From Treponemataceae bacterium (GTDB lineage: Bacteria; Spirochaetota; Spirochaetia; Treponematales; Rectinemataceae): 64,000 nt of DNA. The notes under the pieces were generated by a model, which saw nothing but the letters and a program-made list of their open reading frames with translations, made no database searches and was not told the origin of the DNA. The stretch spans positions 1,728,001 to 1,792,000 of the forward strand of contig CAXXVZ010000003.1 of NCBI GenBank assembly GCA_963678065.2, written 5' to 3'. The translations under genes were made by a program, and so were the position numbers. Shown piece by piece: positions 1 through 64,000 of this stretch. Every line of letters starts with the position of its first letter. Within the stretch, counting starts at the first letter, position 1.

Positions 1-107
1 AGGGGCTGAGGGGGAAGGAAGGGTGAAACGCCCCTCCTTCCCCGACTCCTCCGGAAGACGCTTTCCGCAATTAGGTCGGCTCATTTGATCAAACCAAGGA
101 GGTTCTA

Positions 108-2039
108 ATGTCCAAGAAACGAATCTCGTTCGTGATCGCGCTGGCGCTCGCGGCGGCACTGGTGCTGCCCCTGAGCGTCTTCGCGCTCAACTACTCAGGC
201 AGCCAGGGCAACCTAGCCACCTTCGAAACCCTCGAGGAAACCCACCTCAGCAGCCCGACCGCCGTCGCCAACCTCGAGACCAACGTCGGCAAGCCCTTCA
301 AGTCCCACCCCGTCCTCGACGGCTACCCGCAGGGCACGACCTACGTCTATCGCTCGGCCGAGATGTACGGTGGACGGGCCGCGGCTAGGCTCAACACCGA
401 CATCCTGGTCTTCTCCGACCAATCCTTCGCCGGCAAGGCCCCTGCCCTCAACTACCTCAAGGACCTCGGACTCATCAAGATCATCGACCAGGCTGTCGGC
501 AGCGTCATCCTCGTCACCCCCGCCGATCCCAAGGCTGGCTTCGGACAGGCCGACCAGAAGAACTACTACGCCCTCCAGACCGCCATGCTCGCCCAGAAGG
601 CTTCGGAGACCTCCGGCAAGATAACGACCTACTACTCCGACGCCGAGTACTTAGGCGGCTACGGCTACACCTACGTCATCGGCATCGACGGCGGGGCCAC
701 CTTCCTCAACAACTATGTCGCCGGCACTTTCGACTACGTCAGCAGGATAGCCGGCATGCTCCTGGTAAACGGCAAGATGGACAGCATCCGCGGCGTAGCC
801 TCCCTGGTCCCGGCCTACTTGGTCAACGCCCCGGGCTCGGTCGTGGAGAAGTACAAGAAGGCCAACGGCACCGACGCCTACGCGAGGACTGGCGAGGTCG
901 AGACCTTCTACAACCAGGCCTTCCCCCTCAGGAAGGTCGTCGTCAACGGCGACGCGACCGCCAACCTGGTCTCCATCGTCAGCGACGCCTACTACAACCT
1001 CTTCATCAAGGCCATGCGGGTGCCCGTCATCAAGCAGGGGCTCTACACCGCCGCCACGCCCTACCAGGGCTACAACTTCGACGAGGCTCCCTACTCCCTC
1101 TGCGAGCGCAACGCCGTGATCGACGGGGTGACCGAGGACGGGATCTGCCTGATCCGCCACAAGGAAGACAGGTTCGGCAACATCAAGACGCTTGACGGCG
1201 AATACCTGCAGACCTGGTTCGAGTACCTGCCCAAGGAAGTGCTGAACAATACTGCCCCCAGAGGCAGCGTACCATTCATACTCGCGATGCATGGAGGCGG
1301 GGATGATCCTCGCGTATTCGTCGACGAGATCGGTCTGCTGGCCCTCGCGGGGAAAGAACGTTTTGCGATGGCGGCCCCAGAGCATCAATACCTCGGATTC
1401 ATACGAAAGGACAATAAGCAGATAGAGGGCATTCTTTGCGATGTGCTGCCGCAATTCGTACAGTACATGTTGGCGACCTATCCAGCCCTGGACCCTTCCC
1501 GCGTCTATGTCACCGGCTATTCGATGGGCGGCGGCGCGACCCTGAGAGCCATAAACGGGAATCCATCGCTTTTCGCCGCGGCGGTACCTATGGCGGCTTC
1601 CAGTTACATAGGCACGAAAGAGCAAGTCGCGCAGTTTGCCACCTACGACCTGCCTATCATGTTTACCACTTCTTCCTTCGATCTTGGCGGTGCATTCGAC
1701 CAAGCCAACGTCACTATTGCGACCGGTTACCAGAGCTTGATCAACCTCTTTCTCGAATATAACGGGATCCAGAAGATCAATGCTTTCGACTTTGGTACCT
1801 ATCCTATTTCTGGTTTCAAGGCGGCCACTATAAATCGCGTAACCCTCAACAACGAGTATATAAACACCCGCTGGTACATCAACAATTCAGATGGAATCCC
1901 GATGGTTGCCCTTAGCTACACAGAAAACTTGATCCACGCGCTTTACCCCGAATACGCCAAGATCATGTGGGAATTCTCCAAGCATTACTCAAGAAATCAG
2001 ACAACCGGTTCTGTAGTGTACGATCAATCTGCAAAATAG
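108..2039 (+). CDS. Secreted serine alpha/beta-hydrolase (PHB depolymerase/LpqC-like esterase), array copy 1
   Basis: Signal peptide ending VFA; HGGGDD oxyanion region; GYSMGG nucleophile elbow; LIHALYPEY His motif; SD AAGGAGG. Confidence 0.8.
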   Translation: MSKKRISFVIALALAAALVLPLSVFALNYSGSQGNLATFETLEETHLSSPTAVANLETNVGKPFKSHPVLDGYPQGTTYVYRSAEMYGGRAAARLNTDILVFSDQSFAGKAPALNYLKDLGLIKIIDQAVGSVILVTPADPKAGFGQADQKNYYALQTAMLAQKASETSGKITTYYSDAEYLGGYGYTYVIGIDGGATFLNNYVAGTFDYVSRIAGMLLVNGKMDSIRGVASLVPAYLVNAPGSVVEKYKKANGTDAYARTGEVETFYNQAFPLRKVVVNGDATANLVSIVSDAYYNLFIKAMRVPVIKQGLYTAATPYQGYNFDEAPYSLCERNAVIDGVTEDGICLIRHKEDRFGNIKTLDGEYLQTWFEYLPKEVLNNTAPRGSVPFILAMHGGGDDPRVFVDEIGLLALAGKERFAMAAPEHQYLGFIRKDNKQIEGILCDVLPQFVQYMLATYPALDPSRVYVTGYSMGGGATLRAINGNPSLFAAAVPMAASSYIGTKEQVAQFATYDLPIMFTTSSFDLGGAFDQANVTIATGYQSLINLFLEYNGIQKINAFDFGTYPISGFKAATINRVTLNNEYINTRWYINNSDGIPMVALSYTENLIHALYPEYAKIMWEFSKHYSRNQTTGSVVYDQSAK

Positions 2040-2154
2040 TGGCCTTTTCCATTGCCGAGCTGGCAAGGGATTTTTATTTGGCAATGCGACCTCGCCAGCT
2101 CATACCGCTATTCAGATGTGGACGATGTTTTAATCATGAAGAATGGAGGAAGAT

Positions 2155-4032
2155 ATGAAAAAATTGCTCGGCATGGCGCTGGTTATGTGTATTCTATTCA
2201 GCGCCGGTAATGCCTTCGCGCTCGGCTACAAACAGCATCTCGATAACAAGGCCACCTTCGAGACCTTGAAGGAAGCCCATGATAACGGGCCCGCGTACCT
2301 GAGCCCGGCGACGGGCAGGAACTACGTGCCCGATCCGGCGCTGGATACCTATCCGGACGGAACCACGTACATTTACCGTTCGGCCACTATGTTCACCTGT
2401 CTCAGCGCGGCGAACCGCATGAACACGAACATTCTTGTGTTCACCGACAAGTCCTTCGACGCTAAGGACGCGGCGCTCTCGTACATAAAGAAGCTCGGCT
2501 TGACCGACATCGTGGACAAGGCCTCCGGAAGCGTGGTGCTTGTGACGCCGATCGACAAAAAGACCGGCTACGGCATCGCCGACCAGTACGCTTATTACCA
2601 GATGCAGTCGGCTATGTACAACATTGGCTTCACGAAGAAGATCGACGACAAGACGGTGTACTATGCGGACAGCGCCTACTTCGGCGGCCAGACCTATCGC
2701 TACCTCATTGGGATCGACGGCGGCGCCTCCTTCCTGAACAACTTCGTCGCCAGCACCTTCGATTACGTCTCCCGCGTGGCGGGAATGCTGCTCGTCAACG
2801 GCCAGATGGAGAAGGTCCGCAAGGTCGCCTCCCCCGTCCCTGTTTACCTGGCGGGCACCACGGACGAGATCGTCGGGAAATACAAAGAAGCTAACAACAC
2901 CAACGCGTCGGGATTCGAGCGTGGCTACCAGTACTACTTCAACCAGGCGCACAGCCTGCAGAAGATCATCGTCAACCAGGATGCCAAACTCAGCGCCGAC
3001 TTGGTCAACGATGTGTACAACAACTTCTTCGTCAAAGCCATGCGAGTCCCCGTGCTCAAGGCGGGACTCTTCGCCGCTTCCACCCTCTACAGCAATTATA
3101 ACTGGAACATGGCCCCCTACTCCCTAGGCGAACGCAACGCGATCGTCGACGGCAAGACCACGGACGGGATCAACGTCATCGAGCGCAAGGAGGACCGTTT
3201 CAAGAGCATCGCGACCAAAACGGGTGAGTACATTCAGACCTGGTACGAATTCCTTCCCGACGAAGTTCTTAAGGGAACCGCGGAGAAGGGAAGCGTTCCA
3301 CTCATCCTCATGAACCACGGAGGCGGCGACGACCCCGTTCAGGCCACGGACGACCTCGGGTGGCTCACTCTCGCCGGAAAGAAACACTTCGCCATTGTGG
3401 CGCCTCTCCACACCTCCGCCACGGATATCCTTTCCACCGCCCTTCCTGCGCTCGTCAAATACATGCTGGCGACCTATCCGGCCCTGGATCCTTCCCGCGT
3501 CTACGTTACCGGCTATTCCATGGGCGGGGGAGCGACCAACCGTACTCTCTACGGGGATGCGAGCCTCTTCGCGGCAGCCGTGCCGATGTCCGGCACGCCC
3601 TATACGCACCTTCCTGATCAGACAGCGCAGTTTGCCTCCATCGACATTCCTGTGCTCTTCACTACCTGCACCTATGACACCTACACCCACTTCGACTCGG
3701 TGAATGGTATCATCGCCGACGATTTTCAGATGAACATCAACGACTACCTCAGCTACAACGAGATGCCCACCGTCGTCTATGACTTCAAGACCTATCCCAT
3801 GAGCGGCTTCAAGGGCGACACCTTCAAGTCCATCATGCTCAATGACGAGTATCCCAACTACACCTGGCTGTTCCTCAACAAGGCGGGAGTCCCGATGGTC
3901 GGACTGAGCGTCACCGAATTCCTGCCCCACGGGCTGTATCAAGCCTACGCGGGACTCGCCTGGGACTTCCTGGTCCACTATTCCCGCGACCCGAACACAA
4001 AGGCGATCGTCTACACCGCGTTCGCCAACTGA
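2155..4032 (+). CDS. Secreted esterase-like hydrolase, array copy 2
   Basis: GGAGGA then ATG at 2155; signal peptide ending AFA; NHGGGDD, GYSMGG, LPHGLY. Confidence 0.8.
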   Translation: MKKLLGMALVMCILFSAGNAFALGYKQHLDNKATFETLKEAHDNGPAYLSPATGRNYVPDPALDTYPDGTTYIYRSATMFTCLSAANRMNTNILVFTDKSFDAKDAALSYIKKLGLTDIVDKASGSVVLVTPIDKKTGYGIADQYAYYQMQSAMYNIGFTKKIDDKTVYYADSAYFGGQTYRYLIGIDGGASFLNNFVASTFDYVSRVAGMLLVNGQMEKVRKVASPVPVYLAGTTDEIVGKYKEANNTNASGFERGYQYYFNQAHSLQKIIVNQDAKLSADLVNDVYNNFFVKAMRVPVLKAGLFAASTLYSNYNWNMAPYSLGERNAIVDGKTTDGINVIERKEDRFKSIATKTGEYIQTWYEFLPDEVLKGTAEKGSVPLILMNHGGGDDPVQATDDLGWLTLAGKKHFAIVAPLHTSATDILSTALPALVKYMLATYPALDPSRVYVTGYSMGGGATNRTLYGDASLFAAAVPMSGTPYTHLPDQTAQFASIDIPVLFTTCTYDTYTHFDSVNGIIADDFQMNINDYLSYNEMPTVVYDFKTYPMSGFKGDTFKSIMLNDEYPNYTWLFLNKAGVPMVGLSVTEFLPHGLYQAYAGLAWDFLVHYSRDPNTKAIVYTAFAN

Positions 4033-4074
4033 GAAGAAAGCAAGATGCGTCCGGAAACAACCAAAGGAGCAATT

Positions 4075-5958
4075 ATGAAAAGAATCGTGTGTATCACGCT
4101 GCTGTTTTATCTTTTCCTCGGCGCGAACTCCGCGTTCGCGCTGGGCTACAAGCAGCATCTCGGCAATAACGCCACCTTCGAGACCTTGAAGGAGGCCCAC
4201 GCGAACGGCGCCGCGTACATGAGCTCCGTTACGGACAGGACCTATGTCCCCGATCCCGCGCTGGACGCGTATCCCCAGAACACCACCTTCGTCTATCGCT
4301 CGGCGGGACAATACACCTGCACCAGCGCGGCCTTCCGGATGAACACCAATATCCTCGTATACACGGACAAGGCTTTCGACACCAAGGACAAGGCCTTTCA
4401 GTATTTGAGGGACCTCGGCGTGATCAGCATCATCGACAAGGCAGTGGGCAGCGTTACCCTGGTCACCCCCATCGATCCCAAGGCCGGATTCGGCACCGCG
4501 GACCAGTACGCGTATTTCCAGCTGCAGGCCGCCATGTGCAACCTCGGCTACACGGCGAAGGTTAACGACAAGACCGTCTATTACGCCGACAACTCCTACT
4601 TCGGCGGGCTCACCTATCGCTACCTCATCGGCATTGAGGGCGGCGCGACCTTCTTGAACAACTTCGTGGCGACTACCTTCGACGACGTCACCCGCGTCGC
4701 AGCCATGCTGCTCATCAAGGGCGACATGGAGAAGGTCCGCAAGGTGGCATCCTTCGTTCCCACCTACCTCGTGAACGCCTCCGCCGATGTCGTGGAGAAG
4801 TACAAGGCCGCAAACCAGACGAACGCCTGGGGCTACGACCAGAACGGCAACATGTTCTATTTCAACCAGGCACAGCCACTTCAGAAAGTCATCATGGACA
4901 GGACCTCGAAGGTCGACTCGAGCCTGATCGGCACTGTGTACAACAACTTCATGACCAAATATTTCCGCATCCCGGTCGTGAAGGCGAACCTGTACTCAGC
5001 CTCCACTCTCTACAGCGACTACAAGTGGAACCAGGCCCCGTATTCCCTTGGGGAACGCAATGCCATCGTCGACGGAAAGACCGCGGACGGGATCTACGTC
5101 GACGAGCACCATGAGGATCGGTTCAAGAACATCAAGCAGGACAACGGCGAATACCTGGATACCTGGTTCGAGTTCCTGCCCGAGGAGGTCAAGAACAACA
5201 CAGCCCCCAAGGGGAGCGTTCCCCTGTTCCTGGGAAACCACGGCGGCGGGGACGACCCCGTGCAGTACGCGGACAACATCGGCCTCTTGACGCTCGCCGG
5301 CAAGGAGAGGTTCGCCCTTGTCGTTCCCGAGCAGCAGTCCATCTCCAGCATCAGGGGCAAGGCGCTGCCAACTCTCGTGAAATACATGCTCGCGACCTAT
5401 CCCGCGCTCGACGCGTCCCGCGTATATACCACCGGCTACTCTATGGGCGGCGGCGCAACATTCAACGCCGTGGACGGCGATGCCCGGCTCTTCGCTGCCG
5501 CGGTTCCACAGGCTGCGGTCACCTACGTCGCGACCAAGGAAGAATCGGCGCAGTTCAAGGACCTGGACATCCCCATCATGCTCACCACCTCTACGTATGA
5601 CTATTTCTACGATACGGCCACCTTGGTCTACAGGGTGACCGCCATGTGCGATTATCCCACCATGCTCAACCTGTACCTCGGATTCAACGAGATGCCTGCC
5701 CTGAATTTCGATTGCGTCAAGTATCCGCTCAGCGGATTCAAGGCGGACGAGTTCAAGGAAATTACCCTTAACAACGAGTACGTGAATCGCACCTGGCTGC
5801 TCTACAAGGAAGGGATTCCCATGGTCGGCCTGAACGTCACGGATTTCCTACCGCACGGCCTGTACCAGGAATACGCGAAGGTGGTGTGGGACTTCGTAAA
5901 GCACTATTCCCGCGACCTGAAGACCGGCGCGGTCGTCTACCGTCCCTATGTCGACTGA
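4075..5958 (+). CDS. Secreted esterase-like hydrolase, array copy 3
   Basis: AAGGAG then ATG at 4075; same motifs as copy 2. Confidence 0.8.
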   Translation: MKRIVCITLLFYLFLGANSAFALGYKQHLGNNATFETLKEAHANGAAYMSSVTDRTYVPDPALDAYPQNTTFVYRSAGQYTCTSAAFRMNTNILVYTDKAFDTKDKAFQYLRDLGVISIIDKAVGSVTLVTPIDPKAGFGTADQYAYFQLQAAMCNLGYTAKVNDKTVYYADNSYFGGLTYRYLIGIEGGATFLNNFVATTFDDVTRVAAMLLIKGDMEKVRKVASFVPTYLVNASADVVEKYKAANQTNAWGYDQNGNMFYFNQAQPLQKVIMDRTSKVDSSLIGTVYNNFMTKYFRIPVVKANLYSASTLYSDYKWNQAPYSLGERNAIVDGKTADGIYVDEHHEDRFKNIKQDNGEYLDTWFEFLPEEVKNNTAPKGSVPLFLGNHGGGDDPVQYADNIGLLTLAGKERFALVVPEQQSISSIRGKALPTLVKYMLATYPALDASRVYTTGYSMGGGATFNAVDGDARLFAAAVPQAAVTYVATKEESAQFKDLDIPIMLTTSTYDYFYDTATLVYRVTAMCDYPTMLNLYLGFNEMPALNFDCVKYPLSGFKADEFKEITLNNEYVNRTWLLYKEGIPMVGLNVTDFLPHGLYQEYAKVVWDFVKHYSRDLKTGAVVYRPYVD

Positions 5959-5991
5959 AGTTTAGCGTAAAGCTGTTCGGGCTACGCAGCT

Positions 5992-6194
5992 CGAGCGTTT
6001 CTGTCGCCTGCCGGCATGAGGCTCTTGGCCTCTCGTCCGGCAGGAGTCTTTCCTGGCGGACTATTGTGATGCGAAAGACAGCGAGCGGCATTTGTGTCGG
6101 AGGGAACCGGCGGAACGGGGAGCAGGCCCGATTTCCCGAACGTTTCCCTCCCCTCCCGAATGAACGACTCGCGTCGATTATAAGGAGAAGGATT
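5992..6194 (+). repeat. ~200 bp structured intergenic repeat, copy A (leader of copy 4)
   Basis: Closely matches 8125-8318; several hairpins; ends at the SD. Confidence 0.85.
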
Positions 6195-8105
6195 ATGAAG
6201 AAACTGATCTGTGCGGCGCTATCGATCTGCCTTCTGTTGAGCGCAAGCGCGGCCTTCGCGCTCGACTACAAGCAGCATTTCGACAACAATGCCACGTTCG
6301 AGACCTTGAAGGAGGCGCGCGCCAACGGGGCAGCGTACTTGAGTTCGGCTACGGACAGGATCTATGTGCCCGACCCGGCCCTCGACAGCTACCCGGACGG
6401 GACCACCTATGTCTATCGTTCCGCCAGGATATACACCTCCCTGAGCGCGGCGAACCGCATGAACACCAACATCCTCGTGTACACGGACAAGTCCTTCGAC
6501 GGCAAGGACGCGGCGCTCGCTTATCTCAAGAAGCTGGGCCTGACGGAGGTCGCGGATAAAGCCTATGGGAGCTTGACCCTGGTGACCCCCGCCGACAAGA
6601 AGCTCGGCTTCGGCGTCGCCGACCAGTATGCCTACTTCCAGCTGCATTCGGCAATGTGCAACATCGGATACACCAAAAAGGTCGACGCCAAAACCACCTG
6701 GTATTACGCCGACAGCGCGTATTATGGCGGGCTGACCTACCGCTATCTCATCGGCATCGATGGCGGGGCCACCTTCCTGAACAACTACGTAGCCAGCACC
6801 TTCGACTATATTTCCCGCATAGCTGGTATGCTGCTAATCAACGGCGACATGGACCGCATCCGCCAAGTGGCCGCCTTCGTCCCCACCTATCTGGTGAATG
6901 CCTCCGCCGAGGTGGTCGACAAGTACAAGGCAGCGAACAAGACGGACGCCTTCTCGGTCAAGGGCGATGTGAGCTGCTACTACAACCAGGCCCAGCCCTT
7001 GCAGAAAGTATACGTCGCCAAGCAGGACCAGGTGGACCTCGCCGCCGCGGTCAAGGCTGCATACTACGATATGTTCATCAAAGCCTTGCGGAACGCATCG
7101 GTAAAGGCCGGTCTTTACACGGCTTCCACACTTTATAGCGACTACAAATGGAATATGGCCCCCTACTCCCTGTCCGAGCGAAACGCGATAATCGACGGCG
7201 TCACCGCCGACAGGCTTTCCGTGATCGAGCACAAGGAAGACCGATTCAGTAAAATGGCCACCGACGCCGGAAACTATGTCCAAACCTGGTTCGAGGTCCT
7301 TCCCGAAGAGGTCAAGAACAACACCGCTCCCGCCGGATCGGTTCCGCTCATCCTGGCCAACCACGGCGCCGGCGACGATCCCGTGCAGTTCCTGGATGAA
7401 ATGGACTGGCTGTCAATTGCCGGCAAGAAACGCCTGGCGATTGTGGCACCCTACCATACGGTGGATTTCGGCGTGAACGGCTATAACATCCTCTGCGATG
7501 TGCTGCCCGAGTTGGTCAAGTATATGCTGGCGACCTATCCTGCCCTGGATGCCTCCCGCGTCTACGTGACCGGCTACTCCATGGGTGGCGGCGCGACTAA
7601 CCGCGCCATTTGCAGCGCACCCCAGCTTTTCGCCGCCGCAGTCCCCGAGGCTGCCCTCGCCTACACCGCAACCGCCAAGCAAGCTCTCCAGTTCGAAAAA
7701 TACGATATTCCCGTCCTGCTCACCACTTCGACCTACGACTCTTTCGTGGTGAACGACAAGTCCATCAACAACACGTCCCAGAATGTCCTCTTCGATTATC
7801 AGGGCATGATAAACCAATATCTTGCGTTCAACGGTATGAAGACCATCGCGTTCGACTTCAACACGTACCGCTACTTCGGCGCCAAGGCCGATATCTACAT
7901 CCAGAACACCTTGAACAATGAGTATACAAACCGCATGTGGCTGATGCTCAACGACAAAGGCGTTCCCATGGTGGGGCTGAGCGTAACCGACTTCCTTCCG
8001 CACGGTCTGTACCAGGAGTATGGCAAGATCGCGTGGGATTTCATGAAGCACTATTCTCGCGATCAGAAGACCGGCGCGGTCATCTACGATGCATATGCCG
8101 ACTGA
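6195..8105 (+). CDS. Secreted esterase-like hydrolase, array copy 4
   Basis: TAAGGAG then ATG at 6195 (MKKLICAA); NHGAGDD, GYSMGG, LPHGLY. Confidence 0.8.
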   Translation: MKKLICAALSICLLLSASAAFALDYKQHFDNNATFETLKEARANGAAYLSSATDRIYVPDPALDSYPDGTTYVYRSARIYTSLSAANRMNTNILVYTDKSFDGKDAALAYLKKLGLTEVADKAYGSLTLVTPADKKLGFGVADQYAYFQLHSAMCNIGYTKKVDAKTTWYYADSAYYGGLTYRYLIGIDGGATFLNNYVASTFDYISRIAGMLLINGDMDRIRQVAAFVPTYLVNASAEVVDKYKAANKTDAFSVKGDVSCYYNQAQPLQKVYVAKQDQVDLAAAVKAAYYDMFIKALRNASVKAGLYTASTLYSDYKWNMAPYSLSERNAIIDGVTADRLSVIEHKEDRFSKMATDAGNYVQTWFEVLPEEVKNNTAPAGSVPLILANHGAGDDPVQFLDEMDWLSIAGKKRLAIVAPYHTVDFGVNGYNILCDVLPELVKYMLATYPALDASRVYVTGYSMGGGATNRAICSAPQLFAAAVPEAALAYTATAKQALQFEKYDIPVLLTTSTYDSFVVNDKSINNTSQNVLFDYQGMINQYLAFNGMKTIAFDFNTYRYFGAKADIYIQNTLNNEYTNRMWLMLNDKGVPMVGLSVTDFLPHGLYQEYGKIAWDFMKHYSRDQKTGAVIYDAYAD

Positions 8106-8124
8106 GGGTGCTCACTGAGCATTC

Positions 8125-8318
8125 CGAGCGTTTCTGTTGCCTGCCGGCATGAGGCTCTTGGCCTCTCCTCCGGCAGGAGTCTTTCCTGATGGACTGTTGT
8201 GCCGTGAATGACCCTGAGGGTCATTCGCGGCGGAGGGAATCGTCGCAACGGGGAGTGGACCCGACTTCCCGAACGCTTCCCTCCCCCCGAATGAACGGCT
8301 CGTGTCAATGATAAGGAG
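8125..8318 (+). repeat. Structured intergenic repeat, copy B (original leader of copy 5, separated from it by the IS110)
   Basis: Matches 5992-6187; similarity to copy A resumes at 10977. Confidence 0.85.
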
Positions 8319-8518
8319 GAATGATAAAACGTCAACCGGGTTCTAGGTGAAGAGGGTATCCTGTAGCGGAGGGATCCGATACGGGAAGGCTATTGCTCGT
8401 CATGGTTTATGGCTTACGAGGCCGGTAAGGAGAATGAGGAGTAAAGTGCGCCTAATCGTCAATACAGAAAAAAAGAAAAATAAGGTGGATCCCAATTTGT
8501 CCTTGTATTCATGAATTT

Positions 8519-9385
8519 CTATGCTGCCAGCCGTAGGCTGAAGCATCGGTTATACACCTCATCCGGTGTAGCATACTCAAGGGACTGATGAAATCGTTCC
8601 TGGTTGAAGAAATTGAAGTATTTGTCGACGGCGGTCTTTAGTTCCACGAGCGATTCGTACGAGTTCAGGTAAATTTCTTCGTACTTCAGTGACCTCCAGG
8701 TCCGCTCGATATAGATGTTGTCCAAAGCCCGGTTGACGCCATCCATGCTGATCTGGATTCCTTTGGCTTCAAGAACCGAGACAAACGCCTCGGATGTGAA
8801 CTGGCTCCCTTGGTCGGTGTTGAAGATCCCGGGAGTCCCGTGTACGGTAAGGGCTTCTTCCAGAGCATCGATGCAGAATCCTACATCCATCGTATTCGAG
8901 ATTCGCCACGACAGAACTTTCCGTGAAAACAGGTCGATAATCGCCACGAGATAGACATGAGACCCATTCACCTTCAGGTAGGTCACATCCGTTGCCCAGA
9001 CATGGTTCGCTATCCATATTTTCTTGTCTCGCAATAAATACGGGTACTTCTTGTGGTGTTTCGACGGTTTCGATAGATTCTTGCCGGGAAAGAGAGCCTT
9101 GAGTCCTGCCCGCTTCATGATCCGCCTGACCTGCTTGCGGGTGACCTTCATATCCTTCAAGGCACAGGCCATCCGCCGGTATCCATAGAACGGATGCTTG
9201 TTCAATTCTTCGAGAATTGCCGTGAGTACGGCCATCCCCCACTCGTCATCCATCTTTACTGATGTGTAGTAATACGCCGATCTGCTGATTCCCAACAGTT
9301 CACATTGCGTGATGATCGGCAGATCCTGATTGTCGGGTTCTACAAGTTCGGCTCGCTCCCGTACACCTGTCGGTACTTTTTTTTT
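8519..9385 (-). CDS. IS3 OrfB DDE transposase/integrase core, reached by -1 frameshift
   Basis: WATDVTY, NTDQGSQFTS, DNIYIERTWRSLKYE motifs; A9G slippery run at 9385-9376; -1 frame is open from there. Confidence 0.9.
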   Translation of the reverse strand, partial: KKKVPTGVRERAELVEPDNQDLPIITQCELLGISRSAYYYTSVKMDDEWGMAVLTAILEELNKHPFYGYRRMACALKDMKVTRKQVRRIMKRAGLKALFPGKNLSKPSKHHKKYPYLLRDKKIWIANHVWATDVTYLKVNGSHVYLVAIIDLFSRKVLSWRISNTMDVGFCIDALEEALTVHGTPGIFNTDQGSQFTSEAFVSVLEAKGIQISMDGVNRALDNIYIERTWRSLKYEEIYLNSYESLVELKTAVDKYFNFFNQERFHQSLEYATPDEVYNRCFSLRLAA

Positions 9386-9642
9386 AGAAACGCATTCTCG
9401 ACCTGGAGTTGCCCAATCTGCTTGAAGAGCTCGTCCTGCTTCTCTTGGGCTACTTCTGCTTCCTTGTCCTTCCCTGATCTTTCAAAGAGCGTGGCTACTT
9501 GATCGACCACATGCTTTTTCCATTGGGCAATCTGATTCGGATGCACTCCATAGATTTGGGACAGTTCCTGAAGGGTTTTCTCGTTCCGGACTGCTTCCAT
9601 GGCCACTTTGGCCTTGAAGCTGGTGTCGTAGCTTTTGCGCAT
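9340..9642 (-). CDS. IS3 OrfA (HTH)
   Basis: MRKSYDTSFKAKVA...YGVHPNQIAQWKK...ENAFLKKK; SD GGAGG. Confidence 0.9.
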   Translation of the reverse strand: MRKSYDTSFKAKVAMEAVRNEKTLQELSQIYGVHPNQIAQWKKHVVDQVATLFERSGKDKEAEVAQEKQDELFKQIGQLQVENAFLKKKYRQVYGSEPNL

Positions 9643-9826
9643 GGTGTACTCTATGCCTCCCGTATCTTTTTTTACAAGGAGGAATGTCACCTTATTTCCC
9701 TTTGTTTCCTGTCTGATTTCTTGGGCTCATTATAGAGCCTAGCCGCATCATTCAATGACCCGCGAGGTCGAATAGGAGAATGGGCCCGATCCACCGCATC
9801 GAACCTATATCGGATGGGGAGAGGAT

Positions 9827-10915
9827 ATGAGCATCAGTGTTGGCGTTGATCTTCACAAGACGCAGTTCACGATGTTCGCCCGCGTGGGCGAAGGTTTTTT
9901 CGGGAAGTACCTGACGACAGAGGACGGATATGAAGCGTTCTTGGCGCGAATCAGGGTGTGGCGAAAGGAAGGGCAGTCGGTGCGGGTGGGCGTCGAGTCG
10001 ACCGGCAATACGAGGTACTTCAAAAACAGGATGGAGCGAGAGGGCATCGAAGTGAGAGTGATCAACACGCTCAAGTTCAAAGTCGTCAACGAATCGGTGA
10101 AGAAGACCGATCGTCACGACGCCGCGACCATCGCGGAGTTTCTCGAGAAAGACATGCTTCCTGAGTCTCATCTCTGCTCCGAGGCGAGTGAGCAGCTACG
10201 ACGACTCTTGAAGGTTCGTACGACATTGGTTCGGACTATCGTGACGGTGAAGAACCAGATTCACGGGCTATTAATCGGGCTGGGGATGCAGGATTCCAAA
10301 GCCAGTCTGCAAAGCAAGCGAGGGCGCCAGAAGATTCTGGACACCCTCGCAGGAGCGGACAACGGACTCGTGGTCCAACCGCTGTTCGAAACGATAGATC
10401 GGCTCGAAGAGAACGTCAAGATTGTGGAACGCGAGCTCGAGGCTCTGACGGGAAAAGATCGAGCGGTCGAACTTCTCCAGACGATTCCCGGCTGCGGCAA
10501 AGTGACGGCATGGACGATCCGCGCCTTCACGGACGACATCGGGCGTTTCGAATCATTTAGGAACTATTCCGCCTTCGCGGGCCTCGTTCCATGGGTCCAA
10601 TGCTCGAACACCACCGAGCACTACGGCCGGATCACGAAGCGTGGCCCCGAGGAACTCCGGACGGCATTGGTCCAGCTGGTGCTCGGGATGCGAAGAAGCA
10701 AGCAGACGTTATCCTGGCGACTGATGGAACGCTACGCGAGAATGAGACACGAGAAAGGGACGGGAAGAACGATCATCGCGACCGCCCGAAGGATTTCCAG
10801 GATCATCTGGTGCATGTTGACTGCTGACGAGCCTTTCGATCCTAGTCTCATGATCGATAAACGACTGAGCAAAAAGGCGGATTCCATGCGGGCCGCCCTG
10901 AGGATAACCGCATGA
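9827..10915 (+). CDS. IS110 DEDD recombinase/transposase
   Basis: GVDLHK, VESTG and KTDRHDA (DEDD); AGLVP..CS and ITKRG in the C-terminal domain; ORF intact. Confidence 0.95.
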   Translation: MSISVGVDLHKTQFTMFARVGEGFFGKYLTTEDGYEAFLARIRVWRKEGQSVRVGVESTGNTRYFKNRMEREGIEVRVINTLKFKVVNESVKKTDRHDAATIAEFLEKDMLPESHLCSEASEQLRRLLKVRTTLVRTIVTVKNQIHGLLIGLGMQDSKASLQSKRGRQKILDTLAGADNGLVVQPLFETIDRLEENVKIVERELEALTGKDRAVELLQTIPGCGKVTAWTIRAFTDDIGRFESFRNYSAFAGLVPWVQCSNTTEHYGRITKRGPEELRTALVQLVLGMRRSKQTLSWRLMERYARMRHEKGTGRTIIATARRISRIIWCMLTADEPFDPSLMIDKRLSKKADSMRAALRITA

Positions 10916-10983
10916 TGCCGGCGTAGCCGGGCAATTTCGGATTCGTGTCGACCACCCGGTTGACATTTTATAGGAGAAGGATC

Positions 10984-12876
10984 ATGAAGAAACTATTCTG
11001 TGCTGCGCTATCGATCTGCCTTCTGTTGAGCGCAAGCGCAGCCTTCGCGCTCGACTACAAGCAGCATTTCGACAACAATGCCACGTTCGAGACCCTGAAA
11101 GAGGCCCACACCAACGGAGCCTTGTACCTGAGTTCGGCTACCGGCAGGACCTATGTGCCCGATCCGGCGCTGGACAGCTACCCGGATGAAACCACCTATG
11201 TCTATCGTTCCGCCAGGATGTATACCTGCCTGAGCGCCGCCAACCGCATGAACACCACCATCCTGCTGTACTCGGACAAATCCTTCAACGGCAAGGAAGC
11301 GGCCCTGTCCTACATAAAGAGCCTGGGACTGACCGACATCATCGACAAGGCCTATGGCAGCGTGGTGCTGGTAACCCCTATCGACAAGAAAGGCGGCTTC
11401 GGCGCCGCCGACCAGTATGCCTACTACCAGCTGCAGTCCGCCATGGCCAACATCGACTTCTCAAAGAAGGTAGATGACAAGACCACCGTGTATTATGCGG
11501 ATGGCCCGTATTTCGGGGGCCAGACGTACCGCTACCTCATCGGCGTCGACGGCGGGGCTACCTTCCTGAACAACTATGTAGCCAGCACCTTCGACTACGT
11601 CAGCAGGATAGCGGGCATGCTCCTCGTCAACGGCAAGATGGAAAAGGTTCGGAAGGTCGCCTCGAGCGTTCCCGTGTACCTGGTGAACGCTTCCGATGAA
11701 ATCGTCGAGAAGTATAAGGAAGCCAACGGCACGAATGCCTCAGGCTACGAGCGTGGATTCCGCTACTACTTCAACCAGGCAAAGAGCCTGGAGAAGGTCG
11801 TCGTCAACCAGGACGCCAAGCTCGGCGCCGACTTGGTCAGCGACGTGTACAACACTTTCTTCATCAAGGCCATGCGCATTCCCGTGCTCAAGGCCGGCCT
11901 CAACGCCGCTTCCACCGTATACAACAATTACAGCTACAATCAGGCTCCCTACTCCCTGTGTGAGCGGAACGCCATCATCGACGGCAGGACGAAGGACGGG
12001 ATCAACGTCATCGAGCACAAAGAGGACAGCTTCAAGAGCATCGCCACCAAGACAGGCGAGTACATCCAGACCTGGTTCGAGATCCTGCCCGACGAGGTGC
12101 TGAACAACACCGCGCAGGCGGGCACCGTTCCCCTTTGGCTTTCCTGCCACGGCGGCGGCGACGACCCCGTGCAGTTCACGGACGAGATCGGTCTTCTCAA
12201 ACTGGCCGGCGAGGAGCGCTTCGCCATGGTCGCGCCCTCCTATCAGAACGTCTATTCCGACAGCGTAGTCTGCGGAAAAGCCATGTGTGCCACAGTGGAG
12301 ATGATGCTCAAGAAATACCCGGCCCTGGATGCCTCGCGCGTCTACGTGACCGGCTACTCCATGGGCGGCGGGACTACGGTGACTTCCTTCATGAATGATG
12401 TCAGGATGTTCGCCGCCGCCATACCGATGGCTGCCGGCTCACTGAAAGGCACCGACGATCAGATCGCCAGTTTGAACAAATACGGCCTGGCCTTCATGCA
12501 GCTCACCTCTTTTTATGACCCGGTGGCCTTCAATGCCGCGACCGGCACCCCAAAAGAGATGGTTGAAATCAACATGAACGCCTATCTGAGGTTCAACAAG
12601 ATCAACAGGACCATCGATAAGTTCGATTACGCGACTTATCCTGTCAGCGGCTATAAGGCGGATCGCTATATCGAAAGCACGTTGAACGGCGAATATACCA
12701 ACAAGCGCTGGTTTTTCATGAACGAGGAGGGAGCCCCCCTGGTTGGCTTCTGCTTTACCGACGATCTCATCCATGCCCTGTATCCGGAGTATGGATATAT
12801 GGCCTGGGATTTCGCCAAGCACTTCTCCCGCGACAAGGCTACGGGGAAGATTCTCTATACCCCTTTTGTCAAGTAA
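10984..12876 (+). CDS. Secreted esterase-like hydrolase, array copy 5
   Basis: ATG at 10984 after AGGAG; CHGGGDD, GYSMGG, LIHALYPEY. Confidence 0.8.
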   Translation: MKKLFCAALSICLLLSASAAFALDYKQHFDNNATFETLKEAHTNGALYLSSATGRTYVPDPALDSYPDETTYVYRSARMYTCLSAANRMNTTILLYSDKSFNGKEAALSYIKSLGLTDIIDKAYGSVVLVTPIDKKGGFGAADQYAYYQLQSAMANIDFSKKVDDKTTVYYADGPYFGGQTYRYLIGVDGGATFLNNYVASTFDYVSRIAGMLLVNGKMEKVRKVASSVPVYLVNASDEIVEKYKEANGTNASGYERGFRYYFNQAKSLEKVVVNQDAKLGADLVSDVYNTFFIKAMRIPVLKAGLNAASTVYNNYSYNQAPYSLCERNAIIDGRTKDGINVIEHKEDSFKSIATKTGEYIQTWFEILPDEVLNNTAQAGTVPLWLSCHGGGDDPVQFTDEIGLLKLAGEERFAMVAPSYQNVYSDSVVCGKAMCATVEMMLKKYPALDASRVYVTGYSMGGGTTVTSFMNDVRMFAAAIPMAAGSLKGTDDQIASLNKYGLAFMQLTSFYDPVAFNAATGTPKEMVEINMNAYLRFNKINRTIDKFDYATYPVSGYKADRYIESTLNGEYTNKRWFFMNEEGAPLVGFCFTDDLIHALYPEYGYMAWDFAKHFSRDKATGKILYTPFVK

Positions 12877-12939
12877 TTCCTGAGTGGAGCGCCCCTTGGG
12901 GGGCGGCGATATTGTCGACATAATAGGAGGGCTTAGCCC

Positions 12940-14871
12940 ATGTCCAAGAAACGAATCTCGTTCGTAATCACGCTGGCGCTCGCGGCGGCACTGGTGCTGC
13001 CCCTGAGCGTCTTCGCGCTCAACTACTCAGGCAGCCAGGGAAACACCGCCACCTTTGAGACCCTCGAGGAAACCCGCCTCAGCAGCCCCAAAGCCGTCGC
13101 CAACCTCGAGACCAACGTCGGCAAGGCCTTCAAGTCCCACCCCGTCCTCGACGCCTACCCCAAGGGCACGACCTATGTCTATCGTTCGCCCAATCTCAAC
13201 GGGGGAAGAGCCGCCGCCAGGCTCAACACCGACATCCTGGTCTTTGCCGAGAAAGCCTTCGCCGACAAGGGCGCCGCCCTCAAGTACATCGATGACCTTG
13301 GCCTGATCGACATCATCAACCAGGCCATCGGCAGCGTCATCCTCGTCACCCCGGCCGATCTCAAGGCAGGCTTCGGACAGGCCGACCAGAAGAACTACTA
13401 CGCCCTCCAGACCGCCATGCTCGCCCAGAAGGCTTCGGAGAGAGCTGGCACGGTCACGACCTACTACTCCGACGCCGAGTACTTCGGCGGTTTCGGCTAC
13501 ACCTACGTGATCGGCATCGACGGCGGAGCCACCTTCCTGAACAACTACGTCGCCGGCACCTTCGACTACGTCAGCAGGATAGCCGGCATGCTCCTGGTCA
13601 ACGGCAAGATGGACAGCATCCGCGCCGTCGCCTCCCTGGTCCCGACCTACCTGGTCAACGCCCCTGACTCGGTCGTGGAGAAGTACAAGAAGGCCAACGG
13701 CACCGACGCCTACGCCAGGACTGGCGAGGTCGAGACCTTCTACAACCAGGCGCTTCCGCTCAAGAAGGTCGTGGTCGCAAGCGATGCGTATCCCGACCTG
13801 GGGAAGTACATCAAGGACGCCTACTACAACCTCTTCATCAAGGCCATGCGCGTCCCCGTCGTCAAGGGTGGCTTGTACACTGCATCGACTCCATACCAGG
13901 GCTATGGTCTTGATCAAGCACCCTATTCCCTCTGCGACAGGAACGCTGTGATAAATGGAGCAACTGAAGACGGGATCCAATTCCTTCGCCGCACTGATGA
14001 GCGCTTCGGCGACGTCAAGACAATCGATGGCGAATACTTGCAGACTTGGTTCGAGTATCTCCCCAAAGAGGTATTGAATAATACTGCTCCTAAAGGAAGC
14101 GTCCCGCTCATACTCGCGATGCATGGCAGCGGGGACGATCCTCGCGGATTTGTCGACGAAGCTGGCTTGCTCGAAATTGCGGGCAAGGAACGTCTCGCTG
14201 TTGTGGCTCCAGAGCATCAATATATTTTCTGGACACAGCAGGGGAACAAGTATCTGGAAGGCATAGAATTAACCGTTATCCCTCGTTTGGTGCGATACGT
14301 ACTCAAGACCTACCCCGCCTTGGATCCCTCCCGCGTCTATGTAACAGGCTATTCCATGGGAGGGTATGCAACGTTCAAGGCAGTCCACGGTGACGCATCA
14401 CTATTCGCCGCAGCGGTGGCCATGGCCGGTATGGGCTATACACCAACTGAGGAACAAGCAGCACAATTCGATAAGATCGATATGCCCATCATGATGACTA
14501 CTTCAACAAACGATCTAGGCGTCGTATTCGATCAATCTGTATGGGGCATCGGTTCAAGTTATCAAGGCCAACTTCCGCTCTTCCTCGGATATAACGGCAT
14601 GAAAAAAATAGAAAAATTCGATTTCGCTTCCTATCCAGTTTCTGGATTCAAGGCTGACAAGGTCGTGAGCCTGCGGCTCAACGGAGAATACGGGAATACC
14701 ACGTGGTATCTCAACAACGACAAGGGCGTGCCTATGGTGGCCCTTACCGTGACCGAGAACCTCGTCCACGCCCTCTACCCCGAATACGCCAAGCTCATGT
14801 GGGAATTCGCCAAGCACTATTCCCGCAACCAAGGCACCGGGGCAATTGAGTACGCTCCCTTCGTCCGGTAG
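12940..14871 (+). CDS. Secreted esterase-like hydrolase, array copy 6
   Basis: MSKKRISF type; MHGSGDD, GYSMGG, LVHALYPEY. Confidence 0.8.
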   Translation: MSKKRISFVITLALAAALVLPLSVFALNYSGSQGNTATFETLEETRLSSPKAVANLETNVGKAFKSHPVLDAYPKGTTYVYRSPNLNGGRAAARLNTDILVFAEKAFADKGAALKYIDDLGLIDIINQAIGSVILVTPADLKAGFGQADQKNYYALQTAMLAQKASERAGTVTTYYSDAEYFGGFGYTYVIGIDGGATFLNNYVAGTFDYVSRIAGMLLVNGKMDSIRAVASLVPTYLVNAPDSVVEKYKKANGTDAYARTGEVETFYNQALPLKKVVVASDAYPDLGKYIKDAYYNLFIKAMRVPVVKGGLYTASTPYQGYGLDQAPYSLCDRNAVINGATEDGIQFLRRTDERFGDVKTIDGEYLQTWFEYLPKEVLNNTAPKGSVPLILAMHGSGDDPRGFVDEAGLLEIAGKERLAVVAPEHQYIFWTQQGNKYLEGIELTVIPRLVRYVLKTYPALDPSRVYVTGYSMGGYATFKAVHGDASLFAAAVAMAGMGYTPTEEQAAQFDKIDMPIMMTTSTNDLGVVFDQSVWGIGSSYQGQLPLFLGYNGMKKIEKFDFASYPVSGFKADKVVSLRLNGEYGNTTWYLNNDKGVPMVALTVTENLVHALYPEYAKLMWEFAKHYSRNQGTGAIEYAPFVR

Positions 14872-15013
14872 GCGAGAAGTCTTCAGCAATGGCGAAGTCG
14901 CGGAAGGCGAAATCTGCGCCAGCCTTCCGCGACCCGGTTTGGGGCGCAGGTAGAACAGGCGATATTGATGGCGACATCAATACGTATACGGATACCCAAT
15001 GGAGGGAAGAAAC

Positions 15014-16915
15014 ATGTCCAAGAAGCGAATCTCGTTCGTGATCGCTCTGGCGCTGGCGGCGGCACTTTTGCTGCCCGTGAGCGTCTTCGCGCTCAACTAT
15101 TCAGGGAGCCAAGGGAACGCCGCCACCTTCGAAACCCTCGAGGAAACCCGCCTCAGCAGCCCGGCTGCCGTCGCCAACCTCGAGACCAACGTCGGAAAGC
15201 CCTTCAAGTCCCACCCCGTCCTCGACGGCTACCCCAAGGGCACAACCTACGTCTATCGCTCGGCAGAGATGTACGGCGGACGGGCCGCGGCCAGGCTCAA
15301 CACCAACATCCTGGTATTCTCCGACCAATCCTTTGCCGGCAAGGCCCCTGCCCTCAACTACCTCAAGGACCTCGGACTCATCAAGATCATCGACCAGGCG
15401 ATCGGCAGTGTCATCCTCGTCACCCCCGCCGATCCCATGGCGGGCTTCGGCCAGGCCGACCAGAAGAACTACTACGCCCTCCAGACAGCCATGCTCGCCC
15501 AGAAGGCCTCCGAAACCTCCGGCAAGATAACGACCTACTACTCCGACGCCGAGTACTTAGGCGGCTACGGCTACACCTACGTCATCGGCATCAACGGCGG
15601 AGCTACCTTCCTGAACAACTACGTGGCCGGCACCTTCGACTACGTCAGCAGGATAGCGGGCATGCTCCTGGTCAACGGCAAGATGGACAGCATCCGCAAC
15701 GTCGCTTCCCTGGTCCCGGCCTACCTGGTCAACGCCCCGGACTCGGTCGTTGAGAAGTACAGGAAGGCCAACGGCACCGACGCCTACGCCAGGGAAGGCG
15801 GGGTCGAGACCTACTCCAACCAGGCCTTCCCCCTCAGGAAGGTCGTCGTCAACAACGACGTGACCGCAAACTTGGCCTCCATCGTCAGCGACGCCTACTA
15901 CAACCTGTTCATCAAGGCCATGCGCGTCCCTGTCGTGCTGCAGGGGCTCTATACCGCCGCCACCCCCTACCAGGGCTACAACTTCGACGAGGCGCCCTAT
16001 TCCCTCTGCGAGCGCAACGCGCTGATCAGCGGCGAGACAAAGAACGGGATTAGCTTGATCGCGCATAATGGCGAAAAACGCTTCGCGAGCATGAAATCCC
16101 AGAGTGGCGAATACCTCGATACTTGGTACGAATATCTCCCCAAGGAAGTGCTTAACAACACCGCCCCGAAGGGAAGCATCCCCCTCATCCTCGGCAACCA
16201 TGGCGGCGGAGACGATCCCCGCCTGTACATCGACGAAATGGGAATCCTGGCCCTTGCGGGAAATGAACGCCTCGCTGTTGTCGCAGCCGACCACAACAGC
16301 CTCAGCAACGATGTCAGGGGCCCCGCCCTGGCAGCGCTCGTCAAATACATGCTGGCGACCTATCCGTCGCTGGATCCTTCACGTGTCTACGCCATAGGCT
16401 ACTCCATGGGTGGCGGGGCGACGTACACGGTGTCGTATTACCAGCCCAGCCTATTCGCGGCCGTGGCCCCTGTGGCGGGCACGAATATCGAGCCCACCCA
16501 AGAAGAAGTCGCCAAGTTCGCGAGCTGCCAACTCCCGATTTATCTTTCAACCTCTTCGTACGACGTACGCCGTCTCCAGGAAGCCTGTGGAAGGATCAAC
16601 GACAACCTCGCCAACCAGGTAAAGCGCTGGTCTGGTTTTAACGGCATCGCGCCATTCGCGTTCGATTTTGTCACCTATCCGCTCTCAGGCTTCAAAGGGG
16701 ATTCCTTCACCATTCGGACATTGAATGGCGAATACGCGTCCTATACCTGGTATCTGAACAATGCTAATGGGGTCCCTATGGTAGCGCTCAACTACGTCCA
16801 GGATCTTATCCACGCGCTGTATCCCGAGTACGCAAATATCGCCTGGGAATACATGAAGCATTTTTCCAGGAACCAGCAGACTGGCGGAATCCAGTTTAAC
16901 CCGCACATAAAATAA
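15014..16915 (+). CDS. Secreted esterase-like hydrolase, array copy 7
   Basis: MSKKRISF start at 15014; NHGGGDD, GYSMGG, LIHALYPEY. Confidence 0.8.
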   Translation: MSKKRISFVIALALAAALLLPVSVFALNYSGSQGNAATFETLEETRLSSPAAVANLETNVGKPFKSHPVLDGYPKGTTYVYRSAEMYGGRAAARLNTNILVFSDQSFAGKAPALNYLKDLGLIKIIDQAIGSVILVTPADPMAGFGQADQKNYYALQTAMLAQKASETSGKITTYYSDAEYLGGYGYTYVIGINGGATFLNNYVAGTFDYVSRIAGMLLVNGKMDSIRNVASLVPAYLVNAPDSVVEKYRKANGTDAYAREGGVETYSNQAFPLRKVVVNNDVTANLASIVSDAYYNLFIKAMRVPVVLQGLYTAATPYQGYNFDEAPYSLCERNALISGETKNGISLIAHNGEKRFASMKSQSGEYLDTWYEYLPKEVLNNTAPKGSIPLILGNHGGGDDPRLYIDEMGILALAGNERLAVVAADHNSLSNDVRGPALAALVKYMLATYPSLDPSRVYAIGYSMGGGATYTVSYYQPSLFAAVAPVAGTNIEPTQEEVAKFASCQLPIYLSTSSYDVRRLQEACGRINDNLANQVKRWSGFNGIAPFAFDFVTYPLSGFKGDSFTIRTLNGEYASYTWYLNNANGVPMVALNYVQDLIHALYPEYANIAWEYMKHFSRNQQTGGIQFNPHIK

Positions 16916-17010
16916 GTTAGCCTTACCGCCGTACCACAAAAAGCTAGCTTACTGAGGGAGGACAAAAGCGTGCTTACAACCACACTACCTCTTAAAAGGA
17001 GATACTCAAG

Positions 17011-18912
17011 ATGAAAAAACTGCTCAGCCTGTTTCTGATACTGTACGTGATGATTCCCATCAGCGCATTCGCGCTCAACTATAAGCTGCATCTGCCCAAC
17101 GATGCCACCTTCGAAACCATGGAAGAAGCGCACGCGAATGGCTCGGCATGGCTGGCGAAAGTCACCGGGCGCCCCTATGCTCCCGATCCCGCGATGGACA
17201 GCTACCCTGTGGGCACTTCATGGGTGTATCGCGCCCCCGGCATGTACACCTGCATGACCGCCGCGCTGCGCATGAACACCAACTTCCTGGTGTACACCGA
17301 CAAGTCGTTTGCATCCAAGAACGATGCGTATGCGTACATCAAGGACATGGGGCTGGTGGATACCGTAAACGCATGCTACGGCAGCATCGTGCTGGTCACC
17401 CCCATCGACAAGAAAGCGGGCTTTGGCGACGCCGACCAGTATGCGTTCTATCAACTGCAGAGCGCCATGTGCAACTTGACCTATGCGGCCGGCACACGCG
17501 GCAAGCCCGATTTTGCCTATTATGCCGATAACTCCTACTACGGCGGCCTGACCTACCGCTACGCCATTGGCATTGGCGGCGGCGCGAACTTCCTGAACGA
17601 CTATGTCGCCTCCACCCTGGACTACGTTTCCCGCATGGCGGGTATGCTGCTGATTAACGGCAAAATGGACGCCGTCCGCGAGGTTGCCTCTCCTGTGCCC
17701 GTTTACCTGGTCAACCCCGGCGATGGCGTTGTGGAAAAATACAAAGCGGGCAACCGTACCGATGCTTCGGGGTATGAAGGCGATACGCAAATCTTCTTCA
17801 ACCAGCAGCTTCCCCTGCGGAAGGTGTGCGTGGAGCAGATCAAGAACATCGATCTGAAGGCGATGGTGGCGAAGGTGTATGAAGGCCTGTTCGTCAAGAC
17901 CTTCCGCAACGCCGTGGCCAACCCCTCGCTCTACACCCCCGGCACCCCCTACCGCAATTACAACTGGAACAAGGCCCCCTATTCGCTGGGCGCGCGCGTG
18001 GCTTTCTATACTGGCAAGACCGCGGGCGGACTTTGCGTGGCGGAGCACTTTGAGGAGCGCTTCGCCGACATAAAGACGACAACGGGCGAGTACCTGCAAA
18101 CCTGGTTCGAGGTCCTGCCCCAGGAAGCGCTGGACGGCACGGCGGTGAAGGCTTCCATCCCGCTGATTCTGGCCATCCACGGCGGCGGTGACGATGCCCT
18201 GCAGTTTGTGGACGAAACCGGCCTTCTGCCCATCGCCGAAAAGGAGCGCATTGCCATCGTCGCGCCCAACAACAGCGTGCTCGCCGTTGACAACGTGGCC
18301 ATGCCTGCGCTGGTGCGCTATATGCTGGCCGCCTATCCCGCGCTGGACGCTTCCCGCGTATATGTGACGGGCTACTCCACCGGCGGCATGGGCACGTGCG
18401 CCGCCACCTACGGCGCTCCGGAGCTCTTTGCGGCGAGCGTGCCCATGGCGGCGGGCAACCCCCCTTCAGCAACAATGCCCACTGGTAAGTACGACCCCAC
18501 CGATGCTCAGGTTGCCAATATCGCCAAGTACGATATGCCCATCATGATCATGTGTTCCACGTATGAAGGTTTCTTCGATCGCAATGTCGGCGGCCTGGAT
18601 GCGCGGTATCAGACCTATCTGACCACCTTCCTGTCCGGCAACCACATGGATCCCATCACATTCGACTTTGCAACCTACCCCAGGTCCGGCTTCAAGGCTG
18701 ATAGGTACTCCCGCACCGTGCTCAACGGCGAATATGTCGCCAACAATTGGGTGCTAAATAAGAACGGCATCCCCATGTTGAGCCTGAACATCACCGAAGG
18801 TCTGCCCCATGGCCTGTATCAGGAATACGGCGTGCTGGGCTGGAACTTCATGAAGCACTACGCCCGCGATCCGAAAACCGGCAAACTGAGGTATAACGTC
18901 AACGGTTTCTAA
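17011..18912 (+). CDS. Secreted esterase-like hydrolase, array copy 8
   Basis: Signal peptide ending AFA; IHGGGDD, GYSTGG, LPHGLY. Confidence 0.8.
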   Translation: MKKLLSLFLILYVMIPISAFALNYKLHLPNDATFETMEEAHANGSAWLAKVTGRPYAPDPAMDSYPVGTSWVYRAPGMYTCMTAALRMNTNFLVYTDKSFASKNDAYAYIKDMGLVDTVNACYGSIVLVTPIDKKAGFGDADQYAFYQLQSAMCNLTYAAGTRGKPDFAYYADNSYYGGLTYRYAIGIGGGANFLNDYVASTLDYVSRMAGMLLINGKMDAVREVASPVPVYLVNPGDGVVEKYKAGNRTDASGYEGDTQIFFNQQLPLRKVCVEQIKNIDLKAMVAKVYEGLFVKTFRNAVANPSLYTPGTPYRNYNWNKAPYSLGARVAFYTGKTAGGLCVAEHFEERFADIKTTTGEYLQTWFEVLPQEALDGTAVKASIPLILAIHGGGDDALQFVDETGLLPIAEKERIAIVAPNNSVLAVDNVAMPALVRYMLAAYPALDASRVYVTGYSTGGMGTCAATYGAPELFAASVPMAAGNPPSATMPTGKYDPTDAQVANIAKYDMPIMIMCSTYEGFFDRNVGGLDARYQTYLTTFLSGNHMDPITFDFATYPRSGFKADRYSRTVLNGEYVANNWVLNKNGIPMLSLNITEGLPHGLYQEYGVLGWNFMKHYARDPKTGKLRYNVNGF

Positions 18913-19139
18913 GGGAGCACGAAGTTGATCCCACGCGCGATGGTGAGATGTCTTTTGGTCAGACAGAACGCAGAGGACGGATTGGCATCCGCCGACACGC
19001 GCGGGATATATTCAGTGATTCTCTGATTTCTCATTGATCTTCGCGGCCGGGAGCGCAATCTCCCGGCCTTATATGGTAGCGGAGACTTCTCTCCTAGTTC
19101 TCTTGCGGGAAGACTGAGCCAGTGTTGACTTGTGAAAGT

Positions 19140-19330
19140 TGAGTCACCCCGGGTTTTCCGGAGACCGGAATTTTTGAGAGGATACGGCCATGGAAAAGAG
19201 AAACAACCGGTTTTCACCCGAGGTACAGGAACGGTCCGTTCGGCGTGTAGCTGAACAGCGAGGAGAGCATGAGCCGCAGTGGGCGACAATCTGTGCTGTC
19301 GTAGCCGATGATAAATTGCGGGACAATTGA
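19140..19330 (+). mobile_element. IS3-family (IS629-like) left-end remnant with truncated orfA (19190-19330)
   Basis: TGAGTCACCCCGGGTTTTCCGGAGAC resembles the IS629 IRL; peptide MEKRNNRFSPEVQERSVR..QWATIC resembles the IS629 OrfA N-terminus. Confidence 0.75.
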
Positions 19331-19427
19331 CCGTAGGATATAACATAAAGAGGTCGGTGCTGATGGAGAAGGCCTGAAGGGGAACCTTCTCGTTAAAAGT
19401 TTTATTGTTCCATTGCTAATGCTAAAT

Positions 19428-19472
19428 AAAAGGGGGCTACCTTGGATACTGTCCAAGACAGCCCCCTTTTTT
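19428..19472. terminator. Likely bidirectional intrinsic terminator
   Basis: AAAAGGGGGCT...AGCCCCCTTTTTT hairpin just past the yjfF stop. Confidence 0.8.
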
Positions 19473-19495
19473 CGAGATCAGGTTGTAACTGCGCG

Positions 19496-20494
19496 CTATT
19501 TGGTTTCGGTTTCCTTGCCACCTATCTTCCTTTTCTGGGTTTCGAACACCCGCTGGAAGAGGCAGAAGATAAAGACCAGGAAGCCCACGGCGATGCGCGT
19601 CCACCAGGAATTGAGGGTGCCCTGGAAGACGATCAGTACCTGGATCGTGCCGTAGACAAGAACCCCGAACACCGTCCCAAGGACGCTCCCCACGCCGCCG
19701 GTGAGGAGGGTGCCACCGATGACCACGGTGGCGATCGCGTCCATCTCCATGTTGGCGCCGTTCAGCGCATAGCCCGAAAGCGTGTAGAAGGTAAACACGA
19801 TGCCGGCGAGAGCCGAGCAAAACCCCGAAAAGCCGTAGATGGCTATCTTAGTCCGCGCGACGGGGAGGCCCATGAGGAGGGCGGACTGCTCATTCCCTCC
19901 GATAGCGTAGACGGTCCGTCCGAATTTCGTGGATCGCGATATGAACATGCCTACCAGGACGATGGCGAGGGCTATGACGACGCTTGGCGAAATGAAGCTG
20001 TTCCCAATGATGTTGATCTGCGCATGAGCTATGTCCTGCCAGAAGGGATTGGTTATCCCTATCGTGTCGATGCTGATCACATAGCAGAGCCCCCTCGCGA
20101 GGTAGAGGCCGGCGAGGGTGATGATGAAGGGTGGCAGCTCGAAGGTCTGGATGATGAAGCCCATCGCGAGGCCTAGGCTCATGCCCGCCAGAAGGACGAC
20201 AGGGATCACGAAGAGGGGATCCCAATGCGACCTTTCAAGGAGGCTCGAAGCCAGCATCGTCGAGAAGGCCAGGACGGAGCCAACCGAGAGGTCTATGCCT
20301 CCCGAGATGATGACAAAGGTCATTCCCACGCCGAGGATGAGGAGGTAGGAATTGTCGATGAAGAGGTTGAGGAAGTTCTGGGAAGAGAGGAAGCCCCTGA
20401 AGGATACCGATCCGATCCCGAACATGAGAACGAAGAGGCCGACGGTGACAAAGGTAGGGAAATTCCTGGGGTCGATGGCGCGTGGCTTTTTCAT
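19496..20494 (-). CDS. yjfF: Galactofuranose-type sugar ABC permease
   Basis: GGIDLSVGS, FGRTVYAIGGN, NSWWTRI motifs; operon order. Confidence 0.8.
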   Translation of the reverse strand: MKKPRAIDPRNFPTFVTVGLFVLMFGIGSVSFRGFLSSQNFLNLFIDNSYLLILGVGMTFVIISGGIDLSVGSVLAFSTMLASSLLERSHWDPLFVIPVVLLAGMSLGLAMGFIIQTFELPPFIITLAGLYLARGLCYVISIDTIGITNPFWQDIAHAQINIIGNSFISPSVVIALAIVLVGMFISRSTKFGRTVYAIGGNEQSALLMGLPVARTKIAIYGFSGFCSALAGIVFTFYTLSGYALNGANMEMDAIATVVIGGTLLTGGVGSVLGTVFGVLVYGTIQVLIVFQGTLNSWWTRIAVGFLVFIFCLFQRVFETQKRKIGGKETETK

Positions 20495-21519
20495 GCTGAA
20501 AGCTCCCTTTTCCCGAACAGGCCTGCTATCATTGAGCGGAACTTGATCGATTGGAGGAGACTCACCACGAGGACGACCAAGGCGATGACCACCTTCGCGA
20601 TCTCCGGCGGGACACCGAAGGCGTAGATGGTCGTCGTTAAGGTCTGGACGATCAGGGCGCCGACCATGGAACCCATCAGGTAAAATTTCCCGCCGTTAAG
20701 CGACGTGCCGCCAAGGACGACGGCGAGTATGGCGCTCATCTCGTAGCCGAGGCCGGCGTTGTTCCCGTCGGCGCTCATGACGGTCGAGCAGACCACAAGG
20801 CCGGCGATTCCCGCGCAGAGCCCAGAGAAGGCGTAAATCCAGAAGATAATGTTCCTGGCGTTGATGCCCGAAAAACGCGCCGCCGTCGGGTTGATGCCCA
20901 CGGCTTCGATGAACATCCCGAGGGCTGTCCGCCGTGTAACCAACGCCGTTAGCAGAATAACGAAACCTACTATGAAGATCGAGAAGGGCAGGCCGAGGAA
21001 ATAGCCCTGACCCAGAAGGGCGAAGGGCTTGATATAGAGCCAGACGATCATCGCGTTGGTCGTGACCATGGCGATGCCCCTCCCTGCCACCGAGAGGATG
21101 AGTGTGGCGATGATAGGCTGCATGCCCACCCGCGAGACGAGCATGCCATTCCACATCCCCGCCACTACCGATACGACGAGGGCGGCTACCATCGCGTAAG
21201 GTATGGGATATTTAGGGACTCCCTTCAGGTCACCTCCAAGTAGCATGGCGACGACTCCCGCCGAGATCGCAACGATGGATCCAACGGAGATGTCGATCCC
21301 CTTCGTCGCAATGACGAGGGTCAGGCCGATCGCCAGCAGCATGATCGGGGCGGCATTCTTGATGATGTCGATCACGTTCCCGTAGAGGTGACCTTCCTTG
21401 ATCTCCACACGGAAGAAATGAGGCGTGAAGAAGAGGTTGAATGCCATGAGGACGGCGAGGGCCACGAGTGGCCAGATAATTTTCTTGTTTGTGATGCGTC
21501 TCCACCAGCCCATGTTCAT
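20491..21519 (-). CDS. ytfT: Sugar ABC permease
   Basis: GHLYG..IDI, GIDISVG, ADGNNAG; start overlaps the upstream stop (ATGA). Confidence 0.8.
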   Translation of the reverse strand: MNMGWWRRITNKKIIWPLVALAVLMAFNLFFTPHFFRVEIKEGHLYGNVIDIIKNAAPIMLLAIGLTLVIATKGIDISVGSIVAISAGVVAMLLGGDLKGVPKYPIPYAMVAALVVSVVAGMWNGMLVSRVGMQPIIATLILSVAGRGIAMVTTNAMIVWLYIKPFALLGQGYFLGLPFSIFIVGFVILLTALVTRRTALGMFIEAVGINPTAARFSGINARNIIFWIYAFSGLCAGIAGLVVCSTVMSADGNNAGLGYEMSAILAVVLGGTSLNGGKFYLMGSMVGALIVQTLTTTIYAFGVPPEIAKVVIALVVLVVSLLQSIKFRSMIAGLFGKRELSA

Positions 21520-23036
21520 TTGCCTCCCGCGATGGTCTGCAAGATACCGCTCTCCGTCATTTCGGCTCCACTGAGCTCGGCTATCTTCACCTTGTCCTTG
21601 AGGACGGCGATCCTGTTGCTGCAGCGGATGACCTCCTCGAATTCCGATGATATGAAGAGCACGCTCAAGCCCTTCCTTGAGAGATTGAGAATCTGCTCCA
21701 TGATCTCGAGCTTGGCGCCGACGTCGATGCCGCGGGTCGGTTCGTCCAGGATGAGGATAATGGGGTCGGTGGCGAGCCATCTGGCCAGCATGACCTTCTG
21801 CTGATTGCCGCCCGAAAGCTGCCTGACCTCGTAGTTGGCGTTCGGTGTCTTGACTCCGAGGGAGGCGATCAACTCGTCGGCTATCTCCAACTGCTTCTTC
21901 TTCGAAAGGTAGCGGAATGTCCCCCGCTTTGCCTGGAGGGCCAGGATGATGTTCTCGCGGATCGAGAGCTCAGAGAAGACGCCCTCGTTCTTGCGGTCCT
22001 CGGAGCAGAAGCCAATGCCCGCCATCATCGCGTTCCGGGGGGAGCCGATGCTGGTTTTCTTGCCCTCGATGAACAGCTCTCCCTGGTCGGCGCTGCTGAT
22101 GCCGAAGATCAAGCGCGCCATCTCCGTCCTTCCGGAGCCCAGGAGACCCGCCAAGCCGAGGACCTCGCCCGAGTCCAGCTTGAGGTCGAAGGGCGCGATG
22201 GAGCCCTGGAGACCCAGTCCCTCCACGCGGAGGACGGCTTCCTTCCCGGCCTTGGCCGCCGTCTTCCGGACGGCGCCAGCGTCGGCCGTGTACTTGAAAT
22301 CGGTAAGCTCCTTGCCGAGCATCTTGGTGATGAGGTCCAGCTTGGGAAGCTTGTCGGCCATGTACTCTCCCACGAAGGTGCCGTTCTTCAGGATCGTGAT
22401 CCTGTCGGATATCTCGTAGGTTTGGTCGAGGAAGTGGGTTATGAAGAGGATGGCTAAGCCTTCGTCCCGCAGTTTCCTGATGACCTTGAAGAGCTGCTCC
22501 ACCTCGGTGTCGTCGAGACTCGAGGTCGGCTCGTCGAGGATGAGGACCTTGGCCGAGGAATCGAGGACGCGGGCGATGGCGACCATCTGCTGGATCGCGA
22601 TGGAATAAGAGGCGAGTGTCCGCGTCACGTCGATCCGGATATTGAGCCTGGACAGGACCTCCTCGGCCCCTCGGTTGATGGCTTTCCAGTCTATCCGGCC
22701 CAGCTTCTTAGGCTCCTTGCCTATGAAGATGTTCTCTGCCACCGACAGATTGAGGCAAAGGTTGACCTCCTGATAGACGGTGTTGATGCCCAGCTTCTGG
22801 GCGGCGAGCGGGGAATCGGGCCGGATGGGCTTTCCCTCGAGCAGCATCTCGCCTGAATCCTGCTTGTAGACTCCGGTGAGCACCTTGACGAGGGTGGACT
22901 TGCCCGCCCCGTTCTGCCCCATAATGGCATGGACCTCGCCTCGGAAAAGGCGGAAATCCACGTCAGCGAGGGCCTGCACTCCAGGGAAGCCCTTGCTGAT
23001 CTTCTTCATCTCGATGATAGGAGCCCTGTCGGACAT
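21516..23036 (-). CDS. ytfR: Sugar ABC ATPase with two ABC domains
   Basis: GQNGAGKST, LSGGNQQK, LDEPTRGIDVGAK. Confidence 0.85.
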   Translation of the reverse strand: MSDRAPIIEMKKISKGFPGVQALADVDFRLFRGEVHAIMGQNGAGKSTLVKVLTGVYKQDSGEMLLEGKPIRPDSPLAAQKLGINTVYQEVNLCLNLSVAENIFIGKEPKKLGRIDWKAINRGAEEVLSRLNIRIDVTRTLASYSIAIQQMVAIARVLDSSAKVLILDEPTSSLDDTEVEQLFKVIRKLRDEGLAILFITHFLDQTYEISDRITILKNGTFVGEYMADKLPKLDLITKMLGKELTDFKYTADAGAVRKTAAKAGKEAVLRVEGLGLQGSIAPFDLKLDSGEVLGLAGLLGSGRTEMARLIFGISSADQGELFIEGKKTSIGSPRNAMMAGIGFCSEDRKNEGVFSELSIRENIILALQAKRGTFRYLSKKKQLEIADELIASLGVKTPNANYEVRQLSGGNQQKVMLARWLATDPIILILDEPTRGIDVGAKLEIMEQILNLSRKGLSVLFISSEFEEVIRCSNRIAVLKDKVKIAELSGAEMTESGILQTIAGGK

Positions 23037-23078
23037 TCCCACGCCTCCCGCGAACATTGATTGGCTTGTTTGAGTATC

Positions 23079-23115
23079 GATCAAGACCACCCCGTTTACC
23101 GGGGTGGTCTTGATC
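23079..23115. terminator. Perfect 16-bp stem hairpin between binding-protein and ATPase genes (stabiliser or partial terminator)
   Basis: GATCAAGACCACCCCG-TTTAC-CGGGGTGGTCTTGATC. Confidence 0.7.
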
Positions 23116-23147
23116 TTTTTTTCAATTATAGAACGATTTTGCTTGTA

Positions 23148-24125
23148 CTAGTACTGGCGGGACGGAAGGGCGGCTGCAGCGTTGGTCGCGTCGAAGATGC
23201 CTTCGATCGTCCAGATCCTCGCGGGGAGTTTCTTCCCGTCGCGGAGGTCGGACACGGCCTGGACGGCCTGGGGACCGAGGAGGGGGCTGCACTCGACCGT
23301 GCAGTTCATCTCGCCGGCTACGATTGCCTCGAAAGCGCCTTTTACTGCGTCGACGCCGACGATGATGATGTCCTTGCCCGGCTTGAGTCCGGCTTCCTTG
23401 ATCGCCTGGATGGCGCCGAGAGCCATGCCGTCGTTGTGGGCATAGAGAACCTGGATAGTCTTGTCGGCCTTGAGGAAGGCTTCCATGACGGCCTTGCCCT
23501 CGGAGGTGGTGAAGTTGCCGGTCTGGGAGCGGGTGAGCTGCCAGTTCGAGTGCTGCTTCATGACGGTGGCGAAACCAGTCTTGCGATCGATGGCGGGAGC
23601 CGAGCCGGTCGTACCCTGGAGCTCGACGATGTTGACACTCTTCTTTCCGTCATCAAGACCCTGTTTCTTGAGGTAGTCGGCGAGCCATGTGCCCGCTTTC
23701 TCGCCTTCCTTCACGAAGTCCGAGCCCATGATCGTCAGCCTGAGGGCGCGGTCGGCTTCCTGGACGTCGCGGTCGATCATGATGACGGGGATGCCCGCCT
23801 TCTTGGCTTCCTGGAGCACGGGGCCGTATCCGGTCTCGACGAGGGCGGTGAACACGATGCAGTCAACCTTCCTGGCGATGAAAGAGCGCAGCGCCTTGAT
23901 TTGGTTCTCCTGCTTCTGCTGGGCGTCGGAATAAATCAGGATGAAGCTGTTGTCTTCGTTGAAGGCGTTCTGGACGGAGATCGTATCGGCCGTTCTCCAC
24001 TCGCTCTCGGAGCCGATCTGGGAGAAGCCGACGACCCAGGTTTTCGGAGGCGCGGCAAACACGGACGCGGTGCAGATCATCATGGCTACGGCCAACAGCA
24101 TTAAACCTCTTTTCCAATTCCTCAT
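23148..24125 (-). CDS. ytfQ: Sugar ABC substrate-binding protein (galactofuranose type)
   Basis: VGFSQIGSESEWR, DAQQKQENQIKA, VECSPLLGP. Confidence 0.85.
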   Translation of the reverse strand: MRNWKRGLMLLAVAMMICTASVFAAPPKTWVVGFSQIGSESEWRTADTISVQNAFNEDNSFILIYSDAQQKQENQIKALRSFIARKVDCIVFTALVETGYGPVLQEAKKAGIPVIMIDRDVQEADRALRLTIMGSDFVKEGEKAGTWLADYLKKQGLDDGKKSVNIVELQGTTGSAPAIDRKTGFATVMKQHSNWQLTRSQTGNFTTSEGKAVMEAFLKADKTIQVLYAHNDGMALGAIQAIKEAGLKPGKDIIIVGVDAVKGAFEAIVAGEMNCTVECSPLLGPQAVQAVSDLRDGKKLPARIWTIEGIFDATNAAAALPSRQY

Positions 24126-24285
24126 AGAAAATCCTCCTCTACGTACATTCGCGTCTTTCCGACGCTGAACTTTTCCCCCAGCCTAGGGCTTATTCAGGGG
24201 AACCAAATGACAAAATGCCCACATCCGCCAGCCTCGGGCGGACGCGTTTTACCCTTTTTCACTCCCGGCGGCCTCCTTCTGTACC

Positions 24286-24930
24286 TTACTTCTGGACGTT
24301 CAGGAACTTGTAAAGACTTTTATTGGAAAGAATTTGTTCGATCGAGAAATTCAAGGGACCGATGACATCGGTAACGGCTCCGGAAGCGTTCATGAGGGTG
24401 AGGGTGTTGTTGATCGCTATGATCTTCACTTTCCCGCCCAGGGCGAGGATATCCCCATACTTGATGTCCCGGGACTCGCCCGATTCGCTCCGGTAGATTT
24501 GCCGGCCGAGGTATTTGGTGACGACGAGCTTGTCTTTGAAGCTTGAATCCGGCTTGGTCGCGCTCCCCCTCGGGAAGGCTACGACCCTGGGCTTGCCCTT
24601 GAGAATATCGGCGACCTTGCGCACGAGTTCCCCCTTCTCCGGGCCCTGGAGTTCGTATACCTCGGTCGGTTTGGTCGCGATAACGAATTCCAGCCAGTCC
24701 TGCTCGACGTTGATCTTGATCTCGGCCGTCGTGGGAATGACGTCTCCAGCCTTAGCCACGGTCCATCCCGACCCCCCGGCTTTCCGGAAGCTGACATAGC
24801 CGTCGCTCGTCTCGGAGTAGAGGCCGACGACGGTGACGGAGACCGCCTTGGCGTCGGCGGCGAATGCCGCGGTCGCCAGGAATAGTCCGGCGGCCGCCAG
24901 AATGGATATTCTTTTCAACGATTGTTTCAT
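24286..24930 (-). CDS. Secreted hypothetical protein
   Basis: Signal peptide ending AFA; codon usage typical of the window. Confidence 0.7.
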   Translation of the reverse strand: MKQSLKRISILAAAGLFLATAAFAADAKAVSVTVVGLYSETSDGYVSFRKAGGSGWTVAKAGDVIPTTAEIKINVEQDWLEFVIATKPTEVYELQGPEKGELVRKVADILKGKPRVVAFPRGSATKPDSSFKDKLVVTKYLGRQIYRSESGESRDIKYGDILALGGKVKIIAINNTLTLMNASGAVTDVIGPLNFSIEQILSNKSLYKFLNVQK

Positions 24931-24974
24931 ATTCGCTCCGTTGGCCGGATCATCCGGCTTAGTGGCTCGGCATC

Positions 24975-24992
24975 GGGTGCGTTAACGTACAC
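24975..24992. promoter_or_regulatory. Candidate LacI-family operator
   Basis: GGGTGCGTTAACGTACAC near-palindrome just downstream of the leftward promoter. Confidence 0.55.
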
Positions 24993-25005
24993 GCTCTCGA
25001 GTTCA

Positions 25006-25034
25006 ATCCTATCAGTGGTTCCCGGTTTTGTCAA
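25006..25034 (-). promoter_or_regulatory. Sigma70-type promoter for the hypothetical/ytf genes
   Basis: TTGACA-17-TAGGAT on the minus strand. Confidence 0.6.
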
Positions 25035-25084
25035 ATTTTTTTTGTGGAAATCTTTCCGCCGGGAAGGAAGCCTAGACGCGAGGA

Positions 25085-25114
25085 TTGACATCGAAGAAAA
25101 CAGCCCCCTACAAT
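25085..25114 (+). promoter_or_regulatory. Sigma70-type promoter for the LacI gene
   Basis: TTGACA-18-TACAAT. Confidence 0.6.
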
Positions 25115-25156
25115 CGGGGAAAGTAGAACTGCATCCGAACCGGGAGAAATCGAGAC

Positions 25157-26197
25157 ATGACCCTACGGGAAATCGCTGAAGCCGCCGGCATATCCATCGG
25201 GACCGTCGACCGTGTCCTGCACGACAGAGGGCGGGTATCGGCTTCGACGAAGGCCAAGGTGGAAACCATCATCAGGGATTCGAGCTACAAACCGAACATG
25301 GCGGCCCGACAGCTTAAGTTGAACCGCCCCTACAACTTCGCCTGCCTCATCCCGAGCCTCGGGGAAGACTCGGGCTACTGGAGGATAGTCTATGCCGGGG
25401 TGCAGAAGGCCGCCAGGGAACTGGCCCCCTTCCGCGTCTCCATAAAGAAGATCGAATTCGACCGATACAGCGAATCCTCGTTCCACGAACACATCCAGCA
25501 ATTGTTCTCGGCGGAATTCGACAGCCTCCTCATGGCCCCCGTCCTCCCCGAAGCCTCCATGGCCCTGCTCCACAGGCTGCCGGCCGATTTTCCCGTCATG
25601 TTCTTCGACGCCCAGCTGCCCGGCTACTCCCCAATCTCCCGCATAGGCCAGAACGCCTTCCAAAGCGGCACCCTCGCGGGTCGAATGCTCGACGCCCTCG
25701 CGACACGCAAGGGAACCTACTGTGTTATCAGCACCCACGCCGAGGATTTCCATATCCAGAAGCGGGTCGAGGGCTTCCTTTCGTATTTCGCCTCGATCGG
25801 GGCGAAGCGAAATATCGGCACCTTCCAATGCTTCGACATCGAGCACAAGGAAAAACGGGAGTTCTTCCTCAGGCAACTTCTACGGAAGCATCCCGACGTC
25901 GACGGAATCTTCGTGACGAACGCCTCTGCCCACAGGGTAGCCACCTTCGTCAACGAAGACGCCGACCGCCATATCGCTACCGTCGGCTACGACCTCGTCC
26001 CCGAGAACGCCCGTCAGCTCAAGGCCGGCCTCCTGGACGTCGTCCTATCCCAGCGCCCCGAATACCAAGGATACGAGAGCGTCTACCAGCTCTACTCCCA
26101 CGTCGTCCTCCAGCAGGAAATCGAGAGAGAAATCATCGTCCCGATCGAGATCTTCATGAAGGAAAACCTACCCGTCGAAGTCAGTCCAGCAACCTGA
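25157..26197 (+). CDS. LacI-family transcriptional regulator
   Basis: TLREIAEAAGISIGTVDRVLHDRGRVS HTH plus sugar-binding domain. Confidence 0.9.
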   Translation: MTLREIAEAAGISIGTVDRVLHDRGRVSASTKAKVETIIRDSSYKPNMAARQLKLNRPYNFACLIPSLGEDSGYWRIVYAGVQKAARELAPFRVSIKKIEFDRYSESSFHEHIQQLFSAEFDSLLMAPVLPEASMALLHRLPADFPVMFFDAQLPGYSPISRIGQNAFQSGTLAGRMLDALATRKGTYCVISTHAEDFHIQKRVEGFLSYFASIGAKRNIGTFQCFDIEHKEKREFFLRQLLRKHPDVDGIFVTNASAHRVATFVNEDADRHIATVGYDLVPENARQLKAGLLDVVLSQRPEYQGYESVYQLYSHVVLQQEIEREIIVPIEIFMKENLPVEVSPAT

Positions 26198-26814
26198 TCG
26201 CTTCCCCGGCGAAAGCTTCCCCAAGCCTGGCATGCTCCCCGGGATCCAGATGTATCCCATCGACGTCGCTGGATCGGATCACCGAGCCCGCGTCGAAAAA
26301 AGGGATACCGTTCTGTTCTGCCAATGCTCCTGTCCCTGCCCAGGGTGAGCGATTTCTCGGCCCCTCCCAGGAAGTCCTGGGCGAAGCTCTCCATCCTGCC
26401 GAAGGGCGAGGGCGCCACGGCGGGGACCTTTGGGGCCGCGCCGGCTGGACCCGAACCCGAAATCCGGACGAGGCCGGCGAGACAAGCCACTCCCTTCCCG
26501 ACATCGTAGGAGGAAACGCCGAAGCGGTTCTTGAGGTCGTTCGCCCCCAGGAGGAAGATGACGAGGTCCAGGGGCTTGTGGGTTTCGAGGCAGGGGAGGA
26601 GGTACCTCAAGCCGTTCTTCTCGCCGAAGGGATCGTCCCAGACCGTCGTCCGGCCGTTCTACCCCTCGAGGACAACCTCGAAGGCGCCGGGCTGGGTCGC
26701 CTCCAGGGACGCGGCGAGGACGCTCGTCCAGCGGAGGGCTTTGGGATAACGTCCCGTCGTTCTCGGGTCGTAGCCCCAGGTATTGGAGTCTCCGTAGCAG
26801 AGGATTGTTTTCAT
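26181..26814 (-). pseudogene. SGNH/GDSL arylesterase pseudogene
   Basis: MKTILCYGDSNTWG, EG*NGRTT (TAG at 26661-26659), LGAND, DGIH; frameshift near 26335. Confidence 0.85.
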
Positions 26815-26824
26815 GGTGTCGACC

Positions 26825-27120
26825 TCACTGCAGTTTTCTCAGCCGCAGCTCGATGCCGGGCCCGTTCGCCAAGAGCTTCGAGATGACGCCGGTGTCGGTG
26901 TTCCCGAAGTGGTAGGGATAGAGGATCCTCGGTCGGATGACCCTGACGGCCTCGGCTACCTGCTCGCTCGTCATCGTGTAGGGCAGGTTCATGGGAAGAA
27001 ACGCCAGGTCGACGGAATCGCCCCAGTCCAGGGCTTCGCCAGAGCCCAGCTTTCTCCGGGACGCAGGTGATTCTGAGTTCGCCCCGCCCCGTATCGAAGG
27101 CATCGGTTTCCTTATCTTCG
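26825..27120 (-). pseudogene. Metallo-beta-lactamase-fold hydrolase remnant
   Basis: C-terminal DLAFLPMNLPYTM...LYPYHFG present; no HxHxDH core. Confidence 0.65.
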
Positions 27121-27788
27121 TGGCCTACGGGAATACGATAATGCGCACGCTCGCAGGCACGAGCCTGAGCATCATGCTGAGCATCCTCACCGCCTTCCCC
27201 CTCTCGCGCCGCAGGCTCCGCGGCCGGGGCGGCCTCTCCATGCTTTTCTTCTTCACGATGCTTTTCACCGGTGGCATGATACCGACCTACCTCATCGTCC
27301 AGTCCTACGGCCTCATCGACACGTTCTGGGCCCTCGTCCTGCCTTCGGCCATGAGCGCCTACAACATGTTCATCCTGCGCAACTACTTCAAGTCGATCCC
27401 GGATTCCTTGGAGGAGAGCGCCCACATGGACGGCGCGAACTCCTTCACCGTCCTGTTCAGAATTTTCGTCCCTGTCTCGAAACCGGCCATCGCCGCCGTG
27501 GCCATGTTCTACGGCGTCGCCAGCTGGAACGAGTACATGGACGGCATCCTGTACACGAACAAGCCCCAGCTCGAGATCCTCCAGGTCTACCTGCGCAAGC
27601 TCATCGCCTCGACGGGCACACTGAACTCGCTTTCGGTCGTCGGCAACCTGAGCGCGGCGGCCTCCCTGAGCGAGGAGAGCATGAAGATGGCGACGATCGC
27701 GGTGTCGATCATCCCCATCCTTGTCGTGTACCCCTTCCTCCAGCGCTACTACACGAGGGGAATAACCCTGGGCGCAGTCAAAGAATGA
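27121..27788 (+). pseudogene. 5'-truncated carbohydrate ABC permease (LplC/YtcP-like)
   Basis: GGMIPTY, SLEESAHMDGA (EAA motif), YPFLQRYY..G...GAVKE; N-terminal segment absent. Confidence 0.75.
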
Positions 27789-27801
27789 GAGAAAGTCAAG
27801 A

Positions 27802-28776
27802 ATGCTGAATACATATTTCCACGGTGTCTGCTATGGCAGCCGCATGGGAGTGCATGGCTTCGTGGACCGCATGGAGGAAATGTTCGACTGGCTCCCCGAC
27901 AGGGCGGACCCGACCTGGAAGGACTGCTGGACCGAAGCCTCGGAGATACCGGAGTTCGCCAAACGCAACGGCAGGGAGAGCGGCCTGGGCCGCCTCATGT
28001 TCAACTTCCCCCGCGCCAACATGATCCGCGCCTTCGGACCGGAAAACTGGTGGGAAGCATGGATGGAAATAAACGCGGCCAGGATGCGCCTGTGGGGCAT
28101 CAATACCATCGGCGTCGGCGTAAACAACTACGTCGACGAACGGGTCCAGGATTTCCTCGCAAAGGCGAAAATACCATTCGTCGTGACCCTGAAGAATTTC
28201 CCGCTGACCAAACCCTGTATCTACCGCGACTTTCCCGATGTCTTCAGCCCCGAGTACTCAGGCGGTTCCGAGCGCTTCGCCCGCGAGCAATTGGCTCCCT
28301 ACGCCGGCAATCCTTACATGATCGGCTACTTCATAACCAACGAACCGGAGTGGCTTTTCCAGGACTCGGTCAATCCCGCCGAACGGGTTCTCGCCCACTC
28401 AGGCGAGCTTCACAGCAAGAACGCGCTCATCGACTTTTTGCGCGGCAGATATGCGGACGATATCGGCAACCTCGCCACCGGTCTCGTCTTCTCCCCCAGC
28501 CAGACCGAAAGGACCAAGGCCTGCCTCTTCTACATGGAGCGGGCCATGGCCCACAGCTGCAGCGTGGGGGCCCACTACTTCGAGTGGAACGACCAGCCCG
28601 TACTGGGGCGCTTCGACGGCGAGTGCATGCAGCATGGCCTCATAAGCCTGTGCAACGTTCCTTATCCCGAGCTCACGTCGGCCATGGAAAAGCTGGCGCC
28701 CCGCATGTACAGGATCGTGGCCGGCGAGATCCTTCCCACGACGGAAGAAGGCGAGACAATCGGAAATTATTCGTGA
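27802..28776 (+). pseudogene. Internally deleted GH50 beta-agarase-like glycoside hydrolase
   Basis: RMRLWGINTIG, FPDVF, IGYFITNE, VGAHYFEWNDQP..GRFDGE; only 324 aa. Confidence 0.65.
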
Positions 28777-28880
28777 TAGCCTGATCGCTCCCGGTGACCG
28801 TCCCTTTTCCGCATCTTCTCCGTCCGGCACGCGGGGAAAAGGGGAAGATAAGAAGGTCTGTCCGCAACGGGGAGGATTTA

Positions 28881-29531
28881 GTGGAAACGAATTTTCCTCT
28901 GCTCGATATGGCGCTCAGGGCCGGGCGACTCAACGGCATGATGCCGCGAAAGCTCTCCTTCCCGCGAGGTGAATTCCTCGCCCGACAGAACGGGAGCCTG
29001 CGCGGAGTTCTCTTCCTCGTCGCGGGACTGGTCCGCTCGAGCATCGTCGCCGAGAACGGAAAGGAAGTCCTCATCGCTCTCTCCGGCCGCACAGAGACGA
29101 TCGGCGACGTCGAGTATTTTCTGGGAACAGACATCATCTGCGATGTCAGAGCGCTCGAAGCGACAACCTGCTACCTCTTTTCGTACACCGAACTCGACTC
29201 CCTCATCAGGACGGAGCCAGAGATCGCGAAAGGTCTCGGCCGCATCCTCGCCTCGCGCCTGCAGAAGAACTCCGCGCGCATCGCGACGAGCCACGCCTTC
29301 CCCCTAGCCTACGGCGTCCTGAAAGCTCTCATCGGACGCTTCGATGGCGGGGCGCCCGCGGGACCGATGTCCAAATCAGAGCTGGCTGGCTACGTCGGAG
29401 GATCGGCCCGGCATATGGCGCGCGTCATCAGGAATCTCGAGGAGTCGGGCATCGTCGAGTCGGGAGGCGGAAAAATAATCCGTGTCGACAGAGCGCGCGC
29501 CATCGCGCGGATGGACGAACTCGGGGAGTAA
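28881..29531 (+). CDS. Crp/Fnr-family regulator
   Basis: cNMP-like domain (IGDVE) plus C-terminal HTH; GGAGG then GTG at 28881. Confidence 0.8.
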   Translation: METNFPLLDMALRAGRLNGMMPRKLSFPRGEFLARQNGSLRGVLFLVAGLVRSSIVAENGKEVLIALSGRTETIGDVEYFLGTDIICDVRALEATTCYLFSYTELDSLIRTEPEIAKGLGRILASRLQKNSARIATSHAFPLAYGVLKALIGRFDGGAPAGPMSKSELAGYVGGSARHMARVIRNLEESGIVESGGGKIIRVDRARAIARMDELGE

Positions 29532-29535
29532 TCCT

Positions 29536-30666
29536 TCACCGCCCGGCCATCAGCCTGCCGAAAAAACGCCGTATACCCGAATCGGCGAAAGTTTCACCGA
29601 CAAGTTCCAAGATCCGTTCCGGGGAGAGGGCCGTTCCCGTCTCGCGCGGCGAGCCGCCGATCTCCCGCGAACCTCCCCAGGCGTTTCCCGTCTCCCGCGA
29701 CCTGGTCACCGCGGGGTCGATCGCGTTGAGTCTGCGGTACAGGTGCACGAGATCGCGCCGCATGAAGCGGTCGACAAGCCTGAGCGTGTAGCGGCCCTTC
29801 CCCTGATCGAGAATCAGGAGGCCGAGAATCCTGCCCAGCCGGCCGGAAAACCAGGATTCCGTTTCATGGATTCCCTTCTCCGATTGGCACATAATGGCTA
29901 TCTTCCCTTCCCCGAGCCCTACCCTGCCTGTTTCCCTGAATTCCAGCATGGCCTTCAGGGCTTCAGGGGGGATGATCATCCGATCCAACTCTTCCAGAGC
30001 GCGGGCGAGCACGGGGAGGTAGTTCTTTTCGCCCGGAAGCGACGATCCCTTCGCGACATTCCGCAACCTTTCGAGAAGCACTCCGAGTCGCGCTCTCTCT
30101 TCCCTCGGCAGCCCTGTGAGCATCCCGCCGCCGAATCCGTGGACGTCGATGGCCCCTTCGAGCCGCACAAGGGGCATGAGGCGCTCGAGGAGTTCTTTTT
30201 CGCCGGCAAGCAATTCGCCGCGGTTCATCAGTATCCACGCGGCGAGGATCGAATCGAGGTCGAGGTCGTTGAGGACGACGAGCCATTCTCCGATGTCGAG
30301 AGGCATGCCCTCGTGGATAAGGACGGCAGCCTGTTCACATGTGGAAAGCGTGAAGGAGCGGATGCAGCCGGCGTGGTGGTCCAGGGAATACTGCCGTCGC
30401 TTGTTGTCGATGAAAGGGGCTCCGTGATAGGCGCCGTCCAGGAAAATGCAGCCATCCGGGTAGAGGAAGCGCCCACGCCCAGTGACAGTTTTGCCTTTCT
30501 CGAGCACGATCCGTAGAGCCGGGGCGTTGTCGGAGTACAGGCAGTCCTTCCCCTGCTTGTTCCGTATCGAATAAGGCCCCCAACTCGCATTTCCGGAAGG
30601 CTGCGCAGGCGATGTATCCGCTGCCCCGACGCCGGCGCTTCCTTCCCGCACGCTCCGCTCTTCCAT
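29536..30666 (-). CDS. Hypothetical protein with DHH-like motifs
   Basis: SLDHH, NDLDLDS, WGGS..IGGSPR; start uncertain. Confidence 0.55.
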   Translation of the reverse strand: MEERSVREGSAGVGAADTSPAQPSGNASWGPYSIRNKQGKDCLYSDNAPALRIVLEKGKTVTGRGRFLYPDGCIFLDGAYHGAPFIDNKRRQYSLDHHAGCIRSFTLSTCEQAAVLIHEGMPLDIGEWLVVLNDLDLDSILAAWILMNRGELLAGEKELLERLMPLVRLEGAIDVHGFGGGMLTGLPREERARLGVLLERLRNVAKGSSLPGEKNYLPVLARALEELDRMIIPPEALKAMLEFRETGRVGLGEGKIAIMCQSEKGIHETESWFSGRLGRILGLLILDQGKGRYTLRLVDRFMRRDLVHLYRRLNAIDPAVTRSRETGNAWGGSREIGGSPRETGTALSPERILELVGETFADSGIRRFFGRLMAGR

Positions 30667-30807
30667 CAGCCTCCCCGCTTCGGACTTCCGGCCCGACTCC
30701 ATCCGATCGGCACAGCCATCTGCCCACAAGATTGTGAACACTTTGCCGGCCGCTGTCAAACAGAGCCTGGACCTGCGGAAAGCAGCCTCGGATCCGGGCC
30801 CTTCGTC

Positions 30808-32214
30808 TCAGCCCGGCCGCCTCGACTCGACCGCTTTGGCCGATTTGTCGAAAGCCGGCCCGAGAGCCCTCCCCCCCCCGGAAGTGACGAGCCAGTTCTC
30901 CTCGTTCCTGATCCCGCCTATAGGGGTATAGAGCGCGAATTTCGTAAAATCGACGAACGAAGAGAGTGTCTTGTCCTTCTTCCACCGCTCGGCGAGCTCC
31001 GGTATGAAATAGATGCCCGGCTCCACCGTCACGACCATGCCGGGTTTCAGAGTTTTGGCCATACGGAGGGACTTGAGGCCGAACTGCGGGCTCTTCGCTT
31101 CCCCGTCATAGCCCACGAAGATTTCGCCGTAACTCTCCATGTCGTGCACGTCGAGGCCGATCTGATGCCCGGTGCCGCAGGGGAAGAAGAGCGCGTGGGC
31201 GCCTGAGGCGAGGATGTCTTCCGTAAGACCATGTATGAGGCCGATGGATTTGAGGCCTTCGACGATGCTCCTGCAGGCGGCGAAATGGACGTCCCGGAAC
31301 GCGACTCCGGGGCCGACGAGGGAAGAGGCCGCACGGTGGGCCGCGAGCGAGATTTCGTAGATTTCCCGCTGGCGAGCATCGAAACGGCTGCCGATCGGGA
31401 AGGTCGAGGAGAGGTCCCCCGCGTAGCCCGATTCCGTCTCGGCTCCCGCGTCGACGAGGAAGAGACCGCCATCCCGGAGCACATTGTTCCGGTCCAGATT
31501 GTGCAGTGTCTGGCCTCGCGTCGTCGCGATGACGGGGAAGGCGGTCTGGCCCCCCGCGGCGAGGGCGACGCGGACAATCTCGGCCGCGACCTCGCACTCG
31601 CGCATGCCCGGCCGGGCAGAACGCATCGCCGCCTCGTGCATCCGGACGGAGATGTCGACCGCATGCTCCATCTCGAGAATTTCCGCTTCGGACTTGATTT
31701 CCCGCAGGGCGACGGCGGCCCTCACGAGGGGAAGAATCGCGCGGGCATGCAGCTCCTCGGGAGAGAGCAGGGAGAGCGAAGTGAGATGCACGAGCCCGTC
31801 GATCTCCGCGGCGCCCTCCTGCCTGTAGGGAGGAAGGAAGTAGAAAACAGAGGCGCAGGCCACGTCGCGGGCCAGCTCCGCGCGCCTCGCCGTACGATCG
31901 ATTCCCGCCCTCGACGCAATGTCGGCGATCCCCGGCCTCGGTCCCGTCCACACGATATCGTCCGGACCGGCATCCTCGCCGTAGAGGGTTGTCTTTCCGG
32001 TGCCGAGATCGATGGCGGCCGCGAGATCCGGATCGTTCGGGCCGATGAAATACAGGAAACTGGAATCCTGACGGAAATCATGACAGTTGTCGGCATAATT
32101 CTTTGGACTCTGGCGGTTTCCGATGAACACCGCGAGTCCCTCGTCGATTCCCCGGGCAGCCAGAAGGCCAAGGAGAGCCTTCCTGCGTCCGGAATGGACA
32201 GCAGCATCGAACAT
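30808..32214 (-). CDS. pepP: Xaa-Pro aminopeptidase (M24B)
   Basis: FRQDSSF.Y, DAG...YAGD, GH.IGLDVHD, TVEPGIYF. Confidence 0.9.
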   Translation of the reverse strand: MFDAAVHSGRRKALLGLLAARGIDEGLAVFIGNRQSPKNYADNCHDFRQDSSFLYFIGPNDPDLAAAIDLGTGKTTLYGEDAGPDDIVWTGPRPGIADIASRAGIDRTARRAELARDVACASVFYFLPPYRQEGAAEIDGLVHLTSLSLLSPEELHARAILPLVRAAVALREIKSEAEILEMEHAVDISVRMHEAAMRSARPGMRECEVAAEIVRVALAAGGQTAFPVIATTRGQTLHNLDRNNVLRDGGLFLVDAGAETESGYAGDLSSTFPIGSRFDARQREIYEISLAAHRAASSLVGPGVAFRDVHFAACRSIVEGLKSIGLIHGLTEDILASGAHALFFPCGTGHQIGLDVHDMESYGEIFVGYDGEAKSPQFGLKSLRMAKTLKPGMVVTVEPGIYFIPELAERWKKDKTLSSFVDFTKFALYTPIGGIRNEENWLVTSGGGRALGPAFDKSAKAVESRRPG

Positions 32215-32249
32215 TTCTTACCCCTTCTTCCGTGATTCCGGCCCCGGAC

Positions 32250-34256
32250 TCAGCTCTGCCTGATCCAGACAAGCATTTCGCTCTCGCCGCGGTTGTCCCA
32301 GGCGTAATAGGGCACCGCCTTGATCCGGAGCGGAGTGTTGAAAGGCTCATAGTCCCTGTACAAGTCGTCGCCCCAGGCCGCCAGCTCCGAGGCCCTGTCC
32401 TGAATGCCGCCTTCTCCGGCTTCGCGCGGTCCCTCGCCGCCATTTCCCCGACGGAAGGCGTCGGCGTAGACAGCGACGACCCCGCCCAGAAGTCCTTCCT
32501 CGAAGCGCTCAGAGAAACGGGGCTCCGCGGCGAGCACGATGTCGGCGAGGTTCGGGCCGTTGTCGACTTCCTCGAGGCAATAGATGACCGGTCCGCGGGC
32601 GATCGCGACTTTGCCCGCGTCGGCCGTCACGGCGGGATTGGCCGCGACTCTCCGGACCGGCATCGGGAGTTCGAGATCGACACTGTCCCCGGAAGCCCAT
32701 TCGCGCAGGATTGAGACGTATCCTTCAACCGGTGCGAGGTTCAGGTCCCCGCCGTTGAGACTCAGACGGAACCCTGTGCACCATCCGGGAATGCGCAGCC
32801 TGAGCGAGAAGTACGCGGGGCGATCCGGCGAAACGGAAATCCCGACCCTGCCCGAGCGGGGATAGTCGCCTTGGAGGGCGATCCGGAGCGCCGCGCCGGC
32901 GATGTCGAGGCTCGCCTCGCTCGCGATGTAGAGCTGGACCGATACGTCGGGGGGGCTTCCCCTCCCGCCCGGGGAGGATGAGTAGATGTAGCCGCCGATG
33001 GAGGCGATGAGCCTCGCGAGATTGGGCGGGCAGCAGGCGCAGGGGAACCAGCCCTTGCGCGTCGTCGACGCGTAGCTCATGTCGCGCGTGCGGGCGACGA
33101 CAGAGGGCAGCGATTCGAGGAGGTTCACATAGAAGTACTTCCGTCCGTCCAGAGAGATGCCCGAAAGCACTCCGTTGTGGAGGGCCCGCTCGGCCACGTC
33201 GAAGTAGTCGCCCTTCCGCTCGAGCCTGGCCATGCGCGCGGCCCAGAAGACGAGGCCGATGGAGGCGCAGGTCTCGTTGTAGGTCGAAGCGTTCGGCAGG
33301 TCGTAGTCTTCGGAGAAGCCTTCCCAGGATTCGTCCTGTCCGATTCCTCCGGTGACGAACATCTGGCGCCTCGTCACGTCCTTCCAGAGTTCGCGGCAGG
33401 CTTCGGCGAGTTTTGCGTCGCCGTCGATCGCGGCGAGATCCGCCATGGCCGAGTACATGTAGACGGCGCGCACAGCGTGGCCGGTGGCCTTCTTCTGCTC
33501 CCTGACGGGAAGGTGGGTCTGGTTGTATTCGGCCATCCTCTCCCCGAAGTAGCCCTTGTCATCCGGTTGGCCGCGGGCCGCAGCCTCGAGTTCGAAGAAG
33601 GCGGGCTTCCTCCCCCTCTCGTCGATGAAGTACCGGGCAAGGTCGAGGTAGCGCTTCTCCCCGGTTTCACCGTAGAGCCCGACGAGGGCCATCTCCGTGA
33701 CCTGGTGGCCCGGATAGCCGTGGAGCTTGCCCTCCTGGGGGCCGAAAATCGAGTCGATGTGGTCGGCGTTCACCCGCATGATGTCGAGGAAGCGGGTCTT
33801 GCCGGTCGCACGGTGATAGGCGACAGCCGCCTCGATGAGGTGCCCGGCCACGTAGAGCTCATGGCTGTCCCTCTCGCAGGTCCATCGTTTTCCCTTTTCC
33901 TTGAGCGTGAAGTAGGTGTTGAGGTAGCCATCGGGCCACTGGGCGCGGCCGAGATCCTCGATCAGACCATCCGCGAGGCTTTCCAGTCCAGGATCGCGTT
34001 CCGTCGCGAGACACCAGGCTGCCGCCTCGAGCCACTTGGCCAGATCGCTGTCCTGGAAGCGGAAGCCGTAGAACTCGCCTTCCTCGAGCCCGGCCGCGAT
34101 CCGGACATTCGCGACGGCATGGCTTTTGGCCACCCCCTCGACGCGGTCATTCATGACCTCCCACTGATAGGGAACGATCACCTTCCTCACGAGCTCCATG
34201 TACGGGGTCCAGAATGTATCGCTGACCCTCACCTTCTCGGCTGAAATAGGTTTCAT
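32250..34256 (-). CDS. GH127 beta-L-arabinofuranosidase-like protein
   Basis: FQDSDLAKWLEA, HELY.AGH, GHAVRA.Y, YNETCA, CACCPPN. Confidence 0.9.
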   Translation of the reverse strand: MKPISAEKVRVSDTFWTPYMELVRKVIVPYQWEVMNDRVEGVAKSHAVANVRIAAGLEEGEFYGFRFQDSDLAKWLEAAAWCLATERDPGLESLADGLIEDLGRAQWPDGYLNTYFTLKEKGKRWTCERDSHELYVAGHLIEAAVAYHRATGKTRFLDIMRVNADHIDSIFGPQEGKLHGYPGHQVTEMALVGLYGETGEKRYLDLARYFIDERGRKPAFFELEAAARGQPDDKGYFGERMAEYNQTHLPVREQKKATGHAVRAVYMYSAMADLAAIDGDAKLAEACRELWKDVTRRQMFVTGGIGQDESWEGFSEDYDLPNASTYNETCASIGLVFWAARMARLERKGDYFDVAERALHNGVLSGISLDGRKYFYVNLLESLPSVVARTRDMSYASTTRKGWFPCACCPPNLARLIASIGGYIYSSSPGGRGSPPDVSVQLYIASEASLDIAGAALRIALQGDYPRSGRVGISVSPDRPAYFSLRLRIPGWCTGFRLSLNGGDLNLAPVEGYVSILREWASGDSVDLELPMPVRRVAANPAVTADAGKVAIARGPVIYCLEEVDNGPNLADIVLAAEPRFSERFEEGLLGGVVAVYADAFRRGNGGEGPREAGEGGIQDRASELAAWGDDLYRDYEPFNTPLRIKAVPYYAWDNRGESEMLVWIRQS

Positions 34257-34338
34257 CGGCGCGGACTCCTTGGCATTTTATTCTTGATCAGTATTGACAA
34301 GGGTCGGGAGGTATACAAGCATGCAAATCAGGTAGAAT

Positions 34339-35205
34339 ATGAGTACGATTCCGACTTCCCCTGCCCCGCGGCTCTCCTTTGCCTTCGACATGCCTCTTGT
34401 CCCGGAGAACGCCGGGCGCTTCGTGTCGAGAGGGGAAGGCCGGCATCCCGAGCGGATACTCGATTCCTTCGAGGCGATCTTCGTGGTCAGCGGCCTTCTC
34501 GGGATCAGCGAGGAAGGCCGTGGATACTCGGTCCCGGCCGGAGAGTACCTGGTGCTCTCGCCGGGGCGCCGGCACTGGGGAACGGAGGATTACGGACCCG
34601 AGCTCGAGTTCTACTGGATGCATTTCCGGATGAAAAAAAACGCCGGTCCGGGTTTTGTCAGCACCGGGTCCGGTATACCCATCATCGGTTTTCCGGTCTC
34701 CGGGCGGGTCGGCAACCCGGACAGGCTCGTCGAGCTCTTTCGCTGGTTTCTCGACGAGCAGGAAAAATTCGGCCCCGGCGCCGAGGGGATGTGGATGCCC
34801 TGCCTCGCCATCATCTCCTTCATGGCGAGGGGAGAGGGATCGAGGCCGCCCGATGACAGGACACTGCCGCTCTTCGCGCGTCAGGCCAGGCTCGTCGTCG
34901 CGCGCCGCTTCACCGAGGCCACATCCACCCGGCTCATCGCGGCGGACCTGGGCTGCAATCCCGATTACCTGGGGCGCATCTACAAGAAGAGCTTTGGCGT
35001 CGCGCTCATGGATGACCTGCACGGGCAGAGAATCAGGCTCGCGAAAAGCCTTCTCATGGACGGAAACCTCAACATCAACGAGGTGGCCTTTCGCTGCGGC
35101 TACACCGACATCGTCCACTTCCGGCGCATGTTCAGGCGTTTCGAGGGCACGACGCCCAAAACCTGGCGCGCCCTCAATTCGCGCATGCACCTCAACGCGA
35201 TCTGA
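34339..35205 (+). CDS. AraC-family regulator divergent from GH127
   Basis: Cupin-like N-terminus; C-terminal NINEVAFRCGY.D..HFRR.F..G.TP. Confidence 0.9.
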   Translation: MSTIPTSPAPRLSFAFDMPLVPENAGRFVSRGEGRHPERILDSFEAIFVVSGLLGISEEGRGYSVPAGEYLVLSPGRRHWGTEDYGPELEFYWMHFRMKKNAGPGFVSTGSGIPIIGFPVSGRVGNPDRLVELFRWFLDEQEKFGPGAEGMWMPCLAIISFMARGEGSRPPDDRTLPLFARQARLVVARRFTEATSTRLIAADLGCNPDYLGRIYKKSFGVALMDDLHGQRIRLAKSLLMDGNLNINEVAFRCGYTDIVHFRRMFRRFEGTTPKTWRALNSRMHLNAI

Positions 35206-35207
35206 GC

Positions 35208-35271
35208 ATGATGTCCAGAGACCCTGATGCCCAGAGACCCTGATGCCAGGAGACCATGATGTCCGGAGACT
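35208..35271 (+). repeat. Four tandem 16-bp repeats
   Basis: ATGATGTCCAGAGACC / CTGATGCCCAGAGACC / CTGATGCCAGGAGACC / ATGATGTCCGGAGACT. Confidence 0.9.
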
Positions 35272-35338
35272 GTTGCGCCCCGGCCGCGGTGACATTAGGA
35301 TAAACCGCCGCAGAAAATCTCTTCTTCGGGGTTGTGCC

Positions 35339-38300
35339 ATGGACAGGGACAAGGGAACGGTGTTTCTGACAATCAGCCTCATTTTCCTTGTCGGCACAGC
35401 GAGTCTGCTCCGCGGCATCAGCCCGGGCGATCTCGGCTATTACAGCCTCGGGACCAGGGAGGGTCTGGCGGGAGACACTGTGCGCGCCATACTGCAGGAT
35501 CGCCGGGGGCACATGTGGTTCGGCGCGACAGGTGGCATCTCGCGTTTTGACGGGCACAGCTTCGAGACATTCAGACCGCGCTTTGAAGGGACTTCCTTCG
35601 CCTCGTCCCGGGTGCTCGCCCTCGTCGAGGATCAGTCCGGAACGATATGGATCGGGACCGAGGGAGGAGGTGTCTCGAGCTTCAACCCCGATTCGGGCAA
35701 ATTCGTTTCCTACAGAGGAGAAAAAGGCTTGCGCACCGACCGGGTGACCGCTCTCGGGCTGGACGGCCTCGGCAGGCTCATCGCAGGCGGCGCCGAGGGA
35801 AGTCTGGACAGATACGATCCATCGGGAGACAGATTCCTGCCATTCAGCGACCGCGAAGCTCATCCCTCGCGGATCAACGGAATACTCGGCGACTCGGGCG
35901 GCAGAATCTGGGTGGCGACGGAAGGTCGCGGCCTCGAACTTTTCGGGGAGGACGGTTCCCGTCTGGCCGTCTATCGCCACGACGACAGAGATCCTGCGAG
36001 CATCTCCTCGGACTACGCGACCGCCCTCTTCGAGGACTCCTTCGGCGGCGTCTGGATCGGCGGCGGCGAGGGCAGGATCGACCTGTACCGGGAGGGTCGA
36101 TTCAGCCATGCCGGAAATTCGGGCATCTTTGACCATGTGGAAGCGATCGCCGAAGACCTGGAAGGAAGACTGTGGATCGGATACCGAAACGCGGGAATCT
36201 GCTTCCTGGACCCGGCCAGTCTGCGGATGACGGAAGCGCCGCCGGCCGACCGCGTCCCTGTCCTCGCGCTGAGGCGGGATCGCGGAGGCTTGATGTGGGC
36301 CGGACTCGGACAGGAAGGAGTACGGGTGTACAACCTTCGATCCTCGGCGTTCAGACGCATCGTGCGCAAGGATGTATCCGGGAAACCCGAAGCGGTCACC
36401 GGCCTCGCGGTCATGCCCGACGGAACGGTCCTCGCCAAAACCGTGGGTATGGGCATCGTGCGGCCTGATCCGGGGGCGGGGAAGTTCCGGGCAGATGCGG
36501 CCTTTCCGGCTTCCCTTTTTCCTCCCGCGTCGAAAGCGCAGGAGACGGATACCCTCCTCGCGACGAGGGACGGATCGCTTTTTGTCGGAACCGAGGAAGG
36601 CCTGTATCGATGCAGCGCCGACGGAAGTCTCCGCATTTTCCGGCACCTCGGGGGGAGAACGGGAGGCATCGCGGGCAACTCCGTCCTCGCCCTCTGTGAA
36701 GACAGCGATGGATCCGTCTGGGTTGGCCTCGAAGACGCTGGCCTCGACAATTTCGATCCGGGGAAAGGTACATTCACGCACCACGCTCTCGGGGAAGGGA
36801 ATGGATCGGAGCGCGCGCTCCCTTCGGTCACGGCCGTCCTGCGCGACTCTTCCGGAAGGCTCTGGGCCGGGACCCGCGACGCGGGGCTCTGGAGACTCGA
36901 CCCGGGAACTGACCGCTTCGTCGCGCACACCGGAGGAAGGGGCGAGCCTTCTCCCGTGGGCGATTCGTGTATCACCGTGGTTTTCGAAGACTCAGGCGGA
37001 AATATCTGGGTAGGCACGGGAGGGGCAGGCCTCGTCCGCCTCGATCCCGAGACCGGAACCTTCGTCCATTACGGCGAGATGGAAGGCTTCTACGGCGACA
37101 GTGTCCAGGCGATCGCGGAAGATCGCGCCGGCATACTCTGGATCGCGAGCTCGGCCGGGTTGTACAGCTTCGACAGGAACCTGGGCGATTTTTTCTGTTT
37201 CGGTGCAGAGGATGGACTGGTCCCGGGCCCCTTCAGCCCCGGCGCCCTCGTGGTCGGCGGCGACGGAAAGGTCTGGGCGGGCGGCTCCGGGGGAATGACG
37301 GCCTTCGATCCTGTCGCCGTGTCGCGCTACGCGCCGCAGCCGGAGATCACGATATCGGGCTCGGTCCTCGGAGACCCATCGGGCTCGGCCCACTCGCAGG
37401 AGGGGAGCTCGCTCCGGATCGGGTACGACAACCGGGGTCTCGGATTCAGCATCTCGGTCATAGACTATACGGCTCCTTCCCGCGATCGGTATGCCATGAA
37501 ACTGGACGGGAAACAGGAAGAATGGACATTCCTCGGCCGGAACAATTCCGGCTTCATCGCCCCCCTCTCTCCCGGACGGTACACGCTCCGCGTGAAAGGC
37601 TCGAACGGGAACGGCATCTGGAACAATTACGGCGCCTCGCTCTCGATCCTCGTCTCGCCGCCGTTCTGGGCCACCTGGTGGTTCAGGCTGGCCGTCGCGG
37701 TCTTCGTCCTCGGCCTCCTCGCTCTCGGAATACTGGCCAGGATCCTGTCCCTGCGAAGACGAAACGAACTCCTCGTGAATTTCTCGCGACACATCGAGAA
37801 TGCGCGGGAAGAAGAGAGGCGCATGGCTGCCCGCGAAGTCCACGACGAGATCGGCCAGCACCTGACCGTCCTCAATTTCCATGCCTACTGGCTGGCCTCC
37901 CATCCGGAGGCGGAACGCCCAGAATCGCTCGCGCGCATCGCGGCGATCAGGAAGGGCATCACCGACGCGATGGAATCGGTCAAATCCGTGGCGACCAAGC
38001 TCCGGCCGGCCGTGCTCGACACGCTCGATTTCACAGGGGCGCTGAGGTGGTACGCTCAGGATTTCGCGCGGCTGAGTGGCATCGAGGTCTTCCATTCCGT
38101 CGGGGAAGGCATCATGATTCCCGCGGGAGAACTCGCCACGGCCCTGTTCCGGGTACTTCAGGAAATGCTCGGCAATGTCATGCGGCACTCGGGGGCCCGG
38201 CGCGTGAACATCACGTTCAAGGCCGACGAAGAGGCGTATCTCCTCGAGGTGAAGGATGACGGCACGGGAATGGATTCGGGAAGGGCGGCCCGCCCGGATT

Positions 38301-38428
38301 CCTTCGGCATCATCGGGATGAAGGAACGCTGCGCGTCTTTCGGCGGAGCCCTGGAGATCGAGAGCGCGCCGGGAAACGGCACGACGGTCAGGGCGCGAAT
38401 CCCGAAAAACGCGGGAGGGAAACGATGA
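35339..38428 (+). CDS. Sensor histidine kinase: beta-propeller repeats, Y_Y_Y domain, TM helix, HisKA_3/HATPase
   Basis: Repeated D..G.IW.GT; PGRYTLRVKGSN; AREVHDEIGQ; NVMRHSGA; DDGTG. Confidence 0.9.
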   Translation: MDRDKGTVFLTISLIFLVGTASLLRGISPGDLGYYSLGTREGLAGDTVRAILQDRRGHMWFGATGGISRFDGHSFETFRPRFEGTSFASSRVLALVEDQSGTIWIGTEGGGVSSFNPDSGKFVSYRGEKGLRTDRVTALGLDGLGRLIAGGAEGSLDRYDPSGDRFLPFSDREAHPSRINGILGDSGGRIWVATEGRGLELFGEDGSRLAVYRHDDRDPASISSDYATALFEDSFGGVWIGGGEGRIDLYREGRFSHAGNSGIFDHVEAIAEDLEGRLWIGYRNAGICFLDPASLRMTEAPPADRVPVLALRRDRGGLMWAGLGQEGVRVYNLRSSAFRRIVRKDVSGKPEAVTGLAVMPDGTVLAKTVGMGIVRPDPGAGKFRADAAFPASLFPPASKAQETDTLLATRDGSLFVGTEEGLYRCSADGSLRIFRHLGGRTGGIAGNSVLALCEDSDGSVWVGLEDAGLDNFDPGKGTFTHHALGEGNGSERALPSVTAVLRDSSGRLWAGTRDAGLWRLDPGTDRFVAHTGGRGEPSPVGDSCITVVFEDSGGNIWVGTGGAGLVRLDPETGTFVHYGEMEGFYGDSVQAIAEDRAGILWIASSAGLYSFDRNLGDFFCFGAEDGLVPGPFSPGALVVGGDGKVWAGGSGGMTAFDPVAVSRYAPQPEITISGSVLGDPSGSAHSQEGSSLRIGYDNRGLGFSISVIDYTAPSRDRYAMKLDGKQEEWTFLGRNNSGFIAPLSPGRYTLRVKGSNGNGIWNNYGASLSILVSPPFWATWWFRLAVAVFVLGLLALGILARILSLRRRNELLVNFSRHIENAREEERRMAAREVHDEIGQHLTVLNFHAYWLASHPEAERPESLARIAAIRKGITDAMESVKSVATKLRPAVLDTLDFTGALRWYAQDFARLSGIEVFHSVGEGIMIPAGELATALFRVLQEMLGNVMRHSGARRVNITFKADEEAYLLEVKDDGTGMDSGRAARPDSFGIIGMKERCASFGGALEIESAPGNGTTVRARIPKNAGGKR

Positions 38429-39063
38429 CCCGGATACTCGTCGCCGACGACCACTTCCTCGTGCGCAAGGGACTGCGCCAGCTCCTCGAGGAGAACATTC
38501 CCCACGTGAGCGTCGACGAGGCCGAGGACGCGATTTCCGTCCTCGCGGGCGCGGGAAAGATCGACTACGACCTCGTCATCCTCGATTATTCGATGCCGGG
38601 GCGGGACGGACTCGATCTCGTCCGGGACCTCAAGGACGCGCATCCGCGGATGCACGTCCTCATACTGTCCATACTGCCCGAAGACCAGTACGCGCTCCGC
38701 GCCTTCAAGCTCGGGGCCTCGGGATGCGTGAACAAGGCCATCGATCCGGGCGAACTGCTCGAGGCGGTCAGGACCGTCCTCGCGGGGAGGCGCTTCCTCA
38801 GCCGGAGGGCCCAGGAACTCCTTCTCGGCGACATCACGGGGGAGAGTCCCGACGAACCGCATCGCCGCCTCTCCGACAGGGAATTCCAGGTGCTCCGCCT
38901 CCTCGCCTCCGGCAAGAGTGTGGGAGAAATCGCCGGGCTCTGCTCGCTGAGCGCGAAGACAGTCAGCACCTACCGCGGCAGGATCCTCGAGAAAATGAAC
39001 ATGGAAAACAACGCCCAGCTCATGAATTACGCCTTCAGGCACGGCCTCGTCGAGGGCAAGTGA
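38425..39063 (+). CDS. NarL/LuxR-family response regulator
   Basis: ADDH, ILD.SMPG, LSDREFQVL...KTVSTYR. Confidence 0.92.
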   Translation: MTRILVADDHFLVRKGLRQLLEENIPHVSVDEAEDAISVLAGAGKIDYDLVILDYSMPGRDGLDLVRDLKDAHPRMHVLILSILPEDQYALRAFKLGASGCVNKAIDPGELLEAVRTVLAGRRFLSRRAQELLLGDITGESPDEPHRRLSDREFQVLRLLASGKSVGEIAGLCSLSAKTVSTYRGRILEKMNMENNAQLMNYAFRHGLVEGK

Positions 39064-39205
39064 AATCCTCGTGCCCGCCTTCTTTGCGTGTAGGAAAAGC
39101 TCGTACATACGAAATATCCCCCGCCCTACATACGGCACCGCACAGGGGATCTAGACTTCCGCACTGAGTGATCCGCGCGGACGCGGGTCCTCCGGAGGTA
39201 TTTTC

Positions 39206-40804
39206 ATGATGTACAGTGGAAGGACGTCGCGGCGCCTGTCGGCGATCGCGGCGGTATCGGTTGTCCTGCTATTCTGTGCCACCGCCGCGGGGGCCCAGTC
39301 GATCCTCAAAATGGGACTCACCGCGGAGACCCTCTCCCTCGATCCGCAATTCTCCACGACCGGATCGACCCAGCAAGTGTCCCAGCACATCTTTGACACT
39401 CTGGTGACGAGGGACAAAAATCTGCAGATCGCGCCCGGCCTCGCGACTTCCTGGACGGAAGTGAATCCGCTCACCTGGGAGATCAAGCTCCGCCAGGGCG
39501 TAAAATTCCACGACGGAAGGCTCTTCACCTCCGCCGACGTCGTCGCCACCATCGCCCGTATCCCGACCCTCCAGGATTCGGCTTCCAGCTACAAGCGGAA
39601 CATCGCCGCCATCAAGGAGACGGTCGCTGTCGATCCCTACACCGTCCGCTTCCTCCTCAAGACCCCCTCACCCCAGTTCGCCATGGACCTGAGCTTCATC
39701 TACGTGATCTCCGGGGCGACGCCCGTCGGGGCGACGACCGACGACTTCAACAAGGGCAAGTACATGGTCGGCACCGGCCCCTTCAAATTCGTCGAGTGGG
39801 TGCGCGGCGACAGGCTCGTCCTCGAGAAGAACCCCGACTACTGGGGCCGCAGATCCTCTTTCGACAAAGTCATCTTCAAGCCGATCACGAGCGACCCCTC
39901 CCGCGTCGCCGCTCTTCTCGCCGGCGATGTCGACATCATCGACCAAGTCTCTCCCGTCGACCAGGACAGGCTCAGGAAGGACTCGCGGGTCACCCTGTTC
40001 AGCAGGGCCGCCGACCGCATGATGTACCTCCACATGGACACGAACCGGGACAAGACCCCCTTCATCGCCGGCAAGGACGGAAAACCTCTCGACAGGAATC
40101 CCCTGAAGGACATCAGGGTCCGCCAGGCCCTCTCCCTCGCCATCAACCGCGACGCCCTCACCGAGCGCGTGCTGAACGGCGCGGCCGAGCCCACCGGCCA
40201 GTTCGTGCCCGAAGGCATGATCGGCTACATCCCCGACGTGAAGCCCGATCCCTACGAGCCCGAGAAGGCGAAGAAGCTCCTCGCCGAGGCCGGCTATCCC
40301 AACGGCTTCTCCATGACCCTGCACGGCTCGAACGACCGCTTCCTCAACGACGAGCAGGTCACGCAGGCCATCGGGCAGTTCTTCGCCCGGATCGGCATCG
40401 ACATCAAGGTCCAGGCCCTGCCCTACAATGTGTTCACAACTGCCGCGACCAATCTCGAGTACAGCATCTTCCTCATCGGCTTCGGCAACACGACGGGCGA
40501 CGCCGCCCGCGGGCTGACTGCCGTCCTCGCGACCTTCGACAAGGCGACGGGCAACGGCGCGAACAACCGCGGACGCTACTCGAACCCCGAGTTCGACCGC
40601 CTCATCAAGGAAGCCTCCCTGGCCACCAATCCGGACAAGCGCGAATCCTTCCTCCAGGAGGCGGTCCGCGTGGCCATAGTCCGCGACAAGGGCATCATCC
40701 CTCTGTACATCCAGACCAACACCTGGGCAGTCCGCAAGGGACTCGCCTACGAGGCGAGGATGGACGAGTACACGATGGCCAACACGGTGACCGCAGTCAG
40801 ATAA
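39206..40804 (+). CDS. Peptide/nickel ABC substrate-binding protein (family 5)
   Basis: PGLATSW, LRQGVKFHDG, GTGPFK. Confidence 0.9.
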   Translation: MMYSGRTSRRLSAIAAVSVVLLFCATAAGAQSILKMGLTAETLSLDPQFSTTGSTQQVSQHIFDTLVTRDKNLQIAPGLATSWTEVNPLTWEIKLRQGVKFHDGRLFTSADVVATIARIPTLQDSASSYKRNIAAIKETVAVDPYTVRFLLKTPSPQFAMDLSFIYVISGATPVGATTDDFNKGKYMVGTGPFKFVEWVRGDRLVLEKNPDYWGRRSSFDKVIFKPITSDPSRVAALLAGDVDIIDQVSPVDQDRLRKDSRVTLFSRAADRMMYLHMDTNRDKTPFIAGKDGKPLDRNPLKDIRVRQALSLAINRDALTERVLNGAAEPTGQFVPEGMIGYIPDVKPDPYEPEKAKKLLAEAGYPNGFSMTLHGSNDRFLNDEQVTQAIGQFFARIGIDIKVQALPYNVFTTAATNLEYSIFLIGFGNTTGDAARGLTAVLATFDKATGNGANNRGRYSNPEFDRLIKEASLATNPDKRESFLQEAVRVAIVRDKGIIPLYIQTNTWAVRKGLAYEARMDEYTMANTVTAVR

Positions 40805-40939
40805 TGCCTTTCCGTCCCGCCCCCGCGGCTGCAGTCATTGCGGTCGGCGCGACGTGCGGGGCGGAAGGATCGCCCCGACCGGCAGGCTCGTCCGCCCGGT
40901 CGGGAAATCCTTCGCACTTCGTTCAGGGACACCCGACAC

Positions 40940-41914
40940 ATGCTTACCTTCATAATCCGCCGGGGACTGCAGAGCATCATCCTGGTGCTCGTCATGTCGA
41001 TACTGGTTTTCCTCGGAGTCTACGCCATCGGCAACCCCGTAGACCTCCTCGTCGCGCCCGACGCCACCGACGCCGAGCGCCAGGAGGTCGTCGTCCGCTT
41101 CGGACTCGACAGACCGCTGTACGAGCAGTACGACCGCTTCCTCGTCAACGCCGTCCAGGGCGATCTCGGAAAATCCTACCGCTTCAACGAGCCGGCCCTC
41201 AGGCTTATAATCCAGCGCGTCCCCGCGACCCTGGAACTGGCCCTCTGCGCCCTCGTCCTGACCATCGTCATCGGCATACCGCTCGGCCTCCACGCCGGCC
41301 TCAGGCCGGACGCTCCTTCCAGCAAACTGATCATGGGAATCTCGGCCTTCGGCTTCTCCGTGCCGACCTTTTGGCTCGGCCTCATGCTCATCATGGTCTT
41401 CGCGGTGTTCCTGGGCTGGCTGCCCGCCTCAGGGCGCGGGGCCACGGTGAACCTCCTCGGCATCCCGGTCAGCTTCCTCACCCTCGACGGCCTGCGTCAC
41501 CTCGTCCTCCCGGCTATAACGGTGGCCTCGTTCAAAATGTCCCTCATCATACGGCTCACCCGCGCAGGCACGCGGGAAGTCGCCCTCTCCGATTACGTGA
41601 AGTTCGCGCGGGCCAAGGGCCTCCGGACCTCCAGGATCATCCGCGTCCACGTGCTCAGGAACACACTCATCCCCATCATCACCGTCCTCGGCCTCGAGTT
41701 CGGACGCGTGATCGCCTTCGCCGTCGTGACCGAGACGATTTTCGCCTGGCCCGGCATGGGCAAACTCATCATCGACTCGATCGGCGTGCTCGACAGGCCG
41801 GTGATCGTGGCCTACCTCATGGTCATCGTCGTCATGTTCATACTCATCAACCTCATCGTCGACGTCGTGTACTCGCTTCTCGATCCCCGCGTCCGCCTGG
41901 AGGAGATGCGATGA
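40940..41914 (+). CDS. Peptide ABC permease (DppB-like)
   Basis: GLDRPL..QY, GDLGKS, ARAKGL, ETIFAWPG. Confidence 0.9.
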   Translation: MLTFIIRRGLQSIILVLVMSILVFLGVYAIGNPVDLLVAPDATDAERQEVVVRFGLDRPLYEQYDRFLVNAVQGDLGKSYRFNEPALRLIIQRVPATLELALCALVLTIVIGIPLGLHAGLRPDAPSSKLIMGISAFGFSVPTFWLGLMLIMVFAVFLGWLPASGRGATVNLLGIPVSFLTLDGLRHLVLPAITVASFKMSLIIRLTRAGTREVALSDYVKFARAKGLRTSRIIRVHVLRNTLIPIITVLGLEFGRVIAFAVVTETIFAWPGMGKLIIDSIGVLDRPVIVAYLMVIVVMFILINLIVDVVYSLLDPRVRLEEMR

Positions 41915-42792
41915 AGAAAAACCAGACTCCCTTCATGCGGATCGTGGACGAGTACCGGGAGAGCCCGGCCGCCATCGCCGCCTTCGCCATCGTCCTCGTC
42001 GTCGCCTTCGTATCGCTGTTCGCGAGCGTGATTTCGCCGCAGGACCCCTACGACCTCTCCAAACTCGATGTCATGGATGGAGTCCTTCCGCCCATGTCGA
42101 AAAACTACGCAGGGGGCAGCTACATCCTCGGCACCGACGAGCAGGGACGGGACATGCTTTCGGCCATATTCTACGGTTTGAGGACGAGTCTCGGCGTCGG
42201 CCTCGTCAGCGCCGTCCTCGCCTTCCTGATCGGGACCAGCCTCGGCCTCCTCGCCGCCTACAAGGGCGGGCGCTTCGACACCCTCCTCATGCGCCTCGTC
42301 GACCTGCAATTGAGTTTCCCCGCGATACTGATAGCCCTCATCCTCCTCGTCGTGCTCGGCCAGGGGGTCGACAAGATCATCATCGCCCTCGTGATCGTGC
42401 AGTGGGCCTACTTCGCCAGGGCCGCGCGGGGGTCGGCGATCTCGGAGCGCGGCAAGGAGTACATGGAGGCCGCGCGCGCCCTCAGGCTGCCGTCGCGGAG
42501 GATCATCTTCCGCCACCTCATGCCCAACGTCATGCCATCCATCATCGTCATCGCCACGACACAGGTCGCAAGGGCCATCACCACGGAAGCCACTCTGAGC
42601 TTTCTCGGGATCGGCCTTCCGATCACGAAGCCCTCCCTGGGACTCCTCATCTCCAACGGTTTCCGCTACCTCCTGTCCGGAAAGTACTGGATCAGTTTCT
42701 ATCCCGGGATCGCGCTGGTCGTGACCATCGTCGCGATAAACATGATGGGCGACAGGCTGCGCGATGTCCTCAATCCGAGGTTGAAGCGATGA
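41911..42792 (+). CDS. Peptide ABC permease (DppC-like)
   Basis: LGTDEQGRD, EATLSFLG, GDRLRD. Confidence 0.9.
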   Translation: MKKNQTPFMRIVDEYRESPAAIAAFAIVLVVAFVSLFASVISPQDPYDLSKLDVMDGVLPPMSKNYAGGSYILGTDEQGRDMLSAIFYGLRTSLGVGLVSAVLAFLIGTSLGLLAAYKGGRFDTLLMRLVDLQLSFPAILIALILLVVLGQGVDKIIIALVIVQWAYFARAARGSAISERGKEYMEAARALRLPSRRIIFRHLMPNVMPSIIVIATTQVARAITTEATLSFLGIGLPITKPSLGLLISNGFRYLLSGKYWISFYPGIALVVTIVAINMMGDRLRDVLNPRLKR

Positions 42793-43826
42793 ACGACACG
42801 ATGAACGACACCAGGAAGGGGCCGGCAGCTCCCGGCGCCGCGGCTGGCGCCGGAACTCCGACGCTCGAGGTGCGAAACCTCTCAACCCATTTCTTCACCA
42901 GGGCCGGTCTCGTCAAAGCCGTGGACGACGTGTCCTTCTCGCTCGGGCCGGGCGAGATCATGGGCCTCGTCGGGGAATCCGGCTCGGGCAAGAGCGTCAC
43001 CGGCTTCTCCATCCTGGGACTCGTCGACGCGCCCGGCAGGATCGTCGGCGGGGACATCATCCTGCGCGGAGAAAACCTCAGGACATGCAAAGAGGAACGA
43101 AGGCGCGAGCTTCGGGGGGCCGTCGTGTCGGCGATATTCCAGGACCCCCTCATGACCCTCAACCCCGTCCTCAGAATCGAGACGCAGATGGTCGAGGCCA
43201 TACAGGCGCACGGGAAGGTGGGCAGGGCCGAGGCGCGCGCGCGCGCCGTCGACGCTCTCGAACGCGTCGGCATCCCATCCGCAGCACAGAGGCTCGGCGC
43301 CTATCCCCACCAGTTCTCAGGCGGCATGCGCCAGCGCGTGTGCATAGCGATCGCCCTCATCAACAATCCGGCCCTCATCATCGCCGACGAGCCGACGACT
43401 GCCCTGGACGTCACGATTCAGGCCCAGATCCTGCACGAGATGAAGAAGCTCTGCGCCGGAACGGGCACCTCCCTCATCTGGATCACCCACGACCTCTCCG
43501 TCGTCGCGGGCCTGGCCGATTCGATCTGCGTCATGTACGCGGGAAAAATCGTGGAGAAGGGATCGGTCGACGAAGTCCTCGACAACCCCTTGCACCCCTA
43601 CACCGAGGGGCTTCTCAAGTCCGTCCCCTCGGGAACGAAGCGCGGGGAAGAACTCTTCCAGATTCCGGGCACCACGCCCTCCCTTATAGACCCGGGCGAG
43701 GGATGCGCCTTCCGCGATCGCTGCTCTTACGCCGACGGACAGTGCGCGGCCACACCCACGGAAACCTTCCGGGGCGGAAGGGCATTCCGCTGTTTCCATC
43801 CCTGCTCGCGAGAGGTCAAGCCGTGA
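42789..43826 (+). CDS. Peptide ABC ATPase (DppD-like)
   Basis: [29 protein letters not shown]. Confidence 0.9.
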
Positions 43827-44827
43827 ACGAGGCGCCAGTCATACTCCAGGTCGAGGGCCTGTCCAAGCATTTCGCCGGCCGCGTCGACCTTTCCATGAAA
43901 ATCGCCAGAGTCCTGGGCGCCAACCCGAAACCGACAACCGTCCGCGCAGTGGACAGTGTCGGATTCTCCGTGCGCAGGGGAGAGGTCGTGGGGCTCGTCG
44001 GGGAGTCGGGATGCGGGAAGTCCACCCTGGGAAGGATGGTCGCGGGCCTCATCCAGCCGACGGCCGGCACGGTCCTGTACCGCGGCGAAGATCCCTTCGG
44101 CGCGGCGAACCGGGCCGACCGCAAGAAGGCCCTGCGCATCCAGATGATCTTCCAGGACCCCTTCGCCTCGCTCAATCCGCGGATGCGCATCCGCGACATC
44201 ATAGGCGAGGCGCCGGCGGTCCACGGCCTCGTGGGCGCGGCCGGCCTCGACTCCCATGTCGACGAGGTGATGCGGCGCTGCGGCCTCGATCCCGCCTACA
44301 AGACGCGCTATCCTCACCAGTTCTCGGGCGGCCAGAGGCAGCGCGTCGGGATCGCCCGGGCCCTCGCCGTGAATCCCGAGTTCATCGTCGCCGACGAGGC
44401 GGTCGCCTCCCTCGACGTGTCCATCCAGGCCCAGATTCTCAACCTCTTCATGAAGCTCCGGGAGGAACTCTCGCTCAGCTACCTCTTCGTGAGCCACTCC
44501 ATCGGCGTCGTCAGGCACATCTCCGACCGCGTCCTCGTGATGTACCTCGGTCGCCTCGTCGAGGAGGCTCAGGCGGACGAGCTCTTCGCCTCGCCCAACC
44601 ACCCCTACACGAGCGCCCTCCTCTGCGAGGTGCCCCGGATCAAGGACAGGAAGGTCGACTACAACCCCATCCGCGGCGAAATTCCCTCGCCCATGAATCC
44701 CCCGCGAGGCTGTCACTTCCACCCGCGCTGCCCCCACGCCATGGACCGCTGCCGGGTCGAGGTGCCACAGCTGCGGGAAATCGCTCCCGGCAGGCGCTCG
44801 GCCTGCCACCTCAACGCTGCCCTTTAG
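43823..44827 (+). CDS. Peptide ABC ATPase (DppF-like)
   Basis: GESGCGKST, FSGGQRQR, GC.FHPRC; GTG start overlaps the upstream stop. Confidence 0.9.
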   Translation: MNEAPVILQVEGLSKHFAGRVDLSMKIARVLGANPKPTTVRAVDSVGFSVRRGEVVGLVGESGCGKSTLGRMVAGLIQPTAGTVLYRGEDPFGAANRADRKKALRIQMIFQDPFASLNPRMRIRDIIGEAPAVHGLVGAAGLDSHVDEVMRRCGLDPAYKTRYPHQFSGGQRQRVGIARALAVNPEFIVADEAVASLDVSIQAQILNLFMKLREELSLSYLFVSHSIGVVRHISDRVLVMYLGRLVEEAQADELFASPNHPYTSALLCEVPRIKDRKVDYNPIRGEIPSPMNPPRGCHFHPRCPHAMDRCRVEVPQLREIAPGRRSACHLNAAL

Positions 44828-44875
44828 GATCGGGACGATCGATCGGCGATCGCTCACCCGACGAAGGAGAAGGTC

Positions 44876-46723
44876 ATGTACGAAACCGTGCTGGAATCCG
44901 ATGTCATGATCCCGATGAGGGATGGCGTCCGCCTCGCGACGGACATATATCGTCCCGCACATGGCGGAAAACCCGCCCCTGGCGCCTTCCCCGCCATCCT
45001 CGAGCGCACGCCCTACGACAAGACGACTCCCTCGCGCTCGGAGCGCAGTGTGGCCGATCCTGTTCCCGCCTCACGCCGCGAGGTCGCGGAATACTTCGTG
45101 GCCAGGGGCTATGTCTTCGTCTACCAGGATTGCCGCGGCCGCTACAAGTCCGAAGGCTGTTTCACGAAATACCTGTCGGAAGGCGAAGATGGCTACGACA
45201 CCATGTCCTGGATCGTGAAACAGCCCTGGTGCGAGGGGAAAATCGGTACGATGGGGCTGTCCTACGCCGCCCACACACAGGTCGCCGCAGCCTGCCTCGC
45301 CCCCCCGGGGCTCGCCGCGATGTTCGTCGACTCGGGCGGCTTCTCCAACGCCTACCAGGGAGGCATCCGCCAGGGAGGCGCATTCGAGCTGAAGCAGGCC
45401 ACCTGGGCCTACAGACAGGCCCTCCAGAGCAAGGTGGCGACCGAGAATCCGACAGCCGCGGCCGCCCTCGAGTCGGAAGACATCCGCGCGTGGTTCACCA
45501 GGATGCCCTGGAAGCGGGGCCATTCCCCCCTCCGCTGGGTCCCCGAATACGAGGACTACCTCTTCGACCAGTGGTCGCGCGGCCGCTTCGACGAATTCTG
45601 GAAACGGCTCGGGATCTACGCCGAAGGGTACTACGATTCCTTTGCCGACCTTCCCATGGTCCACATGTCGAGCTGGTACGATCCCTATCCGCGCACGGCG
45701 ACGACGAATTACCGCGGCCTCTCGGACCGGAAGCGCGGGCCCGTCTACCTGATCCTCGGACCCTGGACGCACGGCGACCGCTACCTGCAGTATGCGGGCG
45801 ATGTCGATTTCGGCCCGGCGGCCACCCTCGAAGGCAACATCGCGGAAAACTTCCTCTCTCTGCGCCTCGCGTTCTTCGACCGGTGGCTCAAGGGAAAGGC
45901 GGAACAGGGCGACGGGCCGAGGGTCCGGTACTTCCGCATGGGAGGCGGTCCGGGAACGAAAAACCGGGACGGCAGGCTCGAGCACGGCGGCGTCTGGAAA
46001 ACGGCGACCGACTGGCCCATTCCCGGCTCGCGCCCGCTCGAACTCTTCCTCCGCGCCGACGGGAGCCTCGGCGGATCGCCGCCCGCGGAGCAAGAAGCCG
46101 CCCTCTCCTGGCGCTACGACCCGGAACACCCCGTGCCATCCATCGGCGGCTCGATAACCTCGGGCGAACCCGTCATGCGCGGCGGGGCCTTCGATCAGGT
46201 CGAGTCAGATTCAGTCTTCGGCTGTTCCCCTCCCTTCCTGCCGCTCTCGTCGCGGAACGATATCCTCGTGTTCCAGACCCCTCCGCTCGACGCGGACATA
46301 GAGGTGACCGGCCCCGTCTTTGCCAGACTCTTCGTGTCGAGCGACTGTCCCGACACCGACTTCACGATCAAGCTGATCGATGTCCGCCCTCCCGACGCCG
46401 GGTATCCGCGCGGTTTCGCCATGAATCTCTGCGACGGCATTCTCCGGGCGCGCTACCGCGATTCCTGGGAAGAACCGCGCGCGATGGAGCCAGGCCGCGT
46501 GTACGAGATCCTCGTCGAAGCCTTCCCCACCTCCAACCTCTTCTGCGCAGGGCACCGTATCCGGCTCGACATATCGAGTTCGAACTTCCCGCACTTCGAC
46601 ATCAACCCGAACACGGGGGCGCCCGAGGGATCTGCCGGACCCTTCCAGACGGCGGTGAACACCCTTCATCTCGACGCGACGCGGCCCTCGAGGCTCATCC
46701 TGACAGAGGTTCCTCCGGCCTGA
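44876..46723 (+). CDS. CocE/NonD-family serine hydrolase
   Basis: MRDGVRLATDIY, RTPY, QDCRG..SEG, GLSY, GPWTH, SSNFP. Confidence 0.9.
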   Translation: MYETVLESDVMIPMRDGVRLATDIYRPAHGGKPAPGAFPAILERTPYDKTTPSRSERSVADPVPASRREVAEYFVARGYVFVYQDCRGRYKSEGCFTKYLSEGEDGYDTMSWIVKQPWCEGKIGTMGLSYAAHTQVAAACLAPPGLAAMFVDSGGFSNAYQGGIRQGGAFELKQATWAYRQALQSKVATENPTAAAALESEDIRAWFTRMPWKRGHSPLRWVPEYEDYLFDQWSRGRFDEFWKRLGIYAEGYYDSFADLPMVHMSSWYDPYPRTATTNYRGLSDRKRGPVYLILGPWTHGDRYLQYAGDVDFGPAATLEGNIAENFLSLRLAFFDRWLKGKAEQGDGPRVRYFRMGGGPGTKNRDGRLEHGGVWKTATDWPIPGSRPLELFLRADGSLGGSPPAEQEAALSWRYDPEHPVPSIGGSITSGEPVMRGGAFDQVESDSVFGCSPPFLPLSSRNDILVFQTPPLDADIEVTGPVFARLFVSSDCPDTDFTIKLIDVRPPDAGYPRGFAMNLCDGILRARYRDSWEEPRAMEPGRVYEILVEAFPTSNLFCAGHRIRLDISSSNFPHFDINPNTGAPEGSAGPFQTAVNTLHLDATRPSRLILTEVPPA

Positions 46724-46781
46724 GTTTCATTTTCCGGGTTTTTTGTATTTTTATCGATATTTTTAGTTACGAGAGGCTTGA

Positions 46782-46833
46782 CTCCTGAAAATGCGCTGAT
46801 ATCCTGTTGATATATCAGCGCATTTTTCAGGAG
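46782..46833. promoter_or_regulatory. 21-bp inverted repeat overlapping the promoter and SD of the DUF3798 gene
   Basis: CTCCTGAAAATGCGCTGATAT ... ATATCAGCGCATTTTTCAGGAG. Confidence 0.7.
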
Positions 46834-46840
46834 GAAATCT

Positions 46841-48052
46841 ATGAATAGTCCACGGAAAGCGATCGCCTTCGTGCTCGCGGTCTCGTTCATGCTGGCGGGC
46901 ATGTCTGCATTCGCCCAGAACAAGTATCACATCGGCGTCTGCACCGAGACAGTCTCCCAGGCGGAAGACGATCTGCGCGGAGCCGAGCAGCTCATCAAGG
47001 AGTACGGATCGGTCCAGAACGGCGGCATCATCCAGCACATCACCTATCCGGACGACTTCATGTCGCAGCAGGAAACCGTCATCTCCAACCTCGTCGCACT
47101 CTCCGACGATCCTCTCATGAAAGCCATCGTCACCTGCAACGCCCTCCCCGGTGTCTCCGAAGCCTACAAGCGCATCAGGGCGAAACGTCCCGACATCATC
47201 CTCCTGGCCGCCCTCCCCGCCGAAGATCCCCTCGTCATCCAGAAAGCCGCCGACCTCGCCGTAGACCTCGACTTCGTGTCCCGCGGCTACACCATCGTCT
47301 GGGGCGCCAAGCAGATGGGAGCCAAGACCTTCGTCCACATCTCCTTCCCCCGCCACATGTCTTACGAGAGCCTCGGTCGCCGCCGCGCAATCATGGAACA
47401 GGCGTGCAAGGATCTGGGCATCAGATACGCCTTCGAAACCGCGCCGGACCCCACCTCCGACGTCGGCGTCGCGGGATCCCAGCAGTTCATTCTCGAGAAG
47501 GTCCCCCAGTGGCTGCAGAAATACGGCCCTAACGGCGAAAAAGTCGCACTCTTCTGCACGAACGACGCGCAGACCGAGCCTCTCATCAAGCAGATCGTGG
47601 CATCCAAGAACGGCGTTTTCGTCGAGCCCGACACGGCCAGCCCCCTCATGGGTTTCCCCGCTGCCCTCGGTCTCGACCTCACGGTCGAAAAAGGCAATTT
47701 CCCCGCCATCATGAAGTCGATCGAGAAGGCCGTCGTGGCGAAGGGCGCTTCCGGCCGCCTCGGGACCTGGTCCTACAGCACGGGATTCTCCCTCACCGCG
47801 GGCATGGGCGAACTCGCCAAGCGTGTTCTTGACGGCAAGGCCAAGCTGTCCAGCCAGAAAGACATCTACGAGGCCATCGGCAAGTACACGCCCGGCGCCA
47901 AGTGGTCAGGCGCCTACTACACCGACATGGGAACCGGCGTCCGCGCCAAGAACGAGCTCCTTCTCTACATGGACACCTATGTGTTCGGGAAAGGCTACCT
48001 CGGCGCCACCGCCCTCGATATTCCTGAAAAATATTACCTGATCAAGAAATAA
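46841..48052 (+). CDS. DUF3798-family periplasmic binding-like protein
   Basis: HITYPDDFM..QET, TFVHISFPRHMSY, TAPDPTSDVG, FCTNDA. Confidence 0.8.
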   Translation: MNSPRKAIAFVLAVSFMLAGMSAFAQNKYHIGVCTETVSQAEDDLRGAEQLIKEYGSVQNGGIIQHITYPDDFMSQQETVISNLVALSDDPLMKAIVTCNALPGVSEAYKRIRAKRPDIILLAALPAEDPLVIQKAADLAVDLDFVSRGYTIVWGAKQMGAKTFVHISFPRHMSYESLGRRRAIMEQACKDLGIRYAFETAPDPTSDVGVAGSQQFILEKVPQWLQKYGPNGEKVALFCTNDAQTEPLIKQIVASKNGVFVEPDTASPLMGFPAALGLDLTVEKGNFPAIMKSIEKAVVAKGASGRLGTWSYSTGFSLTAGMGELAKRVLDGKAKLSSQKDIYEAIGKYTPGAKWSGAYYTDMGTGVRAKNELLLYMDTYVFGKGYLGATALDIPEKYYLIKK

Positions 48053-48198
48053 GCGCTCTTCCCGTCAGGGCGGCGCCTGCTCTCGCGCAGGCGCCGCCTG
48101 ACGGCCGCGCTTCCCGGGCCGACGAGAGCAAAAAAAGGCGCGGTTTTTCTTTTCCCGTGCTATGATCGCCCCAGTCTTCAGCCTTCAGCTTTTTTGCG

Positions 48199-48954
48199 AT
48201 GGAGTGCAACATGCCACGGGAGACCTGTCCCCGCTGCAGGCGGCCAGTATCCAATTGTCTCTGCCCCGCCCTGCCGCCGATGGAGACTGCGACGCGCATA
48301 GTCCTTCTCATGCACCCCAAAGAGTGGCGGCGCGAGAAGTGCGCGACAGGCAGACTCGCCTGCCTCAATCTCGCCAACAGCGAGATCATTCCCGGCGTCT
48401 CCTTCGAGGACGATGCGCGGGTGCGGGCGCTGACCGGAAATCCCGCCAATTTTCCCGTCCTCCTCTATCCTGGAGGCGAAGCGGTCGTTCTGGACTCCCG
48501 CCCTGCCGCGAGCTTGGAAACTGGAGCGCCGGCTGATCCGGATTCGGCCAGGGACGCCGGGGGCGACCGGGCATTCGCCGATATGGGGAACAGAAGGCTC
48601 GTCGTCTTCCTCTTCGATGCCACCTGGTCCTGTTCGCGGACGATGGCGAAGGCCAATCCCTCCCTGCTCGCCCTTCCGCGCGTCATGTTCGCGCCGAAGG
48701 AGAAGAGCCGTTTCCGGATCAAGCGCCAGCCCGCGGACTGGTGCCTGTCGACCCTCGAGGCGATACACGAGCTTCTGTGCGCCCTCGAGGTCGCCGGGCT
48801 CGACTCCTACCCTGACAAAGCGCGTCTTCTCGATGTCTTTGCCGCGATGCAGGACTTTCAGATCGAGTGCTCGGCGAAGGCGGGGCGCCCCCGTTTCCTG
48901 TCCCGGGAAAGCTGGTCCGGCCCCTCCGGTGAGGGGCGCGACACGAGTCCTTAA
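48199..48954 (+). CDS. DTW-domain tRNA-uridine aminocarboxypropyltransferase-like protein
   Basis: C..C.RP...CLC, HPKE, DATW, LSTLEA. Confidence 0.85.
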   Translation: MECNMPRETCPRCRRPVSNCLCPALPPMETATRIVLLMHPKEWRREKCATGRLACLNLANSEIIPGVSFEDDARVRALTGNPANFPVLLYPGGEAVVLDSRPAASLETGAPADPDSARDAGGDRAFADMGNRRLVVFLFDATWSCSRTMAKANPSLLALPRVMFAPKEKSRFRIKRQPADWCLSTLEAIHELLCALEVAGLDSYPDKARLLDVFAAMQDFQIECSAKAGRPRFLSRESWSGPSGEGRDTSP

Positions 48955-49008
48955 GCCTTGAGTCCTGATGAGAGAGCGGTTGCTGCGGGCTCCGACGCGC
49001 CGGTTCTC

Positions 49009-49491
49009 TCAGCGCCCCTCGGGATTTCCGCTCCGGTACTCTCCGGCTTTCGGAATTTTCGCGAGTGTGTCCCTCACGACCCCGATCGCCCTGGCGAAGC
49101 GCTCGAGCTCGGGTTCGTCCAGACAGGAAAGCTGTGACGAAAGGAAGGCGACGACAGCTTTGCGGCGGCTTTCGGTGAAGGCGCGGCCTTTCTCGGTGAG
49201 AGCAATCATCACGCGCCTCAGATCGGACTCGTCGTGAATCCGCTCGACGAGTCCGAGGTCCTTCAGGCGACGGACCAAGGGTGTGACATTGGGAGGGGAG
49301 ACGGTCAGGATCGACGCGATGTCGGATACCGCGAGCTTCTTCTCCTCCACGAGCGCGGAGAGAAGACGGTGATGGGAGGGCGCGAGGACTTCGTCGCCCT
49401 CGATGAGGTCGTTCCTGACCAGCTTCTTTATGTAGAGAGGAAAAAAATCCAGAAGATTCCCGGCGAGTTCCTCGATCAGTCTGTCTTTCAT
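49009..49491 (-). CDS. MarR-family regulator
   Basis: wHTH with D.RRV..ALTEKG. Confidence 0.88.
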   Translation of the reverse strand: MKDRLIEELAGNLLDFFPLYIKKLVRNDLIEGDEVLAPSHHRLLSALVEEKKLAVSDIASILTVSPPNVTPLVRRLKDLGLVERIHDESDLRRVMIALTEKGRAFTESRRKAVVAFLSSQLSCLDEPELERFARAIGVVRDTLAKIPKAGEYRSGNPEGR

Positions 49492-49519
49492 GCCTTCCCC
49501 GCTTGACCGGATACATATT

Positions 49520-49552
49520 ATTATGTGATCATAATTGTTATGTGTCAATAAT
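49520..49552. promoter_or_regulatory. Two tandem imperfect palindromes (candidate MarR operators) over a leftward promoter
   Basis: ATTATGTGATCATAAT and GTTATGTGTCAATAAT; minus-strand TTGACA-17-CATAAT. Confidence 0.65.
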
Positions 49553-49625
49553 ATTCTTTCGACACAGTGAACGATCGATACAGTGACAGGTTCTGCCCCT
49601 CATGCCGCGGGACCGGGGAGTATTC

Positions 49626-50975
49626 ATGCGGAGCGCAGCCGGCAGCGACAGACTCGGCACGGAAAAAATCGGAAAACTGCTCTCGGGACTTGCCATTCCG
49701 GCCATCGCGGGCCTTCTGGTGAACAGCCTGTACAATATCGTCGATACGATCTACGTCGGGCAGGGAGTCGGAGTACTCGCGATCGGCGGTCTCGCCATCG
49801 CTTTCCCCATCCAGATGTTCATCCTGGGGCTTTCCCAGCTCGCGGGCATCGGCGCGGCTTCCTCTGTGTCCCGGCGCCTCGGCGCCGGAGAGACGGAGCA
49901 GGCGGAACGCATCGCCGGCAACGGTCTCTTCCTCGCGGGGGTCATGAGCCTGGCCTTCGCGGCGGCGGGATTGCTCTTCATGGAGCCCCTCCTGCTTCTC
50001 TTCGGAGCGACGGACAACCTCATGGGGTATGCCTCCGAGTACACGAGAATCATACTCCTCGGAGCTGTCTTCAACGCCGTCAGCCTCGCGGCGGCCAATC
50101 TCCTCCAGGCCGAGGGAAGGGCCAAGTCGGCGATGTTCTCCACCGTGATCGGCGCCGTCCTCAACATCGGGCTCGATCCCCTCTTCATCTTCGTGTTCGG
50201 GATGGGTGTCGCCGGGGCGGCCTGGGCGACGATCATCTCCCAGATGGTATCCTTCATCTATGTGACCATACTCCTCGTGAGGAGCAGAAAAGGGCTGAAA
50301 ATCAGCCTCCACCACCTCATCCCCGATATCGCGATCATCCGCGATATCCTCGCCGTCGGATTTTCGGCCTTCCTGCGGTCGATAACGAGCACCGTGTTCT
50401 CGATCGTCGTCAACAACTCGCTCAGGAACTACGGCGGAGATTCGGCCATCACTATTTTCGGCATCGTGAACAGGGTCGTCGGCTTCCTCTTCCTGCCCGC
50501 GCTCGGCGTGGGCCAGGGGCTGCAGCCCGTGGCTGGGTACAACTACGGCGCGGGCAGACGCGGACGCGTCAGGAGCGCCGTCCTCCTCTCGATCGTCGCG
50601 GCGACGACGATCACCAGCATCGGCTGGCTCGCGGCCCAGCTCGCTCCGCAGATCATCATCAGGGCATTCACCTCCGACGCGGACATCATCAGGGAAGGAT
50701 CGCGGGTCCTCAGAATCGTCTTTTTGCTGGCTCCCCTCATCGGAGTGCAGATGGTGGCCGGCTCCCTTTTTCAGTCCCTCGGCAAGGCCGTTCCGGCTCT
50801 CGTCGTCTCCATGCTGAGGCAGTTCATCATTCTGACGCCTCTCATCCTGATTCTTCCGCTGCTGGCCGGACTCGGACTCGAAGGTGTCTGGCTCGCCTTC
50901 CCCTTCGCCGACGGGATCGCCGCCATTATCGTCGTCGTTCTTCTCGCACAGGAACTGCGAAGACTCGGCCGCTGA
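49626..50975 (+). CDS. MATE efflux transporter (MepA-like)
   Basis: LYNIVDTIYVG, NIGLDPLFIF, GVAGAAWAT; multiple hydrophobic segments. Confidence 0.9.
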   Translation: MRSAAGSDRLGTEKIGKLLSGLAIPAIAGLLVNSLYNIVDTIYVGQGVGVLAIGGLAIAFPIQMFILGLSQLAGIGAASSVSRRLGAGETEQAERIAGNGLFLAGVMSLAFAAAGLLFMEPLLLLFGATDNLMGYASEYTRIILLGAVFNAVSLAAANLLQAEGRAKSAMFSTVIGAVLNIGLDPLFIFVFGMGVAGAAWATIISQMVSFIYVTILLVRSRKGLKISLHHLIPDIAIIRDILAVGFSAFLRSITSTVFSIVVNNSLRNYGGDSAITIFGIVNRVVGFLFLPALGVGQGLQPVAGYNYGAGRRGRVRSAVLLSIVAATTITSIGWLAAQLAPQIIIRAFTSDADIIREGSRVLRIVFLLAPLIGVQMVAGSLFQSLGKAVPALVVSMLRQFIILTPLILILPLLAGLGLEGVWLAFPFADGIAAIIVVVLLAQELRRLGR

Positions 50976-51968
50976 CTAGCCCTCGCGCGCCAGGCCGCAA
51001 ACAGCCTCGAAAGAGGCTGCGGGCACCGCTCCGGCGACGGTCCCGGGGTGCCGCAGGATGTCGCACAGATAGTCGCCTTCCGTGAAACCGAGCCGCCGGT
51101 AAATCATCTCCGCGTAGCTGTCGACCGGTTCGAGTGCGAAGAGCCCGATGCCCCGCGCAACGAGTCTCTCCATGGACCGCAGAAGGAGGGTTCTGCACAG
51201 CCCCTGCCGCCTGTACATGGGTATCGTCTGCACGTTCTCGACGAGGGCCTCGCGCCCCGCGATGATGTAAAGCACGGATGCGGCGAGCCTGCCCTCTATC
51301 CTGAGCGCGAAGCACTTCGCCGTGTCCATCCTGACGAGATTCCGGTGCAGGCGACTCTGGTTGCAAAGGAAATCCATGTTCACACCTGGTTTGGGGTCGC
51401 TTTCCTGCGTTTCGATGGCGATCGTGAGAAGTTCCTCCATGCCGGCGTCGTCGAGCTCTTCGGGCAGAAGCTCCGGGCGAGGGACGGACGACGCCCTCCA
51501 CCCCGTGGAGGAAACACGGAAGACCATGGAGCGAGTGAGGTCCAGGTCGTACCCGGCTTCCCGGAAATCCTCGACCGGCCCGGGATTGCCGTCGGGCGTA
51601 TCGACGATGAAGAGCCTGTGGCCGCATTCCGGGCCGAACGCGCCCGCGAAGCGGGATTCCCAGAGCGGAAGCGAGCCGGGCTCGAGCCTGTCGCGCACGA
51701 GGATGTAGTTGCCGAACCAGAAGGTCGGACTCTCGGGAGTCCGGACGACGAGGTAGCCGGGGCACTCCTCTATGGACCCGCGCGCTGCCTGCCGCTGGAG
51801 GGCGAGTCTGTTGCACAAGGTTCTGATGCCGGGAGGCACCGAGGACGCGAAGGTCGCGGGGAAGGAATCCGTCGTAGTGTGCGAGGCCGGCGCCGCGAGA
51901 GGCGCCGCAAGAGACGCCGCGTCCGCCGCCGCGATCCCCGTTCCGGAGAATTCGGGACTGTCCGTCAT
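50976..51968 (-). CDS. GNAT-family acetyltransferase
   Basis: V.T.PMYRRQGL motif A; YRRLGF. Confidence 0.75.
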   Translation of the reverse strand: MTDSPEFSGTGIAAADAASLAAPLAAPASHTTTDSFPATFASSVPPGIRTLCNRLALQRQAARGSIEECPGYLVVRTPESPTFWFGNYILVRDRLEPGSLPLWESRFAGAFGPECGHRLFIVDTPDGNPGPVEDFREAGYDLDLTRSMVFRVSSTGWRASSVPRPELLPEELDDAGMEELLTIAIETQESDPKPGVNMDFLCNQSRLHRNLVRMDTAKCFALRIEGRLAASVLYIIAGREALVENVQTIPMYRRQGLCRTLLLRSMERLVARGIGLFALEPVDSYAEMIYRRLGFTEGDYLCDILRHPGTVAGAVPAASFEAVCGLAREG

Positions 51969-53743
51969 AAGAGTTCGGCGACTCCCACCGTATAGACGCG
52001 ACCGTTCACCTCGACCCGGAAGAGCCTTTCCCGCGATGTCGGTGCGGCCCCGGCGCCGCGAGTCTCCCCCTGGGCGAGTTTCCGGACCAATTCCGCCTCC
52101 TCCTGGACGAGTCTGACCGCCTCTTCCGGGGTCACGGCCTTGAAGGAGACCCTGTCTCCCGGCTTCAGCCTCCCGAGGACGGGCAAGTCGACCGTGCAGA
52201 CATGGGCGATGCGAGGGTAGCCTCCCGTGGTCTGGCGGTCCGCCGCGAGGATGATGGGATTCCCCTGGCCGGGGACCTGGATGGTGCCGCTCAGCACCCC
52301 GGAGGATATGATGTCGGCCCCCCGCGAATGCGCGAGCTCAGGACCTTCGAGCCTGATGCCCATGCGGTCGCTTTTCGCCGAGACCGACCAGGATGAGGAA
52401 AAAAATGTCCGCAGGGTCCCGGCCACGAACCGGTCTTCCTCGTGCGAGACCGACACCCGGATTTCGTAGCTCTCCGAAAAAACGGGCCGGGCGGACTCGG
52501 GTACCGGGCGCGGCCTGGCCGCGGCGGTCCGGGGCCGGATGCCGAGACAGTCTCCGGCCTTGAGCTGTCGCCCGCAAAAGCCCCCGAAGCCGGCCCGCAG
52601 GTAGGTCGAACGGCTTCCCATGACGCTCCCGAGATCGAATCCTCCGGCCACCGCGAGGTAGCTCCGTATGCCCGAGGAAAGAGCGCCGACACAGAGAACC
52701 TCTCCCGGCTTTGCGTGCACGGCTTCGTACATCGGGACCAGCCTCCCCGAGAGTGTCGCGCCGAGTCCTCCCCCGGCGAGAGCGAAATCGGTCTCCGACG
52801 AAAACCGTATTTCGGGGCCGAGGAGGGTCATCTCGAGACTGGCCTCGCCCCGGTCGTTTCCGACCGCGATATTGGCGAGTTCAAGGGAACGCATGTCCAT
52901 GGCCCCCGAAGGAGGAACGCCCGTGGACTGATAGCCGTATCGACCCCGGTCCTGGACTGTCGTCAGCATGCCGGGAGAGAGAATCTCGAGTCGGGCTTGT
53001 CCGGGCGCCGTGGCCTGCGCCGCAGTCGCATTTTCCCGCGCGGCGGCGCCCGGACCGCGATTTTCCGCCTCGGCCAGAGAGCGGAAAGTGGCTTCGTCGA
53101 TGGGGACGAATCGGACAAATTGCCCCGCTCTGAGGAGGGCGGGAGGGGTCCGGTCAGGATCGAAGAGCCGCAGAGGGCTGCGCCCGATTATGTTCCAGCC
53201 GCCGGGACTTGCGAGGGGATAGACTCCCGTCTGGCCCTCGGCGATGCCGACCGAGCCTGCCTCGATCCGTACGCGGGGATCCTTGCGCCGCGGCGTCGCG
53301 ATCCGCTCCGACATGCCTCCGAGATAGGGAAAGCCCGGAGTGAATCCGAGCATGAAGACCCGGTAGCACCCGCCCGAGTGGATGGCGACGACTTCCTCTT
53401 CGGAGATCCCGGCGCGGGACGCGACCTCGGCCAGATCCACGCCGAATTCCCTCCCGTAGCACACCGGAAGTTCCACGATTTCCTGTTCGCCCTCGGCAAC
53501 TCCCTCGAGGGACCCGAGGAGCCTCTCCAGTTTTTCCCTGATCCCGCCCATCCCGGGGAGAAGCGGATCGAAGACAGCGAGGACCGAGCGGTACGCCGGG
53601 ATGAGTTCGCGCAGGCCGGGAAGCCCGGCCGCCCCGATCGCCCTCACGATCGACCGCACGAGCGCGAAATTGTCTTCCGAGATTTTTTCCGGGCCCTCAA
53701 TCATGAAGGCGCTATCGCCGAAGGCATGGACAGTGCAGTTCAC
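51965..53743 (-). CDS. pxpBC: Fused 5-oxoprolinase subunits B and C (KipI-KipA type)
   Basis: LGFTPGFPYLG, SPGGWNIIGR, TTVQDRGR, SDRMG.RL, QTTGGYP. Confidence 0.88.
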   Translation of the reverse strand: MNCTVHAFGDSAFMIEGPEKISEDNFALVRSIVRAIGAAGLPGLRELIPAYRSVLAVFDPLLPGMGGIREKLERLLGSLEGVAEGEQEIVELPVCYGREFGVDLAEVASRAGISEEEVVAIHSGGCYRVFMLGFTPGFPYLGGMSERIATPRRKDPRVRIEAGSVGIAEGQTGVYPLASPGGWNIIGRSPLRLFDPDRTPPALLRAGQFVRFVPIDEATFRSLAEAENRGPGAAARENATAAQATAPGQARLEILSPGMLTTVQDRGRYGYQSTGVPPSGAMDMRSLELANIAVGNDRGEASLEMTLLGPEIRFSSETDFALAGGGLGATLSGRLVPMYEAVHAKPGEVLCVGALSSGIRSYLAVAGGFDLGSVMGSRSTYLRAGFGGFCGRQLKAGDCLGIRPRTAAARPRPVPESARPVFSESYEIRVSVSHEEDRFVAGTLRTFFSSSWSVSAKSDRMGIRLEGPELAHSRGADIISSGVLSGTIQVPGQGNPIILAADRQTTGGYPRIAHVCTVDLPVLGRLKPGDRVSFKAVTPEEAVRLVQEEAELVRKLAQGETRGAGAAPTSRERLFRVEVNGRVYTVGVAELL

Positions 53744-53764
53744 GGCTTTTTCACTCCTGTTCGG

Positions 53765-54535
53765 TTATTCAGCGCCCTGCGGCTTCACGGAGGCGATATC
53801 GATCCTCGCATCCTTCAGGGCCCGCGAAAGGGCGCGGGCAAAGTCGAGCGCCTCGGGGTTGTCGCCGTGCAGGCAGACAGTATCGGCTTCGGCAGGAATC
53901 GTCTTCCCCGATACAGAGAGGACCGTGCCCTCCCTGACCATCCGAAGGACACGCGCGGTGCACTGCCCTTCGTCGTGGATGAGAGCGCCCAGCTCCGAGC
54001 GGGGCACGAGGCTGCCATCGTCGCGGTAACCTCTGTCCGCGAAAAACTCGCGCGCGAAGAAAAGCCCGTACTCTCCTGCGGCCTTCTCGAGCTCGGAACG
54101 GGGAAGCCCGACGAGGACAAGCTCCGGATCGAAGGCGGCCACGGCCCTGGCGATAGCCTTCGCCACGACGGGTGAGCGGACCGCGTCGTTGTACAGGGCT
54201 CCGTGCGCCTTCACGTGCCGCAGCCTCGAGCGCGCGACCTGCGCGAAGGCCTGCAGGGCGCCGATCTGGCAGAGCACGGCGCCGTAGACCTCGCCCTCCG
54301 ACATGGCCATGCTCCTGCGTCCGAAGCCCTGGATGTCCGGATAGCCCGGATGGGCGCCGAGGGCCAAACCCGCCCCGAGGGCGAGCCCTATGGTCTTCTC
54401 CATGACGGAGGGATCTCCCGCGTGCCAGCCGCAGGCGATGTTGGCCGAACTGATGAAGGGGAAGAGTTCCTTGTCGGCGCCGATGGTCCAGGCCCCGAAG
54501 CTCTCTCCCACATCGGCGTTGAGATCGATGGTCAC
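53765..54535 (-). CDS. pxpA: 5-oxoprolinase subunit A (LamB/YcsF)
   Basis: DLNADVGES, ANIACG.HAGD, HVK.HGALYN, CLHGD. Confidence 0.92.
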   Translation of the reverse strand: MTIDLNADVGESFGAWTIGADKELFPFISSANIACGWHAGDPSVMEKTIGLALGAGLALGAHPGYPDIQGFGRRSMAMSEGEVYGAVLCQIGALQAFAQVARSRLRHVKAHGALYNDAVRSPVVAKAIARAVAAFDPELVLVGLPRSELEKAAGEYGLFFAREFFADRGYRDDGSLVPRSELGALIHDEGQCTARVLRMVREGTVLSVSGKTIPAEADTVCLHGDNPEALDFARALSRALKDARIDIASVKPQGAE

Positions 54536-55461
54536 GATAGCGCCTCCCGGTATGCCGCGTGTACGCCGCGTATGACTTCCAGATACGTTTCGAGGGAAAG
54601 TCCGTCTACGGTCAGACCGCGGGTCTTCGTCGCCCCGTCGACCGCGCCGAGTCCCACGATCCGTCCGAGGACCTCGGCCTCCATGGCAGCATCCCTGAGC
54701 CCGTCCGCCGCCCCAACGCCGCGACCTTCCGCATTTTCCCGGGCGCCGGCGGCGAGCAGCGTCGCGGCCGCGAGGGCCCAGCCGCCCCAGTTCGAAACTC
54801 CGGCGACGATGGGAAAATCGGCGCCGCGCGCCGCGAATATCCGTTCGCCGTGCTCGACTCCCGCCCGCAAAGAGAAAGGCAGGGAACCCATGCCGAGTTC
54901 GTTTCCGCCGTCGCCCACCGCCACAGTAGTCCAGGGGAGGGTCATGCCGGCCGCCCCGGAGCCGAACAGCAGGTCGAGTCCAGGCACGAGGTCGTCCAGG
55001 CTCTCCCCGCGCATGGAATAGCGCGTGCCGTCAGCCGCGGAGCCCGGTCTCTCGATGGCGATGATGTGGGTCGGCCGGAATTCCGCGACCAGACGCAAAA
55101 GGAAGGCATCGGCCTCATCCTGCCCGAGGGGAACCTCGAAGACAGGAAGGGCCCTCCCGTAGACCTCGCAGGCGGAGCGCACGAGCGCCACGGAGTGGCG
55201 GTCGGTGACGATGCCGACCTCCGCGCCGAGGCCGGTCAGAACATCGGCCAGGATGGCCGCGCCTGGCGGCCCGTCCGTCTCGCCGATCATGAACGCGCGC
55301 ACGCAGAAGCCCGTGGCGATGAGAACTCTTTCGGCTCCGGCGAGGCTCTCGGCAGCAGCCTGCAGGGGATTCGGGCCGGCCTTCGAGGCCAATCCCCGCC
55401 CCCCGAAATCCTGGCGGATGAGACTATCCATCCTGCCGATGGCCGCGCTGGAACTCACCAT
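54532..55461 (-). CDS. DUF4392 / glutamate cyclase-domain protein
   Basis: [32 protein letters not shown]. Confidence 0.8.
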
Positions 55462-56240
55462 GTGATGAGCTCCTCCTCCCTGATGTCCGTGATGAACATG
55501 TAGCCTGGCGCGTGGGTGATGGCGAGTTCGGGGCGGGCATTCCTCAGCGCCATCTGCGGAGTGACACCGCAGGCCCAGAAGACCGGGATCTCCCCGGGGC
55601 GGATTACGGGCGGATCACCGAAATCGACCGCGTCGATATCCTTTATGCCGATGGCGGCAGGGTCGCCCGCGTGGACTGGAGCCCCGTGCGCCTTGCGGTA
55701 GGGCGCGGTGAGTTTCGAGGCAGCCTCGACCAGTTCGGCCGGGATCGGCCGCATGCTCACGACCATGGGGCCGGAAAAAATTCCCGCGGGTCTACAGGCT
55801 ATATTCGTGACATACATGGGAACGTTGCGGCCCAGCTCGATGTGGCGCACGGGGATGCCGCGTTTCAGAAGCTGTGCCTCGAAGGTGAAGCTGCACCCGA
55901 GAAGGAAGGTCACCATGTCCTGCGTGAAATACTCGCGGATGTCGTCCACTTCGGCGACGAGCTCTCCGCGGCGGTGGATGCGGTATCTGGGCACATGTAT
56001 CCGTATGTCGGAATCGGGCCCCGCGATGGGCGGAGCGACGACGCCCGGATCGCAGACGTCGATGACGGGACAGGGCCTCTCGTTCCTCTGACAGAACAGA
56101 AGGAAGTCGAAAGCGTCCCGCTTGGGCAGGATTACGACATTGGCCTGAGTATATCCGGGGGCGAGTCCCGAAGTCGGCTTGCGCCAGCGTCCTTCGGCTA
56201 TCTCCCGCCGTATCTCGCTTATTGACGGATCACGCATCAC
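55455..56240 (-). CDS. DUF1445 putative hydro-lyase (YcsI / D-glutamate cyclase family)
   Basis: [34 protein letters not shown]. Confidence 0.88.
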
Positions 56241-56935
56241 TCACCTCTGCGGCCGAGCGTCTTCGTCAGCCACACGGTGATTCTATCACGGAAGAGGAGC
56301 CCCGTGCCAAAGCAAAGCGCCGCGACCGCGAAGACGACGAGCGAGACTCCTATTTTCCCCTTGTAGGCGGAACTGCCGATGAAGGAGGAGCCGATGATGC
56401 CAGGCAGCCTCCCCACCATCGAGGCGACGAGAAAAAGCGCGGGCGAAAAGCGCGACATGCCGGCCACGTAGCACAGAGCATCCTTCGGTATCCCCGGGAT
56501 CGCGAAGAGGAGGAAATAGCCCATCAAGGCCTTCCGGTCGTTCACGACCCTTTCGATGCCCTCGAGACGCTCCGCGGAAAAGAGGGCCTGGACAAACGGG
56601 CGGCCGAGAGCGCGACCGACCGCATAGTTGAACATCGAACCGGCGGCTATTCCCGCGAAGCTCAGTATGAGTCCCTCGCCGAATCCGAAGACGAAACCGC
56701 CGGCGACCTGGGCGATTTCGCCCGGCAGGATAAAGATGACGACCTGAAGGATCTGCAGGAGCACGAAGGCTCCCGCGCCGAGAACTCCTTTTCCGTCAAT
56801 CCAGGCCCGCATGACTTCCCTGTCCTTGAAAAGGGGAAGAAGCCTGTCTCCGAAGAGGAGGAGGACCCCCGCCACGAGGAGGAAGAAAAGCGGAAAGGCG
56901 ACGAGGGCCAGAGGAGATGCGCGTTTATTTTCCAT
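56237..56935 (-). CDS. TVP38/TMEM64 (DedA-like) membrane protein
   Basis: LQVV...PGE, PG.PKD..CY.AG, GRLPG. Confidence 0.8.
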
Positions 56936-57047
56936 GAAGACAAATCTAGACGGCCCCGCGTGCATCCGGCAAGTCCGCGCCGCCCGAGCCGATGCCGGAT
57001 GCGCCCGCCTTTTTCCCTCAAGCCCGTGCAAGGGCTCTCCGCTCGCT

Positions 57048-57076
57048 TTGACTAAGGGTGGATTTTCTGGTATAGT
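57048..57076 (+). promoter_or_regulatory. Sigma70-type promoter of carD
   Basis: TTGACT-17-TATAGT with TG extension. Confidence 0.7.
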
Positions 57077-57084
57077 CTACCGAT

Positions 57085-57585
57085 ATGGAAACCGCCGCCA
57101 CTTTCGAGTTCGCCGTAGACCAGCGCATCGTGTATCCCAGCCAGGGCGTAGGCAAGATTCTGGAAATCCGACAGAAGTCTTTCAAGGATTCCACGATCTA
57201 CTACTACACAATCTATCTGGACTTTTCCGATATGACCATCATGGTCCCCGTCGAGAAGGCGAAGGAACTCGGCATCCGGGCCATCGTGGACGAAACGCAG
57301 GCGAAGAAAGCCCTGTCCTACATCTCCGAGGAATACGCGCCGATTCCGACCGACTGGAAGCTGCGCTACCAGATGAACCTCGACCTACTCAAGAAGGGTT
57401 CCGTCCTCGACATCGCGTCGGTGGTGCGCTCCCTCTACCACCGTTCCAAGATCAAGGAACTCCCCATACTGGAGCGCAAGCTCTACGACTCGGCCTTGAA
57501 TCTCCTCCAGGACGAGATTTCCTTCTCCCTCGGGAAATCGAAGGACGAGATCGCCGAGCTGATCCGCGCGCGCCTCGAGAGCTGA
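57085..57585 (+). CDS. carD: CarD-family transcription factor
   Basis: IVYPSQGVG.I, IMVP...LGIR, DWKLRY. Confidence 0.9.
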   Translation: METAATFEFAVDQRIVYPSQGVGKILEIRQKSFKDSTIYYYTIYLDFSDMTIMVPVEKAKELGIRAIVDETQAKKALSYISEEYAPIPTDWKLRYQMNLDLLKKGSVLDIASVVRSLYHRSKIKELPILERKLYDSALNLLQDEISFSLGKSKDEIAELIRARLES

Positions 57586-57591
57586 TCCCGC

Positions 57592-58920
57592 ATGGCCGCC
57601 ACGGAAGCGGAAACCGGAATCCCGGACGGAACCGGAAGCTGGCGGTTCCGCGTCGCCGTCCTCGTCACCGCGGCGGGCTCCAGCGCGCGCTTCGGTTCCG
57701 GGAAAAAAGAGCTCGCCCTCATCGGACATCATTCCGTCCTCGACAGAGCCCTCTTTCCCTTCTGCTCCCTGCCAGGACTCTGCGCCATCGCCATCACGGC
57801 CCCTGCGGGCCGGATCGACGAATTGCGCGCCTGTCTCGACCCCGACACGGTAAACGCCATCGGCGACATACCTTTTGCCTTCGTGGAGGGTGGTGCCACC
57901 CGACGGGACTCCGTCCTGCGCGGCCTCGAGGCCCTCGAGGTGCAGCTTCGCGGCTCCGACCACGGGACGGATGAGGTCGTCGTCCTCGTCCACGACGGGG
58001 CGCGTCCCTGGGCCAGCCGGGAAATCGCCCTCAAAGTCGCCGAAGTCGCCGCGCGCTCGGGCGCCTGCATTCCCGTCATACCGCTCTCGGACACGCCGAA
58101 GGAAATTTCCCCCGGAGGTCTCATTCTCAGCCATCCCCGGCGCGCGAGCCTCGGCGGGGCGCAGACACCCCAGGGCTTCTTCCTCGCGCCTCTTCTTGCC
58201 GTCCACCGGCAAGCCCTGGCCGAAAATGTCGACTGCACGGACGACGCCGAGCTCTGGTCCCGCTACCGGGGGCCCGTCTCCTGGGTCGAGGGGGAGGTCG
58301 GCAACCGAAAGGTCACCTACAGGGAGGATATTCCCGTGACAGAACCGAAAGACGCCGGGCCGCCCGGCCGCGGTGATGCCGCAGCCCCCGCGACCGCCCG
58401 CGACGACAGGAGTGGCGGGTCAGGGTCAGTCGCGACTGACCTGCGCATCGGCGAGGGCTGGGACCTCCACAGGCTCGTCCCCGGAAGGAAACTCGTCATC
58501 GGCTCCGTCACGCTCGAGAGTCCTCTCGGGGAAGACGCCCACTCGGATGGGGACGTGCTCTGGCACGCCGTCACCGACGCCCTCATCGGCGCCTGCGCCC
58601 TCGGGGACATCGGCGCGCACTTCCCGCCCGAGGACATGCGCTGGAAGGACGCGGACTCCGCCGTCCTCGCAGCGGCCATCGTCGACCTCGTCAGGAAGGA
58701 AGGGTACCGCCCCGTCAACCTCGATTGCACGGTCGTCCTGGAATCCCCGAAGATCGGTCCTCACCGCGACCTCATCCGCGCCAATCTCGCGCGGGTACTC
58801 GGCATGGAGCCGGGCCGTGTCTCGGTCAAGGCCAAGACCCATGAAAAGGTCGACGCCGTGGGCGAGCTCAGGGCCATAGAAGCCCGCGCCATCGTGCTCG
58901 TGGAGAGAACCAGGTTCTGA
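57592..58920 (+). CDS. ispDF: Bifunctional IspD/IspF
   Basis: AAG.S.RF..GKK, VHDGARP, QTPQGF; G.GWDLH, HSDGDV..HA, GDIG.HFP. Confidence 0.92.
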   Translation: MAATEAETGIPDGTGSWRFRVAVLVTAAGSSARFGSGKKELALIGHHSVLDRALFPFCSLPGLCAIAITAPAGRIDELRACLDPDTVNAIGDIPFAFVEGGATRRDSVLRGLEALEVQLRGSDHGTDEVVVLVHDGARPWASREIALKVAEVAARSGACIPVIPLSDTPKEISPGGLILSHPRRASLGGAQTPQGFFLAPLLAVHRQALAENVDCTDDAELWSRYRGPVSWVEGEVGNRKVTYREDIPVTEPKDAGPPGRGDAAAPATARDDRSGGSGSVATDLRIGEGWDLHRLVPGRKLVIGSVTLESPLGEDAHSDGDVLWHAVTDALIGACALGDIGAHFPPEDMRWKDADSAVLAAAIVDLVRKEGYRPVNLDCTVVLESPKIGPHRDLIRANLARVLGMEPGRVSVKAKTHEKVDAVGELRAIEARAIVLVERTRF

Positions 58921-58933
58921 GCGGCTGGCGACT

Positions 58934-59818
58934 TTAGTCCCGCAGGACGACCGGCCGGGCCATGAAGAATACGGCGGCCGCGATGGCGGCGAAGGCCAGG
59001 GCCTGGAGCGGCGCGAAGGGCGTCGAGAAGACGGCGTAGGACGCGACCGCGGGCCAGAGCACCTGCATCCCGTAGAAGGCCGGCGCGACCTGGCCGAGAC
59101 TGCCGGCGCCGTAGGCCTTCTGGGAAAATACGAAGGCGCTCACCCCCGCCGCGATGTAGAGCCAGAGCCAGGGCGCAAAAAACCAGGAAGCCAGCGTGCC
59201 GGGTCCCGACTGAATCACGCGCATCGGAAGGACCATGAATCCGCCGAGGGCTCCGGCCGCGGCCCCCATGCCCGAGGCGAAAAAAGCCTTGAACCGAGGC
59301 CTCGACCCCAACCCCGCCACCACGATGGCCAGGGCGAATGGAATGATGAAGGCGACGATGACGGCCGCCGCAGAAAACGGAGCGGCCACGCTTGCCGCGG
59401 AAGACGATGATCCCGCAGCGGCAGCATCCGCGGTGCCTGGAGACCCCGTGAGTCCGGCGAGAGCGATGGCTCCGAAGAGGGCCAGGGTCCACCTTATCCG
59501 CGAACGCGTGAGCTTTTCCCCGAGGAGAGGCACGGAGAACAGCGCGGTGAAGGCGACACTCGATCCCGCCGCGGAGGCCGCCACGTTTGCGGAAAGACCG
59601 AAGAGGGAAACGAAAAGGAAGATCGGCTGCAGGTTCATGAGAACGAATCCGGCCATCCACATGGCGACATCGCGTCGGAAAACGGGCGCAACCCTGCCCT
59701 CCGGAGTCTTCCGGGCGTAGAGCCAGGCCACATGTTTTTTCTGCAGCACCATCCCGAGTGAGAGACAGGCATTGCCCGCGAGGGCGATAGGCATCGCGAT
59801 AAGTGGAGAAAGCGTCAC
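58934..59818 (-). CDS. DMT-superfamily (NIPA-like) membrane protein
   Basis: Many hydrophobic segments; G.VLQK; LLGEKL. Confidence 0.6.
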   Translation of the reverse strand: MTLSPLIAMPIALAGNACLSLGMVLQKKHVAWLYARKTPEGRVAPVFRRDVAMWMAGFVLMNLQPIFLFVSLFGLSANVAASAAGSSVAFTALFSVPLLGEKLTRSRIRWTLALFGAIALAGLTGSPGTADAAAAGSSSSAASVAAPFSAAAVIVAFIIPFALAIVVAGLGSRPRFKAFFASGMGAAAGALGGFMVLPMRVIQSGPGTLASWFFAPWLWLYIAAGVSAFVFSQKAYGAGSLGQVAPAFYGMQVLWPAVASYAVFSTPFAPLQALAFAAIAAAVFFMARPVVLRD

Positions 59819-59841
59819 GGAAACCTCGCTCTAGTGTGCGT

Positions 59842-61881
59842 TCAGACCTTGCGGGCAGTCCGCCTGATCGCGTCGAACAGTGATGCGTGGGGACTCGCCG
59901 CCCGGTAGAATACCGCCGGATATCCGAATGGCGTCTCGATGCTGAGATCTCCGCCGGAGAAATGGCGTGAGGACCACATGTGGACCCACTCGTCCTCGGG
60001 AAGACGGAGGCTCGTCGAACCGCTCTTCTCGTCGAGAACCGGCGCCACAAGGATATCCCTCCCATAGAGGTATTGAAAGGGATGTTCGTGCAGTTTCCCG
60101 TCATTTTCGTAGTGGATGAAGGGGTGTCGGATCGGCGGCAGACCGAAAAGCCGGTATTCCTCGGTGACAACCCTGTGGTATGGCTTGAGGGCCCCATATA
60201 TCTCCGAAGAGCGGGCGAGCAGAGCAAGCATGGTGGGATCGGACCAGAACTGGGCGTTCCTGTCAGGCCTGTCGCCTTCGTGGGTCCGGAATACCGGCGT
60301 GAAGGCGGCTATCTCCATCCAGCGGGCGAGGCAGCGTGGGCTTCGCTTGAGCCAGGCTACCGCCTTGTAGCCGCCGACGTCGGAGTGCCAGAAGGCGATC
60401 CCGGAAAAACCCATGGAGAGCGAGGCGGGAATGACGGAGGGCAGGCCCTCGCTCCTGGAGAAATTGACGAGCTGGTCGCCCGCCCAGACTCCATTGGCCT
60501 CGCGGGAAGTCCCGAGCCAGCCGGAGCGCACGAAAAAGACGATATCCTTGGCTGAGCGCGGGCGCCCGTCAGGCCCCTCGCTGCCCGCCACCGACCACTC
60601 GGCGATGGCTTCGCGGTTGAGGGCGGCCCAGAGGACAGGCCAGCGGTTGTGCGCCAGCTTCGCGTCCTCTCCCGAATGGAGGACGGCGTCCGCGGGCAGG
60701 TATTCGCCGGAATCGGCCATCCATCCGGAGATGCCGAGATCCAGCATCTCGGTGCGGATGATGTTCTTGTACCAGCGCCGGGCGTGGGGATGGGTGAGGT
60801 CGATCATGGCGGCGGGGAAGCCTGTCGCCTCGGCGAGGTAATCGCTTCCGTCGGGCTTTTTCACGCAATAGCCGCGCGACGAAGCTTCCTTGTACTGTTC
60901 GCCGTCCGCCGCGAGAAAGGGATTTATGTAGCCGAGGAAGCGTATGCCGCGATCCCGCAGGCTCCTGATCCCTTCCCCGAGGCCAGGATACAGGCTCCTG
61001 TCATAGCTCCAGTTCCACACAGGCTCTCGGCCGCGGGAGCTCTCCCTCGCGCCGCACCAGTCCCGGACCCAGACGGCCCCGACCGCGGCGCCGGCCTTCA
61101 GCGCCGCGTCGACCTTGCCCAGAATGGCATCCATGCCGCCCTGGACTCCGAGCCAGGCCCCGTCGTAGACCCAGTCGGGAGGAGCGCTCTGGCGGCCAAG
61201 CTCCGAGCTGAGGGCGGACATGATCTTCGGCATCTCGCGGCCGAAACCCATGGCGATGGACGTGGGTACGCCCCAGCACTCCACAGCGGTCAGGGTTTTG
61301 CCGAAACCGAAGGTCGTATGGGCGGCCGTGTCGACGACGGCCCAATAATTCATGGAAGAAACGTAGATGGGAGCGGGAAAGCACGTCGTATGCCAGTTTC
61401 CGCCCGCCCCGCCGCCGGGCCTGGTGGCGAGCGCGATGAGGTCTCGCCCTCGGCCGGGGTCCCGCTCCTCGACCCAGAGCGGCACCTTCCGCCCTTTCAG
61501 GTCGAGTCTGGAACACTGCTCGCCGCAGCCGTAAATCCGCTCTTTCGGGTGGGCGCCGAGCCTGATCCTGAAATGGTTGATGCCGGGGTCGGCGCAGGAA
61601 AAGGACATCCGCAGGACACCCTTCTCGTAGGTGACCGTCATGAGGAGGAGTCCCCCGAAGTCGACGACGGTCCTGTCCGCGCCCCGGTATCGGAGGCTGA
61701 AGGGGCCAAGTTTTTTCGGGACCGCGCGGCGCGTCTTCAGGGCAAAGGCTCCGCGGTTCTGCCTGACGCGGTGCTCCGCCGTGGCAAGCTCGACGCAGGG
61801 GCTTCTGTGCGTGTGCCTGAGCACCCGCCGACCCTCTACCGTCAATATGAACCCATCGCGCGCGGTCTCGAACGATATCAC
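59842..61881 (-). CDS. GH31 alpha-glycosidase, YihQ/sulfoquinovosidase-like
   Basis: YGCGEQ, FLGYINP, GWMAD.GEY, WAGDQ, SD.GGY, RTHEG. Confidence 0.82.
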   Translation of the reverse strand: MISFETARDGFILTVEGRRVLRHTHRSPCVELATAEHRVRQNRGAFALKTRRAVPKKLGPFSLRYRGADRTVVDFGGLLLMTVTYEKGVLRMSFSCADPGINHFRIRLGAHPKERIYGCGEQCSRLDLKGRKVPLWVEERDPGRGRDLIALATRPGGGAGGNWHTTCFPAPIYVSSMNYWAVVDTAAHTTFGFGKTLTAVECWGVPTSIAMGFGREMPKIMSALSSELGRQSAPPDWVYDGAWLGVQGGMDAILGKVDAALKAGAAVGAVWVRDWCGARESSRGREPVWNWSYDRSLYPGLGEGIRSLRDRGIRFLGYINPFLAADGEQYKEASSRGYCVKKPDGSDYLAEATGFPAAMIDLTHPHARRWYKNIIRTEMLDLGISGWMADSGEYLPADAVLHSGEDAKLAHNRWPVLWAALNREAIAEWSVAGSEGPDGRPRSAKDIVFFVRSGWLGTSREANGVWAGDQLVNFSRSEGLPSVIPASLSMGFSGIAFWHSDVGGYKAVAWLKRSPRCLARWMEIAAFTPVFRTHEGDRPDRNAQFWSDPTMLALLARSSEIYGALKPYHRVVTEEYRLFGLPPIRHPFIHYENDGKLHEHPFQYLYGRDILVAPVLDEKSGSTSLRLPEDEWVHMWSSRHFSGGDLSIETPFGYPAVFYRAASPHASLFDAIRRTARKV

Positions 61882-63194
61882 TCAAAAACCTCCCAGCCGG
61901 CGATCTTCGCTGCGATCCTGAACGGCTCGATGAAGGAACCATACACGACAGAGGCGTGATGCGCAATTCCGTTGTCGACGACGACGGAGAGGACATCTTT
62001 GACGTGCCTGTCGAATTTGGCCTTCATGTAGGTGCCCCGGAGGTCCTTGGTCATGGGAACGGCCGTCGCCTTCTGGAGAAAGAGCCTGTATTCGCCGTCC
62101 GCCGAGTCGATGCGGAGGATGGAGAGCTCGCCCGACTTGAGAACGAAGTCGGCGGTGACGCCCTTCCCGCCCGCGAAGTAGGTGTCGAGGGAGCGCACGC
62201 AGTTCCCGTCCCAGAGGTTGCAGGGAGCGACGCCGCAGTGCCAGAAGAGGGCGGAATCGTCCTCGAAATCGACCTGGGAGAAATCGAAGAGGAAGGGAGT
62301 CTCGGCGCCTACCGCCTTGTGCATGAGCATGGACAGCGCGCCCTCGACATCGCCCTCGCAGGCGACGATGCGGCCTTCGGACTGCAGAAGGCTCATGGCA
62401 GCGCAGGGGCTGATGCCGTACTGGCCCGCGAACTCGGGCCAGCAGCGGATGGCGAGGGCGTCGAGTTTATTCCTGTCGAGGAAATTCTTGAGCTTGACGG
62501 CGAGGGTCGCGACCTTGTCGAGCTGCGCGTCGTTTATGCCCGAGCAGTCGAATACTTGTCTGTACTCGGCGCGGCGGGCGGCGATATCGGCCCCGGCGGC
62601 CTCGAAGTTCCAGATGTCGTCGAGTTCGTAGTGGTCCAGAAGCACGCCCGTCTCGCGGTAGAGCGAGAGGTCGGCGAAACTGAGGTTGAAGAACCCGTGG
62701 GCCCGGTAGCCCGCGATGCCGATGTGGGAGGAGCGGAGAACCGCGAGGATGCGGATCGCGTCGACCCAGTCGGTGTCGACGTCGGAGCGCACGACGGCGC
62801 GGTAGTTGCGGATGCCGGATTTGTAGAGATTGGAAGCGTTGAGGTTGACGCCGCAGACCGAGTTGAGCCTGATCTTGCCGCCGTTGTAGGGAAGCTCCGG
62901 GAGCCCCCAGAGGAGCATGGGCCGGCGGACGGTCTTCGCTATCTCGAGGGCGAGGTGGCCCAGGTGGAAGGTTCCGGAAATTATCATGACGCCGTCGACA
63001 TTGGCCCTGACGAGGGCTTCGGCGGCGGCCCTGGCCTCGTCGACCTCGAAGACGAGGTCCTCGATGGCCGTCAGTTCGACGGCAGGAAGAGCCTCCAGCT
63101 GCTCTCTGATGCCCACCCAGAGTTCCTTCGCGGCGTTGAAATCGAAAGTCGTCCGCGCAAGACAGACTGCGCCCAGACGTATCGTGTGTTTCAT
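61878..63194 (-). CDS. L-fucose/L-arabinose isomerase-family protein
   Basis: NSVCG, AIRCWPEF, ACEGD, WHCG, GIAHH. Confidence 0.8.
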   Translation of the reverse strand: MKHTIRLGAVCLARTTFDFNAAKELWVGIREQLEALPAVELTAIEDLVFEVDEARAAAEALVRANVDGVMIISGTFHLGHLALEIAKTVRRPMLLWGLPELPYNGGKIRLNSVCGVNLNASNLYKSGIRNYRAVVRSDVDTDWVDAIRILAVLRSSHIGIAGYRAHGFFNLSFADLSLYRETGVLLDHYELDDIWNFEAAGADIAARRAEYRQVFDCSGINDAQLDKVATLAVKLKNFLDRNKLDALAIRCWPEFAGQYGISPCAAMSLLQSEGRIVACEGDVEGALSMLMHKAVGAETPFLFDFSQVDFEDDSALFWHCGVAPCNLWDGNCVRSLDTYFAGGKGVTADFVLKSGELSILRIDSADGEYRLFLQKATAVPMTKDLRGTYMKAKFDRHVKDVLSVVVDNGIAHHASVVYGSFIEPFRIAAKIAGWEVFE

Positions 63195-63329
63195 TGCGAT
63201 CCTCCTCGTGCCTGCGGGGCAAAGAGACTTCGCCGGATATCTGATCCGATCCAGCTCTCTCTTTTTCCCCTGCCCGATGACGCGGGCATTTTTTTCACAT
63301 ACTAAGTAAATCACGAAGCGACAAAGCTG

Positions 63330-64000
63330 TCAACGAAAGACGGCCTGGGCGGGCCGGAATGTACTGCCCGCCCCGCTCTTCCCGCGGTTGAGCCCGAAAA
63401 CAGACTCCGCATCCAATGAGGGTAGGCACAGCTTCCCTGCTTCGCGAGCCGCGGAAACGGCGGTTCCGCAGACGAGGATTGCGGCGCCCGGCTGCGGAAG
63501 CGGCATCGCCCCGGCCTCCGCCTCTTTCGGCAGGAAAACATCGAAGAGCCCGGCTTCGTCCTCGAGGCGCAGCGCCGGCCGGGAGCGCCATCGTGTTCCG
63601 TCTTCCCCGGCATCGCTCCCGGCGACGAATCGCGCGATCACGGTCCCGGCCACACAGATCCGCAGACCTGCGAGTCCTGAGATACCCGAACTCGGCACGA
63701 GATCCGGAAGACCCGTGCGTCCGGCCATATCCTTTGCCCTTTGGACAAAGAGGGAGGCGGGGACGCACGAGACGATGACTCCGAGATACCGGAACTCATC
63801 GGCGAGCCGCGCGTGGCAGCCGTAGTCCCCGATGAAGGCGGGCGCTGCGGGAAAGGTTTCGGGAAAGGCCCGCGCCCGCAGGTCCGCCGTACCTATCCGC
63901 GCCGGGAGCACGAGGTGATGGAGAGCCCAGAGCGCCTGCGGCCTCGTGAGGAGAACTCCGCCCGGAAAGGCCGGAAGCCCGTCGAGGCAACCCGAGCGCG
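63330..64000 (-). CDS. Probable 3' end of a divergent DNA polymerase III alpha-like (OB-fold) gene, likely extending beyond the window
   Basis: E.RYLG..VS..P, VAGTVI, L.LEDE.G.FDV resemble the DnaE C-terminus; frame upstream of 63911 not resolved. Confidence 0.4.
   Translation of the reverse strand, partial: RSGCLDGLPAFPGGVLLTRPQALWALHHLVLPARIGTADLRARAFPETFPAAPAFIGDYGCHARLADEFRYLGVIVSCVPASLFVQRAKDMAGRTGLPDLVPSSGISGLAGLRICVAGTVIARFVAGSDAGEDGTRWRSRPALRLEDEAGLFDVFLPKEAEAGAMPLPQPGAAILVCGTAVSAAREAGKLCLPSLDAESVFGLNRGKSGAGSTFRPAQAVFR

Follow-up and report, generated by a model that had tools for sequence, protein, structure and literature searches.

The element described here is very probably an IS1111-type member of the IS110 family whose predicted two-loop bridge RNA targets a Shine-Dalgarno (SD) sequence together with the following ATG. 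It lies in the window, the whole analysed stretch of 64,000 nucleotides (Table 1). The target guides match NNAGGAG and a start codon with its preceding bases, so insertion likely takes place directly after AGGAG, and the right end, ATAGGAG, would restore the motif at the same distance from the start codon. The anatomy of the element, its insertion sites and the covariation of guides with DNA are observed directly. IS900 and IS901 of Mycobacterium avium are already known to insert between SD and start codon, reportedly from work by Doran in 1997 and Inglis in 2003. What is new is an RNA logic that can be read from sequence, relatives whose naturally rewritten guides serve as an internal control, and a target register that is slack and has no overlap between its guides.

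Table 1. Features of the element, its predicted bridge RNA and its surroundings (positions in the window)
Feature	Positions	Strand	Details
Unoccupied paralogous translation-start site	6179-6197	+	one mismatch before ATG
Left target half (host SD TAAGGAG)	8312-8318	+	identical to left target guide 8426-8432
IS110-family element	8319-10976	+	1,362 bp without IS3; contig C5 carries an IS3-free copy, 100% identical
Right donor half (first bases of left end)	8319-8323	+	predicted to be read by right donor guide
Left subterminal inverted repeat	8324-8341	+	17/18 complementary to 10954-10971; conserved in 114 elements
Predicted -10 box of circle-junction promoter	8325-8330	+	inside left subterminal inverted repeat
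5' part of predicted bridge RNA	8346-8441	+	closing helix arm, hairpin, target-binding loop; consensus fold, 58 sequences
Right target guide	8401-8409	+	starts CAT; nt 1-7 complementary to start codon and four preceding bases
Inner hairpin of target loop	8410-8424	+	closed by invariant U-G pair
Left target guide	8426-8432	+	TAAGGAG, 7 nt; covariation
IS3-family element	8442-9734	-	orfA 9340-9690, orfB 8519-9295; Pfam and NCBIfam NF033516
3' part of predicted bridge RNA	9738-9795	+	donor-binding module in multiloop; consensus fold
Right donor guide	9747-9753	+	covariation supports 9749-9753
Left donor guide	9772-9778	+	ATAGGAG; equals right end in 118/119 elements
IS110-family recombinase	9827-10915	+	362 aa; PF01548 and PF02371; NF033542 200 bits (cut-off 140)
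Right subterminal inverted repeat	10954-10971	+	contains predicted -35 box TTGACA (10960-10965)
Left donor half (right end of element)	10970-10976	+	replacement SD AGGAG at 10972-10976
Right target half	10977-10986	+	7-nt spacer, then ATG (10984) of downstream gene
Downstream host gene	10984-12876	+	intact, 630 aa; alpha/beta-hydrolase-like paralog in tandem array

All motifs quoted in the initial annotation are found at their positions; its element start at 8314 counts AGGAG twice, and the element proper begins at 8319. Joining the flanks yields ATAAGGAG|AAGGATCATG, compared with ATAAGGAG|AAGGATTATG at the unoccupied paralogous site, which bears out the claim that removal of the element restores a paralog-like sequence. 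Nothing is added at the joint and there is no target duplication beyond the short core, as expected for IS110. The recombinase has the DEDD RuvC-like domain and the Tnp domain with catalytic serine of the broad IS110 family, with D8/E57/D95/D98 and S260 each kept in 94-95 of the 95 proteins aligned. The IS3-free twin (contig C5, 1,362 bp) sits at the SD of serC, where the TAA of TAAGGAG is the stop codon of an upstream dehydrogenase gene. It reads exactly as the in-silico join, in agreement with the 212-nt left end proposed earlier after removal of IS3. Both own-genome copies lie at TAAGGAG|N7-ATG, and TAAGGAG is complementary to the tail of the genome's own 16S. Remnants of two relatives in this genome likewise terminate at AGGAG|N6-7-ATG, and run X9 contains a copy of about 99% identity followed by yet another right flank, the third, in which ATG lies at spacer 6. 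Elsewhere, the element is found in 2/68 other genomes of a family-wide and 9/400 of a phylum-wide search. The right end rebuilds AGGAG with unchanged SD-ATG spacing, and in the junctions examined the recombinase runs in the same direction as the host gene.

The IS3 element sits in the stem that closes the target loop, between the two copies of a 3-bp duplication (GAG at 8439-8441 and 9735-9737), and two more identical IS3 copies elsewhere each carry a 3-bp duplication as well. It splits the predicted bridge RNA of the window copy, a point on which the initial annotation is silent. The window copy is therefore likely defective in cis, while the C5 copy is intact.

The claim of SD/start-codon targeting with regeneration of the SD survives the comparison with other copies and homologs. 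In elements with a CAT guide, ATG stands 5-7 nt past AGGAG at 63 of 77 distinct right junctions, leaving 14 without it. With non-CAT guides this holds for 1/23 (Fisher p 1e-11, the sites not being independent), and the background is 22-31% of non-coding (A)AGGAG sites in one genome, G000, under a crude ORF mask. A frame of at least 80 aa opens at 50/55 right junctions. One complete genome has 15/15 copies at SD-ATG sites, and two more genomes have 19/20 right ends there. In the 15-copy genome the left flank equals the donor half (ATAGGAG) in 9 cases and the left target guide in just 4, so a flank that is T-rich or resembles the donor may play a part. In a distant group (31-35%) the guide mostly starts AAT, spacers spread over 5-10 and ATG is at 5-7 in 8/17 sites by script, or 9 counting L075; here selection may have a larger share in the outcome. 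In each of the pairs L080/L081, L101/L102, L110/L111 and L145/L146 the same left flank comes with two different right flanks; metagenome contigs may be mis-joined across repeats.

The predicted bridge RNA is a structured non-coding region bearing a target and a donor loop; the element has 212 nt of non-coding sequence upstream of the recombinase and 61 nt downstream. Across 58 sequences 93% of cells are paired in the consensus fold, compared with 85% when shuffled and 25-42% when slid. Compensatory changes are seen in 14/25 pairs and all 4 helices; in the inner hairpin of the target loop, 100% of cells are paired with compensatory change in 3/5 pairs. Such changes around both modules, together with the guides' covariation, uphold the two-loop reading of the initial annotation. 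The fold check proposed there gave this covariation-backed fold and no Rfam family: a scan of 8000-11200 returned one chance-level match. The single sequence folds no better than shuffles (z -1.27). A hairpin resembling a terminator, located where the recombinase frame begins, was rejected, since it does not rise above shuffles.

Covariation with the DNA, on both strands, is seen for each of the four guides (144 elements). For the left target guide, z reaches 7.8-11.2 at positions -7 to -3, with no signal at -8, and guide and flank match 7/7 in 63 and at least 6/7 in 84 of 89 pairs. The right donor guide gives z 7.2 at +2 and 4.0 at +4 over 41 distinct guide/end pairs, and left donor guide and right end have jointly changed to ATAGAAG in 10 of the 118 matching elements. 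The earlier 14/14 match of the donor module to the circle junction stands, although only 5/7 of its reverse-complement positions vary informatively. Nucleotides 4-7 of the right target guide covary with the four bases preceding ATG (diagonal mean z 3.1, off-diagonal 1.1), and this persists with one site for each of 27 guide types. In relatives with rewritten guides the targets change along: in 19/21 retargeted elements the target agrees with the new left guide at 7/7, and the group fits its new targets at +2/+3 with 4.65/7 compared with 2.76 when shuffled. On the tree, guide type switches at least 2-3 times. The crossover falls in the final AG of TAAGGAG; in the retargeted L121 and L138, target and donor have AG alone in common.

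From these sequences the target reads TAAGGAG-N(1-3)-AACCATG, non-contiguous, with target guides that do not overlap and a register that slips. SD and start codon of the originally proposed TAAGGAG-AACCATG are retained, but the right guide does not pair from the first base after AGGAG. The right half of the window site, quoted correctly and called a partial match, gives 5 Watson-Crick and 2 G-U pairs of 7 in the shifted register, and the serC site gives 6/7. Only 2/217 empty TAAGGAG sites score as high as each own-genome site, with the register set (+2 to +4) picked after the data were seen. Right guides begin at +1 in the donor and at +2 to +4 in the target loop, and the bases facing the core do not complement it. 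Spacers at the CAT-guide sites peak at 6 (42/77), while both own-genome sites have 7. The preference is element-specific beyond what the host supplies: 12/15 sites have spacer 6 against a host supply of 36% (p 0.0006), and 5/6 have spacer 5 against one of 22% (p 0.003).

A target read contiguously from the crossover by both loops, TAAGGAG-AACCATG, is already contradicted, and we give it next to no credence. The donor loop does read from +1 and the window site reaches 4/7 in that register, but the serC site reaches 1/7, spacer 4 occurs at 1/77 sites, and the retargeted group at +1 falls below shuffles (1.65 vs 2.07). Improbable, too, is the explanation that only the left guide (AGGAG) matters and that the ATG bias reflects loss of insertions inside genes. 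In G000, predicted coding DNA holds about 80-87% of (A)AGGAG sites, and purging of insertions there would enrich gene starts. Loose right-guide matching (about 50% at spacer positions, 32-40% expected) and the broad spacers of the distant group point the same way, as does half-match insertion in the accessible part of a report on IS621 (10.64898/2026.08.31.748434). However, non-coding sites have ATG at 5-7 far less often than the 82% seen here, and L206 and L193 have ATG at spacer 6 though their frames are 3 and 11 codons. The element-specific spacer peaks, the position-by-position covariation of spacer bases with the guide and the match of new right flanks to rewritten right guides also argue for a right guide that is read.

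We regard as very improbable that the sites are largely donor mimics (T-rich ATAGGAG), picked by the donor loop or the protein with a minor role for the target loop. The 9/15 left flanks equal to the donor half do follow T runs like that of the right inverted repeat, and the same IS621 report, in its accessible part, describes donor-loop-only reactions. The left flank nevertheless tracks the target guide and not the near-invariant donor guide across the 89 pairs, and the retargeted elements follow their new left guides.

Under the preferred reading, SD and ATG targeting by both guides, excision would join the ends and assemble a TTGACA-17 bp-TAAAAC promoter driving RNA and recombinase, by analogy with IS621 and ISEc11. 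ATAGGAG|GAATG would be bound by the donor loop. The target loop would pair to the left of the crossover over 7 bp, and to its right with 7 top-strand nucleotides that start at a distance of 1-3 nt (mostly 2), an offset that would leave room for the 5-7 nt by which SD and ATG are naturally separated. After exchange at the AG core, the element would be an extra cistron co-oriented with the host gene. We infer RNA expression, the circle, the strand chemistry and continued expression of the downstream gene from sequence, and the spare SD on the trailing end likely lets elements spread without silencing the host gene. Contigs from 8 public runs, from which absence is not demonstrable, hold no circle junction or exact empty allele; one joint in run X5 does not map to the ends of the element. 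RNA-library contigs span the RNA region in one run, which is not proof of transcription. An outward hybrid promoter for the downstream gene was set aside by reasoning alone, because the -35 box would place the -10 over the start codon.

Comparisons with known systems refer to the accessible parts of the papers cited. ISEc11, ISKpn4 and ISPa11 are IS1111-family elements with a seekRNA (Siddiquee 2024, PMC11187229). They share with our element a junction promoter, natural reprogramming and subterminal inverted repeats that lie 10 bp from each other across the junction; in the RNA, the complement of the top strand comes before the bottom-strand match in both loops. The repeats, 17/18 bp here, agree with the at least 11-13 bp with 7+3 extensions of IS1111, and the 7+3 arrangement fits a crossover placed ahead of the final AG; 74/114 relatives keep 10 or more of the first 12 bp. 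In contrast to the IS1111 norm of a long non-coding region downstream of the transposase, the RNA region lies upstream, as in the noted exception ISMtsp17. The target matches of ISEc11 overlap (PMC11187229) whereas ours are separated by 1-3 unread bases, and the target here is a translation-start signal. Identity of the recombinase to IS4321 and ISShdy1 is only 25-32%, and in a quick-search transposase tree, which included no IS110-group reference, the references sit on very long branches.

With the IS621 bridge recombinase (Durrant 2024, PMC11208160; also PMC13626964) the element has in common a DEDD and serine recombinase, a 2-nt core, a junction promoter and a left-end RNA with 5' hairpin, target loop and then donor loop. 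Unlike IS621, with short or no inverted repeats and the bottom-strand guide first, it has long repeats, reversed guide order inside each loop and donor guides in a multiloop. Its right guides leave the core unpaired, and the two guides of a loop lack the overlap on the core dinucleotide that IS621 shows (PMC11208160). The recombinase finds IS621 with a phmmer E of only 1e-9.

IS900 and IS901 insert between SD and start codon (PMC2942039), a precedent that the initial annotation does not mention. IS900, compared by description only, shares this habit and is said to use the host SD to serve its hed frame, which lies on the other strand from the transposase (PMC8141618). In our element, recombinase and host gene point the same way, and the right end gives an SD back to the gene. 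The literature searched contains no guide-RNA account of IS900 targeting and no bridge-RNA account of SD/start-codon targeting, although subscription papers and bioRxiv supplements could contain the RNA fold described here.

Guide sequences explain a target choice known since IS900 as a mere pattern. Beyond that, we lean slightly towards a bridge-recombinase lineage over Spirochaetota, Thermodesulfobacteriota, Lentisphaerota and others that may use the translation-start signal as landing pad, through a split site with an elastic unread gap of 1-3 nt tuned to the spread of SD-ATG spacers. As its donor end is itself an SD, insertion would add a cistron and leave translation of the next gene unbroken. 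One sub-branch would have rewritten both guides towards repeat targets and partly returned. Such harmless landing would work in any SD-using host, which fits the patchy spread of the element over phyla. The slipping, non-overlapping register broadens the bridge-recombinase mechanism. As a tool, the element could place cargo before a start codon with the ribosome-binding site restored, and the natural guide variants offer ready design rules.

Further pairings were considered. A 9-nt left guide as in IS621 was rejected, position -8 being without signal and the guide base at -9 invariant. Handshake-type pairing of the bases beside the inner hairpins with left or right target gave no consistent signal. 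Guide nucleotide 7 covaries with left-target bases (z 4-6), which likely reflects the repeat nature of the retargeted sites.

The IS110-family element in the window works like a bridge recombinase, and the insertion habit described by the initial annotation is real, with stronger support than the window alone permitted. All motifs quoted there are present in the sequence. The recombinase carries both IS110 domains together with the DEDD and serine residues. The left end, which had been joined in silico by removing an IS3 insertion, is real, since a 100% identical copy without IS3 exists on contig C5 of the source genome. The ends of the IS3 are confirmed by two further identical copies of it in the genome. 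This insertion interrupts the target loop's closing stem in the window copy, putting 1.3 kb between the target and donor loops. With its predicted RNA split in this way, the window copy probably relies on its C5 twin.

Mobile elements at the insertion site in the window
Feature	Position	Families	Remarks
IS110-family element	8319-10976		1,362 bp without IS3, as on C5
IS3-family element	8442-9734	Pfam rve/HTH_Tnp_1, NCBIfam NF033516	3-bp duplication

The search for relatives supplied 79 genomic loci and, among 270 metagenomic ones, the best 80. The parsed set of 144 contains 140 loci with at least 45% identity and 4 entries from the source genome, while 17 loci at 29-36% identity were handled separately and 2 had no usable match. 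Parsing succeeded for the target loop in 121 elements and for the donor loop in 128. In 118 of 119 elements the left donor guide is identical to the right end, and in 10 of these both had changed; the right donor guide varies in step with the left end (z 7.2 and 4.0, 41 pairs). For the left target guide, covariation with the left flank (z 7.8-11.2, 89 pairs) spans -7 to -3 and is not seen past 7 nt; the match is 7/7 in 63 pairs and at least 6/7 in 84. The helices framing both loops show compensatory changes in 14 of 25 pairs (58 sequences); 93.1% of their cells are paired versus 85.3% when shuffled and 25-42% when slid, the slid control favouring a structure derived from the same sequences. 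The bridge-RNA reading of the left end is supported.

The claim that the element is guided to gene starts is likewise supported. Among 117 distinct right junctions, sorted by guide only, ATG lies 5-7 nt past the crossover in 63 of 77 with a right target guide starting CAT versus 1 of 23 with other guides, and in 9 of 17 without a parsed loop; sites in the same genome are non-independent and some metagenome contigs may be mis-joined. Spacers of 4, 5, 6, 7, 8 and 9 nt occur 1, 13, 42, 8, 2 and 4 times (n=70, CAT guides). A frame of at least 80 aa opens at 50 of the 55 junctions with enough flank. As background in the source genome, ATG stands at 5-7 nt for 7.8% of all 16,164 AGGAG sites and for 42 of 221 TAAGGAG sites; when predicted coding DNA is excluded, the figure is 22-31%. 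One complete genome has 15/15 copies at AGGAG-N5-7-ATG and two more have 19/20 right ends there; in one of these two, guide and most targets changed jointly to ATGGGAG. A distant group, drawn from Lentisphaerota, a Bacillota bin and an alphaproteobacterial plasmid, likewise sits between AGGAG and ATG, with spacing that is looser: a script places 13 of 17 at 5-8, and reading adds locus L075 as a fourteenth.

The window copy lies 7 nt upstream of the ATG of an intact 630-aa paralog, and the C5 copy 7 nt upstream of that of serC (NCBIfam TIGR01364, above cut-off), where the TAA of the TAAGGAG target is the stop codon of the phosphoglycerate-dehydrogenase-like gene upstream. The 16S tail is complementary to AGGAG. 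Two further remnants of relatives stop at AGGAG with an ATG 6 or 7 nt beyond it. Public run X9 adds a third site for the element itself: one of its contigs has an IS3-free copy, showing 19 differences, with ATG at spacer 6. At C2:648249 (- strand), the left end of a relative breaks off directly after its own left target guide; next come a 7-nt spacer and an ATG that opens a 166-aa frame, and the right guide fits this flank 7/7. The arrangement resembles the outcome of a deletion from the AGGAG of the guide to that of the right end. A 5'-truncated relative (C5:1159442-1160400, - strand, about 60-66% identity) lies directly downstream of a tRNA-like sequence, judged by eye, and stops before a short antitoxin-like frame. 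Window positions 108-16915 and flanking contig (C3:1722001-1746894) form a tandem array of at least 11 paralogous, signal-peptide-bearing, ~630-aa alpha/beta-hydrolase-like genes, 50-64% identical to the paralog downstream of the element; in run X9, gene order differs beyond the copy-4 intergenic region.

The proposed target TAAGGAG-AACCATG stands in both halves, but not as a contiguous reading from +1, the first base right of the crossover. Anchored on the ATG, nt 4-7 of the right target guide covary positionwise with the four bases before it (mean z 3.1, off-diagonal 1.1, n=63), also with one site per guide type (27 types). For 23 retargeted junctions, the better of registers +2/+3 gives 4.65/7 Watson-Crick pairs versus 2.76 shuffled. 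A start at +1 was rejected (1.65 versus 2.07 shuffled). The target encoded by the window element therefore reads TAAGGAG-N(1-3)-AACCATG. Both sites in the source genome fit at +4; of 217 empty TAAGGAG sites just 2 score as high, and the empty paralogous start (6179-6197) scores slightly below the two occupied sites, under scoring chosen after the data were seen. The rejoined window flanks match this start, as had been claimed, save for one right-half base. Differences between elements in spacer peak exceed what host supply accounts for (12/15 at 6; 5/6 at 5). Unlike the target loop, the donor loop reads from +1; neither right guide pairs the AG core.

The ends form an 18-bp inverted repeat (17/18 matching), whose arms come to lie 10 bp apart at the predicted junction. 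The same junction would bring together TTGACA-17-TAAAAC with an extended TG, and most of 114 elements have boxes of this kind. If it behaves as the circles of IS621 (PMC11208160) and ISEc11 (PMC11187229) do, the circle would express both RNA and recombinase. After exchange at AG, the host TAAGGAG would precede the element, whose own ATAGGAG would stand ahead of the host spacer; Shine-Dalgarno (SD) and its spacing to ATG would thereby be preserved. The sequence agrees with this earlier proposal of SD regeneration, as the ATAGGAG end sits before the host spacer. Copy-out routes and half-match events, reported for other members in 10.1101/2025.10.25.684509 and 10.64898/2026.08.31.748434, may apply here too. 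No circle junction was seen among public-run contigs, and RNA-library contigs span the RNA region, which is no proof of transcription. A hairpin with T run early in the recombinase frame (9873-9900, sense strand) could limit read-through; it shows no excess over shuffled expectation.

Doran 1997 and Inglis 2003 reportedly describe IS900 and IS901 insertion between SD and start codon. The insertion habit therefore has precedent; new are the guide logic and the slack, non-overlapping target register, which would be of interest to specialists and are testable at once, with natural reprogramming acting as control for the guide logic. PMC2942039 reports the same IS900/IS901 habit, and PMC8141618 treats the IS900 hed frame. 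Our literature search, with subscription papers and preprint supplements mostly outside its reach, found no guide-RNA account of such targeting; the accessible part of PMC4607514 holds nothing relevant to it, nor does section 2.4 of 10.64898/2026.10.21.760802 give such an account. In IS621, all four guide pairings include the core (PMC11208160), whereas here the right guides skip AG; in ISEc11, target matches overlap (PMC11187229), whereas here they do not. Inverted repeats and guide order are as in IS1111, but the RNA region lies upstream instead; we call the element IS1111-type, not a proven IS1111 member.

All deep branches of a maximum-likelihood tree, built from 95 proteins by a quick search, carry start-site guides. 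Start-site targeting is likely ancestral; midpoint rooting and the unreliability of long reference branches keep this short of proof. Apart from one outlier, the retargeted elements nest in a single sub-branch, and start-site loci L008, L141 and L140 fall among them. Well-supported branches require at least 2-3 guide switches, and every parsed switch has flanks to match. Members of the retargeted sub-branch L121-L159 (21-26 elements) are inserted between short tandem, CACGGAG-like repeats; in ten, donor end and donor guide also changed to ATAGAAG, the SD motif being lost once no longer needed. At L087, the sequence next to the right end is the one found after the left target guide in the RNA gene of a copy, as self-targeting or a deletion would produce, and in the L162 left end the target and donor modules are fused by deletion between their parallel hairpins. 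Several copies among L029-L043 have left flanks at the end of a common T-rich repeat resembling the element's right end, and a tiny palindromic remnant of the left end (L035:1175-1330) lies directly upstream of the copy in L035.
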